Shown: positions 1 to 64,000 of the stretch, piece by piece
How positions within the stretch are numbered: the first letter of the stretch is position 1
How the letters are laid out: each line of letters starts with the position of its first letter
Source of the DNA: Candidatus Woesearchaeota archaeon
GTDB lineage: Archaea; Nanobdellota; Nanobdellia; Woesearchaeales; JAGVYF01
Assembly: GCA_041650315.1 (NCBI GenBank)
Contig: JBAZLJ010000001.1
Coordinates: forward strand, 280,259 to 344,258
Reading direction: 5' to 3'
Length of the DNA stretch: 64,000 nucleotides
Position numbers and translations under genes: made by a program
The notes under the pieces: model-generated
The model's input: the letters and a program-made list of their open reading frames with translations, nothing else
Database searches by the model: none
Told to the model about the DNA's origin: nothing

Positions 1-152
1 AAGATCAATGAGTTTCTTTCTAGTGGCTTCATCTATGATTGCCTGAGCAGTTGCTGCCATACTCTAAATTGAGGCATCTCAAGTTTATATGGCTTTCTAA
101 GTGGCATATTGTGATAGATATATGCAGTATATGTATTACATACACGTAAAAA

Positions 153-394
153 GGGCGTGTCCAGAATGCTTGTTGATACAAGCCAATGTCGTACAAGAAC
201 TGCTTTGCAGTTCTGTGCACAGGAGTACTTAGTACTCCTTGTGCCTCACATCTATTTCTTTAATATAATCTGCAGAATAGATTCTGCTAATTATTTGTAG
301 ATTAAGTATGTTCAGTATAGACATTGGTTCTGTCAGAGCTGAAGCTCTGAGTATGCTCAAAGCCGTAGCTTTGACACATTCTGGACACGTCCCG
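153..394. mobile_element. MITE-like non-autonomous element, copy A (~241 bp). Terminal inverted repeats are GGGCGTGTCCAGAATG (153-168) and CATTCTGGACACGTCCC (377-393); it is flanked by TAAAAA on both sides (147-152 and 395-400). No ORF of its own.
   Basis: Ends are near-perfect reverse complements (16/17). Internal sequence is shared with 50886-51026 and 9339-9397. The six-frame ORFs 29..220(-) and 229..420(-) lie inside or across it and look spurious. Confidence 0.6.
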
Positions 395-461
395 TAAAAA
401 CAAATATTTTTAAACTGCATTTGCTAGAATAGTACTAGTTATCTTATAATAATACAAAAAG

Positions 462-1052
462 GTGAAATTCATGAAAAAAGAAATACTTCCTCCAAGCTTT
501 GGAGATGATTTGGTTTTAGGTTTGAAATATCCATGGAATCATGCCAAAAGGCAATGGAATATCCTTTGGGCATTAATCCCTATATTCGGTTGGTTCGCTT
601 TAGTCGGTTACGGCAAGAAAATCATACTTGAATTGGTTGCCGGTAGAAGAGAAGGGCTTCCTGCGTTCGGAGATTTCTGGAAGAACTTCCAGGAAGGAGT
701 CATGATATTCATATTCATGATCCCTACATTCTTGGCGATTGGATTCCTTAATGTGATTCCTATAGTAGGCAAATTGATAGCGTTTTTAGCGCATGCTTTC
801 CTTATGCCATGGTTGACAATCAATTTCATGGTCAAAGGCAAATTCGAGGCATTGTGGGAATTAGAGAAAGCATATAATGTAGTGTTCGGTAATGTGAAAG
901 AATATCTAGTGTTCCTTTTACAATCTGCGATATTCTGCACAGTGTATTGGTTTGCAAGCATGCTTTTGGTGGGCATACCTGGACTAGCGTTCGGCCATAT
1001 GTATTTCTTCACGCAGTTCTATCAAAAGCATCAGCTTAAACTGAAAAAATGA
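462..1052 (+). CDS. Hypothetical polytopic membrane protein
   Basis: 196 aa with several hydrophobic helices (e.g. ILWALIPIFGWFALVGY, VMIFIFMIPTFLAIGFL). No recognisable catalytic motif. Confidence 0.45.
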   Translation: MKFMKKEILPPSFGDDLVLGLKYPWNHAKRQWNILWALIPIFGWFALVGYGKKIILELVAGRREGLPAFGDFWKNFQEGVMIFIFMIPTFLAIGFLNVIPIVGKLIAFLAHAFLMPWLTINFMVKGKFEALWELEKAYNVVFGNVKEYLVFLLQSAIFCTVYWFASMLLVGIPGLAFGHMYFFTQFYQKHQLKLKK

Positions 1053-1306
1053 GGAAGTTAATCTCTTTTTTTCTTCTTTTTGTTTTAGTTCTTTTTTCTG
1101 GTTGCGGTGATGTTGTTGACGAGAAATCATGTTCTATTGATACAGATTGCGCATGCGGACGGCATGTTGTCTCCGGCGACTGCTTTTTCGGGAATTCTGC
1201 GTTCGTTGATGTGTCTGAGCAGTGCCCTGATTATTGTACGGGGATAGCTGCGCAATTCGCTATACAATGCGTAGATAAGAAGTGTGAACAAGTACGGATT
1301 AGATAA
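1049..1306 (+). CDS. Small Cys-rich lipoprotein-like secreted protein
   Basis: Start overlaps the upstream stop (ATGA). Signal peptide plus lipobox-like LFSGC. About 11 Cys in the mature ~65 aa. Confidence 0.35.
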   Translation: MRKLISFFLLFVLVLFSGCGDVVDEKSCSIDTDCACGRHVVSGDCFFGNSAFVDVSEQCPDYCTGIAAQFAIQCVDKKCEQVRIR

Positions 1307-1318
1307 ACATATTTTTCT

Positions 1319-2050
1319 TCAAAAGAATAATGTCATCAATACCGCGAGAATAATCATATTGCCAAAGTCTGCGATTGATGTTGTGATAGGTATCAAGAAG
1401 TTGTTAGGGTCTTCTTCATTCTGGAATAGTATTAATCCGCCTATAACTGATACTAAGAATAAAATTGTTATCAACACTCCTGTATCTATGAGCGCAATCA
1501 TCATGATCTTTATGCTGTATTCAAGGTTCATGCCATGGCCGGAATAATCCGATATCAATAATGCAAGCCCTCCGCTCATGGCTGCAGTAATCATCGATAT
1601 CAAGAACATCTGCAGGAACATTTTAACAAGGCCCTTTCTCCAAAATTCAGAATCTACTTTTTTCTGATGCAGCAATGTAGAGAATCTTGAAGAGATGACT
1701 GTTCCGTAGCTTCCGATCATGTTGTTCAAAGTTGGGAACATGATGACCAACGGCATTATCTCCATGAACAATACTTTTATTTCTTCTAATGCAAGTCCAC
1801 CAAGAGAGCTCAATAGGCAAGCAAATGCTAATATACCTATACTTTCCATGATTATGACTTTGATTATATGCGAATGAGGGCCATATTCCTTAATGTAGAA
1901 TAATGTTTTTTTAGAAATGTTATATTTGGTGTGGACTTTGTTCAGGATAGGGTGGTGCTTATGTCTTTTTATCTTAGTCACATTAAGAATATGTTTCTGG
2001 AAAAGCCTTTTCTTTTCGTAGTTCCAAAGATGATTATAGTATTCTTTCAT
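1319..2050 (-). CDS. MgtE/SLC41-type divalent cation transporter membrane domain protein (no cytosolic N-domain/CBS domains)
   Basis: C-terminal helix carries the MgtE signature EDPNNFLIPITTSIADFGN (D-P-[DN]-N...P..T...D..G). Five or more TM helices. Confidence 0.55.
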   Translation of the reverse strand: MKEYYNHLWNYEKKRLFQKHILNVTKIKRHKHHPILNKVHTKYNISKKTLFYIKEYGPHSHIIKVIIMESIGILAFACLLSSLGGLALEEIKVLFMEIMPLVIMFPTLNNMIGSYGTVISSRFSTLLHQKKVDSEFWRKGLVKMFLQMFLISMITAAMSGGLALLISDYSGHGMNLEYSIKIMMIALIDTGVLITILFLVSVIGGLILFQNEEDPNNFLIPITTSIADFGNMIILAVLMTLFF

Positions 2051-2051
2051 T

Positions 2052-2594
2052 TTATAAGATTAATAATGCGACCAATAATGATAGTATGCCCACCACATCG
2101 CCAACTGCTGTTATAAACGGCCCTATTATGTTGTTAGGGTCATGGCCTTTCTTGAAAAGATATAATATAGATACGAGCGTTAATGGAATTTCGATACCAT
2201 TCGATATGATTCCGGCTATCAATGGTATGATTATGATTGTGGGATAGTATAATCCCATCAAGTAATAATTGAATGTGAATGCTATCAATCCTAGCATAAT
2301 AGATACTAAGATTCCTAGGAGGAATGAGGCTATAATATTTCCTTTGATTATCTTGGTCTTCATTCGGTTAGGTTTTATTATATGCAGGAATAGTCCCGAA
2401 GTTATTCTTGATGAGAAAGACCCAGCTATGTTGTTGCGCATTTCCAAGAAACCTGGAATCATTATGAGCATGCCAGGGATTATAAGAAGATTATCTTCAT
2501 ATATGGCTAATATAGTGCCAGCTATAATTCCGCCTATTATGCTGAACATCTGAGTGCCTAATATTTCAGTGAAATCTTTATCAAAAAATGCCAT
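2052..2594 (-). CDS. MgtE/SLC41-type divalent cation transporter membrane domain protein (paralog of the gene immediately downstream)
   Basis: GHDPNNIIGPFITAVGDVVGI signature in the last helix. Polytopic. Only a 1-bp gap to the neighbouring MgtE-TM gene. Confidence 0.55.
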   Translation of the reverse strand: MAFFDKDFTEILGTQMFSIIGGIIAGTILAIYEDNLLIIPGMLIMIPGFLEMRNNIAGSFSSRITSGLFLHIIKPNRMKTKIIKGNIIASFLLGILVSIMLGLIAFTFNYYLMGLYYPTIIIIPLIAGIISNGIEIPLTLVSILYLFKKGHDPNNIIGPFITAVGDVVGILSLLVALLIL

Positions 2595-2749
2595 CTGTAA
2601 ATATACTGAATTCTATAATATATTAATGTTTTGAATATGCATATTGATTTTATTGATTACAAATATTTATATATTGAAACTGCCTGAATTTAGATGTATT
2701 AATAACATAATATAACATAATATATTATAATTATAGGGTGTGATAGAAT

Positions 2750-3100
2750 ATGCCAAAAACAATAATGGTTGTTGATGATGAGCCGGATATCCGCGCTACA
2801 GTAAAAACAGTTCTTGAGAAGAATGGTTTCAAAGTCATTACCGCAGTAAATGGCGATGATTGCCTTGATAAGCTGAAGAAAGAGAAACCTGATCTGATAC
2901 TTCTTGACATAATGATGCCGGGGACTCCTGTCAAAGAGATTGTGCCTAAGATTAAGGGCAAAATCGCATATCTGACTGTTGTCAGAGTGACTGAAGCGGA
3001 GAAAGAGCAACTTTTGAAAAATAAGAATATAGTAGATTTCATACAGAAGCCTTTCGATATCAAAGACTTAGTGAAAAGAGTGACTAAATTAACTTCATGA
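2750..3100 (+). CDS. Stand-alone response regulator receiver (CheY-like REC) domain protein
   Basis: MVVDDEPDIR...LILLDIMMPG...K. Conserved acidic pocket (DD), phospho-acceptor Asp in LLDIMMP, and conserved Lys. 116 aa. Confidence 0.85.
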   Translation: MPKTIMVVDDEPDIRATVKTVLEKNGFKVITAVNGDDCLDKLKKEKPDLILLDIMMPGTPVKEIVPKIKGKIAYLTVVRVTEAEKEQLLKNKNIVDFIQKPFDIKDLVKRVTKLTS

Positions 3101-3639
3101 GATTGGTTGAAATGGATATTACTAAAGAATTGAAGGACAATCAGGTTGTGCTTTTGCTAGTTGAGGGATTGGAGTACAATGATCTTTCTTTGAAAGTGGC
3201 TAAAGAACTTTTCGGCAAGAAAGTGTGCTATGTGACTCTGAACAAGACGTGCCCTTCGATTATCGAGAACTTTTCGAAAGCGAATATAAAAACTAAGGGT
3301 GTGACGTTTGTTGATGCAATTTCCAAAACTATTACCGGCAGGCCTAAGGCAGTTGACTCTTGCATGTATCTCAGTTCGCCAGGAGCATTGACTGAGTTGT
3401 CAATAGCAATCACTGAATTCATAAGGGAAGGATATGATTATATCATCTTTGATTCATTGACTAATTTGCTGATATACCAGGGCAAAGGGCCTGTCGCTAA
3501 ATTCGTCGCTAATCTGATCACTAAGATAAAAGCCAGCAAGACTCGCGCTGTGTTTTATGCACTTAAAGTCGATCAGCATCAAGAGCTTATACAGGAAGCG
3601 TCCATGTTTGTAGATAAAGTTGTGGATGCGAGCAAATAA
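3097..3639 (+). CDS. KaiC/RecA-fold (COG0467-like) protein with degenerate Walker A
   Basis: Start overlaps the REC gene stop (ATGA). The layout VVLLLVEGLEYNDL...DYIIFDSLTNLL resembles the KaiC/RadA-like core, but the GxxxxGK[ST] P-loop is replaced by EGLEYNDL. Family call is by pattern only. Confidence 0.4.
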   Translation: MRLVEMDITKELKDNQVVLLLVEGLEYNDLSLKVAKELFGKKVCYVTLNKTCPSIIENFSKANIKTKGVTFVDAISKTITGRPKAVDSCMYLSSPGALTELSIAITEFIREGYDYIIFDSLTNLLIYQGKGPVAKFVANLITKIKASKTRAVFYALKVDQHQELIQEASMFVDKVVDASK

Positions 3640-3691
3640 TCTCAATCATATCAGTATCGGGAAAGATTTTGTTTCCCATAATCAGTTTAAC

Positions 3692-5866
3692 ATGAAAGAG
3701 CAACCGAAAAAAGAGGGAGTTGATTCAAGTAGGTCTTTTTCTAGATTTTATTTCAGCAAATTGAATATTAAATTATTCATGATAGCTTTCATGTTTTTAA
3801 TTCTCGCAATATCTTCTTTTGGGATAGTCATCTATTATGTGGTCATTGATTCATTGAGTTTTCAGATACAATCTGAATTAGAATTGGCGGCCACTTTGAC
3901 TTCCAATCATGTAATAACCTATTTCGATGAAAAGACTGAGCTTATCAAGCTGATAACCAGTAGAACGCAGTTGAGGCGGGATTTGAATAATTATATTTCT
4001 GCTCCGAATCAGGATTTATACAATGAGATTGTGCTAAAACTTAAGGATTCTAAAGGGTCGATTGAGGAAATACAAAATCTTTGCTTCATCAATATGGGAG
4101 GCATTGTAGATGCCTGCAGTGATAATAGTATCACCGGAACTGATTTTTCTCAAGAAAGATTTTTTTCACAAGGCAAAATTTCAGAAGGCAGTTATTTCTT
4201 TAAAAATTCAGGCAATTGGAATATTGTGATTTCCGGTCCGATATATGAAAATAATCAGATATTGGGCGTCGTAATAGTAGTGTATGGTTTGCAAGAGCTT
4301 GGTGATATCATCACAGAAAGAGCTGGATTAGGGGAGACTGGTGAAGTATTGATTGCATTCAATGATAATAATGGGCAGACCATATATCCTTTGCCAAGGC
4401 GTTTTGAGAATGATGCGGTATCTATGAATTTTGTGGGATTACCGATGCAAGCTGCTCTAAATAAAGAATCTACTTTTTTTAAGAAAACCTATGATTACAG
4501 GGATGTGCAGGTGATTGCGGCTACTAAATATATTGACAGCGTTAAATTAGGATTGGTATCAAAAATAGATTATGCTGAAGCCATTCTGCCGGTACGTGAC
4601 AGACTTATTATTCTTTTCGTCAGAGTTAGCTTAATCTTAGTTCTGGTCTTGACATTGCTTTTCTTTTTAATATCTCTACGTATAATTAAACCTATACATG
4701 AGTTGATATCCGCTGCTGAAAGGTTGAAGAACAATGATTTCAAAGTTCATTTGAATATCAAGACTGATGATGAGCTTGAGCAGTTAGCGGGGACTTTTAA
4801 TACTACTGCAGAGATACTTGATAATCTTGAGAATGAAAGAAAACAGATTGATAAGGCGAAGACTGAGTTCTTGTCAATCACGTCGCATGAATTGCGAAGT
4901 CCGATGACGCCGATGAGGGCGCAATTGCAAATGGTGCTCGGTGATTATTTCGGGAAACTTAATGCTGAACAGAGGAATGCGCTTGAGATTGTGCTGAACA
5001 ATACTGAACGTCTTGACAAGATAATCGTCGATTTCCTTGAGATCTCGCGTATTGAGGCTGCTCGTTTGAAATTCAATTTCGTGAAAGCTGATTTAACTAA
5101 AATGATAAATCTTGTTGTTGAAGAAGTTAAATCATTTATGCCTGAGAAGAAACTTCGGATTGAGTTGGATGTCGGCAGATTGCCCATTATTGAATGCGAT
5201 CCTGACCGTGTATCACAAGTACTGCGTAATCTTTTGACAAATTCTATTAAATTCTCGCATCAGAACGGGCGTGTTTTAGTGTCTGTGAAGCACACAGATG
5301 GAATGATTCAGTTTAGCGTGAAAGATGAGGGTGTAGGCATATCCGAGAAAGATCAGAAGCATCTTTTCGAGCCGTTCTTCCAAGTCGAGAATATGTATCA
5401 GCATAAATCCGGCGGTACTGGTCTAGGGCTTGCTATCTGTAAGGGCATTGTAGAGAGTCAGAACGGGAGGATTTGGCTTGTTTCTCAAGAAGGCAAAGGA
5501 ACTGTTTTTAATTTCACTGTGCCGTTGAAACCAGTGCATGAGATTAAGGCCATAAAGATTTTGTTCTCGAACGGACAGAAGACGGATGAGCTCGTCAAAA
5601 ATTTATTTATTGAATATATCGGGCCATTAGGTGAACGTGAATTCGAGGAATTGCAGAAAAGCAAAGGGATTACTTATGAATCTGTGCATCAATATATATC
5701 GGATTTAGCCAAGAAAGGAATACTTATGAAAGAGAATTCCGAAGAATTTAAAAGCAAGATTGCTATGGTATTTGGCAGAGAAGAAAAAGAGGTTAAGAAA
5801 TTGAAAAAGAAAGAGAGATTGACTTTGCCTCAACAGGAGGTAGCTGAGTTTTTCAGCAAAAACTAA
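3692..5866 (+). CDS. Sensor histidine kinase: N-terminal TM, extracytoplasmic Cache-like sensor, second TM, HAMP, HisKA (H-box ITSHELRSP), HATPase_c (GGTGLGLAICKGIVE), plus an extra C-terminal ~115 aa module
   Basis: H-box SHELRSPMTPM. N-box LRNLLTNSIKFS. G-boxes DEGVGI and GGTGLGL. Two TM segments flank a ~270 aa periplasmic-type domain. The ORF is open from 3620 (MWMRANN...) but ATG 3692 (MKEQPKKEG) avoids overlap with the upstream gene. Confidence 0.85.
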   Translation: MKEQPKKEGVDSSRSFSRFYFSKLNIKLFMIAFMFLILAISSFGIVIYYVVIDSLSFQIQSELELAATLTSNHVITYFDEKTELIKLITSRTQLRRDLNNYISAPNQDLYNEIVLKLKDSKGSIEEIQNLCFINMGGIVDACSDNSITGTDFSQERFFSQGKISEGSYFFKNSGNWNIVISGPIYENNQILGVVIVVYGLQELGDIITERAGLGETGEVLIAFNDNNGQTIYPLPRRFENDAVSMNFVGLPMQAALNKESTFFKKTYDYRDVQVIAATKYIDSVKLGLVSKIDYAEAILPVRDRLIILFVRVSLILVLVLTLLFFLISLRIIKPIHELISAAERLKNNDFKVHLNIKTDDELEQLAGTFNTTAEILDNLENERKQIDKAKTEFLSITSHELRSPMTPMRAQLQMVLGDYFGKLNAEQRNALEIVLNNTERLDKIIVDFLEISRIEAARLKFNFVKADLTKMINLVVEEVKSFMPEKKLRIELDVGRLPIIECDPDRVSQVLRNLLTNSIKFSHQNGRVLVSVKHTDGMIQFSVKDEGVGISEKDQKHLFEPFFQVENMYQHKSGGTGLGLAICKGIVESQNGRIWLVSQEGKGTVFNFTVPLKPVHEIKAIKILFSNGQKTDELVKNLFIEYIGPLGEREFEELQKSKGITYESVHQYISDLAKKGILMKENSEEFKSKIAMVFGREEKEVKKLKKKERLTLPQQEVAEFFSKN

Positions 5867-6618
5867 TGGCAGAATTATCATTATATTTAGCTAATCTAAC
5901 AGGTATATTCTCTATAATCACAGCTATACTAGGGATACGCCTTATTCTGGCTATTCTTTCTAAGAAGAAGAGTCCTATCCAAAGAACAATTCATATCATA
6001 TTTGGATTATTAGTGATAAGTTTTATATCATGGGCTTCAGCTGAGACGATATGGGCAATTTTATCTATTATGGGAATAGATCCGGCATTCGGAATTGCCG
6101 AATACTTTTATTTATTCGGTTATTTATGCTCCGCAATAGCTTTAATCTATTTCGCTAAAATAAATCTTTCCCATTCAGCTTTTGAAGAGATTTTCTCAGT
6201 TTCTGTAATCGGTGGCTTGTTCATATTATTCGCGTTATTCTCAGTAAACTTTGTAGTCTCGGGTTATGTGGAGAAATTGCCGGCATTAGAGATGTTTCTA
6301 AGCTATTTTTATCCAATAGGTAGCGCTATTTTATTTGCGCTTTCTTCAACTGTGTATATTTTCTTTCGTAAGATAAAAATTATTGAGATACCATTGATTC
6401 TCATAGCTGCGGGATACATATTCAATTTTGTAGGGGATCTTGGATATACATATTATTCATTGAGAGAAATTTATGGCACAATAGGCATAATTTCAGATAT
6501 TTGTTTTATGATTCAATATCTTTTAGTAGCTAAGGCATTCTGCTTATTAATATCATCATTATCAAATGGAAATTGCGGATTCAATATAAAATCAAAGACT
6601 AAAAATGAAACAGAATGA
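5866..6618 (+). CDS. Hypothetical 7-TM integral membrane protein (possible sensor-associated membrane module)
   Basis: 250 aa and almost entirely hydrophobic helices. Start overlaps the kinase stop; its own stop overlaps the next gene's start. Confidence 0.4.
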   Translation: MAELSLYLANLTGIFSIITAILGIRLILAILSKKKSPIQRTIHIIFGLLVISFISWASAETIWAILSIMGIDPAFGIAEYFYLFGYLCSAIALIYFAKINLSHSAFEEIFSVSVIGGLFILFALFSVNFVVSGYVEKLPALEMFLSYFYPIGSAILFALSSTVYIFFRKIKIIEIPLILIAAGYIFNFVGDLGYTYYSLREIYGTIGIISDICFMIQYLLVAKAFCLLISSLSNGNCGFNIKSKTKNETE

Positions 6619-8899
6619 ACAAATAATCGGCGGATTGATTGGGATTGTTTTTGTCGCAGCTATCTTAGTTATGATTGGATGGATATTCGGAGTAGATACT
6701 CTAAAAAGCATTGTTCCCGGTTTCGTGACAATGAAGTTCTCCACAGCAGTCGCGTTCTTAATAGTGGGATTAATATTGCTGGGAATGTCAAATTTATTAG
6801 ATATATCTTATTTGTATAAAGGCGTATTTTTCTTTTCAACACTATTATTGATATTCATGGGATATATGCTGGTAACTTCTCTATTGGGTTTAACTAGCGG
6901 CATCGAAAATCTAGTTGTGGAAGAAGCAGCAGGTGCATTGAAAACCAGCAAGCCCGGCATGCCTTCGGCAGCGACCATGCTTAATTTCGTTCTTATCGCA
7001 GTCGCTGGACTGATTTCATTATCTTCATATAAACAGAAGGGATTCAGAATAATTTCTGTGATTGTCGGATTATTGGGTGTAAGCAGTGTGCTAGGATATA
7101 TCTCAAACAGCCCTTCATTGTATTTCTATATCGAAGGGATTAGCTCTGCGATGGCGCTTCATACGGCTTTCTTATTCGTGTTCATAGGGATTGCCATATA
7201 TCTTCTTTCAGGACTAGTTTCTGAGAAAAATAATATACAGATAGGCACTGAGATTTTCTTAGGGTTCTTTTCAATTGTAGTATTGATGGTATTCATGATA
7301 GGATTGAGCTCTCAGATCAATACTCAGAGGCTTGAGAATACTCAGATGATAAGGGATGTCGAAGCTCCTTTGGAACTGATGGTTGAACAAGTCAGGGGGT
7401 ATGATGCCATACTCACTAGTGCTGCACACGAATCTTTATTGCATGCACAAAAAGGCGAATTCAATTATGCTAGGCAGCATAAAGTCAAATATGATGAAAC
7501 CAGCGCTAAATTGGATACCCTTCTTAAGTTCAATGCCCCAAAGCTGCTTGCAAAAAGTTTTAGACCGCAGATTGATAAGGATAAAGTAATCGAGATATTG
7601 AATGAACTGGATATTGTGAATATTGAATTGGTTGATTTAGAGATGCGTGCATTTGAAGCTATCGAGAATAAGGACACCGAATCGGCATATTCATTGATTG
7701 TTTCTGAACAATACTCTGAATCTAAGGAAAGGCTTGTTAATTTATACAATGAATGGGTAGCAATTGAAATAAGAACGACTTCTGAGCTTAGAGCTAAGAT
7801 TATAGATGAATCCAATCAGTTAGATTCGCTTAATTTTTATTTTTCAATAATTGTAGTGATATTCGCATTGATATTCTCGATATTCATGACATTGTCTTTA
7901 ACCAGGCCTATCAAAAGATTGGAAAATGAAGTGATTGAGATATCTAAAGGAAAACTGGATCTGCAACTTAGTAAAAGCAATCTTGAAGAAGTGCAAAATT
8001 TATCTGATTCATTGAGCAGGATATTGGCTACCATGAAGCTTGCTGTACTTAGGACCGGACTAACTAAAGCTGAACTTGGTTTTGAGGAAATTGTGAAGGC
8101 GAAGGAAGAAATTGAAAAAAAATATAAGATATTGTTTGACGTTTCTCAGGATGCGATTATGACTATTGCGCCGCCTAAATGGAATTTCACTTCTGGAAAT
8201 CCTGCGACTTTGAAAATGTTTAACATCAATAGTGAGAAGCAGTTGGCATTATTGAATCCAGCAGAATTATCTCCTGAAAGGCAACCTGATGGCCAGCTTT
8301 CATCAGCAAAAGCTAAAAAGATGATTGATATTGCCGTGAAAAAAGGTTCTAATTTCTTTGAATGGACGCATAAGAGATACAAAGGCGAGAATTTCGCAGC
8401 CAATGTTTTGTTGAGCAAAGTCAATGAGGACGGGGAAACCTATCTCCAAGCTACTGTGAGAGATTTATCTAATACAATAATCGGAGAACAGAAATTTAAA
8501 ATACTCATAGAGAGTATGGATGATGCAGTTTATTTGCACGGATTTGAACCTGACGGAAAGCCTACTAATTTCATCGATGTCAATTCTGCGGCATGCAAGA
8601 GGATGGGTTATACTCGCGCAGAATTCCTTAAGATGAGTCCTATGAAATTGGATTCGCCTAAAGGTGCAAAGAACATACCTAAAATAATGAAAATTTTGTT
8701 ATCCACTGGCAAAGCATTGTTTGAAGGAGAGCATATCACTAAGAAAGGTAAGACAATACCTGTCGAGATAAATAGCAGTATCTTGAATATCGCAGGGAAG
8801 AAGTATGTGCTTTCTATCGCGAGAGACATCTCTGGGCGTAAATCCGGCGGATATATCAAGCTGAATACTAACGGAAGAACTGAAAAGTATATGATGTGA
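6605..8899 (+). CDS. Membrane-bound PAS sensor protein: ~7 TM N-terminal domain, HAMP-like linker, two PAS domains, no kinase/MCP/GGDEF output
   Basis: TM region extends to ~aa 235. A second TM lies at ~aa 400, followed by RPIKRLENEVIEISKGKLDLQ (HAMP-like). PAS-like blocks are KYKILFDVSQDAIMTIAP... and KFKILIESMDDAVYLHGFEPDG...KRMGYTRAEFLKM. No H-box or ATPase motifs. Confidence 0.6.
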   Translation: MKQNEQIIGGLIGIVFVAAILVMIGWIFGVDTLKSIVPGFVTMKFSTAVAFLIVGLILLGMSNLLDISYLYKGVFFFSTLLLIFMGYMLVTSLLGLTSGIENLVVEEAAGALKTSKPGMPSAATMLNFVLIAVAGLISLSSYKQKGFRIISVIVGLLGVSSVLGYISNSPSLYFYIEGISSAMALHTAFLFVFIGIAIYLLSGLVSEKNNIQIGTEIFLGFFSIVVLMVFMIGLSSQINTQRLENTQMIRDVEAPLELMVEQVRGYDAILTSAAHESLLHAQKGEFNYARQHKVKYDETSAKLDTLLKFNAPKLLAKSFRPQIDKDKVIEILNELDIVNIELVDLEMRAFEAIENKDTESAYSLIVSEQYSESKERLVNLYNEWVAIEIRTTSELRAKIIDESNQLDSLNFYFSIIVVIFALIFSIFMTLSLTRPIKRLENEVIEISKGKLDLQLSKSNLEEVQNLSDSLSRILATMKLAVLRTGLTKAELGFEEIVKAKEEIEKKYKILFDVSQDAIMTIAPPKWNFTSGNPATLKMFNINSEKQLALLNPAELSPERQPDGQLSSAKAKKMIDIAVKKGSNFFEWTHKRYKGENFAANVLLSKVNEDGETYLQATVRDLSNTIIGEQKFKILIESMDDAVYLHGFEPDGKPTNFIDVNSAACKRMGYTRAEFLKMSPMKLDSPKGAKNIPKIMKILLSTGKALFEGEHITKKGKTIPVEINSSILNIAGKKYVLSIARDISGRKSGGYIKLNTNGRTEKYMM

Positions 8900-8903
8900 T
8901 AAT

Positions 8904-9305
8904 ATGAAGAAGATAATATGGACTACTAAACTCGCAATCGGAATTGATGAAATAGATAATCAGCATAAGCAATTCATCAAGATATTGAACACTTGCTGTA
9001 CTCCCAAAAACATAGATTCACAGAAATTGAAAGAAATCTTTTCCGAATTGATTGAATTCGTAAGGGTTCATTTTTCTACAGAAGAAAAATATTTCGAGAA
9101 ATGGGAATATCCCTATGCTCAAGAGCATATGATTGAGCATGAAAAACTGATAATAAATACGTTGAAATACCAGATGAAGTTTGAGAAGATTGGGGGTAAA
9201 GTTGTCCCTGAACTTTTGAAATTCTTGGAAGATTGGTTTGAGAATCATTTGAAGAAGCATGATTTCAAATACAGGGATTATTTTATAGAGAAAGGTTTCA
9301 TTTAG
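8904..9305 (+). CDS. Hemerythrin-like (HHE cation-binding domain) protein
   Basis: W.....GI..ID.QH...F, then H(x3)E ... HF..EE..F ... H..EH ... H...D. This is the hemerythrin His/Glu/Asp ligand pattern. 133 aa, 4 bp after the PAS gene. Confidence 0.8.
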   Translation: MKKIIWTTKLAIGIDEIDNQHKQFIKILNTCCTPKNIDSQKLKEIFSELIEFVRVHFSTEEKYFEKWEYPYAQEHMIEHEKLIINTLKYQMKFEKIGGKVVPELLKFLEDWFENHLKKHDFKYRDYFIEKGFI

Positions 9306-9338
9306 TTCTGATGGGCTCTGTAGAAAATCTCGTTATCA

Positions 9339-9397
9339 CACAAGAACTGCTATGCAGTTCTGTGCACAGAAGCACTTTGTGCTTCTTGTGCTCGCCA
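9339..9397. repeat. Partial copy of the MITE internal module: two adjacent palindromic hairpins (GAACTGC-WW-GCAGTTC, then GAAGCAC-TTT-GTGCTTC)
   Basis: Matches 193-248 of the element at 153-394. The first palindrome is identical. The second has complementary changes on both arms (GGAGTACT/AGTACTCC becomes GAAGCAC/GTGCTTC). No TIRs here. Confidence 0.55.
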
Positions 9398-9605
9398 CCA
9401 ACAGCAATTTGACCTTGCTAGGTCAATTCTCAAATAATGTTTGAGAAAATGTTGCTATTTCAAAAGTGAGGGTGCTATATCGTCATAGACTTCTATAACG
9501 CACTTGATGTTAGAATTGAGAACATTTTGAGAAGGTTGGTGGACTTTTCTACAAAGCCATTCTGATACAAAGTCTTATAAATAATCTATATTCTCTAGTA
9601 GCTAT

Positions 9606-10829
9606 ATGGCAACTAAATCAAAATCTCATAAATGTGAATTGTTAGCGCCAGCTGGAAATCGCGAAATGCTTGTTGCGGCTATTGATGCAGGATGCGATTC
9701 AGTATATTTCGGCGTGAAGTCGTTCAATATGAGAGTGAATGCCGGCAATTTCTCGGTTTCTGAACTTCCTGATGTTGTTAAATATTGTCATGCGCATAAA
9801 GTAAAAGCTTACTTGACTCTGAATTCTATCATATACGATAATGAGCTTGCTGAGCTTGATACTGTTTTGAAAGCTGCGAAATCTGCTAAGATTGATGCAA
9901 TCATATGTTGGGACATGTCTGTGCTCAGATTGGCGCAGAAATACAAATTGGATGTTCATCTTTCTACGCAGGCTTCTGTCAGTAATTTTGAAGCTGTTGA
10001 ATATTATGCGAAGTTGGGGGTTAAACGTATTATCTTGGCTAGGGAGCTATCGCTTTCACAGATTAAGTCTATAACTGACCAGATTATTAAACGTAAACTT
10101 AACGTTTCAATCGAGACTTTTGTTCACGGCGCGATGTGCGTTGCGGTTTCTGGACGTTGCTTTACATCGCAGTTTTTATTCAAGCGTTCTGCTAATCGCG
10201 GGGACTGCCTTCAACCATGCAGGCGCGCGTATAAAGTCACGGATATGGAGACTGGCGGAGAAGTAAAACTTGACAATAATTATGTCATGTCTGCTAAGGA
10301 TCTATGTGCGCTGCCATTCATTGATAAATTGAAGGATGCGGGGATATCTGCGTTTAAGATCGAGGGCAGATGCAGAAGTCCTGAATATGTGAAGGTTGTT
10401 ATTTCTGCGTATAGGAAAGCGATTGATAATGCGCTGAGTGAAGTTCAGAAGAAGGAATTGATTGCTAAGCTGAAGAGTGTATATAATCGGAAGTTTTCAT
10501 CTGGTTTCTATCTTGGTCTTCCTACAAATGATGATTTCACTGATATTTATGGAAGCGCTGCTACTTACGTTAAGGAGTATATCGGCTATGTATGCAATTT
10601 CTACAGCAAAATAAATGTGGCAGAAGTTAATATAGAATCTAACGGACTTAAGGTTGGCGATCATCTGATGATAATCGGGCCTACAACCGGTGTAAAAGAG
10701 CAGAAGCTGTCATCCATTGAGATAAACCATCACAAGATAAAATCTGCGAAAAAAGGCAGGCATATCGCTGTTAAACTGAATTTCTTAGCGAGAATCAATG
10801 ACAAAGTATTTGTGATAAGAAAAGCGTAG
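9606..10829 (+). CDS. Peptidase U32 family protein (collagenase-like; the family includes the RNA hydroxylation enzymes RlhA/TrhP)
   Basis: N-terminal ELLAPAGN...AI.AGADAVY signature and a Cys-rich central region (CVAVSGRCF...GDCLQPCRR). 407 aa. Confidence 0.75.
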   Translation: MATKSKSHKCELLAPAGNREMLVAAIDAGCDSVYFGVKSFNMRVNAGNFSVSELPDVVKYCHAHKVKAYLTLNSIIYDNELAELDTVLKAAKSAKIDAIICWDMSVLRLAQKYKLDVHLSTQASVSNFEAVEYYAKLGVKRIILARELSLSQIKSITDQIIKRKLNVSIETFVHGAMCVAVSGRCFTSQFLFKRSANRGDCLQPCRRAYKVTDMETGGEVKLDNNYVMSAKDLCALPFIDKLKDAGISAFKIEGRCRSPEYVKVVISAYRKAIDNALSEVQKKELIAKLKSVYNRKFSSGFYLGLPTNDDFTDIYGSAATYVKEYIGYVCNFYSKINVAEVNIESNGLKVGDHLMIIGPTTGVKEQKLSSIEINHHKIKSAKKGRHIAVKLNFLARINDKVFVIRKA

Positions 10830-10831
10830 AA

Positions 10832-11584
10832 CTAATAATAGGATTTAGCTTTATTCTTGACAAGCTTAACTGCTTTCTTCTTAATTGGTTTGATTTTTTT
10901 TGTTGATACTTTTGCTTTTTCTGCAACTTTCGCAATCTTAGCGACTTTCTTAGCTTTGACTTTCGCGATTATTTTTTTAACTATATTCTTCTTCACGCTT
11001 TTTTTGCTTGCGTTGACTTTCATCTTGCCTGCTTCTTTATGGATGTGAAGCTTTTTCTTTTCAGGCATCAATGGCGCAACTTCGATCTTTAAGAAGTCTT
11101 CAGCTTCTTTGATTTTGTGCTGGATCTTGATTATGTCTTGAGAATTGTCCTGCTGTTGGATAAGCGAACCGCATTCAGGGCATTTGAATTCAAAATTCAT
11201 AGCTTGCTCGAAATCCAGCCTGATACAGCCTTCAGGGCATGCGAAGAATATTGCAGAATTCTCACGTTCAAGCCTTTCTCTGAGTTTGGTGAGTCTTTCT
11301 TTCTGCAGTTTGATTGTAAGATATTTTATTTGATTAGGATTGAATGTCCAGTAATAGATGTACCAACCTTTCACTCTGTCTTTCTTTCTTATGAAATGGA
11401 CCAGATCTTGGTCAAGAAGGCGGTAGAGCATATTCCTTGTAATATTGATCTGCTCTTTCAGAATCTCAGCTATCTTAAACTCGGAAATGTTCTTCTTGTC
11501 CTTTATCGCTAGGATCAACGGAACAGTATCTTCACCGGCTACTGTGCTTATTACTTCTTCAATTAATTTGTTTGTTATCTTCAT
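10832..11584 (-). CDS. tfe: Transcription factor E alpha (TFE, TFIIE-alpha homolog) with a ~75-aa Lys/Ala-rich C-terminal extension
   Basis: Winged helix plus GWYIYYW motif, then FFACPEGCIRLDFEQAMNFEFKCPECGS zinc ribbon. The tail KKAVKLVKNKAK / AKVKAKKVAKIAKVAEKAKV is not part of canonical TFE. Confidence 0.85.
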   Translation of the reverse strand: MKITNKLIEEVISTVAGEDTVPLILAIKDKKNISEFKIAEILKEQINITRNMLYRLLDQDLVHFIRKKDRVKGWYIYYWTFNPNQIKYLTIKLQKERLTKLRERLERENSAIFFACPEGCIRLDFEQAMNFEFKCPECGSLIQQQDNSQDIIKIQHKIKEAEDFLKIEVAPLMPEKKKLHIHKEAGKMKVNASKKSVKKNIVKKIIAKVKAKKVAKIAKVAEKAKVSTKKIKPIKKKAVKLVKNKAKSYY

Positions 11585-11789
11585 TTTGCAAGCTGTTCAG
11601 TTTCATCAATAGCTCTTGATACTCTTTCTTCAAACCTTCGTAGTATTTCACTTTGCCAGCATTCAATTGGTTCTTACTGAAGTCCCAATCTAATGTAGCT
11701 AAACGAGGTTTGACTTCCGCAATCTTTGCTTTTATTGTATCTAGTTCTGGGTTCATGTTTAGACCTTCCCCTATAAGCCGATCTTTCAT
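11559..11789 (-). CDS. Hypothetical small protein (possibly starting at the internal Met, 11756)
   Basis: 76 aa ORF overlapping the TFE 5' end by 26 nt. Charged and helical. No motif recognised. Confidence 0.25.
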   Translation of the reverse strand: MKDRLIGEGLNMNPELDTIKAKIAEVKPRLATLDWDFSKNQLNAGKVKYYEGLKKEYQELLMKLNSLQNEDNKQIN

Positions 11790-11982
11790 GCCTCTTTTAA
11801 TTAGAATAGACTATTGGGGACTCTTAATGTAATTCTGGCGATATCGGTTTATAAACATTTCGTTACTATATCTCTAATTACCTATATTATATACTATATT
11901 ACAATAAGGTTTATAAAGAAAACCACTACTTTGAGGTAGTAATATCGATTTAGCGATATATATCATAATCAAATAACCATAT

Positions 11983-13677
11983 ATGGAGGAATCACAAATG
12001 AAAGCGCTTAAAAACTTTTTAGTAATGGCTTTGGCCATGCTAGTGCTTGTAGTTAGTGCAAGTGCAGCGACTTCTTTGACCTTGACTGCTACACCTAGTG
12101 CAGTAACAGTTAACGAAGGTACAGAAGTAAGTATTAGTTTAACCGCAGCAAGCGGAAGTGGAGTATATGCTTACCAAATCACAGGTACAGATATCCCTGG
12201 AGTATCTAATGGAGCAATGACAAGTAATGTATTCACTTGGATCCCAGAATACCTAGAATCAGGAGTATATTTCATTAAATTCAAAGCAACTGAAGGCCCA
12301 AATGACAGCCCAGAATTGAATGTCGCAGTCACAGTCAACGATTATCAACCATTGACTATGGATGCAGATGTCTTAATCGGTGGTCCATCACAGCAAAGGA
12401 GCAATCCACATGCTGAAGATGACAGCAGAAAGACAGTATATGCTGAAAAAGTGTTCAAGATACACAACGACGGCGATTTAGACGTAGTTGTAAGCTTGGC
12501 AACCACAGCAGCATCAGAATATGATGTTACTTTGACACCAGCAACAGGTACAGCAGCAGCGGCTACAGTACCAGCTAACAGCGATCTTACTGTTACAGCA
12601 AAAGGCTTTGTCCCAAAAGACTTGCCATCATTCTTCCCAACAAGAGCTGACTATAATGATAGAAGGAATCTATTGGGCGAATTGAACGTTGCTACAACCA
12701 CATCAGGCATATCAGCATTCAAGACAAACTTGTACATGGAAGCTGAAAACCTATTGATTGCTAAGAAATTGTATGTTTCAGTTGATGGCGATGAGAACAA
12801 GGTATCAGACCTAGAAGAAATCGAAGATGTCAAACCTGACAGCGATGTAGAATTAAGAGTAATCGCTGAAAACAAATATGACAGCAACGACAATGAAGAT
12901 CTAGAGATGAACGATATCGTATTCAATGTCAGAGTAGATGACAGCGACCTAGATGTCGATGAAGACCTTGATTTCGAAGACCTCGGCGCAGAAGAAACAT
13001 CTGAAGATACTATTTCATTCCAGATGGACAGAACCGAAGTGACTGAATCAAATTACTACATGTACGCAGTATTGTCCGGCGAGGACGAGAACGGCGCAGT
13101 AATGGGTGAAAAATACACCATAGAACTTATGGTTGAAAGAAAAAGCCATGAAATCTTGGTAACAGATATCAGCATTTCACCTAGTGAACTAACATGCAAA
13201 GAAACAGCTACATTGAGATTCGATCTTGCTAATATCGGCAAGAAGAATGAAGATGAAGTGTCATTCAAAGTGGACAGCCCAGCATTGGGATTATCCAAAA
13301 TTGAATACGACATAGAGCTGGATACAAGCGATGATGTAACTAGATCAATACAAATTCCTTTGAAGAATGTTAAACCTGGCGATTATGACATCCAGATAAC
13401 TTCTTATTACAATAGGGACGATGTATCTAACGAAGAAATAGCAACATTGCACGTATCAGCATGCGCAACAACTGCACCAGTCGTGACACCAGTAGTAACT
13501 CCAGTAGTTACACCAGTCACAGGCAATACAGCAGTGCAACCACCAGTTACAATAATCCCAGAATTGGAAAGCTTCAATGATTTCCAGAACAGTACAATAT
13601 ATACTGTGCTATTGGGCGGACTTGTGCTAGTGTTGGCTATCGCATTAATAGTGTTGTTAGTCAAATTTGTCTTCTAG
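11983..13677 (+). CDS. Cell-surface protein: signal peptide, beta-rich domains, acidic region, Thr/Pro/Val linker and C-terminal TM anchor
   Basis: N-terminal hydrophobic LVMALAMLVLVVSASA. VVTPVVTPVVTPVT repeat. C-terminal LLGGLVLVLAIALIVLLV followed by stop. About 564 aa. Confidence 0.55.
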   Translation: MEESQMKALKNFLVMALAMLVLVVSASAATSLTLTATPSAVTVNEGTEVSISLTAASGSGVYAYQITGTDIPGVSNGAMTSNVFTWIPEYLESGVYFIKFKATEGPNDSPELNVAVTVNDYQPLTMDADVLIGGPSQQRSNPHAEDDSRKTVYAEKVFKIHNDGDLDVVVSLATTAASEYDVTLTPATGTAAAATVPANSDLTVTAKGFVPKDLPSFFPTRADYNDRRNLLGELNVATTTSGISAFKTNLYMEAENLLIAKKLYVSVDGDENKVSDLEEIEDVKPDSDVELRVIAENKYDSNDNEDLEMNDIVFNVRVDDSDLDVDEDLDFEDLGAEETSEDTISFQMDRTEVTESNYYMYAVLSGEDENGAVMGEKYTIELMVERKSHEILVTDISISPSELTCKETATLRFDLANIGKKNEDEVSFKVDSPALGLSKIEYDIELDTSDDVTRSIQIPLKNVKPGDYDIQITSYYNRDDVSNEEIATLHVSACATTAPVVTPVVTPVVTPVTGNTAVQPPVTIIPELESFNDFQNSTIYTVLLGGLVLVLAIALIVLLVKFVF

Positions 13678-13683
13678 AGACAA

Positions 13684-13720
13684 ATTTCTTTTTTTCTTTT
13701 TTATTATTCTCTTTTTCTTA
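13684..13720 (+). terminator. Oligo-T tract typical of archaeal intrinsic termination downstream of the surface-protein gene
   Basis: TTTCTTTTTTTCTTTTTTATTATTCTCTTTTTCTT immediately after the stop codon. Confidence 0.35.
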
Positions 13721-13729
13721 TAATTTAAT

Positions 13730-13850
13730 ATTTGCCATCAGTTCGCAAGCGTTTAGAATTAGTTGTAATTGGCCTTCCCTCGGATAGGGGACAACCTCCC
13801 TTGCCATTAATGCGTATTAAGCAGTATTTTGCTCACTAAGGATGGCAAAT
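13730..13850 (+). repeat. ~120-bp 'GCCATC element' copy 1: termini ATTTGCCATC / GATGGCAAAT, conserved core GGCCTTCCCTCGGATAGGGGACAACCTCCCTTGCC, conserved GCTCAC near the 3' end
   Basis: Shares ordered blocks with 32455-32585, 35388-35508 and (core only) 61553-61668. Ends 31 bp before the AMMECR1-like gene start. Confidence 0.55.
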
Positions 13851-13881
13851 ATTTATTAAGTAATTAGACGTAAGTTTCTCT

Positions 13882-14436
13882 ATGTTCAATGATAAAGACG
13901 GAAAAGAATTGCTTAAGTTGGCTCGTGCAGTGATAGAAGCTGAACTTAAGAAAGAAGTGTATATTGTTTCTGATTCAGTTAAGAGCAAGTATAAGCAGGC
14001 GCAGGGTTTGTTTGTGACTATGCGCAAGAATGGTATGGATAGAGGCACTTTCGGTTATCCAGAGACATTATTTCCTCTTTGGAAGTCTGTTGTCCAGGTC
14101 GCTAAGGCTGCTGCTTTCAATGACAACAGGTTCCCTCCAATTGGTTTGGTTGAACTGAAGGACGTGAAGATAGAAATTACAATACTTTCTACATTGGAAT
14201 TGGTTTCTGAACCTATCTCTAAATATTCCGAGCAGATTGACCTAGAGAATCACGGGTTGATGCTGATATCTGCGCAAAGCAAATCATTGCTGTTGCCATC
14301 ATTGCTTCGGAAATACGCGCATACGCATGAAGAAGCTTTGGATCTTTTGTGTCAAGGCGCAGGATTGCCTAAGCATGCTTGGTCGGATTCAGCGAATAAA
14401 ATCTACAAGTTCGAAGTAGTTACTTTTATAGAATAA
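13882..14436 (+). CDS. AMMECR1-domain-like protein
   Basis: LKLARAVIEAEL...GLFVTMRKNGMDRGTFGY resembles the AMMECR1 core (hFVT...LRGCIG). The canonical Cys is absent, so the call is tentative. Confidence 0.4.
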   Translation: MFNDKDGKELLKLARAVIEAELKKEVYIVSDSVKSKYKQAQGLFVTMRKNGMDRGTFGYPETLFPLWKSVVQVAKAAAFNDNRFPPIGLVELKDVKIEITILSTLELVSEPISKYSEQIDLENHGLMLISAQSKSLLLPSLLRKYAHTHEEALDLLCQGAGLPKHAWSDSANKIYKFEVVTFIE

Positions 14437-14445
14437 AATTAAAAC

Positions 14446-14706
14446 TTAGAATAATTTTTTAAATTTGTCAAGCTCTTTCTGGAGCTCTTTTGCAGCATCT
14501 GCAATTACTTTCTTAGGTTCTTTTGATTTGGTCTCAAGTATGAATACAGGACTGCCGATAAGAGGATGGTCTATCTTATAGCTCGCTAGCTTTACATCTT
14601 CGTTGTCAGTCAATTGCTGTTTTAGAGCATTGCAGAAAGTGTGATCTTCTCCTTTGACTTCGAAAATCATCCTGGTTTTTGATTCTTCAATTACTTTGAA
14701 TTCCAT
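14446..14706 (-). CDS. rpoL: DNA-directed RNA polymerase subunit L (Rpo11)
   Basis: MEFKVIEESKTRMIFEVKGEDHTFCNALKQQL...VKLASYKIDHPL is the typical Rpo11 signature (GEDHT, HPL). 86 aa. Confidence 0.85.
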   Translation of the reverse strand: MEFKVIEESKTRMIFEVKGEDHTFCNALKQQLTDNEDVKLASYKIDHPLIGSPVFILETKSKEPKKVIADAAKELQKELDKFKKLF

Positions 14707-14761
14707 GGTTGTTATGGATTTGACTGGTATTTATAAAGCTTTCTGAGGGTTTTGCCTAATT

Positions 14762-15475
14762 CTATATGCTTTTCCTTCTTAATACGAAACAGGCAACTTT
14801 CACGTCTTTGATTCGTTTAGTATGGAATTCCATGCTTCTTTTGATTAGGAAGTGAAATCCTATTGTATCTACAAGTCCGAAACCGCGGTCATTGGCAAGC
14901 TTCTGCACGAAGTTCTGGCTTTCAATCTTATGCAGCGAGTAGATATTGTCGCTTATTTCCATAGCTTTTTCTAAGAATTCTTTGTCGGCATGCTCTTTCT
15001 GCACGCCAAAAGGAGGATTCTGGATGATTGTGTCAACTTTAGTTCTGAATTCAGAAATTGGCTTGTTTATGTAGGTAATTGGGAGTTTTATTCCATATTC
15101 TTTCTCTATGGTTTTTTGATTCTCTTTCGCTATTTTTATCGCATTCTCGTCAATCTCTACCATATAGACTTTCTTTGCGCCGAGTAGCGCCGCCCCTATT
15201 CCGAGTATGCCTGTGCCTGCGCCTAGATCAGCTATTGTCTTGAGATTGCCGTCCATATAGCATTTCCATAGCATGACTGCAGCTATCTCTGACCAAGTAG
15301 GATATTGCTCCAGGTCTGCTCTAGGATTCTCGAATACCTTGAGCTTTGACAGGATTATAGCGAGTTTGATCTTGTTGAGCATCATATGCGTTTGATTATC
15401 TCTCTTCCTTTTAATTTTTGCTGAATAATGGCTATTCTCATCTTTCGCTATAAAATTCATGATTGTTGCAGACAT
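14762..15475 (-). CDS. Class I SAM-dependent methyltransferase with NPPF motif (HemK/METTL5-like N6-adenine/glutamine MTase family)
   Basis: DLGAGTGILGI (motif I), EIDENA, IIQNPPFG (motif IV). The first ~30 aa may be an over-extension; an internal Met is at MMLNKIK. Confidence 0.7.
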   Translation of the reverse strand: MSATIMNFIAKDENSHYSAKIKRKRDNQTHMMLNKIKLAIILSKLKVFENPRADLEQYPTWSEIAAVMLWKCYMDGNLKTIADLGAGTGILGIGAALLGAKKVYMVEIDENAIKIAKENQKTIEKEYGIKLPITYINKPISEFRTKVDTIIQNPPFGVQKEHADKEFLEKAMEISDNIYSLHKIESQNFVQKLANDRGFGLVDTIGFHFLIKRSMEFHTKRIKDVKVACFVLRRKSI

Positions 15476-15640
15476 CGCTTAATCCACCGAAAGCTATATA
15501 AGTATGTAAGTGTATGTATAAATATGTAATAGTATGAAACAGTCAAAAAGCCAGACTATTACAAATACGCCAAATTGCTGACATTGCCGGGATGCCAAAA
15601 ACCCGGCGGTTAGCTTTTCATTCCTAATTCACGTGAGACC

Positions 15641-15817
15641 ATGACCAAAGAAAGGATCACTATAACAATCGACAAAGAGTTGTTGAAATGGCTCGATAAG
15701 AAGGTCGATGAAAGGGTTTTCGCTAATCGCAGTCATGGCCTTGAATTCTTATTGCAGCAGAAGATAAACAGCGAAAGCAGCATTGTCAGCAGAGGTGGCA
15801 TCGATGGACTTCTATAA
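15641..15817 (+). CDS. Ribbon-helix-helix (CopG/NikR-like) small DNA-binding protein; not in the supplied ORF track (58 aa)
   Basis: ATG at 15641, TAA at 15815-15817. MTKERITITIDKELLKWLDKKVDE...SHGLEFLL fits a beta-strand/helix/helix RHH layout. Its 3' end overlaps the Ca-ATPase start. Confidence 0.5.
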   Translation: MTKERITITIDKELLKWLDKKVDERVFANRSHGLEFLLQQKINSESSIVSRGGIDGLL

Positions 15818-18482
15818 AGAAGAGATCGGACCATTGTACAAGAAATTCAATTCATCTTCACTAGGCCTAACTACAAAACGCGCGAATATATCTCTAGCGC
15901 ATCATGGTAAAAACGAATTAACCCAAAAAAAGAAAATAAACCCCCTTGTAATTTTTTTAAGCCAGTTCAAATCGTTCATAATCTATATTCTATTGCTGGC
16001 TTTGTTTATTTCTTTGGCATTGGGTTATATCAATGAAGATCCGCAGGATAAATATGACAGCTATGTGGATGCTTTTGTTATTTTTGTGATTCTATTCCTT
16101 AATGCATTGCTTGGTTTCATACAAGAGTATCGAGCTGAAAAATCCATTGAAGCTTTGAAGAAGTTGGCTGGATTGAAAGCGACAGTTATACGTGACGGCA
16201 AAACCCAGGATATTGACGCTTCACTTCTTGTGCCAGGCGATGTGATTATATTAGAAACCGGTGATAAGGTGCCGGCAGATGCTCGTATGATTGAAGCGAT
16301 TAATCTCGAGACGCAGGAAGCTCCACTTACGGGAGAATCAATGCCTGTGGCAAAGATCAGTAATGTGATAGATAAGACAGTTGGTGTCGCTGAACGAAAG
16401 AACATGGTTTATTCTGGTACGATTATAACTCGCGGACGCGGAAAAGCGCTTGTCTGCGCGACCGGTATGCATACAGAATTGGGCAAGATTGCCCGGCTTA
16501 TCCAAGAGCAGGATTCTATGATAACTCCTTTGCAGCAGAAGCTTGAGCAGCTTGGTAAGATGGTCGGATATATTGTGCTAGGCATAGTTTTCATAGTATT
16601 CTTATCGGGTATATTTAGAGGCGTTGCGATTAATGATATGTTCATGGCGGCAGTCGCGTTAGCCGTAGCGGCAGTTCCTGAAGGATTGCCCGCAGTTGTC
16701 ACTATCTCTCTGGCATTGGGTGTGCAACGGATGATAAAGAAGAATGCTTTGATAAGGAATCTTCCCTCTGTGGAGACTTTAGGTTCTACCACTGTGATAT
16801 GTTCTGATAAGACTGGGACTCTCACAAAGAATGAGATGACTGTGAAGGAAGTATATGTGAACAATGAGATTGTTGAAGTCTCTGGCTCAGGTTATTCCCT
16901 TGACGGCAGATTCTCGAAGGATCCGAAGCATTTTGAGATGCTTTTGAAATGCGGGGCGTTATGTAATGATGCTCTGCTTGACGGCACTGTAATCGGTGAT
17001 CCAACTGAAGGCGCATTGATAGTCAGCGCTGGCAAAGCAGGATTACGAAAAGAAGATCTTTCTAAAAAATATCCTCGTGTGAATGAGATACCTTTCGATT
17101 CTGAGCGCAAGATGATGAGCACGATACATTCTGACGGCGAGAAAAAAATAATGTTCACAAAAGGTGCGCCTGAGAATGTTTTGAAGTGCTGCAATTCAGT
17201 TTTGGTGAACGGCAGGATAGAGAAACTTGATGATTCAATCATTCAAAGTATTCTGCGGAACAATATAATTCTCGCGAATAAGGCTTTGCGTGTCCTTGGT
17301 TTCGCTTATCGTGAATCGGCAGGTGATATTTCTAAGGAAGAAGGTCTTGTATTCTTAGGATTGCAGGCGATGATGGATCCGCCGCGCGAAGAGGCTAAGC
17401 AGGCAGTTGAGAAATGCAAAAGCGCAGGCATACGCGTAGTGATGATTACCGGAGATCATAAGGATACTGCTGTTGCTATAGCCAATGAATTGGGTATTAT
17501 CGGCAAGGCGATGACGGGCGATGAACTTGAGAAGATTACCAATCTTGAGAAAATTGTCGATGAGATTGGCGTCTATGCTCGCGTTAATCCTGAACACAAA
17601 TTAAAAATTGTTCAAGCTTTGCAGGCTCGCGGTCATGTGGTTGCTATGACCGGAGACGGCGTGAATGACGCGCCTGCTTTGAAAAAAGCTGATATAGGAA
17701 TTGCTATGGGAATAACCGGCACTGATGTGGCGCGTGAAGCGTCGCAGATGGTGCTGACTGATGATAATTTCGCTTCTATCGTGAACGCTGTCGAAGAAGG
17801 CAGAGGGATATATGACAATATCAAGAAATTCGTATTCTATCTGGTCTCTTCAAATCTAGGGGAAGTGTTGGCTGTGTTCATGGCTATATTGATTGGGGCT
17901 TATAGTGCTGATGGGGTCCTTATAGTTCCTCTTATTGCTATCCAAATATTATGGATAAATCTGTTGACTGATGGACTTCCTGCTCTTGCGCTTGGCGTGG
18001 ATAAAGCAGATACCGATATAATGACCCGCAAGCCTAGACCCAAAGGCGAAAATATCATTAATAGCTATAACATGGCAGTAATGTCTGGAGTGGCTGTCAT
18101 CATGATGGTCGTCACTCTTATGATGTTTTTCAATTATGATCCTGCAGTCAACACTCGTTATGCGCAGACTATCGCTTTCACGTCTCTTGTCATGCTGCAG
18201 ATGTTCAATGTGTTCAATGCCACATCCGAATATCAATCTTTCTTCAAGAAGGGATTGTTCGAAAATCCTTATCTTATACTTGCGATAGCAATGTCATTGA
18301 TACTGCAAGCGGTTATCATGTATACTCCATTCTTCGCATCGATATTCAAGGTGGTGCCATTGGCTCTTGCGGATTGGGGCCTGATTGCATTGATGTCCTC
18401 ATCTGTGCTTTTGTTCGGAGAAACCATAAAGTTAATTAAAAGAAGAATCTATGATAATGGAGAACTAAAATGGCTGAACTGA
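15783..18482 (+). CDS. P-type ATPase, type IIA Ca2+-transporting (SERCA/PMR1-like)
   Basis: TGES, PEGLPAV, DKTGTLT phosphorylation site, [22 protein letters not shown]. The track start 15783 is TTG; the first ATG is at 15804 (MDFYKEE). Confidence 0.9.
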
Positions 18483-19510
18483 AAGAGGCGGAATTGGGAT
18501 TGAGCTGGTACATAATGGGCAGCGCTCTATTCATGCTGCTTGTTCTGGAGTTCACTTTCGGCGCATTTACAGGGATGACTCAGCTTTTCAAATTGTTTGT
18601 TATCGCTGCCATTACTCTTTTTGTTATCATTCAATCTGCTAATTACGCTGTTGGAGCTATATCGAGCTATGCCAAGACGACTGGCATATCTGATTATCTT
18701 ATCGGTTTCTTGGTAGTATCAATTGGAACGACTTTCCCAGACATAAGCACATCAATATTCGCATCTATCGCTAATCAGGGTTCGCTTGTATTGGGTGAAG
18801 TTTTAGGGGCTAGTATTTTTAGCCTGACATTTGTTTTAGGGTTCATGGCGATAATCGGTGGCAAGGTCAAGATCGATAAATCAATCCAAAAGACTCTGGC
18901 CTTGATACTGACTCTTAGCATGTTCGCGATTATGCTGGGCATTGACGGAATCTATTCGCGCGTAGATGGTTTTGTTCTCTTGACTATTTTCTTGATATAT
19001 GTTTTTATAATGGTGTGGAAAGAAGGTCAGACTGGCAAACTCAAGAAAAGTGTACCTTTCAAATTCTTGTGGACTGATATTGTTGTTTTCGGTGGAGCTT
19101 TATCTGCACTGCTTCTTAGCGCGAGATGGCTTGTGATCACTTCGAGTCAGATTGCCGAGATATTGGAAGTGCCTAGCTTTTTCATAGGGCTTGTTCTGGT
19201 CGCTATCGGGAATACTGTTCCTGAGTTTCTTGTCAGCATAAAAGCTTTGCTTGAAGGTGCAATGGATATAAGCATAGGCAATCTTGTCGGCAGTATAATC
19301 CTTAATTTCTATCTCGTATTAGGTATAGCTGCTGCGGTCGCTCCTATTTATGTTGAGTATTATAGTTTTATGATAAGCGCTTGGCTTTTATTATTCCTTT
19401 TGGCTACTGTGCTTGTGTTCAGCAGCAGGAAAGCCATTAACAGATGGCAAGGATTCTTTTACCTGTTAGCATATGTTATTTTCGTATACGCTCAAATCAA
19501 GGTGATGTAG
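18470..19510 (+). CDS. Na+/Ca2+ exchanger (CaCA family, YrbG-like)
   Basis: Two alpha-repeats, GTTFPDISTSIFAS and GNTVPEFLVSI. About 10 TM. Start overlaps the ATPase stop. Confidence 0.85.
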   Translation: MAELKEAELGLSWYIMGSALFMLLVLEFTFGAFTGMTQLFKLFVIAAITLFVIIQSANYAVGAISSYAKTTGISDYLIGFLVVSIGTTFPDISTSIFASIANQGSLVLGEVLGASIFSLTFVLGFMAIIGGKVKIDKSIQKTLALILTLSMFAIMLGIDGIYSRVDGFVLLTIFLIYVFIMVWKEGQTGKLKKSVPFKFLWTDIVVFGGALSALLLSARWLVITSSQIAEILEVPSFFIGLVLVAIGNTVPEFLVSIKALLEGAMDISIGNLVGSIILNFYLVLGIAAAVAPIYVEYYSFMISAWLLLFLLATVLVFSSRKAINRWQGFFYLLAYVIFVYAQIKVM

Positions 19511-21274
19511 ATGTATAAACCAGAAAGATGGGATTTGAAGGATATATTAAACTCACGCGATAAGGCATTTTCTTTGCTTAAAGTCATTGAGAAGAAAGTC
19601 CGCATTATTGAATCGCACAAATCAAAATTGAAGCCCAATATCTCATCTGAGCTATTCTTGGAAATATTCCGCGAGCTTGAAGAAATAAGCGATATTTCTG
19701 CTCATATAGGGCAATATAGCGGGTTGTGGCTGTCGGCTGATACGAAATCGCAGGAAGCCAAGTCTTTCGGCGCGAAGGTCGATGATATTCTAGTTCCTCT
19801 ATCCAATCGATTGCTGTTCTTTTCCCTATGGTGGAAAGATTTGGATGAGAAGAATGCTCAACGTTTAATCTCTTGTTCTGGCGAATACAGATATTATCTT
19901 GAGAAGGCGCGTAAGTTCAAGCCCTATACATTGTCTGAGCCTGAAGAGAAAGTGATCAATATCAAGGATTCTACCGGCGCTGGTTCTTTGATACAATTGT
20001 ATGAATTGTTGAAGACTTCGTTCAAGTATACTTTGGTTGTGGATGGCAAGCGCAAGATTTTGGGTGAGTCTGAAGTCGTGCAGTATGTGCGCAATAAATC
20101 TCCATCTATGAGAAAGGCGGCCTATGACATATTATTATCAAAATATAAAGAAATATCCGATGAATTCGGTTTCGTGTACCAGACAATGGTCCGCGATCTG
20201 AAGAATGAAAGTATTGATCTGCGCGGGTATAAATCACCTATATCCACACGTAACTTATCGAATGATCTTCCTGATGAGGTTATTGATACTCTGCTCCATG
20301 TATGCCAGAAGAATTACGGGCTTTTCCAGAGGTATTTCAAGCTGAAGGCTAAACTGTTGGGTATGAAGAAGATGTCACGTTATCATATCTATGCGCCTGT
20401 CGGTTCAATTGATAAGAAAATACCTTACGATCAAGCGGTTAATATGGTGTTCACTGCATACAATGATTTCTCGCCTGAGATGTGCTCGCTTATCAAAAAT
20501 GTTTTTTTAAAGAATCATATCGATTCAGAGATACGTCCTAATAAATTGTCTGGGGCGTTCTGCGCTAGTGTGACTCCCTCTGTTGTGCCTTATGTATTGA
20601 TGAATTATACCGGTCAATTACGGGATGTTTCCACTTTGGCTCATGAGCTAGGGCATTCTGTGCATACGATGCTGGCTTCCAAGCATTCTGTGTTCACTTA
20701 TCACTCTTGTTTGCCTCTGGCTGAGACTGCTTCTGTTTTCGGAGAGCAGTTGTTGAATGATTATCTTTTAGAGGAAGAGACTGACACTAAGATACGGATT
20801 AATTTACTTGCGCAGGAAATTGAGGATATGTACGCTACTATTATTCGTCAGTGTAATTTCGTTCTGTTTGAGAAAGAAGCGCATGCGGCTGTTGTTCGCG
20901 GTGAGACAACTGAACAGCTTTCGGATAGGTGGATGAAAGGATTGAAAGCGCAGTTTGGAAGCGCTGTTGAAGTGCCTGATCTCTTCAGATATGAATGGTT
21001 GTATATTCCGCATATTTTCGCCACGCCATTCTATTGCTATGCATATGCATTTGGAAATCTACTTGTATTGGCGCTGTATAACATGTATCTTCGTGAGGGG
21101 AAGTCATTCGTTCCTAAGTATTTGCGGATGCTGTCTTACGGCGGGTCGAAAGCGCCTGTTGCGATTTTACGGGAATTGGGCATAGATCCTGCGTCTGAGA
21201 AGTTCTGGCAGCAAGGATTTGACTTGATCGAGAAGAAGATTGATGAGTTTGAGGGACTGGTGAAGAGGGCATGA
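19511..21274 (+). CDS. pepF: Oligoendopeptidase F (M3B family zinc metallopeptidase)
   Basis: HELGHSVH zincin motif with a downstream Glu ligand. Length and architecture are typical of PepF. Start abuts the exchanger stop. Confidence 0.8.
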   Translation: MYKPERWDLKDILNSRDKAFSLLKVIEKKVRIIESHKSKLKPNISSELFLEIFRELEEISDISAHIGQYSGLWLSADTKSQEAKSFGAKVDDILVPLSNRLLFFSLWWKDLDEKNAQRLISCSGEYRYYLEKARKFKPYTLSEPEEKVINIKDSTGAGSLIQLYELLKTSFKYTLVVDGKRKILGESEVVQYVRNKSPSMRKAAYDILLSKYKEISDEFGFVYQTMVRDLKNESIDLRGYKSPISTRNLSNDLPDEVIDTLLHVCQKNYGLFQRYFKLKAKLLGMKKMSRYHIYAPVGSIDKKIPYDQAVNMVFTAYNDFSPEMCSLIKNVFLKNHIDSEIRPNKLSGAFCASVTPSVVPYVLMNYTGQLRDVSTLAHELGHSVHTMLASKHSVFTYHSCLPLAETASVFGEQLLNDYLLEEETDTKIRINLLAQEIEDMYATIIRQCNFVLFEKEAHAAVVRGETTEQLSDRWMKGLKAQFGSAVEVPDLFRYEWLYIPHIFATPFYCYAYAFGNLLVLALYNMYLREGKSFVPKYLRMLSYGGSKAPVAILRELGIDPASEKFWQQGFDLIEKKIDEFEGLVKRA

Positions 21275-24120
21275 ATAAGTGGTGGTTGGTTATAATCTAT
21301 CTAGTTATATTCTTAGCATTATTTCTAATCGATGTATCTGCTATTTCGAGAACTAGATTTGATTATGTCGGAACAAATAAGTTCACATACCTCCAAGGCA
21401 GTAATATTACTTTAAATGATTATCCTTCTAAATTAGGTTTGCTTTATCATTTTGATAATCAAAGTGAATATGGGGAAAATGATACTTTCATATATGATTT
21501 TTCAGGTCATGGACGAAATGGTATTATTCAAGGAGCATCTATAAATACAACTCAAGCAAAATATAATTATAGCGTGACTCTTAATTCTGGCGGTGTTCTA
21601 AAAAACGTAACTTTGAATTATACTATACCCGATGGTACTTCCTTCACAATAAATTTTTGGGCGTATAGAGTTGCTTGGGATTCACATAGTTGGTTTTTAG
21701 GCATAGGTGAAGCTGGAACGGAAGATGATTTTATAGGATTAAGCAGTACTGGGACATTTAGATTCGATGGATCTACCAATACTTGCCCTACTTCATATAT
21801 ACTTCCTGCCAATCAATGGACTATGATAACGGTTTCTTGCCAGGATAGCGTTTCAGGAAATCTAGCTCGGTTCTATATCAATGGTACTTTAATTGGAACT
21901 GATACTACTGGTGTTTGTAATGGATATGCGATTACTAGTTTAGGTTATGCTTTTACTGGGACTTATATGTTAATTGGCAATGTTGATGAATTAGCGGTTT
22001 GGGAGACTGTTTTAGATGATTCTGATATTTCGTTATTATATACAAATACATATCCTATATTCCATACGGCGGGGAATTATTCTCAAATATTTCAGAGCTA
22101 TAATAATAGTTTAAATGTAAGTACTGATACTACAGTTAGATGGAGATCATATTTACAAGGCAATTCTTCAATAAATATCTATGCGTGTGTGGGGAACAAT
22201 TATGTGAATTGCAGATTGCAAACAAATGGTGCCTATCTTAATCTATCTCAAAATGGTTCACAGGTCCAAATTCTGGCTGAATTAATTGCGGATCCAGAAA
22301 ATTCTAGTAATCGACCATACCTAGAGATGTTGGAACCACCAAAACTTTCTTTTTATGTAGATAATCAATCCTCTTTGTGTACTGATTCAAATACAATTAT
22401 CTCAGCTATGAATAGGAGTCATTCTTTTTGCACTATTGAAGCGGCAGCTGAATTAGTGGAATCCGATTCTGAGATGATAGTTCGATATGGACAATATTGT
22501 GATGGGATTGCGATAACTAATTCAGGGACTGAATTATATCCTATATTGATTAATGGAGAAACTAGTGTTAATAAACCCATTTTAAATGGGTCATGCGCTG
22601 ACGAATCTAATGGAATAGAACTTCTAGGTGAAGATTATATTAATTATTCTAATTTTGAGATTGTGAATTTCAGTAATGATGCTTTAAATATTCATGGTGA
22701 TAGTATTAATGTGAATTTCCAAGCAATTTATGGGCATGATAACGGCTATAGCCATACTTCAGCGGCAGGAGATTGCATTAGTTTTCATGATACTGCCCAT
22801 GGGGCTATTTCTCGGGATTTGAATTGCAGCAATAATTATAAATCAACAATCGTTGATATACAAAGTTCAATTTCTTATTATTATAATATCTATGGGAAAA
22901 ATAATCGTCTTTATGGCGCTTATTTTTATGGTGCCGCTGAAGGGTCAACTAATGATGTCGCTTATCATGAAATCAACAATATGGTAATAGATGATTCTCC
23001 GGGTTGTTTTTGGAGTGAAGTTGAATCATCAGGTTATGATATTACTTGCAATAATATAACTGGAAAAGGGATATATTTAGCATATAGAAATAATTTGATA
23101 AATAGGTTTAAGGTTAATACTTCAGGCGGTCTTTCAATTAAGATATTGGGCGCGACAATATATAATATAAGTTTAATTGATGGATCTTTCAATGAAAATA
23201 TTACGGTTATCAACTCTACAAATGTCATTTTGACAAATGTTACCTATAATTTAGATAATGAAAGTGTTGATATGAATTCTAAACTAATTCGGAAATGGTA
23301 TTTAACCCTAGGTTCAACTCAGGAAGGAATAACTATCACAGCTAAAAATTCATCAGGGAATTTAATATATTCAAATGTTACTTCTTCTGGAAATTTGATT
23401 TTTTCTGAAGAGGCGTTTATTGGATATATTAATACCGGGGGAAATATTACAAATGAAACTTTGACAATCACAGCTTCTCGAACGGGGTATAATGCCCAAA
23501 ATCAATCAATCATATTAACTAATAATACTAAACTAATTTTTACTTTGACGGGGATTATCTCTCAAATCGACGATTCCTCCTCCGGTGGCGGAAATTATGC
23601 GACGACTGGTGGCGGTTATTCCACGTTCAAACTGACTTCTGGGCAGTTTAAAGAAGGCTATCAGAAAAAGATGTATAAGGATTGGAGAATGAAATTCGAG
23701 GTATTGGGCGAAGGGCATGAGCTGAAAGTGGATAATGTCTTTGATGAATATGCGACTATCACAATCTCAAGCGAGCCTCAGACATTCAATCTGGGTATCA
23801 ATGAGACTAAAAAGCTAGATATGAATAATGACAGCTATTATGATCTATTGGTTTCTCTCAATGATATCGGAGGAATTATTGATAATCACTGGGCGAATAT
23901 ATCGATATCATCCACTCTTGAGAAAATTCCAGTCCGCAAGGAAATAGTCAATGAGAGTATCAATGAATCAATTGAACAAAAATCTGCTATAAGTGAATCT
24001 TCTTTTGCAGAAGAGAATTCTAACATAGGTATTTTCTCTATATTGGGATTGTTGATTATTTTAGTTCTTTTCTTGGCGATACTGAGATTCAGACCTAAAT
24101 CCAGAAGCAAGAAGAAATAG
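21271..24120 (+). CDS. Large cell-surface glycoprotein candidate: signal peptide, LamG/ConA-like jelly-roll, right-handed beta-helix repeats, C-terminal TM anchor plus basic tail
   Basis: FTINFWAY...FDGS...LARFYINGTL...IGNVDELAVWETVL is a LamG pattern. NxIxG/NIHGD repeats. The tail is ...ILVLFLAILRFRPKSRSKKK. More than 40 N-x-S/T sequons. Confidence 0.6.
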   Translation: MNKWWLVIIYLVIFLALFLIDVSAISRTRFDYVGTNKFTYLQGSNITLNDYPSKLGLLYHFDNQSEYGENDTFIYDFSGHGRNGIIQGASINTTQAKYNYSVTLNSGGVLKNVTLNYTIPDGTSFTINFWAYRVAWDSHSWFLGIGEAGTEDDFIGLSSTGTFRFDGSTNTCPTSYILPANQWTMITVSCQDSVSGNLARFYINGTLIGTDTTGVCNGYAITSLGYAFTGTYMLIGNVDELAVWETVLDDSDISLLYTNTYPIFHTAGNYSQIFQSYNNSLNVSTDTTVRWRSYLQGNSSINIYACVGNNYVNCRLQTNGAYLNLSQNGSQVQILAELIADPENSSNRPYLEMLEPPKLSFYVDNQSSLCTDSNTIISAMNRSHSFCTIEAAAELVESDSEMIVRYGQYCDGIAITNSGTELYPILINGETSVNKPILNGSCADESNGIELLGEDYINYSNFEIVNFSNDALNIHGDSINVNFQAIYGHDNGYSHTSAAGDCISFHDTAHGAISRDLNCSNNYKSTIVDIQSSISYYYNIYGKNNRLYGAYFYGAAEGSTNDVAYHEINNMVIDDSPGCFWSEVESSGYDITCNNITGKGIYLAYRNNLINRFKVNTSGGLSIKILGATIYNISLIDGSFNENITVINSTNVILTNVTYNLDNESVDMNSKLIRKWYLTLGSTQEGITITAKNSSGNLIYSNVTSSGNLIFSEEAFIGYINTGGNITNETLTITASRTGYNAQNQSIILTNNTKLIFTLTGIISQIDDSSSGGGNYATTGGGYSTFKLTSGQFKEGYQKKMYKDWRMKFEVLGEGHELKVDNVFDEYATITISSEPQTFNLGINETKKLDMNNDSYYDLLVSLNDIGGIIDNHWANISISSTLEKIPVRKEIVNESINESIEQKSAISESSFAEENSNIGIFSILGLLIILVLFLAILRFRPKSRSKKK

Positions 24121-24159
24121 CATCAATCTTTATAAATCGCCAGTCACTTTGGGATATAT

Positions 24160-25830
24160 ATGTCACAGACTCAGTATTTCGCGGAGATTATCAAGACGCT
24201 GAAAGCTAGCAAGATTGCTAAGATTGATATGACCAATCTGAAGAATAATCTCGCTAAAAAGTTTTCTATTAAAGTGATTCCGACTGATACTGAAGTGCTA
24301 ATGAATGCCGCTGTTTCGGATATTCATAAATTAGGAATATTGCAGAACAAACCTACACGTACGATGTCCGGCGTTTCTGTGATTGCTGTGATGTCGAAGC
24401 CATACAAATGCCCGCACGGCGCGTGCATAATGTGCCCATCAAATGTCTCTAAAGGCGTTCCACAGTCATACACCGGCAAAGAACCTGCTACTATGAGGGC
24501 AATAAGGAATTGCTTCGATCCGTATCTTCAAGTGTTCAATAGATTGGAGCAGTATGTAGTCACGGGCCATAATTTCGACAAGGTCGAATTGATCATCATG
24601 GGCGGCACTTTCCCGAGCTTCAATTACGCTTATCAGAAGAATTTCGTGATGCTTGCTTTGAAAGCGTTAAATGATTTTTCTAAGATGTTCATCAAGAAAA
24701 AAGGCACTATTGATTATGTGAAATTCAAGAAGTTCTTCGAGCTGCCAGGTCCAGTCGGCGATGAAGAACGCACATCATCTGTTCATAAAAAATTGTTGAA
24801 GCTGAAAGGCAAATCAACTTTGATCGCAGAACAACTGCGCAACGAAAAAGCTTTCGTCAAGTGCATAGGAATGACTGTCGAGACGCGCGCGGATTACGGC
24901 AAATTGAAGCACGACAATCGTCTGCTCGAGCTTGGCGTTACTAGAGTTGAATTGGGGATTCAGTCAGTCTATGATTCTGTGCTGAAAACAATCCACCGTG
25001 GACATACAGTCACCGATAATATAGAATCGATTAGAACATTACGTGATCTTGGTTTCAAACTGAATTTCCATTACATGCCTGGACTTCCGGGCGTCAATCG
25101 CAAAAAGGATTTCGAAGGCATGCTTGAGCTATTCAGGAACTCTGATTACGTTCCAGACATGCTGAAGATATATCCCTGCATGGTAATGCCTGAGACTGAA
25201 TTGTACAAATTGTGGAAAGCCGGCAAGTTCAAGCCGATTACAACTTCGGAAGCGGCTGAGATGATTGCTAAATTCAAGGCGTTTGTGCCTGAGTATTGCA
25301 GGATTATGAGAGTTCAACGTGATATTCCTACTTATGTGACTTCGGCTGGCGTTGACAAGACCAATCTGCGTCAGTACGTGTCAGAGTTCATGTTAAAGAA
25401 CAATATCACCTGCCGTTGCATAAGATGCAGGCAGCCGAAAGAGGGAGTTCATTATCCTAAGTACGACATCCATGTGCGTGAGTATGATGCTGCGCATGGG
25501 AAAGAATATTTTATATCAGCGGAAGCTGGCGATTGCTTGCTAGGGTTTTGCAGGCTCAGGTTGCCGTCACAATCACTTCGTAAAGAGATAACTTCGGATT
25601 CTGCGCTTATCCGTGAGCTTCATGTGTATGGCGAAGCTGTTCCTGTGGGTGAAGTTGGCGTTGTGCAGCATAATGGCATTGGTTCGCGTCTTATGAAAGA
25701 AGCCGAAGGCATCGCTAAATCCTACGGCAAGAACAAAATCGTAGTCATTTCAGGTATAGGTGTGCGTGGGTATTACATCAAGAAATTGGGTTATAAGAAA
25801 GATGGCGTCTATGTGAGTAAGAAGATATAA
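24160..25830 (+). CDS. elp3: Elp3-family protein (radical SAM + GNAT; tRNA wobble-uridine modification)
   Basis: N-terminal radical-SAM Cys cluster (CPHGACIMCP), a central Elp3-specific region, and a C-terminal GNAT motif (GIGSRLMKEAEGIAKSYG). Confidence 0.85.
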   Translation: MSQTQYFAEIIKTLKASKIAKIDMTNLKNNLAKKFSIKVIPTDTEVLMNAAVSDIHKLGILQNKPTRTMSGVSVIAVMSKPYKCPHGACIMCPSNVSKGVPQSYTGKEPATMRAIRNCFDPYLQVFNRLEQYVVTGHNFDKVELIIMGGTFPSFNYAYQKNFVMLALKALNDFSKMFIKKKGTIDYVKFKKFFELPGPVGDEERTSSVHKKLLKLKGKSTLIAEQLRNEKAFVKCIGMTVETRADYGKLKHDNRLLELGVTRVELGIQSVYDSVLKTIHRGHTVTDNIESIRTLRDLGFKLNFHYMPGLPGVNRKKDFEGMLELFRNSDYVPDMLKIYPCMVMPETELYKLWKAGKFKPITTSEAAEMIAKFKAFVPEYCRIMRVQRDIPTYVTSAGVDKTNLRQYVSEFMLKNNITCRCIRCRQPKEGVHYPKYDIHVREYDAAHGKEYFISAEAGDCLLGFCRLRLPSQSLRKEITSDSALIRELHVYGEAVPVGEVGVVQHNGIGSRLMKEAEGIAKSYGKNKIVVISGIGVRGYYIKKLGYKKDGVYVSKKI

Positions 25831-25904
25831 TTCTCTTTGTCAAACTAAACCTTTATATATATGCACTACTTTTCGTATATATACAAATATTCGTGTGATT
25901 AAAT

Positions 25905-26063
25905 ATGGCAACATTCACAGTGTCAATACCTGAAGATCTAAAGAAACAGATAGATATGCACCCAGAGATAAATTGGGCGGAATACCTTAAGCAAAGATTT
26001 GAATTACGCCTTAATGAGCTTCATAGATTCGAACAGATGAAAGCTTCAGGGGGACTGAAATGA
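25905..26063 (+). CDS. Small ribbon-helix-helix protein (52 aa; not in the supplied ORF track)
   Basis: MATFTVSIPEDLKKQIDMH... has the classic RHH N-terminal strand. The stop overlaps the next start (ATGA). Confidence 0.45.
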   Translation: MATFTVSIPEDLKKQIDMHPEINWAEYLKQRFELRLNELHRFEQMKASGGLK

Positions 26064-26347
26064 CTTCTTTGACATTATCTCTTTCTGAAGAAATGAAAAA
26101 TCAGTTGAAAGCCTATTCTTGGGTAAATTGGAGCGAGATTGCTAGGGAAGAAGCTTTGAAGAAGTTGATATTCGAGAATTATCTCAAAGCGGGAACAATC
26201 ACTGATGAAGAATGGGAATTCTGCGAAAAAATGGATTGGCATCCTACTGATGAACTTCCGTTGAAAAAAGAGTTTGCTGACAAGTTGAAATCCGTCAGAA
26301 AAGAAAAATCTATTAAAGTCAAGTCAGTTTCCAACATATTCAAATGA
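26060..26347 (+). CDS. Putative antitoxin (RHH-like N-terminus) of a RelE/ParE toxin-antitoxin pair
   Basis: MTSLTLSLSEEMKNQLK... Its 3' end overlaps the toxin start (ATGA at 26344). Confidence 0.5.
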   Translation: MTSLTLSLSEEMKNQLKAYSWVNWSEIAREEALKKLIFENYLKAGTITDEEWEFCEKMDWHPTDELPLKKEFADKLKSVRKEKSIKVKSVSNIFK

Positions 26348-26613
26348 ATTATGCATTGGAAATAAAACCTTCTTGCCAGGATCAAATTCGTAAATTGTGC
26401 AGGAAGAATGCTTCTTTTGAACTAATCTTGAAGAAAAAGATTGAAGAGATATTATCTGATCCATATCATTTCAAGCCGTTGAGGTATGGTCTTGCTGGAG
26501 AAAGAAGGGTGCATATCATGAAAAGTTTTGTTCTTAAATATGAAATTGATGAGTCTAGAAAGATAGTCACTTTGCTGTTCTTCGGACATCATGATGATGC
26601 TTATCAGAGATAA
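26344..26613 (+). CDS. RelE/ParE-family type II toxin
   Basis: KPLRYGLAGERRVHIMKSFVLKYEIDESRKIVTLLFFGHHDDAY matches the RelE/ParE consensus (L.G.L.G.R..HI...YRiiY.id....i.iL.igHR.d.Y). Confidence 0.7.
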   Translation: MNYALEIKPSCQDQIRKLCRKNASFELILKKKIEEILSDPYHFKPLRYGLAGERRVHIMKSFVLKYEIDESRKIVTLLFFGHHDDAYQR

Positions 26614-26690
26614 GGGAGACTAAAGGGCATTTCTGCAAGAAGGTTTGTTTTCAGAATATTTATATATGGATTGTGCCTTGAGAAGTATAG

Positions 26691-27410
26691 GTGATATTCA
26701 TGAATAAAAAACTAAATTGTATCTTCTTAATCTCAGTTATGGTCATTCTTTTCTCAAGTCTTGTTTCAGCAGATGTTGTTGAAGGCATTCAAGTCTGTCA
26801 AGATCCGAATACAGGCAAGCAGATGAGCGGCGATGCGTGCAAGGGTATTTGTTTATCCGGTTCTAAGTTCGTATATTGCAATGCACCTGCTACAACTACT
26901 GAACCAGTGACTGCACCAACACAAACTGTTCCTACTACAACTGAGCAGATAATCGAACAGTTAGAGATTGAGACTGCTACAGCTAAAGGACAGAGGTATT
27001 TCGAAGAGTATATCACTTTGAAAAATAAATATTCTGAGCTTATAGGTGAGTTATCTGCAAAAGAATTCGAAGAGAAAATGGCTCAGCTCGCTAAGGATAG
27101 CGAATGTTATAATTGCAATACCGGTTGCACTGGTGATTGCGCAGATGAGTTCCAGGCGTGCCTTGATGCGTGTAATGCAGAAAGTGAACTCGCGATGAAA
27201 GAGATTGAAGCAAAATATGCACCTATGAAAGCTGAGCTTGAATCATTACAAAAATCTGAATTAGGTAAATTGCTAACGACTGTGAAAGACTCAAGTGCTT
27301 CTAAAGGCATTCTTTCTGGAATAGGCAGATGGTTCAGGAATCTTTTTGGTCAGATATTCTTCAAGACGAAGACTTCTGATGCTGGTCGAGTGATGACTCC
27401 GGTGTATTGA
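26691..27410 (+). CDS. Secreted Cys-rich hypothetical protein
   Basis: Signal peptide MNKKLNCIFLISVMVILFSSLVSA. Thr/Pro linker. Cys cluster CYNCNTGCTGDCADEFQACLDACN. Confidence 0.4.
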   Translation: MIFMNKKLNCIFLISVMVILFSSLVSADVVEGIQVCQDPNTGKQMSGDACKGICLSGSKFVYCNAPATTTEPVTAPTQTVPTTTEQIIEQLEIETATAKGQRYFEEYITLKNKYSELIGELSAKEFEEKMAQLAKDSECYNCNTGCTGDCADEFQACLDACNAESELAMKEIEAKYAPMKAELESLQKSELGKLLTTVKDSSASKGILSGIGRWFRNLFGQIFFKTKTSDAGRVMTPVY

Positions 27411-27441
27411 GAATAAATAAAATAATAAAAATAAAAAGGAA

Positions 27442-29271
27442 TCAGAATCTGAATCTTTTCTTGAGCTGGACGTTCATGTCAGGACGATCTTCTTGGCTGA
27501 TTCCAAGCTCTTCATGCTTGTAGAGGTCGACTTCTAGTCCGCCGATACCTGCAGGCATAGTGATTCCGTAATTCTCGGATTTCCTGTCATTGCCATGAAT
27601 CTGCTTGCCATATTCTGCGAACAATCTGACGCCGCCGATATTCAATCTGATGAAGTCAGTTTTTGTAAGTTCGTCAACAGATTGTCCAGCTTCAACATTG
27701 ACTTTTCCTCTGCCAATTACGACTGAATATTCTTTGCCTTCAAGTTTGCTTGCATATTTCAGCATGATGCCTCTCATAGCTTCATTCAATTTGTGCCTTG
27801 CTTCAACCAGGTCATGTTCTCTGCCTGCGAAGTGGCTGTATCTCAATCTGTCGAGCTCTTTGACATGCTCTAGAAATTGAGCTGCATCGTTCTTGCCGAG
27901 TTTCAGATATATCTCTTGCTCGTTATTTGAATTGACTGATGCAGTGACTAGTTTTGAATTGAAATATACGCCTAAATTGCCTTCAGAATCTTTCATTCCG
28001 ATAAATGGGGTGTATTTGCCAAAAGTTTTCCCTGCGAAAAGATTCAATTGCATATCGCGTGATGTCCTGTCAGTGGCTGTTGTTGTGATTTTACCATCAT
28101 TCTCCACTTCAAGAGTTCCTTTTGTCTCTGTATATACATCAGCGAGATCTACGAAATAGAATGCTTTCTTTCCTTTCCTGTCTACGAACATGTGCGTCAG
28201 TGTACTGTTGCTGATTTCTTCTAGGTCACTGCCTTTGTTTATGTTATGGAATCCATCCAATGATGCGTTGAATCCTAGTTGGAAATCTTCATGCCCTACT
28301 TCTAGATTGGTCTTGTTCATACCGATACCTGCATAGAGGTTCGGTTTGAGTTTCAATGTCATCTGATTAGCGTCAGTATCCTCAAGTGTATAATCCAATA
28401 GATATTCATATCCTGCATATGCTCTGATATCATGGCCTGTCCATTCAGCAGTCCTATTCTCGAAGTCGAATACTATTTTGCCAAGGTCCCATGATGCGCC
28501 AATATCTGCTTTGCCTTTGCCGGTGCCATTCGCTCTCAATATTTTAGCTTGCTCGAATTTGAATTCTGGCGCTTCCATGACTGAATATAATGAAAATTTG
28601 CCTTCAGCAGTTACTTCTCTTTCAAATTTCATGCCCCTAGAAGTTGGTGTGCTGTAACGTTCGAATTGGTTGAATATATTCGGGATTTTTTTAATTCCGC
28701 CCAATGTCTCTGATTCGATATCGAATATATCTTTGAATCTATCTTCTATTCCAGATTGCTTTAGTGCGTCTTGGAACTGCCTGAGCTCTTGAGACAGTTG
28801 CTGTCCTGCGGTTCTAGCTGCTTCGATATCTTTTGATTCTAATGCAGAAAGCAGTTGATTGAATGAGAATTCTGCATTTCTCACCATTGCCGCTTCTGGG
28901 CCGTGCATGAAATTGTCCAGATTGGACTGAAGTTTATGCAGGTCATTCTGCAGATATTTATCAAAATCAAGATTATTTAGATTTTTATATCCAGGGATAA
29001 GCAGATCGAATAGTTTATCTGAATCGCCAATTGTTTGGATGACATCTACAAGGCTTAGATCTTTGTCCATAGTACCATTTATGTTGAAATTAAAATTGGT
29101 TCTGTTCCTGACTGCGCCAGTCTGTTTAGTCTGTAAAGCTTTCACTGAAGGGTCAGTCTGGAGGTATTCAGCGGATTCTGTAGGCCTAGTTGTCACTGTT
29201 TGCGCTTGAGAATTCACAGGCATCATGCTCATCAGGCCTGCTACAATCATTGATAATGTTGGGCGTTTCAT
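27442..29271 (-). CDS. Large secreted hypothetical protein (signal peptide, beta-rich)
   Basis: MKRPTLSMIVAGLMSMMPVNSQA signal. 609 aa. Ends ...KKRFRF (aromatic terminal residue). Confidence 0.4.
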   Translation of the reverse strand: MKRPTLSMIVAGLMSMMPVNSQAQTVTTRPTESAEYLQTDPSVKALQTKQTGAVRNRTNFNFNINGTMDKDLSLVDVIQTIGDSDKLFDLLIPGYKNLNNLDFDKYLQNDLHKLQSNLDNFMHGPEAAMVRNAEFSFNQLLSALESKDIEAARTAGQQLSQELRQFQDALKQSGIEDRFKDIFDIESETLGGIKKIPNIFNQFERYSTPTSRGMKFEREVTAEGKFSLYSVMEAPEFKFEQAKILRANGTGKGKADIGASWDLGKIVFDFENRTAEWTGHDIRAYAGYEYLLDYTLEDTDANQMTLKLKPNLYAGIGMNKTNLEVGHEDFQLGFNASLDGFHNINKGSDLEEISNSTLTHMFVDRKGKKAFYFVDLADVYTETKGTLEVENDGKITTTATDRTSRDMQLNLFAGKTFGKYTPFIGMKDSEGNLGVYFNSKLVTASVNSNNEQEIYLKLGKNDAAQFLEHVKELDRLRYSHFAGREHDLVEARHKLNEAMRGIMLKYASKLEGKEYSVVIGRGKVNVEAGQSVDELTKTDFIRLNIGGVRLFAEYGKQIHGNDRKSENYGITMPAGIGGLEVDLYKHEELGISQEDRPDMNVQLKKRFRF

Positions 29272-29322
29272 GTTGGAATTGGGATAAAATCCTTGTTTAT
29301 AAGCGTATATGGCGGAAAATGA

Positions 29323-30510
29323 TTGTTTTGGAGAATTCGTTCATATTCTTACAGGTGGCTTTATAAACGATTTAAATACCCTCAATATGAAATGAATGCC
29401 ATTGAACATACAAAGTTCTACTCTAGGAAGATGGGATGCCTTAGCAAAGGATGCACTCTTTGCGTGCAGGGCAAGAAGCTAGTCTTGTTTGTGACTGGTG
29501 TCTGCGCCAAAAATTGCTATTATTGCCCTTTATCTACTGAGAAGAAGAATGTGGATAAGGTATGGGCCAATGAATGGCTTATTGAGAAAGATGAAGATCT
29601 CATAACTGAAGCAAAGTCAATGGATGCGCGCGGAGCTGGAATAACTGGCGGAGATCCTTTTTTGCGTTTAGATCGCACCTGCAATTATATTCGTATGCTG
29701 AAAAAAGAGTTCGGTTCACATTTTCATATACATCTTTACGCTCCTCTTTGCAATGTTTCTGTTGAATCTTTCAAAATGCTTTTTGAAGCAGGTCTAGACG
29801 AGATAAGATTCCATCCAGATTTCGATAATACAAAAGATTGGAAACTTATTGAAGAAGCTTTGAAATTCAGATGGGATGTGGGTGTAGAGATTCCAGTAGT
29901 CCCTGATAAAAGTCCGCAGATAAAAAAGTTGATTGATTTCTTGGACGGCAAGATAAAATTCCTGAACCTGAACGAATTGGAGATATCGGAAACAAATGCT
30001 GCCAAGCTTGGCGAGCGTAATTTTGCAGTCAAAGATGAAGTGTCCTATGCGATAGGCGGTTCTGAGGAATTGGCTTTGAAACTTATGGATTATTGCCAGA
30101 ATAAATCATTTGATGTACATTACTGCACTTCTCAGCTTAAAGATAAAGTGCAGTTAGCTAATCGTGTGAAACGCACTTCTAAGCAGATTGCGCGTCCTTT
30201 TGATGTGATTACACAATCGGGCATGCTTGTGCGCGGAGCTGTGTTTTTAGAGGATCTTAAGCCTGATGTAGGCTATCGTAAGAAGATTGCTGCTTCGGAT
30301 AAGAAGGCAGTTATGGCGCGGCTTTTTGAATTGAAGGAAAAGATTAAAAAAGAGTTCAAGATTCGTGAAGATCAGATAGAAATAGACCCTTTGAAGCTGA
30401 GGCTTATCACTTCACCGCGTATAGTCAAACTATTCAAAGGCTATTGCAGAGCTATTATAGAGGAGTACCCAACACATGATCAAATGGAAGTCGAACTCAG
30501 GTTCCTATAA
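29323..30510 (+). CDS. Radical SAM protein (activase-like; possibly the AmmeMemoRadiSam type)
   Basis: CAKNCYYCP is a CxxxCxxC cluster, preceded by an extra Cys pair (CLSKGCTLC). The true start is probably an internal ATG (29392 MNAIEH... or 29431). Confidence 0.6.
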   Translation: MFWRIRSYSYRWLYKRFKYPQYEMNAIEHTKFYSRKMGCLSKGCTLCVQGKKLVLFVTGVCAKNCYYCPLSTEKKNVDKVWANEWLIEKDEDLITEAKSMDARGAGITGGDPFLRLDRTCNYIRMLKKEFGSHFHIHLYAPLCNVSVESFKMLFEAGLDEIRFHPDFDNTKDWKLIEEALKFRWDVGVEIPVVPDKSPQIKKLIDFLDGKIKFLNLNELEISETNAAKLGERNFAVKDEVSYAIGGSEELALKLMDYCQNKSFDVHYCTSQLKDKVQLANRVKRTSKQIARPFDVITQSGMLVRGAVFLEDLKPDVGYRKKIAASDKKAVMARLFELKEKIKKEFKIREDQIEIDPLKLRLITSPRIVKLFKGYCRAIIEEYPTHDQMEVELRFL

Positions 30511-31147
30511 ATTATTGAAAGCGTTGCTGATAATCGGTTTGCCTTTCTTATTGCTATTCGCAAGTTTCTCGTATTGGATGTTCAATGAGAATTATTTCGA
30601 ATCTCAGTTTGAGGAAAATGACGTTTATGTGCAATTCGGTTTTGATGAGTATCTCGTATTGAATGAGAATTCTAAACTTTTGAGCTATCTTAAGTTCGGA
30701 GATGGTCTGATTGATTCAGCATTCTATACTCCTGATGAGAAAGCGCATCTTGATGATGTGCGTGTATTAATACAGACTTTCTTGTATTTTGGGATTGCAT
30801 TTAGCGTATTATGGTTTATTGGCTTAGTAATATGCAGGAAGCATATAACTTCAATATTCTATAAAGGCGGATTGCTGTCATTGCTCGTGTTCGTGATATT
30901 GGCAGTCTTGCTGGTGTTTTTCAGTTCTGCATTTATCAAGTTCCATGAAATATTCTTTGAACCTGGCACATGGACATTCGATCCAGCAGTTAGCAATCTC
31001 AAGGCAATGTTCCCAGACGAGTTCTTCTATAATATCACTGAGAAAATATTCGTTAGTTTCGGATTCCTTGCTTTAGTAAGCGTTTCGTCTAAGGTACTAT
31101 TATATTTAACTTATAGACATCTTGGTCGCCGTATAGCTCGCCATTAG
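30476..31147 (+). CDS. Hypothetical integral membrane protein
   Basis: Four predicted TM helices. No motif recognised. Confidence 0.4.
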   Translation: MIKWKSNSGSYKLLKALLIIGLPFLLLFASFSYWMFNENYFESQFEENDVYVQFGFDEYLVLNENSKLLSYLKFGDGLIDSAFYTPDEKAHLDDVRVLIQTFLYFGIAFSVLWFIGLVICRKHITSIFYKGGLLSLLVFVILAVLLVFFSSAFIKFHEIFFEPGTWTFDPAVSNLKAMFPDEFFYNITEKIFVSFGFLALVSVSSKVLLYLTYRHLGRRIARH

Positions 31148-31604
31148 CTTTAACTTCTATATCCAGAACATAGTTTCCTGATAATGCATCTTTAGGTACT
31201 TCTACTCCGATGCCAACTACTCTTACATCTCCAGTATCTAATGCAGTGATAGACCTTTTGTCGGGTTTGAAATATAAGTCTGTATCTTGACCTAGCGGAC
31301 GTATTTTGCTTTTAATTTCGATTTCGAAGTTTGTAGTGTCACTTTTCGAGTTCATCACTCTTAATCCGAATATCTTGAATGAGCCTCTAGCAATTGTATC
31401 TCTCGTAGTGCTTAAGCAAACTTGCTGAGCTCCGCAAGTCAATCCAGCCACTCTATTGTCCAGATCGTCAAAACTTTTCTTTTCCAGTTCAGAAATACCG
31501 CTGAATATGTTGTATAGGAATGTAACCGAGTAACCGAATACTGCTAATGCTAGTATCAAAAGAACAAAAAAATTAATCGATAGCTCCATTGCGTTCTTAT
31601 TCAT
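31089..31604 (-). CDS. Archaeal type IV pilin-like protein (class III signal peptide candidate), start trimmed to internal Met
   Basis: MNKNAMELSINFFVLLILALAVFGY is a short polar N-terminus followed by one hydrophobic helix, then a beta-rich domain. The track ORF extends to 31751 but overlaps another ORF in a different frame. Confidence 0.4.
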   Translation of the reverse strand: MNKNAMELSINFFVLLILALAVFGYSVTFLYNIFSGISELEKKSFDDLDNRVAGLTCGAQQVCLSTTRDTIARGSFKIFGLRVMNSKSDTTNFEIEIKSKIRPLGQDTDLYFKPDKRSITALDTGDVRVVGIGVEVPKDALSGNYVLDIEVKANGELYGDQDVYKLNIIVP

Positions 31605-31816
31605 CGTCCTACGTGGTATTCTTTCACCAATGATATGATGAATAGTATTAGTATAACTATCGATATCACGAAATAGAAGATACCTTCTGAAATCAGGTTT
31701 TGTGACAATATCTTGTAAAGCCCTAATGCAAGCAAGCCGAAACCTAGCCATAGGACTTTGTCAAGCACCAGTAGCAATATCTGGAACTCCTGATCCATTG
31801 AAAGGTATTTTTTCAT
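31601..31816 (-). CDS. Small hydrophobic membrane protein (2 TM)
   Basis: 71 aa with two long hydrophobic stretches. Its existence is uncertain. Confidence 0.25.
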   Translation of the reverse strand: MKKYLSMDQEFQILLLVLDKVLWLGFGLLALGLYKILSQNLISEGIFYFVISIVILILFIISLVKEYHVGR

Positions 31817-31825
31817 TGTGCGTCT

Positions 31826-32359
31826 TTAGACTGTTACTGTTATGTAGAAGTCTACTTCTGGCAGGTTTGTGGAACCGTCAGCTTCTATAGATAATCTGCA
31901 AGCATATCTTCCTTCAGCTAATCCTTCTACACCGATTGTTGCTTCAAATCCTACACTATCACTAGGCAATAATTCAGTCTTGCTGAGTGTGATGAGTTTA
32001 GGCAATTCAGTAACGTCTTCTCCATCTATAGTCGATATACATTTCGAGATAGTTGGTTTGACTTCTCTGAGCGAGATGCTTGCTTTGTTGTAGAATCCGA
32101 TTTTCGCAGTTGTCTGCGAGTTTCTTTTGATCTCTATGTCTGATGAGATTGTCAATGGTTCGACTGCTGTAGGCTGTTTTTCTAAATCAGTAGTCTCAAT
32201 CAATTTCTCGAGTCTTCCGAATGAATCGCCTACTATGCCTCTGATGAATGTCAGGCCTAGACCCAAAAGGGTAATGGCGAGAACTATAATGACTATGGTA
32301 TTAACTGATAGGCTGATATCAGCCTTTTTTTGTCTTGGACCTTGGAATATTGTATACAT
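31826..32359 (-). CDS. Archaeal type IV pilin-like protein
   Basis: QKKADISLSVNTIVIIVLAITLLGLGLTF is a prepilin-like N-terminus, followed by a beta-rich globular domain. Paralogous in architecture to 31089-31604. Confidence 0.45.
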   Translation of the reverse strand: MYTIFQGPRQKKADISLSVNTIVIIVLAITLLGLGLTFIRGIVGDSFGRLEKLIETTDLEKQPTAVEPLTISSDIEIKRNSQTTAKIGFYNKASISLREVKPTISKCISTIDGEDVTELPKLITLSKTELLPSDSVGFEATIGVEGLAEGRYACRLSIEADGSTNLPEVDFYITVTV

Positions 32360-32454
32360 GATATAATCACCTCAATTATATATAGGATATATACAGATTA
32401 TAATGTTTATAAATGTTTTGATGACTTCGAATTTGATGTTATTTTGCTTAGGTT

Positions 32455-32585
32455 TTGCTATCAGTTCTGCCATCGGTTCGCGTGCGCTTCTTGTTCGTGA
32501 TAACTGGCATTCTCCTGTAAGGAGCCCAACACCTCTTGCCGTTGGTTACATGTAGCACGATAGCGCTCACAGCCAGATGGCATAA
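32455..32585 (+). repeat. 'GCCATC element' copy 2 (tandem GCTATCAGTTC / GCCATCGGTTC 5' motif, core GGCATTCTCCTGTAAGGAGCCCAACACCTCTTGCC, 3' GCTCAC...GATGGCA)
   Basis: Block order and spacing match copies 1 and 3. The hairpin arms co-vary (CTCC/GGAG here, CCCT/AGGG in copy 1). Ends 75 bp before rpl10e. Confidence 0.55.
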
Positions 32586-32660
32586 TAACTGGAATATCAT
32601 TATTTAAGGCGTATAATAAACCAAAAGCTTTAAAAAGAGCTTAAATCTCCAGTATGCTCT

Positions 32661-33206
32661 ATGGGATTAAGAAGAGCTCATGCATACAGGAGAATCGAAA
32701 GAGCGTACACTCGTATTTCTAAGTATAGAGAAGAATCTTTCGTAAGATCCAGGCCACATATGGTCATTGCTAAGTTTGATACAGGCAATACTGCTAAGCA
32801 ATTCCAGGATTACAAATACAATCTATTCTTGATTTCAAGATGCAATCATCAGATTAGGCATAATGCTTTAGAATCAGCTAGGACTGTCGGCAACAGGATA
32901 TTAGAGCTTGAAGTCGGCAAAACATCATTCCACTTGAAAATTGTAAAATATCCTCATCATATTCTTAGGGAAAACGTCATGGCTACAGGAGCAGGCGCAG
33001 ACAGGGTTTCACAGGGTATGAGCGCGTCCTTTGGTAAATCTGTCAGTTCTGCAGCACAAGTAAGAGCTGGCGATATCGTAATCAAGGTTGGTGTTGACAC
33101 TTTGGCTCATGCAGCAGTTGCTAAAAGAGCTTTGAAGAAAACATCATGCAAATTGCCTTTGACTTATGTAATTACGATGCAAGAAAACGTGCTTAAAGCT
33201 AAATAA
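32661..33206 (+). CDS. rpl10e: 50S ribosomal protein L10e (uL16)
   Basis: RAYTRISKYREESFVRSRPHMVIAKFDTGN matches the L10e N-terminal signature (AYTR..Y......I..FD.GN). 181 aa. Confidence 0.85.
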   Translation: MGLRRAHAYRRIERAYTRISKYREESFVRSRPHMVIAKFDTGNTAKQFQDYKYNLFLISRCNHQIRHNALESARTVGNRILELEVGKTSFHLKIVKYPHHILRENVMATGAGADRVSQGMSASFGKSVSSAAQVRAGDIVIKVGVDTLAHAAVAKRALKKTSCKLPLTYVITMQENVLKAK

Positions 33207-33237
33207 ACTTTTTTTCTTAATATAATAAATATTTGAT

Positions 33238-34251
33238 TTAACTTAATGTAAGTCTGATTCCCCAATTCTGCCACTTTTTGTCTTTCATCAGCCAGAATCC
33301 TATCCTTTGCAATATGCTACCTAATCGAGTGCTTAATAGCCATACTACTATCTCTTGATATCTTTTCTTCCTCAATATGTCTGGTATGAATTTTGGAGCG
33401 TAATTCTTGTCTAGAATAATATTTGCTATATCTTCTCCTGAAGCCATTGCTGAATATATGCCTTCACCTGTTAATCCATAGGCTAATCCTGCAGCTTCAC
33501 CTATAAGATATTTATTTCCAAATTTGTAACCCTGGTAATCATAGAGTATTGGCATGGATTCTAATTTTGACTCTTCATAATGTATACCTATCCTTTTGCA
33601 CCAATCATTGAACCTTTTTTTTACTTTGATCATATCATCAGATTTAGGGTGGAATCCGCAACCAATTGACGCATAACCTTTATGCGGGAATACCCAAGTA
33701 TACCCTGCTTTGGTTATCTTTGAATTGTAATGCAATTCCAAATTCTTGAACTCACCTTTTATCAAATATTGCATGCATAGATGCATCTTGTCATTACTTA
33801 GTTTAAGATATCTTCTGACTATAGAACCTACGCCGTCTGCGCCGACCAGATGATTGAAATATATCTTCTTTCCATTGACAATCACATTGTCTTTATTGAC
33901 TTCTGTGACTCTTGATGACATAATAATCTTGGCGCCATTCTTCTTAACTTTGGACATCTGCCATTTTCCCAGCTTTTCTCTGCTGAGAGTAGCTACGATT
34001 ATTTTATTTTCTTTTATCTCGATATATCTGCTTTTATGATAGAATCTGAATCTATCGAATTCTTTTTCAAAAAGAGAATTGGGGATGCCATAGCGTATGG
34101 CTTTTAGTGTGACGCCTGCTGCGCAGATTTTCTTTCCGATTGTTTTATTCTTCTCTAGAACCAGAACTGATCTTTTGCTCTTCGCAAGAACTTCTGCGCA
34201 TCTTAATCCGCCCGGACCTGCACCGACAATCACAACGTCATACTTTTCCAT
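33238..34251 (-). CDS. FAD-dependent oxidoreductase, geranylgeranyl reductase family
   Basis: MEKYDVVIVGAGPGGLRCAEVLA is a Rossmann GxGxxG. The GGR-like region includes ...KICAAGVT. 337 aa. Confidence 0.7.
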   Translation of the reverse strand: MEKYDVVIVGAGPGGLRCAEVLAKSKRSVLVLEKNKTIGKKICAAGVTLKAIRYGIPNSLFEKEFDRFRFYHKSRYIEIKENKIIVATLSREKLGKWQMSKVKKNGAKIIMSSRVTEVNKDNVIVNGKKIYFNHLVGADGVGSIVRRYLKLSNDKMHLCMQYLIKGEFKNLELHYNSKITKAGYTWVFPHKGYASIGCGFHPKSDDMIKVKKRFNDWCKRIGIHYEESKLESMPILYDYQGYKFGNKYLIGEAAGLAYGLTGEGIYSAMASGEDIANIILDKNYAPKFIPDILRKKRYQEIVVWLLSTRLGSILQRIGFWLMKDKKWQNWGIRLTLS

Positions 34252-34326
34252 ATATCGAGTGGGATTGAAAATGATATATAAAACTTCTTGCGAATCAGTG
34301 ATAATTTATCTGTTAGAACTAGAGTT

Positions 34327-35331
34327 TTATTCAGCTTCTTCGAATTCTTCTTTAGGGACTTCAGCTTTCTTGAACTTAGGCATTGTGTGATGTATCCTTC
34401 CTTTGAGAGTTGTTATGTCTGTGATTACATCTTTATCTTTTTTGAAATCGTTTGTCACTTCTTTTGGCAAGATGTCTGTCTTGCTCAAGTATACAATGAT
34501 CGGTTTATTCAATGTCCTGAGATTCCTCAGCAATTCGAACTGGTCGCTCAATGGATATGGTTCGGTCAGGTCGAAAATATAGATAAGTACATGCGCGCAG
34601 TATTTTGCGGCCAAGTATGCCTGCATCTCGATATAATTCATTTTTTCGAATCTGTTCAAAGTTCCAGGAGTGTCCAAGAACTGCATTTTCTCTCCATTGA
34701 TATCAGTATAGCCTAGATTCAGGCTTTTTGTAGTGAATGAATAATTAGCGATCTCTGGTTTCGATCCAGTGAGTTTAGATAATAAAGTGCTTTTTCCTAT
34801 ATTCGGGAATCCGCAGATTGCGACAGTAGGCATTTCCTTTACAACTGGATAATTCTTGATGACACGTCTTGCTTCCATAAGATATGTGAAAACATGTTTT
34901 GTCTGTCTGAATAATGAAGAGATCCTGCCGTAATATTCTCTCCTGATTTGCATCATCCTTTCGGCATTGTCGTTCCTGTTGAGCAGTTTTATGTAATTGG
35001 AAGTCATCTCATCAGCTTTCCTGATGATCCAGCCCAATGCGCCTAACGCTTTTTTCAATGCGCCGACGTCCAATGTGCATTTCATAAGTTCGAAATAGAA
35101 CGGATTTAATGCGTCAATCCTAGGGAATGATTTGATTATGTTAGTCATTGAATCGGCAACACTTCTATTGACTGTGCCCATCTTAGTCAATTCAACTTTT
35201 CTGATGACTTCTGCCTTAGGCATTTTGTGATGCTTTGATTTGACAGAACCGCCTTTCTTAGTCGCAGCGGCGAATGCCAAATCTATATAGAAGTCTGCTT
35301 TCTCTACTGTGATTATGTGTTGGAATGACAT
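34327..35331 (-). CDS. Nog1/Obg-like GTPase
   Basis: G1 GFPNIGKST. G2 TT. G3 DTPG. An N-terminal NOG1-like helical domain precedes the G domain. Confidence 0.75.
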   Translation of the reverse strand: MSFQHIITVEKADFYIDLAFAAATKKGGSVKSKHHKMPKAEVIRKVELTKMGTVNRSVADSMTNIIKSFPRIDALNPFYFELMKCTLDVGALKKALGALGWIIRKADEMTSNYIKLLNRNDNAERMMQIRREYYGRISSLFRQTKHVFTYLMEARRVIKNYPVVKEMPTVAICGFPNIGKSTLLSKLTGSKPEIANYSFTTKSLNLGYTDINGEKMQFLDTPGTLNRFEKMNYIEMQAYLAAKYCAHVLIYIFDLTEPYPLSDQFELLRNLRTLNKPIIVYLSKTDILPKEVTNDFKKDKDVITDITTLKGRIHHTMPKFKKAEVPKEEFEEAE

Positions 35332-35387
35332 ATATTCTATAGACTATAAGAGGGCTATATAAGGCTTACGTTGTCCGGTTAAGGTAA

Positions 35388-35508
35388 TTTTGCCATCAGT
35401 TCGCATCTACTTCAGATAGATGATAGCTGGCCTTTCCTTGTAAAGGAGCCAACATCCTTTGCCGCTGATGCACATTGAAAATAATTATGCTCACAATTGA
35501 TGGCAATA
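35388..35508 (+). repeat. 'GCCATC element' copy 3 (TTTTGCCATCAGTTCGC ... GGCCTTTCCTTGTAAAGGAGCCAACATCCTTTGCC ... GCTCAC AAT TGATGGCAA)
   Basis: Same ordered blocks as copies 1 and 2. Ends 58 bp upstream of the MinD/ParA gene. Confidence 0.55.
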
Positions 35509-35566
35509 TCTTCATCTAAATCTTAACCAAAAGCTTTATTAATACAAAAATTCAATTATTTACTAG

Positions 35567-36403
35567 ATGGCTAAAGGAAAATCTATAGGAGTGATAGCTA
35601 TAAAAGGCGGTGTTGGAAAGACTACTACTGTAGTAAGTCTAGGCGCGATTCTAGCGAATGATTACAAACAGAAAGTGCTTCTTATCGACGCGAATCTATC
35701 GGCGCCTAATCTAGGTATGCATTTGGGAATCGGTAAACCTAAAGGCACTCTCAAAGATGTTCTTTTAGATAAGATATCGATTAAAGATGCTTTATTCAAG
35801 CACGAGCTTGGTTTTGATGTATTGCCTTCTGTGTTCACTTCAAATGCTGAAAGGTTCAGTGTATACAAACTTAAAGAGAAGTTGGACGCGATTCGTAGTA
35901 AATATGATTATGTCTTGATTGATTCTTCACCTAATCTCAATAATGAGATGCTTTTGTCGATGGCTGCGTCCGATGAATTGGTTGTTGTTACTACCCCTGA
36001 CAATCCTACTTTAATGTGCACAATTGAAGCGGTCGAAGCGGCTAAAAAACAGAATACGCCTATCAAAGGTCTTATCATCAATAAAAGACGTGGAAAATCA
36101 TTTGAAGTTTCCCAGGAGACTATTGAGAATCTGGCTAAAGTTCCTATATTAGGCGTATTGCCTGATGATATTAATATATTGAAAGCACTATCTGAAGGAA
36201 CGCCGGTATCTAATTATTCAAGAAGGGCTAAAATATCTAATCTTTATCGTGGTATAGCCGAGAATGTGATGGGCAGCGATTTTCAGAAACCGCTTACCAT
36301 AAGCAGACGTTTTAAGAATTTCTTTGGCCAGTTCGTTAGCGTTGAAGCTGAAGATTCTGCTGAACCTAAACCGGTTGCTGCGGATAAACCAATCTTACCA
36401 TAA
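35567..36403 (+). CDS. MinD/ParA-family P-loop ATPase
   Basis: Deviant Walker A KGGVGKTT. Walker B DSSPN/LIDS region. 278 aa with a C-terminal extension. Confidence 0.8.
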   Translation: MAKGKSIGVIAIKGGVGKTTTVVSLGAILANDYKQKVLLIDANLSAPNLGMHLGIGKPKGTLKDVLLDKISIKDALFKHELGFDVLPSVFTSNAERFSVYKLKEKLDAIRSKYDYVLIDSSPNLNNEMLLSMAASDELVVVTTPDNPTLMCTIEAVEAAKKQNTPIKGLIINKRRGKSFEVSQETIENLAKVPILGVLPDDINILKALSEGTPVSNYSRRAKISNLYRGIAENVMGSDFQKPLTISRRFKNFFGQFVSVEAEDSAEPKPVAADKPILP

Positions 36404-36420
36404 TTATCTTATATCTAAAC

Positions 36421-36840
36421 ATGGCATTATTCAAGAAAAATAAAACTGCGCCAGTTATCCAGTCTCAGATACAGCAACTTAGTTTGAAACCTCAGGATCA
36501 ACTGAAATTGCTGCAGAAAAGGGTTGATGTTCTTCAGTCTTCGAATATACAGTTGAGCACGCATATAGGCGAGACTGAACTTAATGCGGAAGGCGAAATC
36601 ACAAGGATACAGATGTTGATGAATAAAATACAGGGCGAAATGGATGAAATCAACCGCAGGATTGATCATATTTCCGGCAATATGGGTTCTTTGATATTCC
36701 AGTTGAATCTCACTGCGAAAGCTGAAGAGCTTGACAGGTTCAAATCAGATATGGATAGAATGCAGCCGTTCAATTTCATGACTCTGAATCAGTTCGAGAA
36801 GTTAGTGAAAGAGATTGTTGACGAGAAGTTCGGCGAATAA
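36421..36840 (+). CDS. Coiled-coil protein (candidate partner of the MinD/ParA ATPase)
   Basis: 139 aa with heptad-like amphipathic repeats throughout. Lies 18 bp downstream of the ATPase gene. Confidence 0.4.
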   Translation: MALFKKNKTAPVIQSQIQQLSLKPQDQLKLLQKRVDVLQSSNIQLSTHIGETELNAEGEITRIQMLMNKIQGEMDEINRRIDHISGNMGSLIFQLNLTAKAEELDRFKSDMDRMQPFNFMTLNQFEKLVKEIVDEKFGE

Positions 36841-36903
36841 ATAGCTTCAATCAAGATTAAAGCTATGATAGTGATTATATATAAGAACAATATTTAATAG
36901 AAT

Positions 36904-37404
36904 ATGAATAAAAAATTAGTTTATGGATTGATAATATCTTTAATTGTAATTACCTTAGGTTATTATATTTCTCTTTATTCGTTGTTGTTATTTGGAATAC
37001 CTTCTCCTATTGATCCATTCGGAGCTCCTCCTGGAGTCTCTAATCCTAATTGCGGAGAGAGTAGATATGAATATGACGCCACAATTAATTCAAAAGAAGA
37101 TTTTATCAATTTTCTGAAACAAAATGAATTATCAGAACCTTTCAAAGGTAATGTGTACATATATTCTGATTTAATTAGCGATTTTAAGCTAAATTATGGA
37201 AATCTTACTGAATTTAATTCGGCTTTAAGATCCGGTAATTTGAAAAATAATTGGGATAAGGTATTGAATGATGTTAAAATAAGTAATGTCGGTTCTAGAG
37301 TTGTTTATGAAACAAGTTATACTTTTTTTTCTCTAGAATGTTCAGGTCATTTGAAAATGACTGAAGATGGTCATGTTTCTATGGTAGGTTGTTGCGGAGC
37401 ATAA
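36904..37404 (+). CDS. Membrane-anchored hypothetical protein
   Basis: N-terminal TM LVYGLIISLIVITLGYYISLYSLLLF followed by a soluble domain. Ends ...VGCCGA. Confidence 0.4.
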   Translation: MNKKLVYGLIISLIVITLGYYISLYSLLLFGIPSPIDPFGAPPGVSNPNCGESRYEYDATINSKEDFINFLKQNELSEPFKGNVYIYSDLISDFKLNYGNLTEFNSALRSGNLKNNWDKVLNDVKISNVGSRVVYETSYTFFSLECSGHLKMTEDGHVSMVGCCGA

Positions 37405-37417
37405 ATTAAGTTATTTT

Positions 37418-38773
37418 CTAAAACCCAGGTATTCTGCCTTTCATCTTGCCCATGAATTTCTTCATGTTGCGTTCAGATGCGTTTGGTCCGAATGATTTCA
37501 TCATCTTCTTGGTCTGCTTGTATTGTTTGAGAAGTTCTCTCACTTCGGATTCTGGCACGCCTGAGCCTTGCGCAATCCTTGTGATTCTTGTCGATGTAAT
37601 TATATCAGGATCTTCCAATTCTTCTTTTGTGCATGATTGCATTACGAATTTCCATTTCTTGAGTTTTTCTTCCTGGACTTTTAATGCTTCCTTCGGAAGT
37701 TTTATCTGGCCCATTCCCGGAATCATTTCCATGATTTTGTCGATAGAACCCATCTTGCTCATGGCTTCCATCTGGCTGTATAAGTCTAATAGATTGAATT
37801 CGCCTTTCATAAGCTTCTTGCTCAGGTCCTGAGCATCTTCTTCGCTTATCGCTTCCTTCGCTTTCTCTAATAGTGATTGAAGATCACCCATGCCTAGAAG
37901 ACGGCTGACGAAACGTTTTGGATCGAACAGTTCCAGGCTGTCGATTTTCTCTCCGACGCCTATGAATTTGACTGGCGCGCCTGTGGTTGCGCAAGCTGAT
38001 AATGCTCCGCCGCCTTTAGCTGTGCCATCTAATTTTGTGATTATAACGCCTGTGACGTTGCATGTTGAATGGAATGTCTCTGCTTGTTTCTGCGCGGCCT
38101 GTCCGACATCTGCCGCTATTACCAATAGCCTTTCATCTGGTTTGATGTATGTGTTCAATGCGTTCAGTTCTTTGACTAGCTCTTCATTCAGCGCATCTCT
38201 TCCCGCAGTGTCGATTATTACCAGATTGTATTCTGATAATTGCTTTTCGAATTCTTTGTAGATATCTAATGGATTCTTTTGTTTAGGATTGCCGAAGACT
38301 GGCACGTTAATCTGTTCACCTAATTGCTCCAATTGTTTGAATGCAGCAGGTCTCCAAGTATCTGTGCTCATTAATGCGACTTTGTATCCGCGTTTCTGAT
38401 AGAATTTAGCGAGTTTAGCTGCGGTTGTGGTTTTTCCGTTGCCGAATAAACCAACAAGCATGATCTTGAAAGGTTTTTTGTTTTCGATTTTTGGTTCAGA
38501 AAGTTCTTTGCCCATGAAATTTGTTAATTCTTCATACAGAACGTTGATGAGATGCTCTTTCTTTGATAATCCTTTAGGAGTATCTTCTTTAAGGACTCTG
38601 TCTTTAATCTTGTTAGTTAGCTCGAACACTAATTTGACGTTAACGTCGCTTTTCAGAAGCGCTTTTTGGAGGTCTTTCACCAGTTCATTCACTAGCTTTT
38701 CATCTACGAAAATCGAGCCTGCAATCTTGCTTAAAGTGGCTTTCAATGATTCTCCTAATGAGTCTAGTACCAT
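37418..38773 (-). CDS. srp54: Signal recognition particle 54 kDa protein (SRP54/Ffh)
   Basis: N domain, then G domain with GLFGNGKTTTAAKLA, DTAGR, TKLDG. C-terminal Met-rich M domain. Confidence 0.9.
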   Translation of the reverse strand: MVLDSLGESLKATLSKIAGSIFVDEKLVNELVKDLQKALLKSDVNVKLVFELTNKIKDRVLKEDTPKGLSKKEHLINVLYEELTNFMGKELSEPKIENKKPFKIMLVGLFGNGKTTTAAKLAKFYQKRGYKVALMSTDTWRPAAFKQLEQLGEQINVPVFGNPKQKNPLDIYKEFEKQLSEYNLVIIDTAGRDALNEELVKELNALNTYIKPDERLLVIAADVGQAAQKQAETFHSTCNVTGVIITKLDGTAKGGGALSACATTGAPVKFIGVGEKIDSLELFDPKRFVSRLLGMGDLQSLLEKAKEAISEEDAQDLSKKLMKGEFNLLDLYSQMEAMSKMGSIDKIMEMIPGMGQIKLPKEALKVQEEKLKKWKFVMQSCTKEELEDPDIITSTRITRIAQGSGVPESEVRELLKQYKQTKKMMKSFGPNASERNMKKFMGKMKGRIPGF

Positions 38774-39072
38774 AGGGATAGTGGACTGAAACCGGATTTA
38801 TAAATATAACTATGATAAGAATGAAAATAACTCCTTTTTTTGCTTATTTACTTCTTGGATTCCAGAAAATTAGGAAATGCAAGAAATTCAGGAACAATAG
38901 GTATAACCAAGGGTTATCTTTCCCAAGGAATCCTAGAAAGCCCAAAAATCCTAACAAACCCATCCAATTGAATTTTTTAGCCATATCAGTAATACTAGTT
39001 GTTTTCGTATATATATCTTTAGTTCCATTATAATCAAAAGAAAAAAGGAGAAAAAGAAAAGTAAAAAGCGGT

Positions 39073-40758
39073 CTATGGTGTACCGCAACCGCCGGCTGGA
39101 GCTTCAGATGTGCTCAATGTGCTTGTGCATCCGCTTAGACCGGGATTAGCTTCGCAATAGGTTTGCTTGATGGTGTTAGCATCGAAACCGCCGAATTGTT
39201 TCTGATTGTTAGCTATCCATGTAGGACTGCCGCCAATATTCAATTCTTGCGCAATCTTGATGTCTTCGCTCAGCAATGCTTTGCCTTCATCGCCTTTAGA
39301 GCAAGTTTCTACTTTTGTGGAATCTATGCTAGCTGCTAATGCGCAGTCTTTCCAATCTAAGTCTTTCACGCCATTAGTAGATCTGCAATAGATGAAATTA
39401 AGCCATTTTTCTTGTGATGCGTATTTATTAACGCATAATTGGACAATATCTTCATCAACTTCGTATTGGCCGTGTAAGCTTTGGAATTCTCCATTCTGTT
39501 CATTAGCTATGTAATGGACACTGTATTTGACGTCTTCTTTGAAGTTTGTGACTACTTCTTTCAATGCTTTAACTGCTTCTTTTCCGTAAGGGCAGTCGCT
39601 CATCACGAACAATTGAAGGTCTTTCTTGATTTCTTCTCTGCATTCGAATGCGTCATTGCACTCAGTGTCTGCGCAGTCAATAAGTTCGTTATTGTTGTCA
39701 TCCACTTCGTTGTCGCAGATTTCTTTAGTTGGATCGAAGCTTGCTCCAATCATCAAATTAAGATATTTGCCTGATGGGACGAAATATCTTTCGATGTTCA
39801 CATAATTAGCATCTGTCTTGACTTCTTCAGTGAAAAGGATAGCTGGCAATGCTGTCAATTGTAGTTCATTGTATAACGCTTTACCTTCTTCGGTTGAATA
39901 ATCAAGGTTTGTAACTGCGAGTTTTGGGAATAGTTGATTTTTCAATGATTGAATGATTGGCGCTGAATCACATTCTTTGCATCTTGCGTCATTCAATACT
40001 GTGATCTTCACTTCTTTGATCTCAGGCAATTCTGCGCATGCTGGGGCTTTGTTGCCTGTTGCTTCGCAGATTGCTCTTATTAGATCATTTGGTGCTCTTC
40101 CACCAGCATATTGCACGCCGTTCAAATAGATTGTAGGGCTGCCTTGGACATTGAGAGATTGAGCTTTCTGGAATGATGCTGCGAGCAATGCTTTGCCTTC
40201 TTCGCCTTGGTAGCAAGTTTCCAATGTTTTTGAATCAATGCCTATTTCATCAGCGCATGTTGTCAATGATGAGACTAAATCACTTGGATTGTTTTTGTTT
40301 TGGCATGCTATAAAATCGAAATATACTGCTGGATAATGGTTTTTTGCACAAGCTTGTATCAAATCGCCTATGACTTCTGGTTCTCCATGAAGGCTGTTGA
40401 AATTCGTTCCATCAGTCTGGCCAATGAATTCTATGTTCATATTGACATAGCCTTTCATCTTGTCAACAACTTCTTTGAATGAGTTTTCTGCCTGCACCCC
40501 ATAAGGACATTGGCTCATGACATAAAGGTCGATATTAGCTTTATCACTTACTGTTGCGAATCCGGTTATTCCGTCTAAAAGATTAGGATAATTAGAATTG
40601 ACTACATATCCGATTGCGAAAACAACTGCTACGATTACTAGAAGTTTCTTATAATCGAAATTGCTTGCTTTTTGTTCAACCTTTGCTTCGACATTGATGA
40701 AAGCAGGTTTCACTTCCGGTTTTGCCGGTTCTGGATTTGCTTGTTGTTCCATTTCCAT
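39073..40758 (-). CDS. Membrane-anchored protein with two tandem GILT-like (thiol-reductase-like) domains carrying non-canonical active-site motifs
   Basis: N-terminal TM LLVIVAVVFAIGYVV. Each ~220-aa repeat has CPYG (where GILT has CxxC) and [FI]xSLHG[EQ]xEV (where GILT has CQHGxxEC), plus the GILT-like hY[IV]a/GQ..G block. About 25 Cys in total. Confidence 0.45.
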   Translation of the reverse strand: MEMEQQANPEPAKPEVKPAFINVEAKVEQKASNFDYKKLLVIVAVVFAIGYVVNSNYPNLLDGITGFATVSDKANIDLYVMSQCPYGVQAENSFKEVVDKMKGYVNMNIEFIGQTDGTNFNSLHGEPEVIGDLIQACAKNHYPAVYFDFIACQNKNNPSDLVSSLTTCADEIGIDSKTLETCYQGEEGKALLAASFQKAQSLNVQGSPTIYLNGVQYAGGRAPNDLIRAICEATGNKAPACAELPEIKEVKITVLNDARCKECDSAPIIQSLKNQLFPKLAVTNLDYSTEEGKALYNELQLTALPAILFTEEVKTDANYVNIERYFVPSGKYLNLMIGASFDPTKEICDNEVDDNNNELIDCADTECNDAFECREEIKKDLQLFVMSDCPYGKEAVKALKEVVTNFKEDVKYSVHYIANEQNGEFQSLHGQYEVDEDIVQLCVNKYASQEKWLNFIYCRSTNGVKDLDWKDCALAASIDSTKVETCSKGDEGKALLSEDIKIAQELNIGGSPTWIANNQKQFGGFDANTIKQTYCEANPGLSGCTSTLSTSEAPAGGCGTP

Positions 40759-40868
40759 ATATTTTCACCTTCATATGATTATGATTGTTTTTATTTGAGA
40801 ACGCTGTTAATAAATATATTGGTTTTTTATGATATATAAAGAAAAAGTAAATAAAAAAAAGAAAAAGC

Positions 40869-41060
40869 TTAGATTTGTGTGTCTAAGTCTTGTTCCAATG
40901 CGTCTAGGTCAGATGTATCTACGCTTGTTTGGTCAATGGAATCGATATCCGATATGTCGGAACTTAAGTCCATTGAAGCATCTGTTGTTGTTTCTTTAGC
41001 GCAACCATACATTGTCGCTACTAATAACAACGCTAATATCAAAATTGCTGCTTTTTTCAT
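40869..41060 (-). CDS. Small secreted acidic lipoprotein-like peptide
   Basis: Signal peptide with ...VATMYGCAKE, then a D/S-rich 35 aa. Confidence 0.3.
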   Translation of the reverse strand: MKKAAILILALLLVATMYGCAKETTTDASMDLSSDISDIDSIDQTSVDTSDLDALEQDLDTQI

Positions 41061-41071
41061 TCATCTCACCT

Positions 41072-42427
41072 TTATGCAGTTCCTTCAACAGCTGCTTCTG
41101 CTGCATCTGTATTGGATTCTGCAAGCTCTTCAACGCCTTCATTGGATACTACGCTTTTTATAATTTGCTGTAGTATCTTCTGCGCATCTGCTAATGCTTG
41201 CTTAGCCAATTTCATGTGCTGTTCAGCTGCTTTGACGTATTCGTCAATAGCTTTCTTATCGGTGTCTGCCAGTTTAGCTTCGACTTTTTTATCCAATTCT
41301 GTCTGAGCTGCTTGGAATTCTGTCTTTGCAGTATCTAGCTTTACTTTGAATTGGTCTACCAATGGTTGGATAGTTGTTGTGTCTTTGCCGTTCTCTGTCA
41401 TCCTTTCCATGATCCTGTTCAATTTCACTTCAAGATATTTGGATTTGATGATTACTCCGCCCATTCTTGAGTTGACTAATCTTGCATTGACTGATTTGAT
41501 TACCAATTTAGCATCAGCAATAGCGCCTTTCATCTCTTTCATCGCCGCATTCACTTCTTCTTTGGTAGAATTTTCGTTAAGAGCTGCAATCTTTGCCTTG
41601 ACATCATTGATGTCTTCTATCTCTTGATCGAGCCAGCCTTTATAGACAATAGTGTTCTCTTCAGTTATATACTCTGAAGATTCTACATTAGCAAGCACTT
41701 TCTCAAGCATTTTGATAGTCTGGTCTGCTGCGTTGTTTGTCATGTCTCTTGCTTTAATTTTCAGTTCTTTATCCTTTTCTTCACAATCATCTGCTTCTTT
41801 GCAAACTTTTCTTTCTGCTAACTTAGCTGCTAAATCTGCTTTCAATGTCAGATGTTTTGCTTTAGCTTCGTCTACTCTAGCTTTTGCGTTAAGATAATTT
41901 AGGTTAGATTTCTCTTTCTTCTCTTTGATTAATTCTCTTACTTTGAACTCTTTGTCTTTATCGAATCCTTGGAATCCAGATTCGTCTTTCATTTCATTGA
42001 ATCTTTCGATTGCTTTGTTTTTAAGTTCAACGAGTTTCTGCAATCTTGTGAGATCCTTCTCTTGAAGTTTCTGCACTAGCTCAGTTCTTTTCTGCAGTTT
42101 CTCTTCACATTTAGTAGAATCGTTGCTTGTTTCTTTGCAAAGTTCTATTGCTTTATTCAATTGCTCTTGCTGAAATAACCTGAATTCTTCAGCTTTCAAG
42201 CTTTCAATTTCCCTTTCTCCAGCCATGACAGCTTTCCTTATAGAATTGATAGTATTTCCTTCGGAATCAGCCATCATCTTTGGTTCGTCTATTTCGTTTT
42301 CTTCGTCATCTTGTGTGCTATATTTACCATTTTTACCATTTTCTGCGAATGCTGTTGGTATTATGCTTATCATAAACATGCATAAAACCAATATCGCGAA
42401 TGTTTTTTTCATTTTCGTAACCTCCAT
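41072..42427 (-). CDS. Secreted long coiled-coil protein (K/E-rich)
   Basis: Signal peptide MKKTFAILVLCMFMISIIPTAFA. About 400 aa of heptad-rich, charged sequence with a few Cys. Confidence 0.4.
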   Translation of the reverse strand: MEVTKMKKTFAILVLCMFMISIIPTAFAENGKNGKYSTQDDEENEIDEPKMMADSEGNTINSIRKAVMAGEREIESLKAEEFRLFQQEQLNKAIELCKETSNDSTKCEEKLQKRTELVQKLQEKDLTRLQKLVELKNKAIERFNEMKDESGFQGFDKDKEFKVRELIKEKKEKSNLNYLNAKARVDEAKAKHLTLKADLAAKLAERKVCKEADDCEEKDKELKIKARDMTNNAADQTIKMLEKVLANVESSEYITEENTIVYKGWLDQEIEDINDVKAKIAALNENSTKEEVNAAMKEMKGAIADAKLVIKSVNARLVNSRMGGVIIKSKYLEVKLNRIMERMTENGKDTTTIQPLVDQFKVKLDTAKTEFQAAQTELDKKVEAKLADTDKKAIDEYVKAAEQHMKLAKQALADAQKILQQIIKSVVSNEGVEELAESNTDAAEAAVEGTA

Positions 42428-42569
42428 CGTTTGTTTTTGAATGTGATCTGCAGATATGATTTACGAATTTTGTTTATATAGATACTTTCAGATTAGTTTT
42501 GTTTGAAGCTTTATACGGGCGTTTAACACCTTAGGAAAGTTCATATGGTCAGTTTAATCTTTAAATCGG

Positions 42570-43337
42570 TTGAATCAGGCTTGTTTTGTTTTTTCATTGC
42601 AAAGCTTTTTATATCAATATTATTTAGATAAGGACATGAATAGATTATTTTTGTATCTGGCAATGTTCTTTGTTTTGACTTCATTAGTTTCGGCAGCAAC
42701 TGTTCATGGCTCAGTCTATGACCTTTCTCTTGAGAAAGTCAGCGATGTTAGGATGTCGGTTAATTCTGCTCCTGCGCAGACTTTGATATCTAAGGATGGG
42801 GCTTATTCATTTGAATTGCCATCAGGCGAATATATTTTGAAGGCGGAATATTATGAAAATAGAATTTTAATATCTACTGCTGAAGAGTCTGTGAAAATTG
42901 GTTCTGACGGGAATTATGTGATTGATTTAGTCTTATTTCCAGTGCTTGAGGAAGAAATCGATGATGTTGAAGTCCCTGATGAATTGAATGGTGATTCATA
43001 TTGGTATTATTATGCGCCGTTAATTATTTTTGTGCTGGTTTTGATTTATTTACGTTATCGCAAATTGCAGATTAGAAAATTGAAGATCATGAAACTTGAA
43101 GAGGCAAGGCATGTCGCGCATATCAAACCTTCTGTTGCCGTTGATCCTGAGCTTGAGAAGCTGTTGGATTTCATCAAATCGAATGAAGGACGAGTGACGC
43201 AGAAAGATGTGCGCAAAGCTTATCCTTCTTTGTCTGAAGCTAAAATCTCTCTTATGGTCGCTGAATTGGAGCATAAAGGGATAGTCAATAAAATAAAAAA
43301 GGGAAGAGGTAATCTCATATGGTTAAGAAAACATTAA
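42570..43337 (+). CDS. Membrane-anchored winged-helix transcription regulator: signal/anchor, extracytoplasmic beta-sandwich (CarboxypepD_reg-like) domain, TM, cytoplasmic wHTH
   Basis: Probable start is the internal MNRLFLYLAMFFVLTSLVSA. GSVYDLSLEKVSDVRMSVNS... is beta-rich. TM YYYAPLIIFVLVLIYL is followed by a basic stretch. The C-terminus LLDFIKSNEGRVTQKDVRKAYPSLSEAKISLMVAELEHKGIV is MarR/TrmB-like wHTH. Confidence 0.5.
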   Translation: MNQACFVFSLQSFLYQYYLDKDMNRLFLYLAMFFVLTSLVSAATVHGSVYDLSLEKVSDVRMSVNSAPAQTLISKDGAYSFELPSGEYILKAEYYENRILISTAEESVKIGSDGNYVIDLVLFPVLEEEIDDVEVPDELNGDSYWYYYAPLIIFVLVLIYLRYRKLQIRKLKIMKLEEARHVAHIKPSVAVDPELEKLLDFIKSNEGRVTQKDVRKAYPSLSEAKISLMVAELEHKGIVNKIKKGRGNLIWLRKH

Positions 43338-44104
43338 AACTTTTATTGTCTAAACTGAATCAGTCTAGATTTGTCCACAAATTAAAGCATTTCAAGTATT
43401 GGAGATTGGTATTCGCTGCATTTGCTATATTCATTTTATTCGGAGGATATTTCGGTTATTCATATCTTAAACAGAAGCAATTCACAGATGATTATAATGC
43501 GATGAATTCCAAGTATAAAGAAGCACTTTATGCAACAGGCAGCGCGCCAAAGACTTCGCTTGCTAAAGTTTCTGCGTATAATGATGCTTTCACTATATTC
43601 TTCAATAAGTATAGAGATAATCCGCCTAAGGATTTCGCTAAAGATATGTCTTTCTCCGGCGATATGGAAGCGATTGCTTTGCTTTCAGAGAATGCGTTGT
43701 TCTACACACAGGAATCAGAATATTCTCTAGCGCATGCTGAGCTTGAAAGCATACGTCAGGTCTGGCAGTTGCTTTTCAAAAGGAATGATGTGGGGATGAT
43801 GTCTTATTATATGACTGATTTCCATGATGCGATGGAATCCGTTATCTCTCTTGCTGATATAAAAGATGCAGCCGGCGTTTCTGAATTGTGCCCTTCACTT
43901 ACTGAGAAATGGGCTGCCATTAAGAACATGGAAGTGTCTTTCTCTGTCGATAAACTGATTGATTTCAAGAATCAGGTCTCTGCTGAGGAAATAAACGTGA
44001 GGAATCTTTGCTCTGCTGCAGAAAGTAAAAATATAGAAAAGCTGCCTTATCTGGCAGCAAAGATGAAATCAGGTTTCATCAGCGCATACTTAAGGTATGG
44101 CTGA
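43319..44104 (+). CDS. Membrane-anchored hypothetical protein (N-terminal TM, helical soluble domain)
   Basis: TM WRLVFAAFAIFILFGGYFGY. Overlaps the upstream regulator gene by 19 nt. Confidence 0.4.
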   Translation: MVKKTLKLLLSKLNQSRFVHKLKHFKYWRLVFAAFAIFILFGGYFGYSYLKQKQFTDDYNAMNSKYKEALYATGSAPKTSLAKVSAYNDAFTIFFNKYRDNPPKDFAKDMSFSGDMEAIALLSENALFYTQESEYSLAHAELESIRQVWQLLFKRNDVGMMSYYMTDFHDAMESVISLADIKDAAGVSELCPSLTEKWAAIKNMEVSFSVDKLIDFKNQVSAEEINVRNLCSAAESKNIEKLPYLAAKMKSGFISAYLRYG

Positions 44105-44109
44105 TTATT

Positions 44110-46044
44110 TTATTTTTTAATTTCAGGTTTCGGCTGCTCAGGCAGTTTCTTTGATTTAATCTCTTTGAGCAGGCGTTCTATCAAATCATCAGCTTTGACA
44201 TCATTGCTGACCAATCCTTCCCTGGTCCTTACCGCGACTGTGTGAGATGCTTCTTCTTTCTCTCCGACAACTAGGATATAGTTTATCTGCTTAAGTTGAG
44301 CGTCTCTCACTTTTTTAGGTATGGATTCTGCTCTGGTGTCGAGTTCGACTCTTAATCCATAATCGCTCATTTTCTCCATTAGTTTCTCAGCATAGCCGTT
44401 GAATTTGTCGGATACTGTCAAAATAGAGATTTGGATTGGGCTCAACCATAGCGGGAATCTTCCGGCAAAGTGTTCTGTCAATATGCCTAAGAATCTCTCT
44501 ATACTGCCGTAAACAACGCGATGAAGCATGACTGGCCTGTGCTTTTTGCCATCTTGGCCTTCGTAAGTCAAGTCAAACCTTTCTGGCATCTGGAAATCAA
44601 GCTGGCATGTCGCGCACTGCCATGTCCTTCCCAATGAATCCTTGATATGGAAATCGATCTTCGGACCATAGAATGCGCCGTCTCCTGGATTTATCTTGAA
44701 CGGCATTTTCAGTTCATTCAGCGATTTCTCAAGAGTTTTTTCTGCAAGTTCCCATAGTTTAGGGTCGCCCATAGCTTTGTCAGGTTTTGTAGAAAGCTCA
44801 ACATGATATTCGAATCCGAATATATCTTTATAGAAATGATCTATAAGTTTCACAACTCCTTTTATTTCATTTTCAAGTTGGTCTTCTGTAACATACAGAT
44901 GAGCATCATCTTGATGGAAGCATCTTACCCTGAATAATCCGGATAATACGCCTGATAGCTCATGTCTGTGCACTAATCCGACTTCAGCCGCTCTCAAAGG
45001 CAATTCTTTATAGCTGTGTATCCTTGATTTATATGTAATCATTCCGCCAGGACAGTTCATAGGTTTAACTGCATAATCTGCTTGATCTATCTTAGTGAAA
45101 TACATGTTTTCTTTGTAATGGTCCCAATGACCTGACTGTAGCCATAATGCTTTGTTAAGTATGATTGGCGTTTTGATTTCTACGTATCCGGCTTTCTTGT
45201 GTTCAGCTCTCCAGAAATCTAGAAGTTCGTTCCATATTACCATGCCTTTAGCGTGTATGAACGGCATTCCTGGCGCTTCGTCATGGAAGCTGAAAAGATC
45301 CATATCACGTCCGATTTTTCTGTGATCTCTTTTAGACGCTTCTTCAAGTAAAGTCAGGTAACCATTCAAATCTTTCTTGTCAGGGAAACTTATTCCGTAT
45401 ACTCTCTGGAGCATCTTGTTCTTATTATCGCCTCTCCAGTATGCACCGGCTATTTTTGTGAGTTTCACTGCTTTGATCTGGCCGGTGTGCTGCACGTGCG
45501 GACCTCTACAGAAATCGATGTAATTGCCGTGCTGGTAGATTGTCAATGTGTCTTCTTTCAGTTCGTTGATCATTTCAATCTTGTATTGATTGTCCTTGAA
45601 AAGCAGCAGAGCTTCTTTCTTGCTGACTTCTCTTCTTTCGAACTTGAGATCCTGCTTGATTATCTCCTGCATCTTTTTCTCAATTTTTTCCAAGTCTTCT
45701 GGCTTGAATGGTTCGTGATCGAAATCGTAATAGAATCCTTCAGCCACCGCTGGGCCGATTGTTGGCTTTGCATAGGGGAATAATTGGACTACTGCATCAG
45801 CCATGATGTGCGCTGTCGAATGCCTGAACACTTCAACGCCTTCAGGGTCTTTGAATGTTATGATTTTTATCTTCGCATTGTGATTTATCGGTCTGCTAAG
45901 GTCCCATAGATTTTCATCTACTTTGATGGCTACTGCATTTCTCGCTAATCCTTCAGCGATACCTTTAGCTATCTCTAGACCTGTAATTCCTTTTTTGAAA
46001 TCTTTAGAACTCCCATCAGGGAAAATTATGTTTACGCTATCCAT
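44110..46044 (-). CDS. thrS: Threonyl-tRNA synthetase (with TGS and bacterial/eukaryal-type N2 editing domain)
   Basis: TGS N-terminus. HSTAHIMA editing-site His. Class II motifs (FRVRCFHQDDAH, GGMITYKSR). An anticodon-binding C-terminus. 644 aa. Confidence 0.9.
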   Translation of the reverse strand: MDSVNIIFPDGSSKDFKKGITGLEIAKGIAEGLARNAVAIKVDENLWDLSRPINHNAKIKIITFKDPEGVEVFRHSTAHIMADAVVQLFPYAKPTIGPAVAEGFYYDFDHEPFKPEDLEKIEKKMQEIIKQDLKFERREVSKKEALLLFKDNQYKIEMINELKEDTLTIYQHGNYIDFCRGPHVQHTGQIKAVKLTKIAGAYWRGDNKNKMLQRVYGISFPDKKDLNGYLTLLEEASKRDHRKIGRDMDLFSFHDEAPGMPFIHAKGMVIWNELLDFWRAEHKKAGYVEIKTPIILNKALWLQSGHWDHYKENMYFTKIDQADYAVKPMNCPGGMITYKSRIHSYKELPLRAAEVGLVHRHELSGVLSGLFRVRCFHQDDAHLYVTEDQLENEIKGVVKLIDHFYKDIFGFEYHVELSTKPDKAMGDPKLWELAEKTLEKSLNELKMPFKINPGDGAFYGPKIDFHIKDSLGRTWQCATCQLDFQMPERFDLTYEGQDGKKHRPVMLHRVVYGSIERFLGILTEHFAGRFPLWLSPIQISILTVSDKFNGYAEKLMEKMSDYGLRVELDTRAESIPKKVRDAQLKQINYILVVGEKEEASHTVAVRTREGLVSNDVKADDLIERLLKEIKSKKLPEQPKPEIKK

Positions 46045-46140
46045 TTTTTACACCTTCATACTGCGATATACAAAATCGCGAGCATGGGCTGTTGTATAGA
46101 TATCTCTTATAAAAATGTTACTATAATTGATATATAGAAT

Positions 46141-47238
46141 TTACTTGGCGCCGATGAATTTGAGTATCTCGTTTTCAAGATAATCGAAGACGCTTTCTTT
46201 CTTTTTCATTGGAGTTGGTCTGGTAAATTCCAATTCAGGCACTTGCGGGACTGGTTCAGGCAGGTCTATCCTCATATCATCTGGTTCCTGCGTTATGTCC
46301 GGCAGTTCTAATGTATTAGGAATATGATGCTTCTGTTCCATTGGTCTTGGCGCTTCCATCATAGGGAATGATTCCGGAAGTTCTCCGATTGTTTCGAATT
46401 TGATTGGTTCTATGTTCATGTTCTTCCTGCTTTCATATTTCAGAGCCATCTCATTGAATTTGTTCTTCAATGCTGTGATCTTTTCGATTAATGGTTTAAG
46501 CCTTCTTTGGCTGTGCTTGCTCTGCATCTTTATGAGTTTCATCTCGAACATCTTTATGGTCTTGTCGAGCTCTTTCATCTTATCTTTGTGTGCTTCCATT
46601 TTCTCATTCTCTTCAGCTACTTTTATCGCGATCAATTGATTAAGCTTGTCCTGCATCTGGGCAAGCGAGTTCTGCATAGTATCGACCCTTTTGTCTTTAG
46701 CCATGATTGGCTCTATTTTTTTAACTACTTCTAATGTAGGTCTGATTATCTCTTTCTTGATTATGACTGGGCTTCTGTGCTTGAGCTCTTTGAGTTCATC
46801 TGCTAATGCCTCTATTTTATCTTCTTGCTCTTCGTTGATGGATTCTTGTTCCTCTTCCCATTCTTCATCTTCTTTCACTTTACTTTCGATGTTGTTAACT
46901 TCTGAGAACAGGTCGTAGATACGTTTTTCATCTTTGCTGAGCTCTTTTTTAGTCTCATCAATTTTATTATCAGTCTCTTTTACTCTCGTATTAAGCAGAT
47001 TAAGAGCTTCTTTCTCTTTAGTCTCTACGATTATCTTAGGCATCATCGGTTGGAAATCGTCCTTGAATTTCCTGATTGTATCGCCTATATCAGAATGCTG
47101 TTTCGGTCCAGGCATATCGGTCATATGCGGTCTTTCTGTTTTTTTTATCTCAGGCATTTTCGGTTGTAAGTCTTCCTGTTTCAATCTCTTGAAATGTAGA
47201 AGTAATCTCCTGACTTTCCGAGGATGCAGTTCAGCCAT
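46141..47238 (-). CDS. Coiled-coil protein, paralog A (C-terminal motif EAPRPME...KKKESVFDYL)
   Basis: 365 aa. K/E-rich heptads. Pro/Met-rich termini. Shares the C-terminal motif with the adjacent gene. Confidence 0.4.
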   Translation of the reverse strand: MAELHPRKVRRLLLHFKRLKQEDLQPKMPEIKKTERPHMTDMPGPKQHSDIGDTIRKFKDDFQPMMPKIIVETKEKEALNLLNTRVKETDNKIDETKKELSKDEKRIYDLFSEVNNIESKVKEDEEWEEEQESINEEQEDKIEALADELKELKHRSPVIIKKEIIRPTLEVVKKIEPIMAKDKRVDTMQNSLAQMQDKLNQLIAIKVAEENEKMEAHKDKMKELDKTIKMFEMKLIKMQSKHSQRRLKPLIEKITALKNKFNEMALKYESRKNMNIEPIKFETIGELPESFPMMEAPRPMEQKHHIPNTLELPDITQEPDDMRIDLPEPVPQVPELEFTRPTPMKKKESVFDYLENEILKFIGAK

Positions 47239-47240
47239 TT

Positions 47241-47786
47241 TTATTTGAATAATTCAGAGAAGCTTTTCTTCTTTTTCTCAGGTAATCTTGGCGGAGGCGG
47301 CATTGGCGCTCCTGTCAATGGTTTTGATTCCATTGGTCTTGGTGCTGAGAAACTTGGCGGTGGCATAGGCGAAAAACTCTGTTTCGGCATATCAAAGCTC
47401 ATCTGCGGCTTTGATGAGGCGCCCATATTGCCTACCATTCTTTTGATGTATGGAATGTCACTATTCAGCATGTTCGCTACTGCGATTATGCCTTTTGCGA
47501 TCTTTTCATTTTGCTCTACTACCTGATCAAGTTTGTCTTGAATAGGTTTTAATTCTTTTATGAATAATTCTTCTTCTCTTTCTTCAAGTTTCATCTCTTC
47601 AGTTGCTTCTTCGAATGTCTGTGTGAAATCTTGGAGCGTTGTCGCTAACTTCTCCATAGTGTCCATGACATTCTCTGGACTTGCTTTCTTCTTAGAAACA
47701 GCTGTTTTTGTGAGTTTTAACGCTTCGATCTCTCTTTTCAGAGCATCAAGCTTCTCGAAAGGTAATGCTTCTTCATCTTTAGCCAT
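47241..47786 (-). CDS. Coiled-coil protein, paralog B (C-terminal motif SAPRPME...KKKKSFSELF)
   Basis: 181 aa. Helical N-terminal two thirds, then a Pro-rich tail PMPPPSFSAPRPMESKP...PMPPPPRLPEKKKKSFSELFK. Lies 2 bp from paralog A. Confidence 0.4.
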   Translation of the reverse strand: MAKDEEALPFEKLDALKREIEALKLTKTAVSKKKASPENVMDTMEKLATTLQDFTQTFEEATEEMKLEEREEELFIKELKPIQDKLDQVVEQNEKIAKGIIAVANMLNSDIPYIKRMVGNMGASSKPQMSFDMPKQSFSPMPPPSFSAPRPMESKPLTGAPMPPPPRLPEKKKKSFSELFK

Positions 47787-47903
47787 GATATCACCGCTTT
47801 TTTTGATTATTATAAATATAAATTATCCTAATACTATATGGAATTAGCGATTTTAGTATTTATATATGTTTTGGTGGGTTTATATAGAACGAGTATTGAA
47901 ATC

Positions 47904-48365
47904 TTATAATTCTTTAGAATAGACTATTGTCTTGCCCTGAGACTTAAATTTATTATGTTTCATGATTTTCTGCATATTCTTGTTCCAGTCATATACAAGT
48001 CCGAATATCCTTTTGATATGCCTTTCTCTAGATTCCTGTTCAACTGCTTTCATTAGCAAGCTGCCGATGCCTTGACCTCTACATTTGGGAGATACCACTA
48101 TTTTTGACCAATACGTGTATTTCATAATCTCTTCAAATTCAGCTACTGTCGCTCCGCAGATTTTCTTTTCTATTTCTGCAATAATTATTCTTAATGTGTT
48201 CGATCTTAGGCAGTTTAGGAAATACTTTTTATCATGCTTTTGATTAGAATAATCTATTATCTCATGGACATTGGAATATAACCTGACTAATTGCGGGATA
48301 TCCTTGGTTTGCGCTTTCCTTATGATGATATCTGGATTTTGTTTCAATATCTCTTTTGAGAGCAT
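47904..48365 (-). CDS. GNAT-family N-acetyltransferase
   Basis: RGQGIGSLLMKAVEQ is the motif A Q/RxxGxG/A. 153 aa. Confidence 0.75.
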   Translation of the reverse strand: MLSKEILKQNPDIIIRKAQTKDIPQLVRLYSNVHEIIDYSNQKHDKKYFLNCLRSNTLRIIIAEIEKKICGATVAEFEEIMKYTYWSKIVVSPKCRGQGIGSLLMKAVEQESRERHIKRIFGLVYDWNKNMQKIMKHNKFKSQGKTIVYSKEL

Positions 48366-48418
48366 TGCAATCTTATAAATATGTGGGTTAAAAGAATAAG
48401 AAAAAATGTAGAATTAAT

Positions 48419-50062
48419 CTACATCATGCCTTCAGGAGGCATTCCGCCCATGCCGCCCATTCCGCCAGGCGGTGCTTGATTCTTTGAGCTTGAACCTGCG
48501 ATGACATCGTCAATCCTTAGAATCATGATTGCGACTTCTGCTGCGCTTTGGACTGCTTGAGTTTTAATCTGCAATGGTTCGATTACGCCGTTTGCCCATG
48601 CGTCTACGACTTTGCCTGCGAATACGTCAACGCCTGCCCATTTCTGGCCTTTGTCATGCGCTGCTTTCATTTCTGTAAGCATGTCAATAGGGTCAAGACC
48701 TGCGTTCTCTGCTAGAGTTCTAGGCACTATTTCGATTGCTTCTGCGAATGCGTTAACTGCCAGCTGTTCTCTGCCGCACAATGAATCTGCGAAAGCTCTC
48801 AATCTTTTGCTTAGCTCGATTTCGATAGCTCCTGCGCCTGCGACTACTTTACCTGTCCTGATTGCTGAAGCTAGTACGCCTAACGAATCGTCAAGCGCTC
48901 TTTTTACTTCATCAACGACATGGTCTGTGCCGCCTCTCACTAGAATTGTGACTGCTTTAGGGTTTGAGCATTGCTCAATAAATGTCATCATCTCATCGCC
49001 GACTTTTTTCTCTTCTACAAGTCCTGCGAAGCCTAGCTCTTTTTCTGAAAGGTCGTCTAGGTTTGTTACCATTTGCGCGCCTGTTGCTCTTGCAAGTTTT
49101 TCTATGTCAGATTTCTTTACTCTCCTAGCAGCATAGATTCCTTTTTTCGCAAGGAAATGTTGAGCGATGTCATCAATGCCTTTTTGGCAGATGACTACGT
49201 TTGCGCCTGACTTTGCGATTTTCTCGACCATATTTCTGATTATTTTTTCTTCTTGGTCCAAGAAAGCCTGCATTTGGTTAGGATCAGTTATTTGGATTTT
49301 TGCGTCAGTCTCTGTGCTTTTCACTTCGATAGCTGAATCGATCAATGCGATTTTCGCATTTTTAACTACTGTCGGCATAGCTGGATGGACTCTTTCTTTG
49401 TCCAGAATTATACCTTCAATCAATTCAGAATCTTCTACGCTTGAGCCGACTTTTTTGTCGACTTTGATATCGTCAAGGCTGATAGTTTTCTTACCGTCTT
49501 TCTCAACTGTGACTTTCAAAACTGCTTCTACTGCGATTTTCGCTAGTTTGTCTTTTGCGATTTCTGCGCCTTTGCTTGACATTGCAGTCATAGCTAGTTT
49601 AGTAAGAGTCACTTTGTCGTTTGTGTTGACTGGTTCAGCCATTTCATGCAATAATGATAATGCCTTTTCTGAAGCTATTTTGTAGCCTTTTGATAGAACT
49701 GTTGGATGGATGTTTTGGTCCAATAAGAATTCAGCTTTTTTCAATAGTTCGCCAGCAAGGACTGCTGCTGTTGTAGTGCCGTCACCGACTTCGCTCTCTT
49801 GCGTTTTTGCGACTTCTACTAGCATCTTTGCTGCAGGATGCTCGATCTGCATCTCTTGAAGAATTGTAACGCCGTCGTTTGTTATAATCACATCGCCTAG
49901 GCTATCGACAATCATCTTGTCCATTCCTTTTGGACCTAGAGTTGTCCTGACTGCTTCCGCGACCATTCTTGCGGCCATTATGTTATTCCTTTGAGCGCTC
50001 TTTCCGGATGTTCTTTGAGTGCCTTCAGGCAGTATGAAGATAGGTTGCATTTGGTTATTCAT
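48419..50062 (-). CDS. ths: Thermosome subunit (group II chaperonin)
   Basis: [24 protein letters not shown]-terminal GGMGGMGGM tail. 547 aa. Confidence 0.95.
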
Positions 50063-50179
50063 TTTGACATCACCTTGTGTGTTTAGTTATTATTTTGTAT
50101 TGTTATAGAACTATCACCTGATAGATGGTTTTTCTGGCGAGTTGTATTTAAAGGTTATGGTAGGAAAGGCCAAATTTTA

Positions 50180-50827
50180 TTAGAGGAGATGGATATTTGC
50201 TTCTCTATGGATAATCTCTACCATTTCAGTCAGATTTCTGGCTTCATAATCCGGTCTTATCTGCGTCTTCTGTCTCCAATTCATGAAAATAGTTCTGGCA
50301 CCCATAGCTTTGCCTGTAGCTATATCATCAGGCGCATCTCCTATGAACCATTTCTCTTGTCCCGGTTGATATCTTCCATTAATCATTTTTAATCCTCTGT
50401 ATGGATCCGGTTTGTTCGGGTCGCGGAGATTGTTACAAGAAATATCTGTGAAATGCTTTGCTAGATCAAATGTATCTATCTCAGCTTTGGCTTGATCTTC
50501 AGGAGTGTTAGTGAAAAGATAGAGATTCGCAATTTTTTCTAATGCACTTAAAGCTTCGTGTGTGTCAGGAAATAATCTTATCTTTCCTTCTTTGATGGCT
50601 TGGCTTCTTTCTTTTAATCCATTGTGCTTGTTATATTCATGCCAGAATCTTTGCGGATCAATCGGGAAGTTCATCAAATAATTTCTACCTTTCATGAAAT
50701 CTTCTTTAGTAACATCTATGCCAAATCTTTTGTAATTCTCTATACCTGATGGGATGTAGTATCCTTCCCAGATATCCACTAAAGTGTCATCAAGATCGAA
50801 AAATATGTAGAGGTCTTTCATGGGCAA
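50180..50827 (-). CDS. HAD-superfamily hydrolase
   Basis: Motif I FFDLDDTLVD. Later motifs (FTNT; GDAPDDI). Confidence 0.7.
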   Translation of the reverse strand: MPMKDLYIFFDLDDTLVDIWEGYYIPSGIENYKRFGIDVTKEDFMKGRNYLMNFPIDPQRFWHEYNKHNGLKERSQAIKEGKIRLFPDTHEALSALEKIANLYLFTNTPEDQAKAEIDTFDLAKHFTDISCNNLRDPNKPDPYRGLKMINGRYQPGQEKWFIGDAPDDIATGKAMGARTIFMNWRQKTQIRPDYEARNLTEMVEIIHREANIHLL

Positions 50828-50885
50828 AGAGATTTACTTGGTTTTTATAAAGCTAACTTCGGATTTTTCATTAAATTCTCTATCG

Positions 50886-51026
50886 GGCGCGTCCAGAATT
50901 CTCGTTTCACTCGATCAATGCCATCTCACATCTACTTCTTTTCATCTATCTTCAGAATGGATTCTGCTAATTATCTGTACATGTAGTATGTTCAGTATAG
51001 GCATTGGTACCATTCTGGACATACTC
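50886..51026. mobile_element. MITE-like element copy B (shorter and degenerate): TIRs GGGCGCGTCCAGAATT / CATTCTGGACATACTC
   Basis: The interior aligns with 241-340 of copy A (CACATCTACTTCTTT...GATTCTGCTAATTATCTGTA...GTATGTTCAGTATAGGCATTGGT). It lacks the double-hairpin module. Confidence 0.55.
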
Positions 51027-51170
51027 TTCTCTACCCAAACCTTTATAAATAACCTGTTGAAGCTATATGTTTAACAATATAACTCAATTCTTAGGTGAAA
51101 TCACTGCCAAGAGAGCTCTATATTGTGTATTCACATTTATTTTGTATATTATAGGGGAAAATAAGGAGAA

Positions 51171-53780
51171 ATGACTGAAATCATAACTTTCAAGGAAAAG
51201 CCGAACACTTCTGCTGAGATTGAGAAAGTGCTGAATCCGTTAGTTAAAAAATGGTTCTTCTCGAAATTCAAGGAATTCTCGCTTCCTCAGCTGCATGGCG
51301 TTCTTGAGATACATTCACGTAACAATGTTTTAGTATCTGCTCCTACTGGCGCGACTAAAACACTTACTGGTTTTCTTTCTGTACTGAATAGCCTTATTGA
51401 TTGCGATGAAAAAGGCATTCTGCAGGACAAAGTATATTGCATCTATATTTCGCCTTTGAAGGCTTTATCTAATGATATTGAAAAGAACTTGCTTGAGCCA
51501 CTTGCTGAAATGTCTAAGCTTGCGGGCAAGGAATTGCCTATCCGTGTCGCGACACGTACAGGAGACACAACTGCTTCCGAACGTACCAAGATGATGAAGC
51601 ATACTCCGCATATTCTGATTACTACGCCAGAGTCACTTGCTATTTTGCTTTCTAGTCCGAATTTCAGGGACAAATTGAATAATGTGGATTGGTGCATCAT
51701 CGATGAGGTTCACGCACTTGCAGAGAATAAAAGAGGCGTGCATCTTGCGCTTTCTATGGAAAGATTGCAGAAGCTGAGTCCTGGTATGTGCAGGGTTGGA
51801 CTTAGCGCGACAGTCTCGCCGCTTGATGAAGTCGCAAAGTTTCTTGTTGGCGTGAAACGTCCTTGCAAGATAATCGATGTACAATTCATCAAAGAACTGG
51901 ATTTGCAGGTATTGAGTCCTGTGCCAGATTTAATTAATATCAATTATGAGACTTTGAACAAAAAAACTTACGAGCTTATCGATAAACTTATTCAGGAGCA
52001 TAAGACGACACTTGTCTTTACCAATACCAGAGCCGGCACTGAAAGAGTTGTCCATCATCTGAAAACTAATTTCCCTAAGAAATATTGCGAGATCGAAGAA
52101 GGTGATCCTACTAAGATGTCGAGCTTAATTGGTGCGCATCATGGTTCATTATCTAAAGAGCATAGATTGAATATTGAGAATAGTCTGCGTGACGGAAAGT
52201 TGAAAGCAGTTGTCTGCTCGACTTCACTTGAACTCGGCATTGATATCGGTTATATCGATTTAGTTATTCTATTAGGTTCGCCTAAATCTGTGGCGCGCGG
52301 ATTGCAGCGTGTCGGTAGAAGTGGGCACCAATTGCATTCTGTGACAAAAGGCAGAATCATTGTCATGGACCGCGACGATCTTGTCGAATGCTCTGTGCTA
52401 TTGAAAAATGCTATTGAGAAGAAAATTGACAGAATACATATACCAACCAATTGCCTTGACGTACTCGCGCAACAAGTTTTCGGCATATCCCTTGACGGCG
52501 TTGTCGAGGTGCGTGATGTGTATAAGATGGTCAAGCAATCTTATTGCTACGAGAATCTTTCAATGGATGAGTTCATTGAAGTCGTTGAATATCTGGCGGG
52601 TAAGTTTATCTCTTTGGAGGATAGGCACGTTTATGCCAAGATATGGTACGAAGACGGAAAGATGGGCAAGCGCGGAAAGCTCGCTAAAGTCTTGTACATG
52701 ACAAACGTCGGTACAATCCCAGATTCATCAGGTATGATTGTCAAAGTAGGCACTTCTGTCATTGGAACAATCGATGAAAGTTTCCTTGAGAGATTGAAGC
52801 CGGGAGATATTTTTGTTTTAGGCGGAGATACTTATCAGTACAAGCATTCGAAAGGGATGGTCGTTCAGGTAGTCGCCGCTGTGGGCAAGAAACCGACTGT
52901 GCCTTCATGGTCTTCAGAGATGCTACCATTGTCTTTTGATCTTGCAGTTGATATCGAGAGGTTCAGATGGCTAATGCAAGATAAATTCAACAGCAAGCTG
53001 AAGAAGTTCGAGATAATCAAGTTCATCAATGAATATCTGTATGTTGATGATATTGCGGCTGAAGCAATCTATAATTATATGAGAGACCAATATGAATTCA
53101 TAGGCATACCTAATTTGCGTTGGATATTCGTAGAGCATTATAATGAAGGCGATAAAAGATTCAGTCTGTTCCATTCTTTATTCGGAAGGCGTGTGAATGA
53201 CGTTTTAGCTCGCGCTGTCGCTTTTGCAATTTCGCGCACACAGCATCGTGATGTCGAGATTGGCGTGACTGATAACGGATTTTATGTTGCTTCTGACAAG
53301 CCGATAAATGCTTTGAAAGCGTTTGAGATGCTGAAAGCGAAAGATTTGCGTAAGATAATGGATCTTGCTATCGATAATACTGAAGTTTTACGTCGTCGTT
53401 TCAGGCACTGCGCAGGACGTTCGCTGATGATATTGCGCAATTATATGGGGCATAAGAAGATGGTTGGTAGACAACAGGTTAGTTCAATGATATTATTGGC
53501 GGCTGTCAAACGTATATCCGAGAATTTCTCAATCCTGAAAGAAGCTAGACGTGAAGTCCTTGAAGATCAGATGGATGTCGCGAATGCTGGCGTTGTCCTG
53601 CAGATGATTGAGGATAAGAAATTGAAGATTACCGAGCATACCACTAAGATTCCGTCTCCTTTTGCGTTTAACTTAGTATTGCATGGCTATTCAGACTTGT
53701 ATAAGATAGATGACAAGCTCGAGTTCTTGCGTAAGATGCACGGACTTGTTCAGGCGAAGATTGGATTGAATAAGTTTTAA
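51171..53780 (+). CDS. lhr: Lhr-like ATP-dependent helicase (DEAD/DEAH superfamily 2, Lhr-core)
   Basis: Motif I APTGATKT. Motif II DEVH. SAT-like LSAT. Motif VI QRVGRSGH. Long C-terminal winged-helix/domain 4 region. 869 aa. Confidence 0.85.
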   Translation: MTEIITFKEKPNTSAEIEKVLNPLVKKWFFSKFKEFSLPQLHGVLEIHSRNNVLVSAPTGATKTLTGFLSVLNSLIDCDEKGILQDKVYCIYISPLKALSNDIEKNLLEPLAEMSKLAGKELPIRVATRTGDTTASERTKMMKHTPHILITTPESLAILLSSPNFRDKLNNVDWCIIDEVHALAENKRGVHLALSMERLQKLSPGMCRVGLSATVSPLDEVAKFLVGVKRPCKIIDVQFIKELDLQVLSPVPDLININYETLNKKTYELIDKLIQEHKTTLVFTNTRAGTERVVHHLKTNFPKKYCEIEEGDPTKMSSLIGAHHGSLSKEHRLNIENSLRDGKLKAVVCSTSLELGIDIGYIDLVILLGSPKSVARGLQRVGRSGHQLHSVTKGRIIVMDRDDLVECSVLLKNAIEKKIDRIHIPTNCLDVLAQQVFGISLDGVVEVRDVYKMVKQSYCYENLSMDEFIEVVEYLAGKFISLEDRHVYAKIWYEDGKMGKRGKLAKVLYMTNVGTIPDSSGMIVKVGTSVIGTIDESFLERLKPGDIFVLGGDTYQYKHSKGMVVQVVAAVGKKPTVPSWSSEMLPLSFDLAVDIERFRWLMQDKFNSKLKKFEIIKFINEYLYVDDIAAEAIYNYMRDQYEFIGIPNLRWIFVEHYNEGDKRFSLFHSLFGRRVNDVLARAVAFAISRTQHRDVEIGVTDNGFYVASDKPINALKAFEMLKAKDLRKIMDLAIDNTEVLRRRFRHCAGRSLMILRNYMGHKKMVGRQQVSSMILLAAVKRISENFSILKEARREVLEDQMDVANAGVVLQMIEDKKLKITEHTTKIPSPFAFNLVLHGYSDLYKIDDKLEFLRKMHGLVQAKIGLNKF

Positions 53781-53806
53781 ATAGTTCTTACTTATATTCT
53801 TTTTTA

Positions 53807-54511
53807 ATGAAAAAAACAGTGATGGGATTAGCTTTAGCAGCAGTGCTTTCTTTAGGTTATGGTGATTCTTCTTCTGCTAAGGATAAAACCATTGATAAGC
53901 CAGTACCGATAGAATGCGTTCGTGGGAATGATAAAGTTTATTTCAAGTCTCAGGAAGAAGGTGAGAAAGATCTAGCGGCTCAAGTCTTATCTTCTAAAGT
54001 GGAAGATTCTTGGTTTTATTGGAATGGGGTATGGGCAGATGTTGGCACCAATGAACTTCCTAAAGAGGTATCAGTAAATCCTGATTTAGAGGATTTGATG
54101 AATAATAAGTTCAAAGGAATAAAGGCAGGCGATGTTATTTATGATTATCATATACATCCTTTTTCAGGGTTTACAAAAGAAGGTAAGAAAAAAATTCCTT
54201 TGATGTCTTTAGCGGATTTATTACTGCATTCTACGATGAGGAAAAAGTTGGAGCCTTATGGCGTTATCTTGAAGTCTAGAATAGTCGATGAATTCGGCGT
54301 CACTGAATATTCGCTTCATGATGAATTGTACAGCAGGATGCATACTGGTGATAAAACCGGAATCAAGGATATCCTCAGTGAAAATATTCTATTAAAAGTT
54401 CTTTCCGGATTCAGCACAGGCATAGATTTGCGTGACGCGTATTACTACGGATTGATTATGAAAGGCGTGAAGATAGACATACGTTCTTTCAAAGGACAGA
54501 AGTTCTATTGA
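53807..54511 (+). CDS. Secreted hypothetical protein
   Basis: Signal peptide MKKTVMGLALAAVLSLGYG. No motif recognised. Confidence 0.35.
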   Translation: MKKTVMGLALAAVLSLGYGDSSSAKDKTIDKPVPIECVRGNDKVYFKSQEEGEKDLAAQVLSSKVEDSWFYWNGVWADVGTNELPKEVSVNPDLEDLMNNKFKGIKAGDVIYDYHIHPFSGFTKEGKKKIPLMSLADLLLHSTMRKKLEPYGVILKSRIVDEFGVTEYSLHDELYSRMHTGDKTGIKDILSENILLKVLSGFSTGIDLRDAYYYGLIMKGVKIDIRSFKGQKFY

Positions 54512-54556
54512 ATGTTCTGAGCAAAGTATATAAATCTTGGAATTAGTATTTATTCT

Positions 54557-55393
54557 ATGATTGAACCATTCTTGGCGATAGTTGGAGGCGCTTCTGCTGT
54601 GTTGTTTAGCCGTCAAGTGCTTTCTACTTACAAGCTCGGTTTCAAAGAGTATCTGTCTCTTGCGTTCTGGATGAACTGCCTTATCATGCTCCCTTTCCTG
54701 TACTGGATGAATAATTTCTCTCTCGTGATGCTTTTTAAGATGCCTGTGCTGTATATGGCTGGATTGATATTGACGGCGTGCATCTACAATTTCTTTTATT
54801 TCAAAGGATTCGCGCATGAACGCCTTAGTGAAGTTCAATCATTGATGCTACTTATCCCTCTGTTCGCTACGGGTTTCGCTTATGCTTTTTACCCGGTTGA
54901 AAGACATATTGTGCCTGTAGTGATGGCTATTGTTGCTACGCTTTTCTTGGTATGGGCGCATGTGTCGCATGGACATGTGAAATTCACCAAAAATTCTATT
55001 TATGTGCTTATTGCAGTCATCTTTTTTGGTCTTGAATATGTGTTCATGAAGAAACTGCTTGAAGTGTATAATCCGTTCACTCTTTATTTTGTTCGTTGTT
55101 TCATAATTGGAGTTATTTTCTTTTTCATGTGGGGCGTAAGGTATTCTTCAGTGAAGCCGAAGGCCTGGAAGTATTTGGTTGCGGCACAAGTAAGTTATGT
55201 AATTCAGTTCATTGCCGTATTTTGGAGCGTTGAGAAGAATGGGATTGTGCTGACTAATGTTGTATTGAATCTAATTCCTGTGCTGGTGTTCACGTATTCG
55301 TATTTCCATTACAGAGATCATCCCGGCTGGAAGAAGATGCTTGCTGGTTTTGTCATATTGATTTGCATTGTTATAGCTCAGCTTTATAGGTAG
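54557..55393 (+). CDS. Polytopic membrane protein, possibly DMT/EamA-like transporter
   Basis: About 10 TM helices, two halves of similar topology. Confidence 0.35.
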   Translation: MIEPFLAIVGGASAVLFSRQVLSTYKLGFKEYLSLAFWMNCLIMLPFLYWMNNFSLVMLFKMPVLYMAGLILTACIYNFFYFKGFAHERLSEVQSLMLLIPLFATGFAYAFYPVERHIVPVVMAIVATLFLVWAHVSHGHVKFTKNSIYVLIAVIFFGLEYVFMKKLLEVYNPFTLYFVRCFIIGVIFFFMWGVRYSSVKPKAWKYLVAAQVSYVIQFIAVFWSVEKNGIVLTNVVLNLIPVLVFTYSYFHYRDHPGWKKMLAGFVILICIVIAQLYR

Positions 55394-55413
55394 ATTTTTA
55401 TAGTTTTTTTCAT

Positions 55414-56136
55414 TTGTTGTTTTCTATGGAATTGATTAAAGGAATCAAGGTTGTTGATCTGGCGCTTGTTATCGGTAAGACTTTAGTTCTAGGGGACGTG
55501 CATATCGGATACGAAGAAGCGCTGAATAAGCAGGGCGTTCTTATCCCTAGATTCCAGTACGCTGATATCGTCAATCGGATTGAATCAATCCTTGGTTCTG
55601 GCACATTCGATACCATTGTGATAAACGGCGATCTGAAGCATGAGTTCGGAGTGATAAGCAGGACTGAATGGAAGCAGACTCTTGACATCCTGCAATTGCT
55701 TGAGACTCACTGCAAGAAAATAGTTTTAGTGCGCGGGAATCATGATAAAATATTGGAGCCGATTGCTAGGGTGAAGAATCTAACTATTGTGGATGAGTAT
55801 GTTGTTTCCGGCGTTTATATTTGTCATGGGCATAAGATTCCAACCACTTCTGCATTCAAGAAAGCTAAGGTTGTCGTTATAGGTCATGAGCATCCTGCAG
55901 TGAATCTGGACAGCGGAGTGCGTGTTGAGAAGTATAAATGCTATCTTTTGGGAACTTATCGCGCGAAGAAATTAATTGTCATGCCGTCCTTTAATCTAGT
56001 CGGCGAAGGGACTGATGTGTTGAAGGATAGATTGCTTTCGCCTTTCTTGAAGGATATAAATTCTTTTAAAGTGTATGTGGTTGGAGATAAGATATACGAT
56101 TTCGGTAAAGTCTCTAAGCTTCGTACAAAATGGTAG
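55414..56136 (+). CDS. Metallophosphoesterase (calcineurin-like)
   Basis: GDVH, GDLKHEFG, GNHD, ICHGH, GHEHP. This is the canonical MPE motif series. Confidence 0.75.
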   Translation: MLFSMELIKGIKVVDLALVIGKTLVLGDVHIGYEEALNKQGVLIPRFQYADIVNRIESILGSGTFDTIVINGDLKHEFGVISRTEWKQTLDILQLLETHCKKIVLVRGNHDKILEPIARVKNLTIVDEYVVSGVYICHGHKIPTTSAFKKAKVVVIGHEHPAVNLDSGVRVEKYKCYLLGTYRAKKLIVMPSFNLVGEGTDVLKDRLLSPFLKDINSFKVYVVGDKIYDFGKVSKLRTKW

Positions 56137-56594
56137 ACCATTCTAAGATCAGGCGGATAATAAATCGGCATGATTATTCAGGCAAGATTGTTCTTGATCT
56201 AGGCTGCGGTCCTGGATTTGGGCTTGAGGCGCTCGTCAAGCATTCTCCTAAGCAGATAATCGCTCTTGATATGTTGGATTCTGTATTGCTGAAAGCTCGG
56301 TTGCGTGTTTCTGCGGATTATGTGCGCGGAACTTTCGAAGAGATTCCTTTGCGTAATGATTCTGTTCATATAGCACTTTCTACCTACGCTAACTTTCTTG
56401 ACGGAGATGTTAGATTGCGATGCTCTGAAGTCTATCGCGTGTTGCGTCCCGGCGGAGAATTGACTATTTTATGCACTAAGCCCTATCATTTCAATCTCGA
56501 TAATGATTGGATCTATTCTTTGTATTCTGAGAAGTTCAGTTATGTGCATATGACTGACCAGAAGCATCTTGTGACATTAATCGCTAAAAAATAA
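56130..56594 (+). CDS. Class I SAM-dependent methyltransferase
   Basis: VLDLGCGPGFG (motif I), LRPGGEL (post II). Confidence 0.7.
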   Translation: MVDHSKIRRIINRHDYSGKIVLDLGCGPGFGLEALVKHSPKQIIALDMLDSVLLKARLRVSADYVRGTFEEIPLRNDSVHIALSTYANFLDGDVRLRCSEVYRVLRPGGELTILCTKPYHFNLDNDWIYSLYSEKFSYVHMTDQKHLVTLIAKK

Positions 56595-56597
56595 ATC

Positions 56598-57464
56598 TTG
56601 TTTTTTTCAGCAAACTTTATAAACGGAGTTTTTTCCTTTAGATTCATGCAAAAACTCAGCGTCAGAGATTTTGATTTGGGCTTGACATTAGAGTCTGGCC
56701 AGTTCTTCAGATACAAGAAGTTCGCAGGAATGTATTACGTTAATTCGGCGGACAAAGTATTTGTCGTAGGGCAGAACGAAGGTAAATTGATTTATGACGG
56801 CGTTGATAAAAAATTCATTTCCAATTTCTTCGGTCTCAATGATGATTATTCTGGAATAGTTAAAGCAATATCTAAAGATTCTGTAATGAAGAAGCTTACT
56901 GCTAAGTATCCTGGACTTCGTTTGATACGTCAGGATCCATGGGAGTGCATGATGTCATACGTCTGTTCGTCCGCTTCTAATATTCCAAAGATTCAGAAGA
57001 ACGTCAATCTTCTTTCACAATCATTCGGTTCACCTGTGCGCGTCGCTGGTTATGCGTCGCATTCATTCCCAGAAGTGGGCGATATTGACCATTTGCCGAC
57101 TATTAAGGAATGCAAGACTGGCTTTAGGGCTAACTATATTTATGAATTGAATAAAATGATAACTCCTACTCAAGTCGCACATCTGCAGAACATGGATTAC
57201 GGCGAGGCTGTTAATGTATTGACGCAATTGCCGGGCATCGGTCCGAAAGTCGCAGATTGCATCGCATTATTCTCACTCGGTCATACAAACGCATTCCCTG
57301 TGGACACGCATATCCGTCAAGTGATGAGACATTGTTATCCTCAGCTGAAGAATGTGGCTGATTCTGAAATTAAATCTTTTGCGCAAGATCATTTCGATCC
57401 TTACGCGGGCTATGCTGAATTGTTCTTGTTTGAGTATGGGCGGAAAGAGCTTAATAAGAACTGA
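56598..57464 (+). CDS. ogg: N-glycosylase/DNA lyase, Ogg-type HhH-GPD (8-oxoguanine DNA glycosylase)
   Basis: LPGIGPKVADCIALFSLGH..FPVDTH has the HhH, catalytic Lys and Asp. 288 aa. Confidence 0.75.
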   Translation: MFFSANFINGVFSFRFMQKLSVRDFDLGLTLESGQFFRYKKFAGMYYVNSADKVFVVGQNEGKLIYDGVDKKFISNFFGLNDDYSGIVKAISKDSVMKKLTAKYPGLRLIRQDPWECMMSYVCSSASNIPKIQKNVNLLSQSFGSPVRVAGYASHSFPEVGDIDHLPTIKECKTGFRANYIYELNKMITPTQVAHLQNMDYGEAVNVLTQLPGIGPKVADCIALFSLGHTNAFPVDTHIRQVMRHCYPQLKNVADSEIKSFAQDHFDPYAGYAELFLFEYGRKELNKN

Positions 57465-57466
57465 TT

Positions 57467-57676
57467 CTATTCATTCTTATCATTAATTACAAATACGACT
57501 ACATTCTTCCCGATATATCTTTTTAGGAAAGGTATTACTGCGCCATTTCCACTTTTCTTGACTGATAATGATTCTCCTTTAGCATCAGTTGTGAACATTC
57601 CTAGTGCATGGTCTATCCTAATCTTGCTGCTCATCAAAACATCTAGATTGTATCCTTGAGTTATTTTTTCTTTCAT
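57467..57676 (-). CDS. Small AbrB/MazE-like (swapped-hairpin) domain protein
   Basis: LSVKKSGNGAVIPFLKRYIGKNVVVFVIND resembles the SpoVT/AbrB core. Low certainty. Confidence 0.3.
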   Translation of the reverse strand: MKEKITQGYNLDVLMSSKIRIDHALGMFTTDAKGESLSVKKSGNGAVIPFLKRYIGKNVVVFVINDKNE

Positions 57677-57695
57677 TTTAACCTCCTTTTATGAT

Positions 57696-57989
57696 TTATC
57701 TCATCTTAAAGTCGACATCGTATTCCACTTCATACAATATTTCTTTCTGAACAAGCTTGATCTTCAACTCATCCATGCAGTCGAATAAGTCTTTGAATAC
57801 TAAATTCAGGACCATAATCACTGCTTCAATAGATTCCTCAACTTGTCCTTCATAATAGCCTGTCTTTTTGGAAAGAGTGAAACCCTTCCAGTATTTCTTA
57901 AGTACATCGACAATCTTTTGCTTGTATTCGTCATCTATAACTTTAGTCTTATTGTCTGCGCCTATGTAGAGTCTTATCTTTATCCCCAT
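57696..57989 (-). CDS. Hypothetical protein
   Basis: 97 aa. No motif recognised. Confidence 0.3.
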   Translation of the reverse strand: MGIKIRLYIGADNKTKVIDDEYKQKIVDVLKKYWKGFTLSKKTGYYEGQVEESIEAVIMVLNLVFKDLFDCMDELKIKLVQKEILYEVEYDVDFKMR

Positions 57990-58090
57990 TAAATCACCCC
58001 TTAGTGTTAATGGGAATTTTTACTTATTTATATGTATATACATAGTCTAGACATTAGAATATATAAAGATTATGTTTTGAATGAATATTA

Positions 58091-58714
58091 TTAGAATTCA
58101 ATACCACGTCGTGCATACACACCGTCGTTATATGGGTGCTTCTCTTCGTTCATTACTGTGACTAAATCGGCTGCATCTTTGAGCTGTTGTGGGGCGTTTC
58201 TGCCGGTGAGTATTAGTTCGGTGTTCTCGGGCTTGGTTTGGATTAGTTCAAGCACGTCGTCCAAGGGGATTAATCCTTTTGCTACGCAGTTGTTGATTTC
58301 GTCGAGGAATATAAGATTGTAATCGCCGGATTTGATGATTTCTTTCGCTTTAGAAAACGCGGTTCTGACGAACTCTTTTTCTTCAACGTCTGATGTGAAA
58401 CAGGATCTGCAATCACCGCAGTCTTCTTCAGTACGCACATGGAATCTGTGGAGATACGGCTCATTGAATTCCTTGAGTTTGATCTGCACTTTCTCTTTCA
58501 GGCAAGGCTTTCCGTGCTGTTCTATGTGTATCAAGTCGTTCATGTAGTTCTGGATAGCTACGAACTCGCCAGTGTAATGTCCGCCTTTCAAGAACTGGAT
58601 TATCTTCACTTTCAGGTTCTGGCCCGCTGCTCTAAGCGCCATGCCGAAAGCTGTTGTAGACTTGCCTTTACCATTGCCTGTGTAAATGTGGACCAGACCT
58701 AGATTCTTTGGCAT
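58091..58714 (-). CDS. cobA: Cob(I)yrinic acid a,c-diamide / cob(I)alamin adenosyltransferase (CobA/BtuR/CobO family) with a Cys-rich insert
   Basis: IYTGNGKGKSTTAFGMALRAAG...IIQFLKG...GE...FLDE...ILTGR matches BtuR block by block. Insert C...CGDCRSC lies between blocks. Confidence 0.8.
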   Translation of the reverse strand: MPKNLGLVHIYTGNGKGKSTTAFGMALRAAGQNLKVKIIQFLKGGHYTGEFVAIQNYMNDLIHIEQHGKPCLKEKVQIKLKEFNEPYLHRFHVRTEEDCGDCRSCFTSDVEEKEFVRTAFSKAKEIIKSGDYNLIFLDEINNCVAKGLIPLDDVLELIQTKPENTELILTGRNAPQQLKDAADLVTVMNEEKHPYNDGVYARRGIEF

Positions 58715-58721
58715 TATCTCC

Positions 58722-60860
58722 TCATGCTATCGAACATTTCGAATATCCGCAGCTTGGACATGTCGAACATCCTTCTGAAAAGTACAATTTGGATTTGCAA
58801 TTCGGACAGAGATCGTCTTTCTTCTGGAGTTTTGTCGTGTCCAGATTGATCACTTGCTCAGATCTGCTTCTGTCACGATAAATAGTTACTCCTTTGCAAC
58901 CGAGCTTGTATGCCATTAGATAAGTGTTCTCGACATCTTTAGTAGTAGCATCGGATCTGAAATTGACTGTCTTCGATACTGCATTGTCAGTATATTTCTG
59001 GAATGCGGCCTGTATCTTGATGTGCCATTCTGGGTCTATATCATGCGCAACGACAAACACTTTTTTCACATCATCTGGTACTTCAGGCATATGATGCACT
59101 GTGCCTGACAAAGCAATCTTCTCCATCAAGTCTGTAGAATAGAATCCTTTATGCTTAGCAGCTCTTTCAAAATATTTGTTGACATAGACCAATTTCTGAG
59201 TATCCATGACATGTTTCGCGAAAGATAATGCGAATAAAGGTTCGATGCCATTTGAAGCATCTGCGATCATGCCGATTGTGCCTGTTGGAGCGATTGTTGT
59301 TCGTGTCGCGTTCCTCATCTTACTGCTTTTGTAGACGCTTCTTGCGATGTTCGGGAACGAGCCTCTTTTCTCAGCAAGTTCGATAGATGCTTTATCAGCT
59401 TCTTCTTTAATGAATTTCATTACTTTTTCGGCAGTTTTCATGCCTTCTTCTGAATTGTATGGGATATTGAGCTCAAGCAGCATATCTGCGAAACCCATTA
59501 TGCCAAGGCCAATCTTCCTGTTGCCTTTTGTCATCTGCTCTATTTGCGGCAATGGATATTTGTTCATATCAATTACATTGTCCAGGAAATGCACGCCTAG
59601 ATGCACATATCTTTTCAGATTGTCGAAATCAATCTCGTCATTATGCACAAACTTAGCCAGATTTATGGACCCTAGATTGCATGATTCGAATGGAAGCAAT
59701 GGCTGTTCTCCGCAAGGGTTTGTGCTTTCAATCTCTCCGATTTCCGGAGTAGGATTGTCTCTGTTCATCCTGTCGATGAATACAATACCTGGTTCTCCAT
59801 TCTTCCAGGCGTTAGTTACAATCAGGTTGAATACATCTTTGGCTCTTAATCTTTCTACCACGTCTTTCGTCTTAGGATTGATGAGATCGTATTCTTTGTC
59901 TTGGATTACTGCCTGCATGAACACTTCAGTCAATGCAACTGAGATATTGAAATTGTTCAACGCGCCTTCTTTCTCTTTGCAGTTAATGAATTCAAGAATG
60001 TCTGGATGATCCACGCGAAGTATACCCATGTTAGCGCCACGCCTTTTGCCGCCTTGTTTTATTACTTCAGTGGCGATGTTATATACTTTCATGAATGATA
60101 TCGGGCCGGATGATACTCCATGCGTTGATTTAACCATATCGTTTTTTGGTCTGAGTCTTGTGAATGAGAATCCTGTGCCGCCGCCGGATTTGTGGATCAT
60201 GGCTGCGTATTTCACGCCGTCAAATATTTCTGAAATAGAATCGCCGACAGGAAGCACGAAGCATGCTGATAATTGCTGCAGTTCGTTGCCGGCATTCATC
60301 AGAGTAGGACTATTAGGCAAGAATTTCAAAGTGGACATCGCTTCATAGAATTCGTGGGCAGTCTTGCTCAGGTCTGCATCTTTGTTGTACAATTTATCAG
60401 CCTGCGCGATATTGTTCGCGACTCTCTCGAACATTAATCTTGGCGATTCGATAATCTTGCCATCTTCATCTTTTCTCAAATATCTTTCTACAAGCACTTT
60501 AAGGCTATTATATGATATATGCAATTCGTCTTCCATACCTAGGAGCTTGACTTTCGCTTCACGTTCTTCTTTTCTTTTTTGTCTATAAAGGATATATGCT
60601 TTCGCAGTCTTAGCATGGCCTTCTTCCATAAGCACTTTTTCCACTATATCTTGTATCTCTTCAACTTTTGGGATAGTATGGCCGTCAAATTTCTTTTCTA
60701 TCAGATCTGCAACGATTTCAGCCAATTGGTCTGCTCTTTTTCTGTCTTTTCCGCCGACAGATAATGCGGCTTTGAAAATAGCGTCCGCAATCTTTTGTTT
60801 ATTGAATTCAACTATAGAACCATTGCGTTTCTGGATTTTTTTAAGCGTGATGTTCGTCAT
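58722..60860 (-). CDS. nrdJ: Adenosylcobalamin-dependent (class II) ribonucleotide reductase with N-terminal ATP-cone and C-terminal Zn-ribbon
   Basis: ATP-cone KRNGSIVEFNKQKIADAI. Catalytic-core Cys/Asn/Glu blocks (SACFV, NPCGEQPL). C-terminal CPNCKSKL...CSTCPSCG. 712 aa. Confidence 0.85.
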   Translation of the reverse strand: MTNITLKKIQKRNGSIVEFNKQKIADAIFKAALSVGGKDRKRADQLAEIVADLIEKKFDGHTIPKVEEIQDIVEKVLMEEGHAKTAKAYILYRQKRKEEREAKVKLLGMEDELHISYNSLKVLVERYLRKDEDGKIIESPRLMFERVANNIAQADKLYNKDADLSKTAHEFYEAMSTLKFLPNSPTLMNAGNELQQLSACFVLPVGDSISEIFDGVKYAAMIHKSGGGTGFSFTRLRPKNDMVKSTHGVSSGPISFMKVYNIATEVIKQGGKRRGANMGILRVDHPDILEFINCKEKEGALNNFNISVALTEVFMQAVIQDKEYDLINPKTKDVVERLRAKDVFNLIVTNAWKNGEPGIVFIDRMNRDNPTPEIGEIESTNPCGEQPLLPFESCNLGSINLAKFVHNDEIDFDNLKRYVHLGVHFLDNVIDMNKYPLPQIEQMTKGNRKIGLGIMGFADMLLELNIPYNSEEGMKTAEKVMKFIKEEADKASIELAEKRGSFPNIARSVYKSSKMRNATRTTIAPTGTIGMIADASNGIEPLFALSFAKHVMDTQKLVYVNKYFERAAKHKGFYSTDLMEKIALSGTVHHMPEVPDDVKKVFVVAHDIDPEWHIKIQAAFQKYTDNAVSKTVNFRSDATTKDVENTYLMAYKLGCKGVTIYRDRSRSEQVINLDTTKLQKKDDLCPNCKSKLYFSEGCSTCPSCGYSKCSIA

Positions 60861-60963
60861 TTATATCAACCCCCCAAAATTAGATATCTGATTGGAATTT
60901 CTTTTATTTATTAACCTTTTGAATTTCACTGAATAATGACAATAAATATAGAAAGAGAAATAT

Positions 60964-61170
60964 CTATTCTTTGATGATGTCGATGCAGTTAACTGGGCAG
61001 ACTTCTTTAGCTTCCTGATTCTTGCCGATATTGTCTAGCACGAGTTTTTTTGGTTTCGCTTTATACATTCCGCCTTCTTCTGCAAGCTCCCAATTCTCTG
61101 GACACTGGACTGTGCATGCTCCGCAACCAATGCACTCATCTTTTTTGAAAATGATTTTGTATTTAGTCAT
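60964..61170 (-). CDS. 4Fe-4S ferredoxin
   Basis: CIGCGACTVQCP ... C...CPVNC gives two cluster-binding Cys groups. 68 aa. Confidence 0.75.
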   Translation of the reverse strand: MTKYKIIFKKDECIGCGACTVQCPENWELAEEGGMYKAKPKKLVLDNIGKNQEAKEVCPVNCIDIIKE

Positions 61171-61490
61171 TCTTCTTCCTCATCTTCGCTGTCTTCAGAG
61201 TCTGAATCCTCATCGTATTCTTTTTTATCGGATTCATGCTCAATAAGTTCGTTTATCTCGTCAACCATCTCTTTGATCTCTTCGCCGTTCATACCATGAC
61301 CCATACAGCCTTGCTCTATTGTCTCTGTGTATGCGACATGGCAACCAATGCAGTGTAGTCCGTACTTGAGCATGACCATTGCTGCGCCGGGATGCTTTTC
61401 CAGCACTGCGCCGAAAGTCATTTCTTTTGTTACTGGCTTAGGTTTTTCTGGTTCTTTTGCAGATGGTTTCTTGTTCATAGGGTATAGCAA
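61167..61490 (-). CDS. DUF1858-like (hybrid-cluster-protein-associated redox disulfide) protein with an acidic tail
   Basis: MTFGAVLEKHPGAAMVMLKYGLHCIGCHVAYTETIEQG fits the DUF1858 pattern with CxxC. C-terminal DEDSDSEDSEDEEEE. Confidence 0.5.
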   Translation of the reverse strand: MLYPMNKKPSAKEPEKPKPVTKEMTFGAVLEKHPGAAMVMLKYGLHCIGCHVAYTETIEQGCMGHGMNGEEIKEMVDEINELIEHESDKKEYDEDSDSEDSEDEEEE

Positions 61491-61552
61491 GCTTACGTTT
61501 ATTTTTAAAGTTTATTGTTTTGCAGAGATTATTAAGTCTGGAAATGAATATA

Positions 61553-61668
61553 AAGTCTGCAAATGATAAATTTTCTACTTTCCAAGGCAATGACAGACAT
61601 TTCCCGTAGGGACAACCCCATTGTCTGTTCACTTCTTTAGTTATAAAATTTATAGTTGTTGCAGACTT
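61553..61668 (+). repeat. Diverged relative of the 'GCCATC element': termini AAGTCTGCAA / TTGCAGACTT, shared core TTCCCGTAGGGACAACCCCATTG
   Basis: The core matches TTCCCTCGGATAGGGGACAACCTCCCTTG of copy 1. Terminal inverted repeats differ. Ends 69 bp before the GT2 gene. Confidence 0.4.
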
Positions 61669-61737
61669 TTGATAATTATTTAGTATATAGAATATAATCT
61701 AGAAATCTTATTAAATGGATGTAGAAGCAGAAGTCAT

Positions 61738-62991
61738 ATGGATATGATAATGGCATTTTCGGTTATTCCTTTCTCAGTGTTATTTCTGTTCCTTTTGTTC
61801 GGTGCCATCACTGTTGTGATTTCCGCGTACAAGAAAGAAGAGTATCCTGATATCGAGCCGGAAGTGTCTGTCGTGATTCCCGCATATAATGAAGAGAAGA
61901 ATATACAGATGACTTTAGATTCTATCTTCAATCTTGATTATCCGCAGGAGAAGATCGAGCTTATCGTTGTTGATGATGGTTCGACTGACAAGACCGGCAT
62001 GATACTGCGTTCTTATGCGAAGCATCACAAGAATATGCAAGTTATCAAAGGCAAGCATGAAGGCAAGTCTGAATCATTGAATCTCGGTATAAATAAAGCG
62101 AAGAATGAAATTGTCATGACTCTTGATGCTGATACAATCATACGTAAGGATTCAATGCGCAAGATAATAAAGCCGTTCTCAAGAGATAATGTTGGTTCTA
62201 CAAACGGGACTTGCACAATCAAAAATCCAGGCACAATACTCAGCGTGTTCCAGAGGGTTGAATATCACAGCAATAATCTGATGCGTAAAGGTTTCTCTTC
62301 AGTTTTCAGCAACGGCATCTGGTTCTTCGGAGCTATGGCTTGCTATCGTAAAAGCATACTTGAGCGTATAGGATATTTCAAGAAAGATACGCAGGCTGAA
62401 GATTTCGATACTGCGCTTGAGATGTATTCACTCGGGTATAATACGATAAATGTGCCTGATGCTTATGGCAAGACGGTAGTGCCTGAAACTTTCAAAGAAT
62501 TGGCGAATCAAAGAAAAAGATGGTGGATTGGCGTGATACAAGCATTGAGCAAGCACAAGCACCTATTTCATTGGAAAGCAAATCCTTCTATATTATTCCT
62601 TTTCATAAATCATTACTGGTGGTCATTTTATGCAATCATTTCTTTGCCGTTGATTGCTTATCAAGTCTATTATTGGCTGCCATATAATACGGGCAGTTTC
62701 TATTCGGTATTCATGTACTTATTCAGATGGTTCTCAATGGTGGGTCCTGTCTATGTGATCTATATGATTCCGCAATGGGGAATTTCAGCGTTCAGTATAT
62801 TCGGAGTGATATCTGGATTGATATCTTCCGGATTAATGGTATACGCGATATATTTCTTCGGGGATAGATTGAGGATTAGGAATTTGTTCGCGATATTCTT
62901 CTATTTTCCATACACGATAATTTTAAATACTATCATAATCATAAGTGTCCTAAGAATTATGAAGGTAAATAAAAGGTATTTTATAGATTAG
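61738..62991 (+). CDS. Family 2 glycosyltransferase, processive synthase type (QxxRW), with C-terminal TM helices
   Basis: VVIPAYNEE, VVDDGSTD, TLDADT, QRKRWWIG. Two or three N-terminal and four or more C-terminal TM helices. Confidence 0.75.
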   Translation: MDMIMAFSVIPFSVLFLFLLFGAITVVISAYKKEEYPDIEPEVSVVIPAYNEEKNIQMTLDSIFNLDYPQEKIELIVVDDGSTDKTGMILRSYAKHHKNMQVIKGKHEGKSESLNLGINKAKNEIVMTLDADTIIRKDSMRKIIKPFSRDNVGSTNGTCTIKNPGTILSVFQRVEYHSNNLMRKGFSSVFSNGIWFFGAMACYRKSILERIGYFKKDTQAEDFDTALEMYSLGYNTINVPDAYGKTVVPETFKELANQRKRWWIGVIQALSKHKHLFHWKANPSILFLFINHYWWSFYAIISLPLIAYQVYYWLPYNTGSFYSVFMYLFRWFSMVGPVYVIYMIPQWGISAFSIFGVISGLISSGLMVYAIYFFGDRLRIRNLFAIFFYFPYTIILNTIIIISVLRIMKVNKRYFID

Positions 62992-63009
62992 ATTGAGGTT
63001 TCATACACT

Positions 63010-64000
63010 ATGTCATTTTTAGATCCTATATTACAGATAATCGCAGCTAACCGCTGGTTCTTTGATCCGGTATATGCTTTTGCTGAACCTGTTTTTGCGA
63101 TTATCCTATACTTAGCTGTATTCCTGACGATTATTTATTTTTTTATGACTTTAGTTTCTATTTTTTTTAAGAAAGATAATGATGAATTGCCTTTTGATAT
63201 GAAACTTGCTCCTTTTGTGACTATTCAGATTCCAACTCGTAATGAGTTGATTGCTTTGCGTTGCGCAGAATGTTGCTTAGCTTTCGATTATCCTAAGGAT
63301 AAATACGAGATATTGATTGGAGATGATTCAAATCAGCCGGATGTTTCTTACCAATTGCAGGAATTTGCTAACTCTCATCAGGGAGTTAAAGTGTTCAAGC
63401 GAGAACAAAATGTTGGATTCAAGCCAGGCAATCTCAATAATCTGCTTCAACATACGAAAGGCGAGATAATTGTGATATTCGATTCGGATTATACGCCTGA
63501 ACCTGATTTTTTGAAAAGATTGATTGCGCCTTTTGTGAACGATCCAAAAGTATCCACTGTCCAAGCGAGATGGAATTTCAATAATTTCAGCCAGAATCTA
63601 GTTACAATCATGGCTTCAACCATCATTTATGTCTTTCATCATGTGAATCTTACTTTCCTTCATGCGTTTGATACGAGTTCTTTATGCGGTTCGGCTGAGG
63701 CTGTGAAGAAAAAAGATCTTGTCGAGCTAGGCGGATGGAAATCTGGATGCTTGACTGAGGATGTTGAATATTCTTTGCGTCTGCATAAAGCGAACAAGAA
63801 GATGGTGTATTTGCCAAATCTTGAATGTTATAGCGAAGTGCCTTATATCGCGAAAGATCTCTATAAGCAGCAGATGAGATGGGCCTACGGAGTTGTAGGC
63901 GCTTATATCTTTCATATACCTGGGATTTTATTCAACAAAGGCATTTCTTTTAAGCGTAAATTGCTGAGCATGTGCGCAGGTTTCGGTTACCTCTTTCCTA
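63010..64000 (+). CDS. Second family 2 processive glycosyltransferase (partial; runs off the window end). Not in the ORF track because no stop is reached.
   Basis: ATG at 63010 (MSFLDPILQ...). IQIPTRNE, DDSNQPD, DSDY, TEDVEYSLRLH, QQMRWAYG. Confidence 0.65.
   Translation, partial: MSFLDPILQIIAANRWFFDPVYAFAEPVFAIILYLAVFLTIIYFFMTLVSIFFKKDNDELPFDMKLAPFVTIQIPTRNELIALRCAECCLAFDYPKDKYEILIGDDSNQPDVSYQLQEFANSHQGVKVFKREQNVGFKPGNLNNLLQHTKGEIIVIFDSDYTPEPDFLKRLIAPFVNDPKVSTVQARWNFNNFSQNLVTIMASTIIYVFHHVNLTFLHAFDTSSLCGSAEAVKKKDLVELGGWKSGCLTEDVEYSLRLHKANKKMVYLPNLECYSEVPYIAKDLYKQQMRWAYGVVGAYIFHIPGILFNKGISFKRKLLSMCAGFGYLFP

Follow-up and report, generated by a model that had tools for sequence, protein, structure and literature searches.

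A family of small inverted-repeat elements, very probably non-autonomous DNA transposons, in a Woesearchaeota-like archaeon

Prokaryotic small non-autonomous DNA transposons (MITEs), such as QMITE2 of Coxiella and the SM elements of Sulfolobus, are small, non-coding and intergenic, and occur in several copies per genome (review PMC10969869). They have inverted ends, a short target duplication that decays with age and a stable stem-loop fold, and the family described in this study resembles them in all of these respects. In a 2024 census of archaeal genomes, one Woesearchaeal genome was among the densest, with about 105 MITEs per Mb (PMC11602168). A terminus of the form GGnnnTG (GG...G7) has been described for IS6/IS26 and IS1 (PMC6807381) and also for IS1595/Merlin elements (PMC8101967). 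Target duplications measure 8 bp in IS6/IS26 and IS1595 and 8-9 bp in Merlin (PMC6807381, PMC8101967), and the former source itself doubts that archaeal 'IS6' elements belong to the IS6 family.

The window, which is the whole 64,000-nt stretch of DNA analysed here, is part of a 1,007,146-bp contig (ENA assembly ERZ27247363). With a probability of about 0.88, its positions 153-392 represent one copy (copy A) of a MITE family, hereafter family 1, of a Woesearchaeota-like archaeon. An earlier note made from the letters alone had read this locus as a MITE, a view borne out by its terminal inverted repeats (TIRs), by 8-bp duplications checked at empty sites, by multiple copies and by the absence of coding content. 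The element shows every testable feature that defines a MITE, and the parent element alone is missing.

Copy A is 240 nt long and, like the other elements and element parts for which window coordinates are given below, is read on the plus strand. Inverted-repeat search places its left TIR, GGGCGTGTCCAGAATG, at 153-168 and its right TIR, CATTCTGGACACGTCC, at 377-392; the left terminus recurs in copies B, C and D. Over 16 nt the two arms are complementary at 15 positions (94%), with one mismatch and no indel. The ends therefore lie where the earlier note had put them, but its TIR length of 16-17 bp relied on a 17-nt right arm (377-393) that needs an indel, and the true end is 392. Placing the end there removes the indel and exposes a perfect direct repeat, CGTAAAAA, at 145-152 and 393-400 (8/8 positions), read from the sequence and also from the empty-site comparison. 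The target-site duplication (TSD) is thus this 8-bp sequence and not the TAAAAA previously suggested. Taken alone, the inverted repeat is not beyond chance, as shuffling the window with its composition kept produced a 16-nt inverted repeat with at most one mismatch within 400 nt in 25 cases out of 100; its significance comes instead from the recurrence of the family, from the duplications and from the empty sites.

The second, shorter copy previously noted at the far side of the window (copy B, 142 nt, 50885-51026) is a real family member (E=1e-42, family HMM) and has an 84-nt core in common with copy A, at 83% identity. In copy A this conserved family core spans 245-328 and includes the central palindrome GCAGAAT-AG-ATTCTGC. 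The right end of copy B, CATTCTGGACATACTC, has decayed and its S2 side hairpin is broken; this copy is identical in the Logan contig L001. Its flanks, TTCTCTATC at 50876-50884 and TTCTCTACC at 51027-51035, read from the sequence, form a direct repeat that matches at 8 of 9 positions.

The proposal that further copies should be sought beyond the window proved fruitful, as a 91-kb contig from the window's own assembly yielded copies C and D. A scan of 241 million metagenome-contig records, using the left end plus the inner CAATG as the query, matched three loci, only two of which were true. One (L037) is the copy A locus in a strain that shares about 92% identity with the window over 5.7 kb and in which copy A itself is 100% identical; another (L039) is the new copy C, upstream of an rpl1-rpl10-rpl12 operon. 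The remaining locus, L038, is a chance match to the left end and CAATG and was discarded. The copy C locus is also present on contig L046 (91,303 bp), which comes from the same ENA assembly as the window, and an nhmmer search in which copies A, B and C supplied the family HMM identified copy D at L046 13957-14097, 4 kb from copy C (E=3e-32). The nhmmer E-values for copies B, C and D range from 1e-32 to 1e-44, and family copies are present in independent ENA, JGI and Logan assemblies. A core, GTCCAGAAT, is common to both ends of copies A, B and C, with one change in the right end of copy D (CATTCTGGAG). As known at present, the family comprises four copies (A-D), 141-240 nt in length, and one relic, at unrelated loci, and the copy number per genome is probably low. 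A core-pattern scan of species-representative genomes gave 0 matches, a pattern we judge too strict because copy C does not fit it. A BLAST search of plasmids and phages with the element gave nothing at E below 0.03, and two core patterns and the end motif gave chance matches only in viral contigs; a GC-rich viral contig with repeated GTCCAGAAT was rejected as a chance match in coding sequence.

The comparison of empty and filled sites that had been proposed to confirm the TSD was positive at three sites (copies C, A and D). For copy C, the filled allele on L046 reads ...GCT / TCAGAACC / GGGCGTGTCCAGAATG...CATTCTGGACATACCA / TCAGAACC / GCAATC..., the element starting with GGGCGTG and finishing with ATACCA. 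Strains L047 and L048, which are 98.8-99.9% identical to L046, carry the empty allele, ACTATAAAGCT / TCAGAACC / GCAATCTTTATAAATAA, with a single TCAGAACC. The two alleles differ by a clean 149-nt indel, made up of the 141-nt element and the 8-nt duplication. For copy A, we located a related species, L174, through the protein adjoining the element (DUF4013), which is 79% identical and lies in the same gene order. Its copy A site is empty, reading ...ATATAAAAA / CAAATATTTTTAAAT or, in a longer reading of the intergenic region, ...GTACATATATAAAAA / CAAATATTTTTAAATAGC..., with a single TATAAAAA where the window has the duplication, and the window minus 153-400 aligns colinearly with it. Copy D is flanked by TACCATAAC and TACCGCAAC, a decayed duplication (7/9), and its site is empty in the related species L050 and L051, in which only 36-67 nt separate the same two genes; L050 has a single TACCACAAT. 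In such older copies the element boundaries are uncertain by plus or minus 1 nt. Together, the empty sites and duplications indicate that the element is a mobile insertion that duplicates 8 bp of its target.

The assignment of this DNA to an AT-rich archaeal genome agrees with its GC content of 0.39 and with the best protein matches, which are to Woesearchaeota MAGs. Its Lhr helicase is at most 67% identical to proteins of Woesearchaeota and Nanoarchaeota MAGs, which is too distant for site comparison and indicates that the species is not among the representative genomes searched, while placing the host in the DPANN archaea. Its group consists of tiny archaea that have received little study. 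We infer that the window contig and the contig with copies C and D belong to one genome or population, since they come from the same assembly, have close GC contents (0.37 for L046 vs 0.39 for the window) and a tetranucleotide correlation of 0.975, and since no L1 protein from the 1-Mb contig was among the best 120 L1 homologues listed. Activity of the family is spread over time: a core relic persists in the sister species, copy A is common to strains about 92% identical, and copy C is polymorphic at about 99% identity. Copy A hence predates the strain split of about 92% identity. The relic, which has no recognisable ends, lies at L174 2713-2838 between an 85-aa gene and MgtE; at the corresponding site the window has 12 nt only (1307-1318).

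With the extra segments of copy A taken out, the four copies align over 142 columns at a mean column identity of 85%. The basic unit of about 141 nt is an imperfect palindrome along its entire length, with 16-bp ends of the form GGG(C/T)(G/A)TGTCCAGAATG. Its consensus fold (94% of cells paired) consists of a 14-pair terminal stem, an inner stem CAATGYC / GRCATTG and a central hairpin GCAGAAT / ATTCTGC, plus a side hairpin on the left arm only. In copy A this side hairpin, S2, is GCTTGT-TGAT-ACAAGC (169-184), in place of which copies C and D carry GCTCAC-NNNN-GTGAGY, a difference of three compensatory pairs. Overall, both-sided changes affect five pairs, such as those that distinguish GCTTGT/ACAAGC (A) from GCTCAC/GTGAGY (C, D) and a T-A to C-G change in the inner stem. 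The covariation score of the family alignment was reached in 11 of 500 shuffles, and the covariation in the element stems, coming from four sequences only, is suggestive. Compensatory stem changes of this kind are not expected from neutral decay, so something appears to select for pairing.

Such a fold could also belong to a structured non-coding RNA gene, in which the inverted repeats would be the closing helix and the copies paralogues; the earlier note had likewise allowed that its TIRs might be parts of a single conserved structured RNA. The fold of copy A is indeed very stable (-111 kcal/mol, z = -11.9), and there is some covariation in the consensus structure. Against this, a search of Rfam with copies A and B returned nothing relevant for either copy at E up to 10, and the two strands fold equally well, both as single sequences and as an alignment, which speaks for a palindrome at the DNA level and not for a strand-specific RNA. 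Moreover, orthologous sites either carry the exact element or lack it, and the 8-bp duplication differs from site to site, a pattern that an RNA gene family would not give. We therefore regard an RNA gene as very improbable.

The element also lacks coding capacity, as had been stated: its ORFs are at most 63 aa, are unconserved among the copies and match nothing in Pfam. The one of 63 aa, which runs on the minus strand at 229-420, had been annotated as a gene in the source assembly. It forms a singleton cluster, and its frame is interrupted by stop codons in copies B, C and D; most likely, the gene call is spurious and caused by the element. A hidden coding signal was also sought in all six frames, none of which stands out (synonymous fraction 0.08-0.23).

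Copy A is longer than the other copies because of nested hairpin modules, and it consists of the basic unit together with two such modules, of 52 nt (193-244) and 46 nt (331-376). Neither segment is found in copies B, C and D, and each is made up of two perfect hairpins and has short inverted ends; no duplications are visible at the borders of either. The 46-nt module (TGTCAGAGC...GCTTTGACA), unique to copy A by alignment, has no second copy in the sequences searched. The 52-nt module does, at 9340-9391, where it is 88% identical and where the differences in the stems are compensated (AGGAGTACT/AGTACTCCT vs AGAAGCAC/GTGCTTCT). The second copy is held by element E (246 nt, 9313-9558), an inverted-repeat element of a different family with the ends GGGCTCTGTAGAAAAT and ACTTTTCTACAAAGCC. 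Element E follows the hemerythrin stop codon and precedes the TATA box of a U32 peptidase gene, is flanked by GTTCTGAT (9305-9312) and ATTCTGAT (9559-9566), that is (G/A)TTCTGAT, and has nothing in common with family 1 except this module. A search for its empty site gave only the contig that carries it. The module consists of two tandem perfect hairpins, CACARGAA...TTCYTGTG units, which stand at different relative positions in the two elements. Its occurrence in two otherwise unrelated elements and its differing position indicate that it moved or was exchanged independently, and it may be a very small mobile palindrome. Across the window there is no excess of perfect hairpins (11 observed, against 3-14 after shuffling), and the only clusters of them are those of copy A and element E.

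IS200/IS605-type elements and REPs have neither terminal inverted repeats nor target duplications. One could nonetheless suppose that an HUH (IS200/IS605 or REP-associated) transposase, which recognises hairpins and not inverted ends, moved the whole palindrome in single-stranded form, given that hairpins with compensatory changes abound in the element and that the nested modules of copy A have no border duplications. For the modules such a route may apply. For the main element it is highly unlikely, as its ends form 16-bp inverted repeats and its 8-bp duplication is verified at empty sites, and no Y1 transposase was seen in the window, the 9.5 kb on its left side or the 20.6 kb around copies C and D.

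For family 1 as a MITE, the perfect 8-bp duplications and the matching empty sites show that insertion proceeds through an 8-bp staggered cut. Mobilisation would probably take place in trans, by a DDE transposase whose own element carries the same ends. The family-1 terminus, GGGCGTG, fits GGnnnTG, and so does the start of element E when counted from 9314 (GGCTCTG). Judged by this terminus and the 8-bp duplication, the mobiliser may be an IS6/IS26-like, IS1 or IS1595-type enzyme, a link that is a likeness of ends only. As IS6/IS26 moves by cointegrates, a simple insertion of a 141-bp element would be less direct by that path. We found no transposase gene and no longer element with family-1 ends in the window, the 9.5 kb to its left and the 20.6 kb around copies C and D (about 94 kb). 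Likewise, Pfam searches of about 40 window proteins and the gene lists of L036 and L046 contained no transposase, and viral contigs, plasmids and phages contained no autonomous element with family-1 ends. Reasoning that peptides of the element might preserve the N-terminus of a transposase, we also ran a protein search seeded with peptides from both element strands, which returned only the spurious ORF of copy A itself.

In all five elements (A-D and E) the right end is followed, 10-15 nt downstream, by the TATA-like box of the right-hand gene, and copies B and C lie 14 and 13 nt from an identical box, CTTTATAAATAA. This box is host sequence, as it is present in the empty allele. The simplest account of this position is selection in a compact genome, in which the narrow, neutral gap between promoters is almost the sole tolerated insertion site and thus the place where copies survive; the empty gap at the copy D site is only 36-67 nt. 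Targeting of promoters is less likely than such selection. Targeting would mean that the transposase steers insertion to just upstream of archaeal BRE/TATA promoters. As a second novel reading, the 46-52-nt double-hairpin modules may form a class of tiny mobile palindromes of their own, which leave no duplication, prefer MITEs and have stems kept paired by compensatory change. To these readings we give only a slim chance.

A further possibility, which would add to the transposon origin and not replace it, is that the MITE is now used by the host, as an insulator or terminator between divergent genes, as a protein-binding palindrome or as a stable read-through RNA. The compensatory pair changes in the side hairpin and inner stem would agree with such a use, as would the promoter-proximal position of the five elements and the identical CTTTATAAATAA at copies B and C. 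So would the segment 117-509 (393 nt, comprising copy A, its flanks and the start of DUF4013), which is 100% identical to L037 even though the adjoining 5.7 kb differs by about 8%; this identity could reflect either recent recombination or constraint. On the other side, the side hairpin of copy B is broken and its ends are decayed, there is no strand asymmetry of the sort that an RNA role would leave, the covariation comes from four sequences only, and the inter-promoter gap is nearly the only site where an insertion is tolerated. Copy C is missing in near-identical strains and copy A in the sister species, so neither is needed at its site. Taken together, we see host use as a small but real possibility, beside the reading of family 1 as a MITE with no such role.

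Some other features of the two contigs deserve mention. A large gap at 25.8-26.7 kb of the window was considered as another element and set aside, as it holds a small-gene cluster instead: three overlapping genes of 52, 95 and 89 aa (25905-26613) with ATGA overlaps. The last encodes a ParE-family toxin (PF05016, 31 bits), which makes a toxin-antitoxin cassette likely. Between the PolB and methyltransferase genes of L046 (about 7920-8330) lies a non-coding block with GC above its surroundings, which ends in a hairpin and then a T-run. Its conservation in L050 and L051 is partial; it has attracted small spurious ORF calls in L047/L048 and L051, and has no Rfam match at E up to 1; it may be an unrecognised RNA gene. 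Over the window (1-64000), a tRNA scan found no tRNA gene, and no Rfam family reached the gathering threshold.

Family 1 matters in several ways. An insertion that differs between 99%-identical strains shows that a transposon system is at work today in a DPANN archaeon whose genome measures about 1.1 Mb, and the copy C polymorphism is a ready marker for strain tracking in metagenomes. The defined ends GGGYRTGTCCAGAATG and GGCTYTGTAGAAAA offer a handle for finding the parent transposase. In addition, the element is a cause of breaks in assemblies and of false small-gene calls, such as the one of 63 aa.

How, then, does family 1 compare with known systems? It differs from the described prokaryotic MITEs in its low copy number and in its unseen parent element. 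No match to a catalogued MITE sequence was made, in a comparison that had the census sequence lists outside its scope. IS6/IS26 and their MITEs (MITEBth2, MITEHarch3, ISfinder; PMC6807381) share with it the 8-bp duplication and the GGnnnTG ends, whereas the agreement of family 1 with the IS6/IS26 consensus GGTTCTGTTGCAAA extends to only 7 of 14 positions, no transposase is seen, and movement of the IS26 type gives cointegrates and not simple insertions. The ends of element E come closer to this consensus, with GGCTCTGTAGAAAA and GGCTTTGTAGAAAA matching at 11/14 and 10/14 positions (PMC6807381). IS1 and IS1595/Merlin, with GG or GGnnnTG termini and duplications of 8-9 bp, are similar to family 1 in their ends only, and neither a DDE_Tnp_IS1595 nor an IS1 transposase was seen in the vicinity of any copy. 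In its mosaic build, with a core, optional hairpin modules and one module reused elsewhere, copy A recalls the BOX elements of Streptococcus, BIME/REP mosaics and Correia elements. These are bacterial and have other ends, and their duplications are absent (BOX and REP) or TA (Correia). The element is thus of an ordinary kind, in that MITEs are already known in archaea, and this family is new among them; its strain-level polymorphism, nested modules and maintained stem pairing add a modest further interest.

Follow-up and report, generated by a model that had tools for sequence, protein, structure and literature searches.

A hairpin pair that stands inside a MITE near the start of the DNA analysed here (a stretch of 64,000 nucleotides from a Woesearchaeota genome, hereafter the window) recurs elsewhere in the same window with both arms of one hairpin altered, which raises the question of what is being conserved: a structured RNA, a site on DNA, a working part of the MITE or an element in its own right. 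The recurrence, noticed in the first-pass annotation, is real. Positions 193-244 and 9340-9391 align without gaps at 88% identity across 52 nt, the 30-nt core ACAAGAACTGCTWTGCAGTTCTGTGCACAG occurs exactly twice as against 0.00 expected from 100 shuffles, and the covariance-model check, run on the 64-kb window with a model of the whole family, finds just these two copies, the next match having E = 0.58. Seven differences separate the copies: four make up two compensatory changes, one from G-C to A-T and one from T-A to C-G; two fall in loops; and one is a C-to-T change at 192 in copy 1 producing a T.G pair (the family base at this position is C, as it also is in a third copy of the same genome, that of MITE4). 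When seven substitutions were placed at random, pairing was kept equally well in 5.8e-4 of 1,000,000 trials, so that the earlier reading of the arm changes as preserving pairing is borne out by the two copies themselves (P about 6e-4). Some details had to be corrected. The loop of the first hairpin, given as 2 nt, actually has 3 nt (TTT or TAT), and a pattern with a 2-nt loop matches neither copy. The second hairpin was drawn correctly for copy 2 (GAAGCAC-TTT-GTGCTTC), but the single-T loop proposed for copy 1 is better replaced by GGAGTAC-TTA-GTACTCC (7 bp, 3-nt loop). Both copies lie where they had been reported (193-248 and 9339-9397), but their borders move, the full 52-nt module comprising 192-243 and 9339-9390 (Table 1).

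Below its stem, each hairpin of the two window copies runs on into a conserved foot that bears a single bulged base. The module consists of two imperfect palindromes joined tail to tail in inverted orientation with zero spacer, forming a strict dyad: unit 1 reads C-N-C-A-A-G, stem, loop, stem, C-T-G-N'-G, and unit 2 mirrors it as C-N-C-A-G, stem, loop, stem, C-T-T-G-N'-G. The foot is thus C-N-C-A-(bulged A)-G paired with C-T-G-N'-G, the bulged base being an A on the 5' arm of unit 1 and a T on the 3' arm of unit 2, and above it stands a stem of 4-8 bp which nearly always is perfectly Watson-Crick paired and which is topped by a free loop. The framework CACAAG..CTGTGCACAG..CTTGTG is a perfect palindrome and reads the same on either strand. 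As single-stranded DNA, each window copy folds on either strand into two adjacent hairpins of -17.3 to -18.4 kcal/mol, with z-scores against shuffles of -4.2 to -5.8 for both copies. Across lineages of 32% to 62% GC the foot and its bulge are kept while the stems are wholly replaced, with invariant columns confined to the paired foot and the centre (CAAG..CTG.GC.CAG..CTTG); the loops show no conservation, units of 22-31 nt carry one bulged base each, and the distance between conserved blocks varies by about 9 nt. All 37 units found sit in inverted pairs: 36 were detected as a plus unit directly before a minus unit, and the partner of the remaining one (L031:715-764) shares the central CG and was hence missed by the unit scan. 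Single units were absent from every locus scanned (0.1 expected by chance), for which reason a full-length element bounded by single units was rejected. A different fold, with an outer stem of CACAAG paired to CTTGTG closing a three-way junction, was considered as well; two of the three informative variants (L008b and L008c) fit two hairpins and one (L010b) fits the outer stem. The foot columns 2/28 and 31/59 covary within each unit (A-T, G-C, C-G), and therefore two hairpins are favoured over the outer stem.

Table 1 Coordinates of module copies, of MITEs of the host family and of the composite repeat (window positions unless a locus is named)
Feature	Position	Strand	Sequence or remarks
Module copy 1	192-243	not assigned	model R1: 63.6 bits on +, 52.7 on -
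Module copy 1, unit 1	192-217		TACAAG-AACTGC-TTT-GCAGTT-CTGTG
Module copy 1, unit 2	218-243		CACAG-GAGTAC-TTA-GTACTC-CTTGTG
Module copy 2	9339-9390	not assigned	model R1: 67.8 bits on +, 63.2 on -
Module copy 2, unit 1	9339-9364		CACAAG-AACTGC-TAT-GCAGTT-CTGTG
Module copy 2, unit 2	9365-9390		CACAG-AAGCAC-TTT-GTGCTT-CTTGTG
MITE1, host of copy 1	153-393	+	TIRs GGGCGTGTCCAGAATG / CATTCTGGACACGTCCC; module at position B, after GCCAATGTCGT
MITE2, host of copy 2	9313-9559	+	247 bp; TIRs GGGCTCTGTAGAAAA / TTTTCTACAAAGCC; module at position A
MITE3, same family	50883-51026	+	no module at A or B; TCTCGTTTCA^CTCGATCAATGCCAT^CTCACATC
Further members of the MITE family	L042:~18749-18940; L032:~2660-2850		
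Composite repeat (about 94 nt)	L006:~640-735; L008:~395-485; L010:~4060-4150		

The relation between the module and its hosts proved different from what had been assumed. The second copy was said to have no TIRs, which is wrong: its flanks align with the family of MITE1, and it lies inside MITE2, a diverged 247-bp member of that family with inverted ends, a 7-bp target duplication (TTCTGAT at 9306-9312 and 9560-9566) and an empty site in the related strains L044 and L045, which in its place carry an uninterrupted CATTTAG-TTCTGAT-ACAAAG within the 46-nt spacer between a hemerythrin and a peptidase gene. MITE1 is likewise flanked by a 7-bp target duplication (GTAAAAA at 146-152 and 394-400); the more distant strain L049 has the empty site, with ATATAAAAA joined directly to CAAATATTTTT, and the closer L046 an identical filled site. 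The family as a whole comprises elements of 142-247 bp that end in TIRs of the type GGGCGTGTCCAGAATG and duplicate 7 bp of their target, and it is polymorphic between strains. It includes MITE3, which contains no module and, judged by eye, is flanked by the duplication TTCTCTA (50876-50882 and 51027-51033), as well as MITE4, which lies 6.5 kb past the end of the window and holds the third module of this genome; a transposase matching the family was not seen. With this low density (three copies in about 94 kb) and all three inside MITEs, the recent spread of the module in the window genome is explained by the MITE and not by the module.

The module's independence of the MITE, which the first-pass annotation had deduced from the supposed lack of TIRs, nevertheless stands on other evidence, namely two insertion positions within one MITE family, the module-free MITE3 and the unrelated contexts in other lineages. 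In MITE1 and MITE4 the module occupies position B, following GCCAATGTCG, and in MITE2 and the L032 MITE it occupies position A, preceding (C)TCGCCA and about 20 nt nearer to the 5' TIR. Module sequences are 85-90% identical between MITEs whose other sequence is 50-75% identical, and the hosts found in different lineages are unrelated to one another. The module begins cleanly at C1 and ends cleanly at G60, and target duplications are absent from its flanks at position A, at position B or in other contexts. It should be noted that the case for independent insertion is built on these two positions and on the differing contexts elsewhere, no filled and empty pair for the module itself having been seen at an otherwise identical site. 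Two further hairpin pairs were observed in the same MITEs. At 329-376 (plus strand), MITE1 also contains another insert of two hairpins, unrelated to the module, in which TCAGAGC-tga-aGCTCTGA precedes TCAAAGC-cgt-aGCTTTGA, a direct copy that differs by one compensatory pair; this insert is missing from MITE3 and the L032 MITE, has no other copy in the sequence searched and, while similar in kind, lies outside the module family. In MITE2, a third kind of hairpin pair directly follows the module (9409-9447; TTGACC-ttgcta-GGTCAA, then TTCTCAAA-taatg-TTTGAGAA) and has an 82% identical counterpart in an ordinary intergenic spacer elsewhere in the genome (L042:16236-16275; L043:8285-8324). The MITEs of the window genome look like mosaics of hairpin modules.

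How far the module extends beyond this genome was approached with pattern scans that demanded the palindromic framework and therefore yield a sample biased to canonical members. A framework-only pattern, run against one genome per prokaryotic species, returned nine loci: five, distributed over four MAGs of Candidatus Woesearchaeota, all form perfect hairpins in each of the two variable slots, and the other four (L003, L004, L007 and L009, from bacteria and a Thermoproteota MAG) are without hairpins and were taken as chance matches. The same kind of pattern gave 28 loci in metagenomes with a bimodal outcome, 11 of them having perfect hairpins of 4-7 bp in both slots and 17 having 0-1 bp; the latter are in line with the roughly 25 chance matches that we estimated by hand and were again taken as such. 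Viral contigs gave no match to the pattern. A search with the centre only, together with the covariance model R1, added diverged copies, in which the foot positions N and N' change together (for example, CGCAAG..CTGCG and CCCAAG..CTGGG). As far as these scans show, the module family is specific to Woesearchaeota, the lineage of the window itself, whose thermosome, ThrRS and other proteins are listed at NCBI as woesearchaeotal. Some MAG loci contain two or three modules per 8 kb.

Eighteen aligned copies from different lineages were scored on the two-hairpin structure (22 pairs, 379 cells), and the result is far clearer than the window pair by itself. Standard pairs are formed in 98.4% of the cells (71.3% after shuffling), 97 cells are changed on both sides (29.5 after shuffling) and the covariation score is 0.619 (0.133 after shuffling); for all three, the observed value exceeds that of every one of 500 shuffles. 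Both sides have changed in 14 of the 22 pairs. Only two of the 379 cells are changed on one side, both to G.U, a count that is to be read with the membership filter in mind, which counted Watson-Crick pairs at the stem base and may hide a few copies containing G.T. Sliding the partners by 1-3 columns lowers pairing to 26-47%, and RNAalifold, unaided, predicts the same two hairpins. The proposal that secondary structure is under selection, as opposed to neutral decay, is thereby supported. The two strands of each copy score within a few bits of one another under model R1, the most diverged copies excepted.

No module copy is coding, and the sites occupied are ones that tolerate insertions: spacers between genes, MITEs, the leader of a tRNA and tRNA introns. 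One of the tRNA contexts is a tRNA-Val(TAC) gene (L008:1400-1726, minus strand, JACPTF010000017.1) with two introns, a canonical one of 49 nt at 37/38 and one of 206 nt at T-loop position 59/60, the latter containing many hairpins, two modules included. This intron shows, by eye, a relaxed bulge-helix-bulge with a UUCG/CGAA helix and the bulges AA|C and AG|U, and ARAGORN finds the tRNA only after in-silico removal of the 206-nt insert. A tRNA-like gene of L031 has one module at the 5' margin of a T-loop intron of 74 nt (629-702) with a relaxed bulge-helix-bulge and another in its 3' acceptor strand. In L005, L034 and L031 modules begin exactly at T-loop position 59/60. Three tRNA-like sequences without a visible 5' acceptor strand were observed at these loci (L031:560-775, L005:2010-2140 and L034:1115-1235): that of L031 is of class II, with anticodon arm, long variable arm and encoded CCA, and in L005 and L034 just the 3' half is visible. 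Possible explanations are splitting of the tRNA gene, additional introns that escaped detection, or what an integrated element has left behind. A composite repeat of about 94 nt, with the module in its centre and ATAAGG / CCTTAT as inverted repeats on the outside, is shared by three GC-rich Woesearchaeota MAGs at 85-89% identity and in L008 lies about 25 nt upstream of an intron-bearing tRNA-Gly(GCC) gene. In L002 (4395-4681, minus strand), a module-bearing insert of about 165 nt follows a tRNA gene and is bounded by the tRNA 3'-end repeat TAGGAGCATTTTT, as if a small element had integrated at the tRNA 3' end. ARAGORN detects no tRNA in the window.

Taken together, we give about an even chance to the reading that the module is a short non-autonomous palindromic selfish DNA element, comparable in kind to REP doublets (BIME/REPIN) or to mitochondrial double-hairpin elements. 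The main rival is a structured RNA, either a small RNA or a cis-acting element of leaders, introns and 3' UTRs, whose hairpins would be selected at the RNA level, for example for protein binding or stabilisation. Strong covariation is what such an RNA would leave behind, several copies certainly are transcribed, since they sit in tRNA introns or a tRNA leader, copy 2 begins 34 nt past the hemerythrin stop codon, and tRNA-linked copies, as read by eye, usually have the longer hairpin first in the direction of transcription. We consider it unlikely all the same: an RNA needs neither a perfectly palindromic framework nor equal scores on both strands, G.U is nearly absent despite the 97 double changes, the loops are unconserved, and copies also lie inside MITEs and in introns that are discarded. 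Rfam likewise gave no match at the gathering score over the whole window or with E up to 1 over positions 1-10000, and at permissive E values the ten module-bearing loci contain one genuine tRNA far from the modules, all else being weak, unrelated matches at chance level. Watson-Crick-only pairing, the palindromic framework and the equal strand scores together argue for hairpins on both DNA strands, so that the sequence comparison points to DNA hairpins rather than RNA and the alternative left by the first-pass annotation, RNA or a cruciform protein-binding site, leans to its DNA side. Alternatively, the module might be a cis-element of the host acting on duplex or cruciform DNA, for instance by binding a nucleoid protein or one that serves topology or recombination, or by stopping transcription in both directions, in analogy with roles proposed for bacterial REP/BIME. 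The framework kept over deep divergence, the intergenic locations and the T runs after some copies (L008:1584, L010:2805) would suit such a function; the few and sporadic copies, their strain-specific presence through MITE insertion and the many copies in MITEs or tRNA introns, places in which a function for the host is difficult to imagine, make it quite unlikely, and a spacing between blocks that varies by about 9 nt speaks against plain-duplex recognition.

Also quite unlikely, in our opinion, is that the module is a functional internal part of MITEs or MITE-like elements, for example a site of binding or bending during transposition, without mobility of its own. All three copies of the window genome and the L032 copy do lie in one MITE family, the composite repeat of the GC-rich MAGs places the module between outer inverted repeats, and the L002 insert is flanked by tRNA 3'-end repeats. 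MITE3, however, has the same TIRs and an apparent 7-bp duplication without any module, which therefore is not required, and the two different internal positions, the unrelated host elements across lineages and the copies that sit directly in a tRNA T-loop or intron, with no such host around them, are at odds with a fixed part. Insertion at T-loop position 59/60, seen at three loci and in the T-loop intron of the L008 tRNA-Val, recalls instead an archaeal bulge-helix-bulge intron or its relic, moving at the RNA level and cut by the tRNA splicing endonuclease. This we regard as very improbable. At the borders of the module, a scripted search for the 4-bp helix and its two 3-nt bulges revealed no consistent motif in 17 contexts on both strands, the relaxed motifs of L031 (by scan) and L008 (by eye) bound longer introns that merely contain the module, and L005 and L034 lack a visible 5' tRNA half; after in-silico excision of the module, ARAGORN finds no tRNA in these or other cases, save on removing the whole L008 intron. 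Chance similarity or neutral decay of a duplicated segment, finally, could draw on there being only two copies in the window, but its probability is practically negligible, refuted as it is by the core count, the covariation of 18 copies, the paired units, the substitution test and the bimodal metagenome scan.

Read as a selfish DNA element, the module comes closest in its manner of working to a bacterial REP heterodimer, and in appearance to the mitochondrial double-hairpin elements. Bacterial REP dimers include heterodimers with 1-2 bp spacers, complementary stem changes and insertion into palindromes and genes (PMC3733652), and REP/BIME/REPIN sequences in general share with the module imperfect palindromic units of 20-30 nt with a bulge, inverted pairing, extragenic position, complementary stem changes within families and insertion into existing palindromes or other repeats (PMC3733652, PMC3116915). 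A REP unit measures about 20-40 nt, a range that includes the 22-31 nt of the module units. REP units carry a GTAG or CGTC tag at one end (PMC3733652), whereas the module has neither and conserves the paired foot CNCA(A)G/CTGN'G instead. It also differs in having no spacer and no single units, in stems that are much more variable between lineages, and apparently in a far lower copy number in the sequence available, with three copies in about 94 kb of the window genome; REPs have tens to hundreds of extragenic copies per genome. REPs further have a cognate RAYT gene, usually flanked by repeats, of which there is none in the Pfam records of window and flanks or among ten neighbouring ORFs of the module. 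RAYTs have been reported from bacteria only, and from Archaea only IS200-type Y1 transposases (PMC6006769). The mitochondrial double-hairpin or repetitive hairpin-forming elements of fungi and sponges likewise combine two adjacent hairpins into one small mobile unit, lie in spacers, introns and variable parts of RNA genes, show complementary substitutions and have no known enzyme (PMC2800124). They belong to organelle genomes, have no sequence relationship to the module and are without a reported conserved palindromic framework and bulged foot, both of which the module has.

Single-stranded DNA elements and integron sites offer further points of comparison. In the IS200/IS605 family both hairpins have the same orientation on one strand, while those of the module are mirror images, and the whole module is only 50 nt long. 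The ends of IS200/IS605 elements and of their miniature derivatives (PATEs) have subterminal hairpins that are recognised as single-stranded DNA, as those of the module may be, and these elements insert without duplicating the target, 3' of a short sequence specific to them. At the module, too, no duplication is seen, and the A-A-R flank, a post hoc observation described below, might be the equivalent of that short sequence. Integron attC sites conserve structure and not sequence, have a conserved stem base and extrahelical bases, and are recognised as folded single-stranded DNA. The module is similar in favouring structure over sequence and in its conserved stem base and extrahelical bases, but an attC site is one long hairpin with R''/L'' and L'/R' boxes located beside cassettes and IntI, and the module is two short hairpins containing no GTTRRRY core; a cassette array is lacking, and the Pfam records of the window include no integrase. 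A MITE, for its part, is defined by TIRs and a target duplication, and the framework of the module is an inverted repeat without such duplication (7 bp in the host MITEs). Occurrence of the IS200/IS605 family in Archaea is documented (PMC6006769). Small palindromic repeats such as REPs have been well studied in bacteria and organelles and hardly described in Archaea, and a literature search found neither an archaeal counterpart of this palindromic repeat nor a report of its motif, so that this element apparently has been undescribed in archaea so far.

If the module is indeed mobile DNA, its hairpins would form on single-stranded or cruciform DNA of either strand and would serve as substrate of a structure-specific enzyme acting in trans, which would read the foot and the bulge but not the stem sequence. 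By analogy with REP-RAYT and IS200/IS605, a nuclease of the HUH/Y1 type is a candidate. That changes are compensatory and G.T pairs nearly absent could then follow from the need to fold on both strands, an effect to which templated correction within the hairpin might add. Landing may be preferred 3' of A-A-R and in or beside existing hairpins. Of 17 independent contexts, 9 have AAR directly 5' of the module on one of its sides (2.2 expected, the test being post hoc), in GC-rich copies the AAR side always adjoins the longer hairpin (read by eye from the same data), and several insertions lie in or beside existing hairpins, for example in a T-arm or between palindromic flanks. Transposase-type Pfam families were absent from the genes called over about 60 of the 64 kb of the window (up to 19.3 kb and from 23.2 kb on) and its flanks, and from ten ORFs adjoining modules at other loci. 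A small ParE-toxin / ribbon-helix-helix pair, with weak Pfam records, was observed at about 25900-26600 of the window (L050:17639-18347) amid housekeeping genes.

A bolder proposal, which we put forward as rather doubtful, is that this 50-nt mirror-image hairpin pair represents an unrecognised class of structure-defined mobile DNA, moved or copied as single-stranded DNA by an archaeal enzyme reading the 5-bp bulged foot and colonising hairpin loops, including tRNA T-loops and introns. Should this be true, some of the tRNA introns of Woesearchaeota, with their unusually large size and odd positions, could have arisen in this way. Modules in tRNA introns and T-loops of archaea with tiny genomes bear in any case on the question of how archaeal tRNA genes become interrupted, and the simple symmetric rule of a conserved foot, one bulge and a free stem, together with clean covariation restricted to Watson-Crick pairs, gives a good handle for the recognising protein. 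General caution should also be taken in annotation, as covariation in hairpins of Woesearchaeota genomes need not imply an RNA gene. Hairpins of other kinds can surround the module, too: in L014 (300-600), the spacer around it is a dense run of different perfect hairpins, among them the unit-like CACGAG-AAAATTAC-ttag-GTAATTTT-CTGTG, in which a G replaces the neighbour of the bulged A.

Follow-up and report, generated by a model that had tools for sequence, protein, structure and literature searches.

Cluster Organization and Gene Junctions

What might a very small archaeal genome do with a receiver that has no output domain, a KaiC-like protein that has no Walker A motif, a membrane histidine kinase and several kinase-less sensors encoded side by side, and do these proteins act together? 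We addressed this question in a 64-kb stretch of DNA (hereafter the window) from the 1.0-Mb contig of a Candidatus Woesearchaeota MAG, a tiny genome. Positions 2750-9305 of the window hold six tightly packed, co-directional genes on the + strand, encoding in order a receiver (REC), an inactivated KaiC-like protein (iKaiC), a dCache-HAMP-HisKA-HATPase kinase, a 7TM protein, a 7TM-HAMP-2xPAS protein (P5) and a bacteriohemerythrin. All six ORFs are present, and Pfam and NCBIfam profiles, together with AlphaFold2 and Foldseek for the KaiC fold, confirmed all domain calls of an initial annotation of this DNA.

The overlapping or abutting arrangement described in that annotation was borne out by the ORFs and by the junctions as read from the sequence. 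These include a true ATGA overlap between REC and iKaiC (3097-3100), a 14-nt overlap of the 7TM and P5 genes (ATG at 6605, TGA at 6616-6618) and a 4-nt gap before the hemerythrin gene (TGA at 8897-8899, ATG at 8904). The ATGA reported at 5866 between the kinase and 7TM genes is instead TAATG, a 1-nt overlap (TAA at 5864-5866, ATG at 5866-5868). The junction between iKaiC and the kinase had gone undescribed; the iKaiC stop codon (TAA) lies at 3637-3639, leaving a gap of 52 nt if the kinase starts at ATG 3692. Upstream, on the same strand, an AT-rich intergenic region (2595-2749) presumably serves as promoter, with TATA-like runs TTTATATA around 2665 and ATATATTATAATTATA around 2720, and a Shine-Dalgarno-like GGTG motif lies immediately 5' of the REC ATG. 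We infer that the six genes are co-transcribed. At the other end, a transposon-like (MITE-like) insertion, previously overlooked, makes up the 300-nt spacer 3' of the hemerythrin gene.

The Receiver and the Inactivated KaiC

The first gene (2750-3100, + strand) encodes a stand-alone receiver of 116 aa, assigned here to a 'proximal' subfamily. Pfam Response_reg (75.5 bits) was the sole domain found, in agreement with the earlier view of a receiver without output domain. The phospho-site residues are present (D9, D10, D53, T76 and K100-P101), and DD, D, S/T and K-P are kept in all 82 of 82 proximal receivers; by its sequence, this protein should be phosphorylatable. Across loci, proximal receivers share 59% mutual identity, as against 37% to other receivers of the same loci, and the nearest neighbour of a proximal receiver belongs to the same class in 74 of 82 cases. 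On these comparisons of sequence, they are a dedicated subfamily of their own, always 5' of iKaiC.

The overlapping next gene (3097-3639, + strand) encodes iKaiC, a single-domain protein of 180 aa to which Pfam, alignment, AlphaFold2 and Foldseek assign a KaiC/RecA fold. Against Pfam it reached DUF7504 at 27.8 bits (cut-off 27) and gave weak matches to DUF7090, KaiC and DUF835, the last at 20.6 bits and under its cut-off of 33.1. The AlphaFold2 model (pLDDT 92.4) retrieved FlaH/ArlH (4yds), PH0284 (2dr3) and KaiC as top Foldseek matches in the PDB, ArlH 4yds being the best (E=1e-6). The reported loss of Walker A holds across the whole family, since the motif (GxxGxGK[ST]) occurs in 0 of 111 members; the window protein has GLEYNDLS at this position. 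A Walker-B-like motif, IIFDS in the window protein, is kept in 105 of the 111. At the position of the KaiC catalytic Glu-Glu, a weak alignment places N49-K50, and hhalign sets the iKaiC LNKT weakly opposite the fEEs of cassette KaiCs (E=0.04). The family alignment has a mean column identity of 65% and 19 invariant columns, with invariant motifs YVTLNKT, FVDAIS, SSPGALTE and FDSLTNL, and many of the invariant polar residues lie at strand ends. Alignment and model together describe a KaiC fold without ATPase motifs, predicted to be ATPase-dead.

Conservation of the Cassette across Archaea

Two-component systems of this composition had been considered rare in small archaeal genomes, and a co-occurrence analysis had been suggested. 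Run across archaeal genomes, this analysis found the REC-iKaiC cassette in dozens of species. A scan of species-representative genomes yielded 109 stretches encoding an iKaiC relative, and an iKaiC profile search returned 1,516 clusters at 50% identity (E<=1e-10), which speaks against rarity. We kept 80 loci, mostly from Woese-, Pace-, Nano-, Iain-, Micr-, Aenigm-, Undin- and Altiarchaeota, with some from Thermoplasmatota. Within these 80 species-level loci, 89 of 117 iKaiC genes have a REC as their immediate 5' neighbour on the same strand, at a spacing that is mostly -14 to +3 nt. The REC-iKaiC adjacency is conserved and translationally coupled, and the pairing is a widespread, conserved DPANN module, not a rarity. 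Recurrence on this scale, in dozens of species, puts the arrangement far outside what chance would produce.

Many DPANN lineages share the usual order, REC-iKaiC-HK-(TM protein)-(kinase-less Cache/PAS sensor)-(hemerythrin), which lends support to the earlier idea that the six proteins work together. A kinase lies within 1.5 kb 3' in 46 of 60 loci. Among the 40 loci with at least 8 kb of downstream sequence, we counted a kinase in 33, a non-kinase PAS/HAMP protein in 29, a full KaiC in 22 and a hemerythrin in nine. Where a cassette includes an intact P-loop KaiC ATPase, as more than half of the related ones do, the ATPase gene closes the cluster, and 38 of 40 cassette KaiCs keep Walker A. The cassette also varies: many loci place two to five RECs ahead of a single iKaiC, and in Thermoplasmatota REC-iKaiC is also seen as an independent pair of genes without a kinase in the vicinity. 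One protein (P0178) is a natural REC-iKaiC fusion, the only clear one seen in this iKaiC family, and another (P0256) joins a weak CheC-like domain to iKaiC.

The Kinase and the Accessory Sensors

The membrane sensor histidine kinase (3692-5866, + strand), delineated by Pfam, NCBIfam and TM segments, consists of TM, dCache, TM, HAMP, HisKA (H-box SHELRSP), HATPase_c and a C-terminal helical tail; its dCache_1 match of 39.4 bits lies under the cut-off of 45. Its start is most likely ATG 3692, judging from the same start kept in a 92%-identical relative (L091), with 3626 (ATG) and 3620 (TTG) as alternatives. Recorded products measure 724 and 746 aa; by our own derivation, the NCBI product of 746 aa corresponds to ATG 3626, giving a 14-nt overlap with iKaiC. 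The tail, overlooked in the initial annotation, is a conserved helical domain of about 75-80 aa (5552-5866, + strand; IKLLFS...LGPLGE.EFE.L...Y...L.KKGI...F) for which Pfam and PDB gave no significant match; its structure may resemble the death fold. Thermoplasmatota-type genomes carry REC-HK-PAS triads with the same kinase family and the same tail but without iKaiC, and kinase and REC are therefore able to work without it.

The 7TM protein (5866-6618, + strand; 250 aa) shows about seven hydrophobic segments by hydropathy and matched no Pfam or NCBIfam family. Its unnamed family has seven members (six loci and the window), all directly 3' of a cassette kinase and sharing the motifs AExxW, YFYPIxS and GDxxYTYYSWNDIYG. 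A rhodopsin identity was rejected because the TM7 Lys is not conserved. The gene is missing in L091 and in another close relative (L001), and is an accessory one, gained or lost between close relatives. In P5 (6605-8899, + strand; 764 aa), Pfam PAS_9/PAS_8, TIGR00229 (two stretches) and the TM map delineate a 7TM module, followed by an extracytoplasmic helical loop of ~170 aa, then an eighth TM and a weak HAMP, and finally two PAS domains. HK models align to the TM-HAMP region of P5 with E values of 1e-3 to 1e-5. As had been proposed, this large PAS protein has no output domain, stopping 14 residues past PAS2. In other loci, a gene of its own encodes the P5-type 7TM module (about 215 aa), 5' of Cache/PAS proteins. 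Non-catalytic membrane proteins encoded beside a kinase and believed to modulate its activity are familiar from LiaF-LiaS, YycHI-WalK and SaePQ-SaeS; the 7TM and 7TM-HAMP-PAS proteins are unnamed archaeal families with no sequence relationship to LiaF, YycHI or SaePQ.

The terminal gene (8904-9305, + strand) encodes a bacteriohemerythrin of 133 aa (NF033749, 106 bits, cut-off 84; Pfam Hemerythrin, 50.4 bits) in which all seven di-iron ligands are readable (H21, H56, E60, H75, H79, H115 and D120). A hemerythrin gene lies immediately 3' of the Cache/PAS sensor in six loci (L005, L011, L026, L073, L076 and L078), and farther downstream of it in others. Di-iron hemerythrins provide O2, redox or iron sensing in bacterial sensors such as DcrH-Hr (Desulfovibrio) and Bhr-DGC (Vibrio cholerae), where they are domains fused into an MCP or diguanylate cyclase. 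The window hemerythrin, by contrast, is a protein in its own right, whose gene follows that of a kinase-less PAS sensor across a 4-nt gap.

Relation to Known Systems

In their Table 2, Galperin et al. (2018) place inactivated KaiC ('iKaiC'), for which they credit Makarova et al. (2017), among REC-associated output domains, and they catalogue iKaiC-REC, REC-DUF835 and MEDS-REC architectures (PMC5847659). REC fused to inactivated KaiC is thus already published, and the partner logic is therefore not undescribed, as had been claimed. In the searchable literature we found no description of the split two-gene form, of the DPANN-wide cassette or of the frequent intact KaiC ATPase at its end. Like the archaeal fusions, the window pair couples a receiver to a KaiC-superfamily domain without ATPase motifs and has no DNA-binding output, with protein-protein interaction in a KaiC-centred network predicted for both. 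It differs in that REC and iKaiC are separate, translationally coupled genes, that iKaiC forms a distinct family barely reaching DUF7504 and failing DUF835, that the hosts are DPANN rather than Methanomicrobia, Thermoplasmata or Nitrososphaera, and that the pair sits inside a larger conserved cassette.

ArlH/FlaH of the archaellum motor likewise consists of one KaiC-fold domain and is about as large as iKaiC; it acts through binding to ArlI, its partner ATPase, and not through turnover, a mode to which that of iKaiC may be likened. ArlH, however, has Walker A and B, binds ATP and belongs to the arl operon, whereas the window iKaiC has no Walker A and no archaellum or pilus genes were found in the cassette or among the neighbours checked. 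In Haloferax volcanii, a screen placed the KaiC-like CirA and the QarA/B/C two-component system in quorum-sensing control of shape and motility, an experimental precedent for a KaiC-type protein acting in one archaeal pathway with a histidine kinase and a stand-alone receiver (PMC13464002). CirA is annotated as KaiC-type and, unlike the window iKaiC, not described as inactivated; cirA (HVO_1212) also lies at a different locus from qar (HVO_1356-1358), the link established there being a shared pathway rather than a physical REC-KaiC one (PMC13464002).

Proposed Function and Alternatives

With moderate confidence, we propose that REC and iKaiC form a split response regulator that would link histidine-kinase signalling to KaiC-type hubs, with accessory sensors attached. 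Scores of HisKA, HATPase_c and REC far over their cut-offs count in its favor. Against it count the absence of any encoded P-loop KaiC in the 64-kb window or beside L001, the very weak similarity of iKaiC to cassette KaiCs (hhalign E=0.04), the REC-HK-PAS triads without iKaiC and the single clear fusion in the family.

It is also conceivable, though unlikely, that iKaiC is not the output but a scaffold, phosphate-sink partner or phosphatase adaptor setting REC~P levels, by analogy with CheC/CheZ-type or KaiB/SasA-type accessory proteins, and that the true output lies elsewhere. CheC domains are CheY-P phosphatases, and the fusion of one family member to a CheC-like domain would fit such a role, but that match falls under the Pfam cut-off (20.7 vs 22 bits). 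Multiple RECs before one iKaiC recall phosphate-sink designs, and the kinase-REC-PAS triad is known without iKaiC. Yet Thermoplasmatota carry REC-iKaiC as a self-sufficient pair with no accompanying kinase, and in fusions with REC, iKaiC-type domains take the usual place of an output domain (P0178; PMC5847659).

We regard as improbable a role of iKaiC as a small-molecule or nucleotide sensor whose remodelled pocket would inform the receiver of energy or metabolite state, akin to ArlH, which binds ATP without real turnover. The candidate pocket would comprise the invariant residues N49-K50-T51, D73, S93-S94-P95, E100 and D119-S120. High conservation at the C-terminal ends of beta-strands, the nucleotide site in RecA-fold proteins, is consistent with such a sensor, as are the invariant Lys-Thr at the KaiC catalytic Glu-Glu position (in a weak alignment) and the ATP-bound FlaH/ArlH as top structural match. 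A protein-protein interface, however, explains the conservation equally well, and the lack of Walker A in all 111 members argues against a sensor.

That this is an ordinary two-component system, with iKaiC, 7TM, PAS and hemerythrin genes as unrelated neighbours packed by genome compactness, seems very improbable: DPANN genomes are gene-dense with common short overlaps, and the 7TM and hemerythrin genes are absent in close relatives, but neighbourhood statistics largely refute it, with the same gene order in dozens of species from several phyla, REC adjoining iKaiC in 89 of 117 cases, hemerythrin repeatedly directly 3' of the Cache/PAS sensor and the 7TM family found only 3' of the cassette kinase.

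In the split response regulator that we favor, the membrane kinase would sense an extracytoplasmic ligand and pass its phosphoryl group to the dedicated single-domain REC encoded at the operon head. The output of this REC would be iKaiC, which it would bind physically, making the two proteins a two-gene equivalent of the REC-iKaiC fusions in other archaea. Phosphorylated REC would change the oligomeric state or partners of iKaiC, which may then dock onto a RecA/KaiC-type ring and act on the KaiC ATPase. The 7TM protein, the 7TM-HAMP-PAS-PAS protein and hemerythrin would serve as interchangeable accessory sensors (for membrane, redox, O2 or iron cues), probably tuning the kinase via protein contacts. 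The outcome would be a coupling of bacterial-type His-Asp signalling to an archaeal KaiC hub.

Organization of the Gene Cluster

Six plus-strand open reading frames could be read from the sequence at 2750–9305, within a window of 35–44% GC. They encode, in order, a stand-alone receiver (REC, 2750–3100), a 180-aa KaiC-fold protein without a Walker A motif (iKaiC, 3097–3639), a histidine kinase (3692–5866), a 250-aa seven-transmembrane protein (7TM protein), a 764-aa PAS protein and a hemerythrin; iKaiC and the 7TM protein are listed as hypothetical by NCBI. The cluster noticed in the initial annotation is real and well above chance, and its interpretation was right in part. Profile searches (Pfam/NCBIfam) agree with the assignments of the receiver, the kinase domains, the PAS pair and the hemerythrin, while the claims of rarity and of an undescribed logic fail and a kinase tail was missed.

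Most of the compact junctions were also as first described, namely the ATGA overlap of the REC and iKaiC genes (3097–3100), the 14-nt overlap of the 7TM and PAS protein genes (6605–6618) and the 4-nt gap ahead of the hemerythrin gene. The kinase/7TM junction, claimed as a further ATGA, is instead TAATG at 5864–5868, a 1-nt overlap. A kinase start at ATG 3692 leaves a 52-nt gap after the iKaiC gene and is conserved in L091, a related contig with 92% nucleotide identity. The NCBI call is a 746-aa product, which by our own derivation corresponds to a start at ATG 3626 and a 14-nt overlap with the iKaiC gene.

iKaiC Is an Inactivated KaiC

An AlphaFold2 model of iKaiC, built with 41 homologs, reached a pLDDT of 92.4, and its best PDB matches by Foldseek were ArlH/FlaH, the RecA-superfamily ATPase PH0284 and KaiC (probability 1.0, TM-score up to 0.72). 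The model thus predicts the RecA-like alpha/beta core of the KaiC superfamily (PF06745). By sequence profile, the protein scored 16.9 bits against Pfam KaiC (PF06745), under the gathering threshold of 26.6, passed DUF7504 marginally (27.8 against a cut-off of 27), failed DUF835 (20.6 against 33.1 bits), matched DUF7090 weakly and had no MEDS match in Pfam. Profile–profile comparison with the cassette KaiCs, full-length KaiC genes at the downstream end of related clusters, gave a marginal match, so the homology of iKaiC and KaiC is based on the fold search.

The position of the Walker A motif reads GLEYNDLS in iKaiC, and none of 111 family members carries GxxGxGK[ST]; a Walker-B-like hhhD[SA]h motif is kept in 105 of them. 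At the catalytic Glu-Glu position stand N49-K50 (invariant LNKT vs fEEs) in an alignment that is itself weak (hhalign E = 0.04). Given the KaiC fold, the family-wide absence of Walker A and, weakly, LNKT opposite FEES, we conclude that the protein is an inactivated KaiC.

We also observed a sister subfamily of about 290 aa with no REC gene upstream, in which a C-terminal extension carries two transmembrane helices and a basic tail, RKSFRNKIxxWFKK. It was found in four of the related genomic loci (L012 7490–8377, minus strand; L083 9857–10870; L084 5348–6229; L085 9998–10909) and among database relatives of iKaiC (P0163, P0165, P0186 and others), and its members are presumably membrane-anchored pseudo-ATPases.

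Distribution of the Cassette

Searched by homology, iKaiC matched 348 proteins. The best 120 of these were about 172–188 aa long and mostly 51–61% identical, and the named sources among them were Woese-, Pace- and Nanoarchaeota. Profile searching against 1.84 billion representatives gave 1,516 clusters at E ≤ 1e-10 and 2,417 at the looser E ≤ 1e-3, and 109 stretches encoding an iKaiC relative were found in a scan of species-representative genomes. The cluster had been considered rare in small archaeal genomes; it is instead a conserved cassette. Eighty of the 109 loci were taken for comparison, mostly from DPANN archaea of eight candidate phyla with a few from Thermoplasmatota, and open reading frames were called in all of them and classed by profiles built from the window proteins.

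The usual order is REC(-REC)-iKaiC-kinase-(transmembrane protein)-(Cache/PAS sensor)-(hemerythrin)-KaiC. Where at least 8 kb of downstream sequence was available (n = 40 loci), a kinase was present in 33, a PAS/HAMP protein without kinase domains in 29, a full-length KaiC in 22 and a hemerythrin in nine. Walker A is kept in 38 of 40 terminal KaiCs. The rest of the 64-kb window yielded no P-loop KaiC, second kinase or second REC. In one of the 80 loci, L005 (4978–8528), on a 600-kb contig, the module is strikingly amplified: three REC-iKaiC pairs and two extra RECs stand in tandem before a lone kinase.

The Receiver and Its Partnership with iKaiC

The receiver is 116 aa long, has no further domain by Pfam/NCBIfam and keeps a complete pocket (D9, D10, the phospho-acceptor D53, T76 and K100-P101); the full phospho-acceptor set is likewise kept in all 82 RECs adjoining an iKaiC. 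In the open reading frame survey, 89 of 117 iKaiC genes directly followed a same-strand REC gene, and the gaps within these pairs were mostly −14 to +3 nt. The iKaiC-adjoining RECs form a subfamily of their own, with 59% mean identity between loci versus 37% to other RECs of the same loci and a nearest neighbor of the same class in 74 of 82 cases. In Thermoplasmatota, REC-iKaiC pairs stand by themselves without a neighboring kinase, and one database relative, P0178, is a REC-iKaiC fusion within the iKaiC family. Taken together, the conserved adjacency, the separate REC subfamily, the lone pairs, the fusion and the translational coupling make a physical partnership of REC and iKaiC the most economical reading of the sequence data.

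Two further arrangements were observed. The metagenomic protein P0256 (396 aa) joins an iKaiC domain to an N-terminal domain that is weakly CheC-like (20.7 bits, cut-off 22); domains of the CheC family bind CheY-P and remove its phosphate. The lone pairs of two Thermoplasmatota loci (L056 2815–10555 and L067 9652–17476) adjoin the same two genes, for a surface protein of 1,900–1,980 aa and a coiled-coil membrane protein of 300 aa, in an orientation relative to the pair that differs between both genomes. The pair may act on, or together with, these proteins.

Relation to Known Systems

The combination of a receiver with an inactive KaiC had been put forward as undescribed logic. At the level of the idea this was wrong, since output domains of this class have been catalogued as iKaiC-REC in Methanosarcinaceae, REC-DUF835 in Methanomicrobia and Thermoplasmata, and MEDS-REC in Nitrososphaera (Galperin, Makarova, Wolf and Koonin, 2018; PMC5847659), and KaiC-like ATPases and their inactivated relatives have been proposed as archaeal signaling hubs (Makarova et al., 2017, cited in PMC5847659). 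The window protein shares with that class a KaiC domain without ATPase motifs and a genetic coupling to REC; however, the catalogued examples are fusions whereas the coupling here is operonic, and the protein lies outside both named Pfam families (DUF835 and MEDS). The split, operonic REC-iKaiC, its spread in DPANN archaea and the full cassette are absent from the searchable literature. Most stand-alone archaeal RECs were found outside any conserved neighborhood, and the complete DPANN genomes of that time, four in number, together encoded a single kinase and a single regulator (PMC5847659). The nearest experimental precedent is a 2026 quorum-sensing screen in Haloferax, which recovered mutations in the KaiC-like CirA and in a two-component system with a stand-alone REC (PMC13464002).

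ArlH/FlaH binds ATP through Walker A and B motifs and is encoded in the arl operon, whereas the window protein lacks Walker A, and no arl or pilus genes were found among the cassette genes and the checked neighbors. Cyanobacterial KaiABC combines a double-domain KaiC with KaiB and KaiA, while iKaiC is a single domain of 180 aa; there was no KaiA or KaiB match among the six cassette genes and no KaiC ATPase in the window. We also considered an anti-phage defense system, but the PADLOC matches reflected generic REC and HATPase similarity only, with none for the iKaiC, 7TM, PAS or hemerythrin proteins.

The Histidine Kinase and Its C-Terminal Tail

The kinase combines a dCache domain (below cut-off), HAMP, HisKA (57.6 bits) and HATPase_c (109.8 bits) by Pfam/NCBIfam, as expected of a two-component kinase, and the motifs SHELRSP, NLLTNSIKFS, DEGVGI and GGTGLGL are readable in its translation, in line with the phospho-accepting His of HisKA and the N/G1/F/G2 boxes of HATPase_c. 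Of the 60 loci with enough sequence, 46 have a kinase no more than 1.5 kb downstream of iKaiC, and phosphotransfer from this kinase to this receiver is predicted from this operon linkage only.

Omitted from the initial domain list was a conserved C-terminal domain of about 80 aa (IKLLFS...LGPLGE.EFE.L...Y...L.KKGI) in the last ~100 residues (5552–5866), which also occurs, for example, in locus L069 (1484–3235, minus strand). It is present, sometimes duplicated, in 46 cassette kinases and absent from other kinases of the same loci, and it also stands at the C-terminus of one double-domain KaiC. When the HATPase-plus-tail segment was used as query, all of the best 120 database homologs carried the tail. 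These include kinases of ~470 aa (HAMP-HisKA-HATPase plus tail) from Thermoplasmatota-type genomes, encoded in REC-kinase-PAS neighborhoods without iKaiC. Such triads, with a PAS or small protein as third member, were seen in L088, L089 and L090 (~6600–9600 in each), from Thermoplasmatales-type and other archaeal genomes, which suggests that iKaiC is a later addition to an older core.

Sequence searches of Pfam and the PDB gave no significant match to the tail. Its AlphaFold2 model is all-helical with a core pLDDT of about 85, and Foldseek returned nothing significant. A winged helix, suggested by weak MCM_C and HTH_45 matches, was rejected on the all-helical model and the lack of a significant PDB sequence match. 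By profile, the tail matched an 85-aa chain of caspase-1 at E = 0.52, which we take to be the CARD, and the best compact structural matches were pyrin and death-effector domains at low Z. Archaeal Death domain-like adapters are reportedly death-fold helical bundles of ~80 aa on KaiC and two-component proteins. A "Death domain-like" family is named among archaeal REC-associated domains (Galperin et al., 2018; PMC5847659), and a relationship of the tail to it is a lead only.

Accessory Sensors

Hydropathy predicts about seven transmembrane segments in the 7TM protein. In the loci its family numbers just seven proteins, all encoded immediately behind the cassette kinase. A microbial rhodopsin was rejected because the TM7 lysine is unique to the window protein, its relatives having I, V or I there, and there was no Pfam match. 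The PAS protein has seven predicted transmembrane segments, a 170-aa loop and an eighth segment before HAMP, and in other loci its 7TM module is encoded by a gene of its own (215 aa). Pfam/NCBIfam matched only two PAS domains and, weakly, a HAMP, the protein ending 14 residues past the second PAS; with no MCPsignal, GGDEF/EAL or HisKA/HATPase output found in these databases, we rejected a methyl-accepting chemotaxis protein, cyclase or kinase. The hemerythrin matched bacteriohemerythrin (NF033749, 106 bits against a cut-off of 84) and PF01814 (50.4 against 25.3 bits), and all seven di-iron ligands are present in sequence (H21, H56, E60, H75, H79, H115 and D120). Where present in other loci, it usually follows the Cache/PAS sensor by a few nt.

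The accessory genes of the cassette are exchangeable. In L001, whose iKaiC is 84% identical and whose flanking MgtE, U32 peptidase and TFE genes are those of the window, an NMT1-type periplasmic binding protein (10575–11552) lies between iKaiC and the kinase, and the 7TM protein and hemerythrin are missing. In L091 (reverse complement, 7068–9804) only the 7TM gene is missing, and the PAS protein gene comes straight after the kinase gene, again overlapping by 14 nt. The window 7TM gene closes with codons for KNETE, similar to the ENETE that ends the L091 kinase, a likeness that hints at insertion at that point.

Flanking Genes and a Mobile Element

The genes neighboring the cassette have housekeeping and transport functions. 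Divergent upstream of it, at 1319–2594 (minus strand), two adjoining MgtE-type membrane genes (243 and 180 aa) look like a split divalent-cation transporter; the pair is also upstream in L001, the source of its Pfam annotation.

The 300-nt spacer after the hemerythrin gene (9306–9605) has a very strong predicted fold (z = −5.3 and −6.1) and no Rfam match. It contains a 247-bp MITE-like element (9313–9559) with terminal inverted repeats GGGCTCTGTAGAAAA / TTTTCTACAAAGCCA, flanked by a 7-bp direct repeat, TTCTGAT (9306–9312 and 9560–9566), as target duplication. The repeat directly follows the hemerythrin stop, and the element begins 8 nt past it. On the evidence of the inverted repeats and target duplication, a non-coding RNA was rejected in favor of a MITE-like insertion. 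Copies with related ends occur in the window at 153–393 (241 bp, flanked by GTAAAAA) and 50885–51024 (140 bp, flanked by TTCTCTA), and the element was also located at L091 ~6097–6232 and L092 ~2685–2846; it is missing at the same site in L001. The window copies have internal hairpin modules in common in a mosaic pattern, with two compensatory changes in one stem.

Proposed Mechanism and Implications

The sequence data establish which parts are encoded, that their catalytic residues are intact and that their genes are linked; the interactions among the cassette proteins are inferred. The kinase would phosphorylate its dedicated REC and may be modulated by the 7TM protein, the PAS protein and hemerythrin; phosphorylated REC would work via iKaiC, the two forming a split response regulator, and iKaiC would engage a KaiC-type ring ATPase or another partner. 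A bolder and less probable reading is that REC-iKaiC is a dedicated split regulator, possibly a principal signaling route of many DPANN archaea, in which a pseudo-ATPase would plug His-Asp phosphorylation directly into a KaiC ring, perhaps by mixed rings or capping, and the kinase tail would be a death-fold-like adapter recruiting the same hub.

The main weakness of this mechanism is that a P-loop KaiC was found neither in the window nor beside L001; the occurrence of the same kinase-REC-PAS triad elsewhere without iKaiC also counts against it. It is less likely that iKaiC is an upstream modulator or phosphate-sink partner, and more doubtful again that it is a ligand sensor with a remodeled pocket. 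Coincidental adjacency of the six genes is effectively excluded.

The idea was anticipated in the literature, and the cassette is therefore an extension rather than a surprise. If the bolder reading, with the KaiC ring and the adapter tail, is true, it would provide the first concrete, testable wiring diagram for the proposed hybrid of bacterial two-component and archaeal KaiC signaling in organisms with genomes of ~1 Mb. The cassette gives one receiver subfamily a conserved, co-inherited partner, an ATPase-dead KaiC-fold protein, and often encodes an intact KaiC ATPase as well; it reduces the "KaiC hub" hypothesis to a few experiments on short soluble proteins, namely the binding of phosphorylated REC to iKaiC and of iKaiC to KaiC. 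As such, it represents a compact, testable instance of that hub and a partner for one class of orphan archaeal receivers. Reduced, host-dependent DPANN archaea have kept a complex array of input sensors (Cache, 7TM, PAS and hemerythrin), a point that bears on their perception of oxygen or redox state and of their hosts.

Follow-up and report, generated by a model that had tools for sequence, protein, structure and literature searches.

A long lysine-rich C-terminal tail on the transcription initiation factor TFE-alpha of a Woesearchaeota archaeon

The TFE-alpha gene and its surroundings

The minus strand of the 64-kb window (the whole stretch of 64,000 nucleotides that was analysed) carries a complete gene for TFE-alpha at 10832..11584, which the ORF list gives as a single complete reading frame of 250 codons followed by a TAG stop at 10832-10834. 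TFE/TFIIE is a universal initiation factor of archaea and eukaryotes. The N-terminal part of the protein is the extended winged helix with its linker helix alpha5 (aa 6-109; 11258..11569), matched by Pfam PF02002 at E 3.9e-14 with 52.8 bits (cutoff 22.9), over positions 1-104 of the 105 in the profile. A zinc-ribbon domain (aa 113-147; 11144..11248) follows, which gives weak zinc-ribbon Pfam matches and can be aligned to the zinc ribbon of Thermococcus kodakarensis TFE from the PDB. The core closes with a C-terminal helix in the AlphaFold model (aa 148-169; 11078..11143). A short Pro-containing linker (aa 170-175, the VAPLMPE region; 11060..11077), recognised in the alignment and by a fall in AlphaFold pLDDT from 84 to 52, leads into a lysine-rich tail that is predicted to be disordered (aa 176-250; 10835..11059) and starts 6 residues beyond the helix. 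All of these features lie on the minus strand. The preliminary description of this DNA, made from the letters alone, had placed the extension at 10832-11060, which is indeed the tail plus its stop codon, and the two peptides it quoted, AKVKAKKVAKIAKVAEKAKV and KKKAVKLVKNKAK, are found at aa 207-226 and aa 235-247.

The two core motifs on which that description relied are also present. The wing motif GWYIYYW occupies aa 73-79, with G73, W74, Y75, Y77, Y78 and W79 invariant in a 42-sequence homologue alignment, and zinc is liganded by C116, C120, C135 and C138 (CPEGC...CPECG), all of them invariant in the same alignment. In NCBIfam, the TFE equivalogs are the top matches and cover almost their entire model length (aa 5-168). 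They miss their cutoffs (NF004910, 143 bits vs 180; TIGR00373, 135.6 vs 149.5), a shortfall that fits a divergent DPANN orthologue and leaves the Pfam and fold evidence uncontradicted. The best match in a PDB sequence search is T. kodakarensis TFE-alpha (6kf4_G, E 3e-30, aa 4-178), followed by Pyrococcus furiosus TFE-alpha (6pln_A, E 4e-26). We built an AlphaFold model of the 250-aa protein on the 42-sequence alignment; pLDDT is about 90 over aa 1-170, and helices and strands follow each other in the order known from TFE. Foldseek against the PDB again ranks 6kf4_G first (E 1.5e-12, target-normalised TM 0.78 over 162 columns), with yeast and human TFIIE-alpha chains next. Because Pfam, NCBIfam, PDB, the invariant motifs, AlphaFold and Foldseek agree, we assign the core to TFE-alpha; by its domain, its zinc ribbon and its fold, the 250-aa protein is a member of this family.

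Immediately upstream, a small ORF of 76 aa (65 aa if read from Met12) at 11559..11789 (minus strand) overlaps the start of the TFE gene by 26 nt and is probably co-transcribed with it. It matches no Pfam or NCBIfam family, and its PDB matches are weak and coiled-coil-like. It is conserved ahead of TFE in four other loci (L081-L084) and, at a distance of about 200 nt, in four more (L004, L007, L008 and L079); the TFE genes at all of these loci bear tails, and the small protein may be a co-translated partner or a mere clade marker. On the other side, a convergent U32-family gene (9606-10829, plus strand), TrhP/UbiU-like with scores below the cutoffs, ends with its stop 2 nt from that of TFE. Further neighbours include a putative S-layer protein of PACE-CTERM type (11983-13677, plus strand), and the order methyltransferase, Rpo11-like protein (14446-14706 in the window), AMMECR1, surface protein, TFE and U32 is conserved in locus L083. 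Farther away, at 26060-26613 (plus strand), lies what is probably a type II toxin-antitoxin pair: a 95-aa ORF that belongs to no family, overlapped by the ParE-family toxin gene that follows it (26344-26613; E 3.5e-7). Scans of the whole 64-kb window for tRNA genes and for Rfam families at gathering threshold gave no match.

Composition, coding and selection of the tail

The tail (aa 176-250) contains 30 Lys, no Arg, no Asp and 2 Glu, which gives it a net charge of +28 and a pI of 10.7, whereas the core (aa 1-175) has a net charge of +1. AlphaFold assigns it a pLDDT below 50 throughout, the one exception being a weak, low-confidence helix at 202-223. This richness in lysine is not a proteome-wide habit within the 64-kb window: in density of K+R the TFE protein is the extreme of all 61 ORFs, with 14 of 30 residues against 12 in the runner-up. 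This extreme value and the recurrence of such tails in many homologues make chance an inadequate explanation. Elsewhere in the window, a DUF1858 protein (61167-61478, minus strand; E 1e-16) ends in a strongly acidic run of Asp, Glu and Ser, ...DSDSEDSEDEEEE, and is thus an opposite-charge counterpart of the TFE tail.

The preliminary description saw repeats in the tail, which proves to be an overstatement. Tandem Repeats Finder detects none in its DNA, and the direct matches are short (11-19 nt), imperfect and weak; the tail is a compositional bias rather than a repeat array, and on these same results we rejected a recent origin by slippage or from tandem repeats. An amphipathic helix of the membrane or coiled-coil kind was likewise rejected, since the maximum hydrophobic moment of 0.54 is matched by 22% of shuffled sequences. 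We found no conserved short motif in the tails across the 42-sequence homologue alignment. The sole recurrent non-basic element that we noticed is an aromatic ending after the Lys stretch in several tails of the clade (KSYY, NSYYK, RGYY), seen in the window protein (10835-10843, minus strand) and in the homologues P0001, P0006, P0007 and P0009.

The extension had also been called histone-H1-like. Linker histone H1 has a C-terminal domain of about 33% Ala, 13% Pro and 40% Lys. The tail shares with it a lysine content of about 40%, predicted disorder and a presumed electrostatic mode of DNA binding. It differs in having 13% Ala, 3% Pro and 21% Val+Ile, and it contains no S/TPKK-type motif (SPKK or TPKK). 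The GH1 globular domain (PF00538) gives no Pfam match to the window protein at E <= 1, and bacterial H1-like or HU-type nucleoid proteins (Hc1, AlgP, HU) are not matched in Pfam or NCBIfam either. On these sequence comparisons, the resemblance to H1 is a compositional analogy and not homology; the likeness in lysine stands, and the rest of the label does not.

An A-rich stretch of low complexity is prone to sequencing errors, which is the sole ground for suspecting that the tail is an artefact of sequencing or assembly, or the product of a frameshift or a mis-called stop codon. We compared the gene with those encoding a 98%-identical protein (P0001) in two independent assemblies, JGI 3300014208 and ENA ERZ27249449 (loci L081 and L082), which share the same neighbourhood of small upstream ORF, TFE and convergent U32-family gene. 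The window gene differs from them by 45 nucleotides and no indel; dS is about 0.31-0.32 in core and tail alike, and dN/dS rises from 0.015 in the core to 0.086 in the tail. Read in the TFE frame, the changed codons of the tail fall into 11 synonymous and 5 nonsynonymous ones. The two other forward frames contain many stop codons. Equivalent tails occur in dozens of diverged homologues, and no hidden K-rich frame lies downstream of the stop in tail-less loci, which also rules out that the gene has merely been split in these relatives. Because two assemblies keep the 250-aa frame without indels and the tail has a dN/dS of 0.086, we exclude the frameshift that the preliminary description had named as a danger, and we give an artefact of any of these kinds practically no chance. 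Pfam, NCBIfam, PDB and the dN/dS of the tail uphold the claim that this TFE-alpha has a genuine Lys-rich extension, read in frame, at its C-terminus. We also rejected an ORF antisense to the tail (10857-11048, plus strand; 63 aa, Phe/Leu-rich and transmembrane-looking) as a mirror of the AAA and AAG Lys codons; it is not a gene, because its changed codons are 7 synonymous and 8 nonsynonymous.

By these codon comparisons, the tail is translated and is held by a purifying selection weaker than that on the core. In relatives at 85% and 75% core identity, it gains indels and many replacements and remains basic. What selection preserves seems to be the charge and the length class, not the sequence.

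Basic tails among TFE homologues

We scored a C-terminal extension as a basic tail if it comprised at least 20 aa, with at least 30% K+R and a net charge of at least +0.2 per residue. The family search returned 1471 homologues, and those with names are Woesearchaeota. Among the nearest 120 clusters at 90% identity, 44 have a basic tail (median 59 aa, maximum 119), and so do 17 of the 80 nearest GTDB species representatives, which carry Woesearchaeota or Nanoarchaeota labels or generic placeholder names. A wider sample was drawn by HMMER from 1.84 billion proteins: among the best 150 representatives of 50%-identity clusters, 146 have a full core, 95 are extended by at least 20 aa and 85 bear a basic tail of up to 249 aa, a fraction that is probably inflated if, as we assume, representatives tend to be the longest members of their clusters. 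The named distant clusters with tails are Nanoarchaeota or Woesearchaeota. In the two nearer samples, all long extensions (44 and 17) are of basic character, without an acidic one among them. The distribution of tail lengths has two modes, at 0-5 aa and at 22-119 aa, and tail-less homologues terminate at the C-terminal helix, 27-33 aa past the second Cys knuckle. In a core phylogeny built by neighbour joining, tailed forms group together, and parsimony needs about 9 changes for its 119 tips. By these counts and this tree, the tail is heritable, widespread and typical of the lineage in Woesearchaeota/DPANN. Because most close relatives are without it (76 of 120 nearest clusters, 63 of 80 GTDB representatives), it is also dispensable for TFE function in this lineage.

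The tail-less relatives still finish in 2-5 Lys or Arg, and their cores are more basic. Mean core charge in the nearest set is +9.1 for tail-less and +5.6 for tail-bearing proteins, and the overall means (P0001-P0270 and L001-L080) are +8.4 and +4.4, both comparisons ignoring kinship. The surplus sits in alpha5 and at the extreme C-terminus. In the GTDB set, the difference is weaker and non-significant (p = 0.095). The basic ends and the more basic cores of tail-less relatives suggest that total charge is what matters.

How far mutation pressure alone could account for such tails has to be weighed here. Tail-bearing loci have a lower GC content than tail-less ones (0.34 vs 0.39, p = 0.01, kinship ignored), and AT-biased mutation probably helps to create the tails. 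A nearly neutral, low-complexity by-product, in which AT bias and Lys codons extend the C-terminus and the resulting disorder is tolerated without a dedicated role, would agree with this difference, with the highly variable length (22-249 aa) and sequence, with the repeated gain and loss on the tree and with the absence of the tail from most relatives. K/R-rich appendages moreover occur on other Woesearchaeota proteins. A protein of about 192 aa that adjoins tail-less TFE genes has about 30 additional, K/R-rich residues at its N-terminus, for example MAKKTKKSKKKEKSTKRRKK... (all on the minus strand: L002 416-994, L018 151-738, L033 830-1411, L044, L072 and L078 504-1091), and small membrane proteins with K-rich C-termini are encoded at L014, L021, L022 and L025; because of these two groups, polycationic appendages can be said to recur in this lineage. 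Against a neutral origin stand the 75 tail codons kept without an indel at a dS of 0.31 and a dN/dS of 0.086, the lack of any repeat or slippage signature in the DNA, with a mixed Lys codon usage of 19 AAA to 11 AAG, and the near exclusion of acidic residues, together with the uniformly basic character of the long extensions in the two nearer samples. Tails persist in loci from 25% up to 53% GC, and no other ORF in the 64-kb window carries such a tail. We regard a mere by-product as unlikely, although it is the alternative that we take most seriously.

Known basic tails and a proposed role

Archaeal TFE-alpha is known to carry a positively charged C-terminal tail of 16 residues, which could not be traced by cryo-EM (Jun et al. 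2020, PMC7704642), and the sequences deposited in the PDB end in ...KKKPRKTSKKK for Thermococcus and ...KPKKATRRKK for Pyrococcus. The window protein resembles these TFE-alphas (6kf4/6kf9 and 6pln) in having an extended winged helix, alpha5, zinc ribbon and C-terminal helix in the same order and a basic disordered tail directly after the last helix; in both cases, TFE-alpha is monomeric and comes from a lineage reported to be without TFE-beta (PMC7289017). In Thermococcus, a bundle of two helices separates the winged helix from the zinc ribbon (PMC7704642). The differences lie in the length of the tail (75 aa with a net charge of +28 here; T. kodakarensis has 16 aa, P. furiosus about 25), in the zinc site (Cys4 here, Cys3His in T. 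kodakarensis; PMC7704642) and in a core identity of merely about 34%. With the model as a guide, the tail fits the described basic tail in position, charge and predicted disorder, at roughly five times its length. The TFEs of other metagenome-assembled Woesearchaeota and Nanoarchaeota, such as P0004 (J4418_01825), P0131 (MBL7100861.1) and P0215 (MBU1203928.1), have homologous cores of 35-98% identity and a K/R-rich extension of 22-249 aa in the same position, with tail sequences that cannot be aligned beyond close relatives. The preliminary description had held that such an extension is not a feature of described TFEs. This is right in part: the 16-residue tail and the PDB sequences speak against it, and for the long form our full-text literature searches turned up no paper that reports Lys-rich tails of such a size in the TFEs of DPANN archaea. 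The tail is a long variant of a known basic tail, apparently undescribed at such a length.

What such a tail might do is suggested by its place in the model, where the C-terminal helix 148-169 folds back antiparallel along alpha5 (aa 83-110). This helix would head from the zinc ribbon back to the winged helix, and from its antiparallel course we infer that the tail should exit near the winged helix and promoter DNA; in Thermococcus, the wing of TFE contacts the non-template strand at about -9 (PMC7704642). The tail is probably a non-specific polycationic DNA tether adjoining the promoter-contacting wing, a role that the preliminary description had also suggested and a reading that we hold with moderate confidence. 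The factor consists of the single-subunit TFE-alpha core of a Woesearchaeota-type (DPANN) archaeon and a 75-residue polycationic tail of predicted intrinsic disorder, the latter a lineage-typical, lengthened form of the short positively charged tail of Thermococcus. A tail charge of roughly +28 could bind the DNA backbone in a sequence-independent and salt-sensitive manner; such tethering would keep more TFE locally at the DNA and aid its recruitment or retention. The same charge might stabilise the pre-initiation and open complexes electrostatically in a lineage whose TFE works without a TFE-beta partner. Several observations speak against a tether: most close relatives manage without the tail, it changes quickly in both sequence and length (indels appear by 85% core identity), tail-bearing loci are lower in GC, and the short tail was untraceable in the Thermococcus RNAP-TFE-DNA complex, so that an ordered contact with DNA was not visible there (PMC7704642).

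The target need not be DNA. The tail could instead engage nascent RNA close to the stalk of RNAP or the acidic surface of a protein, or self-associate into condensates, or it could be a substrate for regulation of the Lys-acetylation type. Polycationic disordered tails are generically promiscuous and bind to RNA and to acidic proteins no less readily than to DNA, and 75 disordered residues would reach far past the core, whose zinc ribbon docks, in the Thermococcus complex, on the RNA-binding stalk subunit RpoE (PMC7704642). No conserved short motif points to a specific partner, and the lack of amphipathic periodicity noted above argues in the same direction. We think that a target other than DNA is quite improbable.

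A further explanation sees in the tail a compensatory module that replaces a missing TFE-beta or missing histones and Alba. TFE-beta is reported to be absent from DPANN, and monomeric TFE-alpha suffices where TFE-beta is lacking (Fouqueau et al. 2018, PMC7289017). The eukaryotic counterpart of TFE-beta bears DNA-binding regions, and Thermococcus, the other described case of a basic-tailed TFE-alpha, likewise works without TFE-beta (PMC7704642, PMC7289017). The tail-less majority of Woesearchaeota TFEs, however, would equally be without TFE-beta, so that its absence does not predict a tail. The chromatin version had been proposed in the preliminary description. In the 64-kb window, a part of the genome too small to prove any gene absent, phmmer found no histone, Alba, Sul7d, MC1 or second TFE. 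Against this, histones and Alba are both listed as present in Woesearchaeota (Henneman et al. 2018, PMC6136690), and tail-bearing and tail-less TFEs coexist within one lineage. Compensation in either form is very unlikely in our judgement, and the chromatin proposal is not borne out.

The comparison with eukaryotic TFIIE bears on the same question. The core fold is that of TFIIE-alpha, and chains from yeast and human pre-initiation complexes match the window protein at E 1e-8 to 1e-6. TFIIE-beta has a basic C-terminal region. Eukaryotic TFIIE-alpha continues into an acidic C-terminal region that is lacking in archaeal TFE-alpha (PMC4495717). The extension described here is opposite in charge to that acidic alpha C-terminus, and a beta subunit is not to be expected in DPANN. 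A bolder proposal would be that the long tail makes TFE-alpha a DNA-coating, self-tethering factor in a large share of DPANN, supplying the contribution to DNA binding that TFE-beta or TFIIE-beta makes elsewhere. We consider it rather unlikely; if it were true, the lower core charge of tail-bearing TFEs would reflect selection on total DNA affinity, and a step of initiation universal to archaea and eukaryotes would have been rewired in a lineage-specific way.

These proteins provide a natural series of tail lengths for probing what the tail does, for instance in DNA tethering, promoter search or open-complex stability. In many DPANN lineages, the tail is 3 to 15 times as long as the short one of Thermococcus and is under purifying selection, and archaea with reduced genomes and no TFE-beta may tune initiation through it. 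The advance is incremental and of interest to those who work on archaeal transcription; the system is not of a new kind.

For genome annotation, the consequence is that TFE extensions are real and not gene-calling errors. The preliminary description had considered that the extension might prove common and already annotated; it is common in all three samples, but it is not annotated as such, the tail-bearing records reading merely 'hypothetical protein' or 'TFIIE (subunit) alpha' and leaving the tail unmarked. Many records of an 'uncultured Methanosarcinales archaeon' in the GTDB set (TPA assemblies; loci L004, L006-L008, L014, L017-L019 and others) encode a Woesearchaeota-type TFE with 58-63% identity to the window protein, and the name given to the organism is apparently a placeholder or mistaken.
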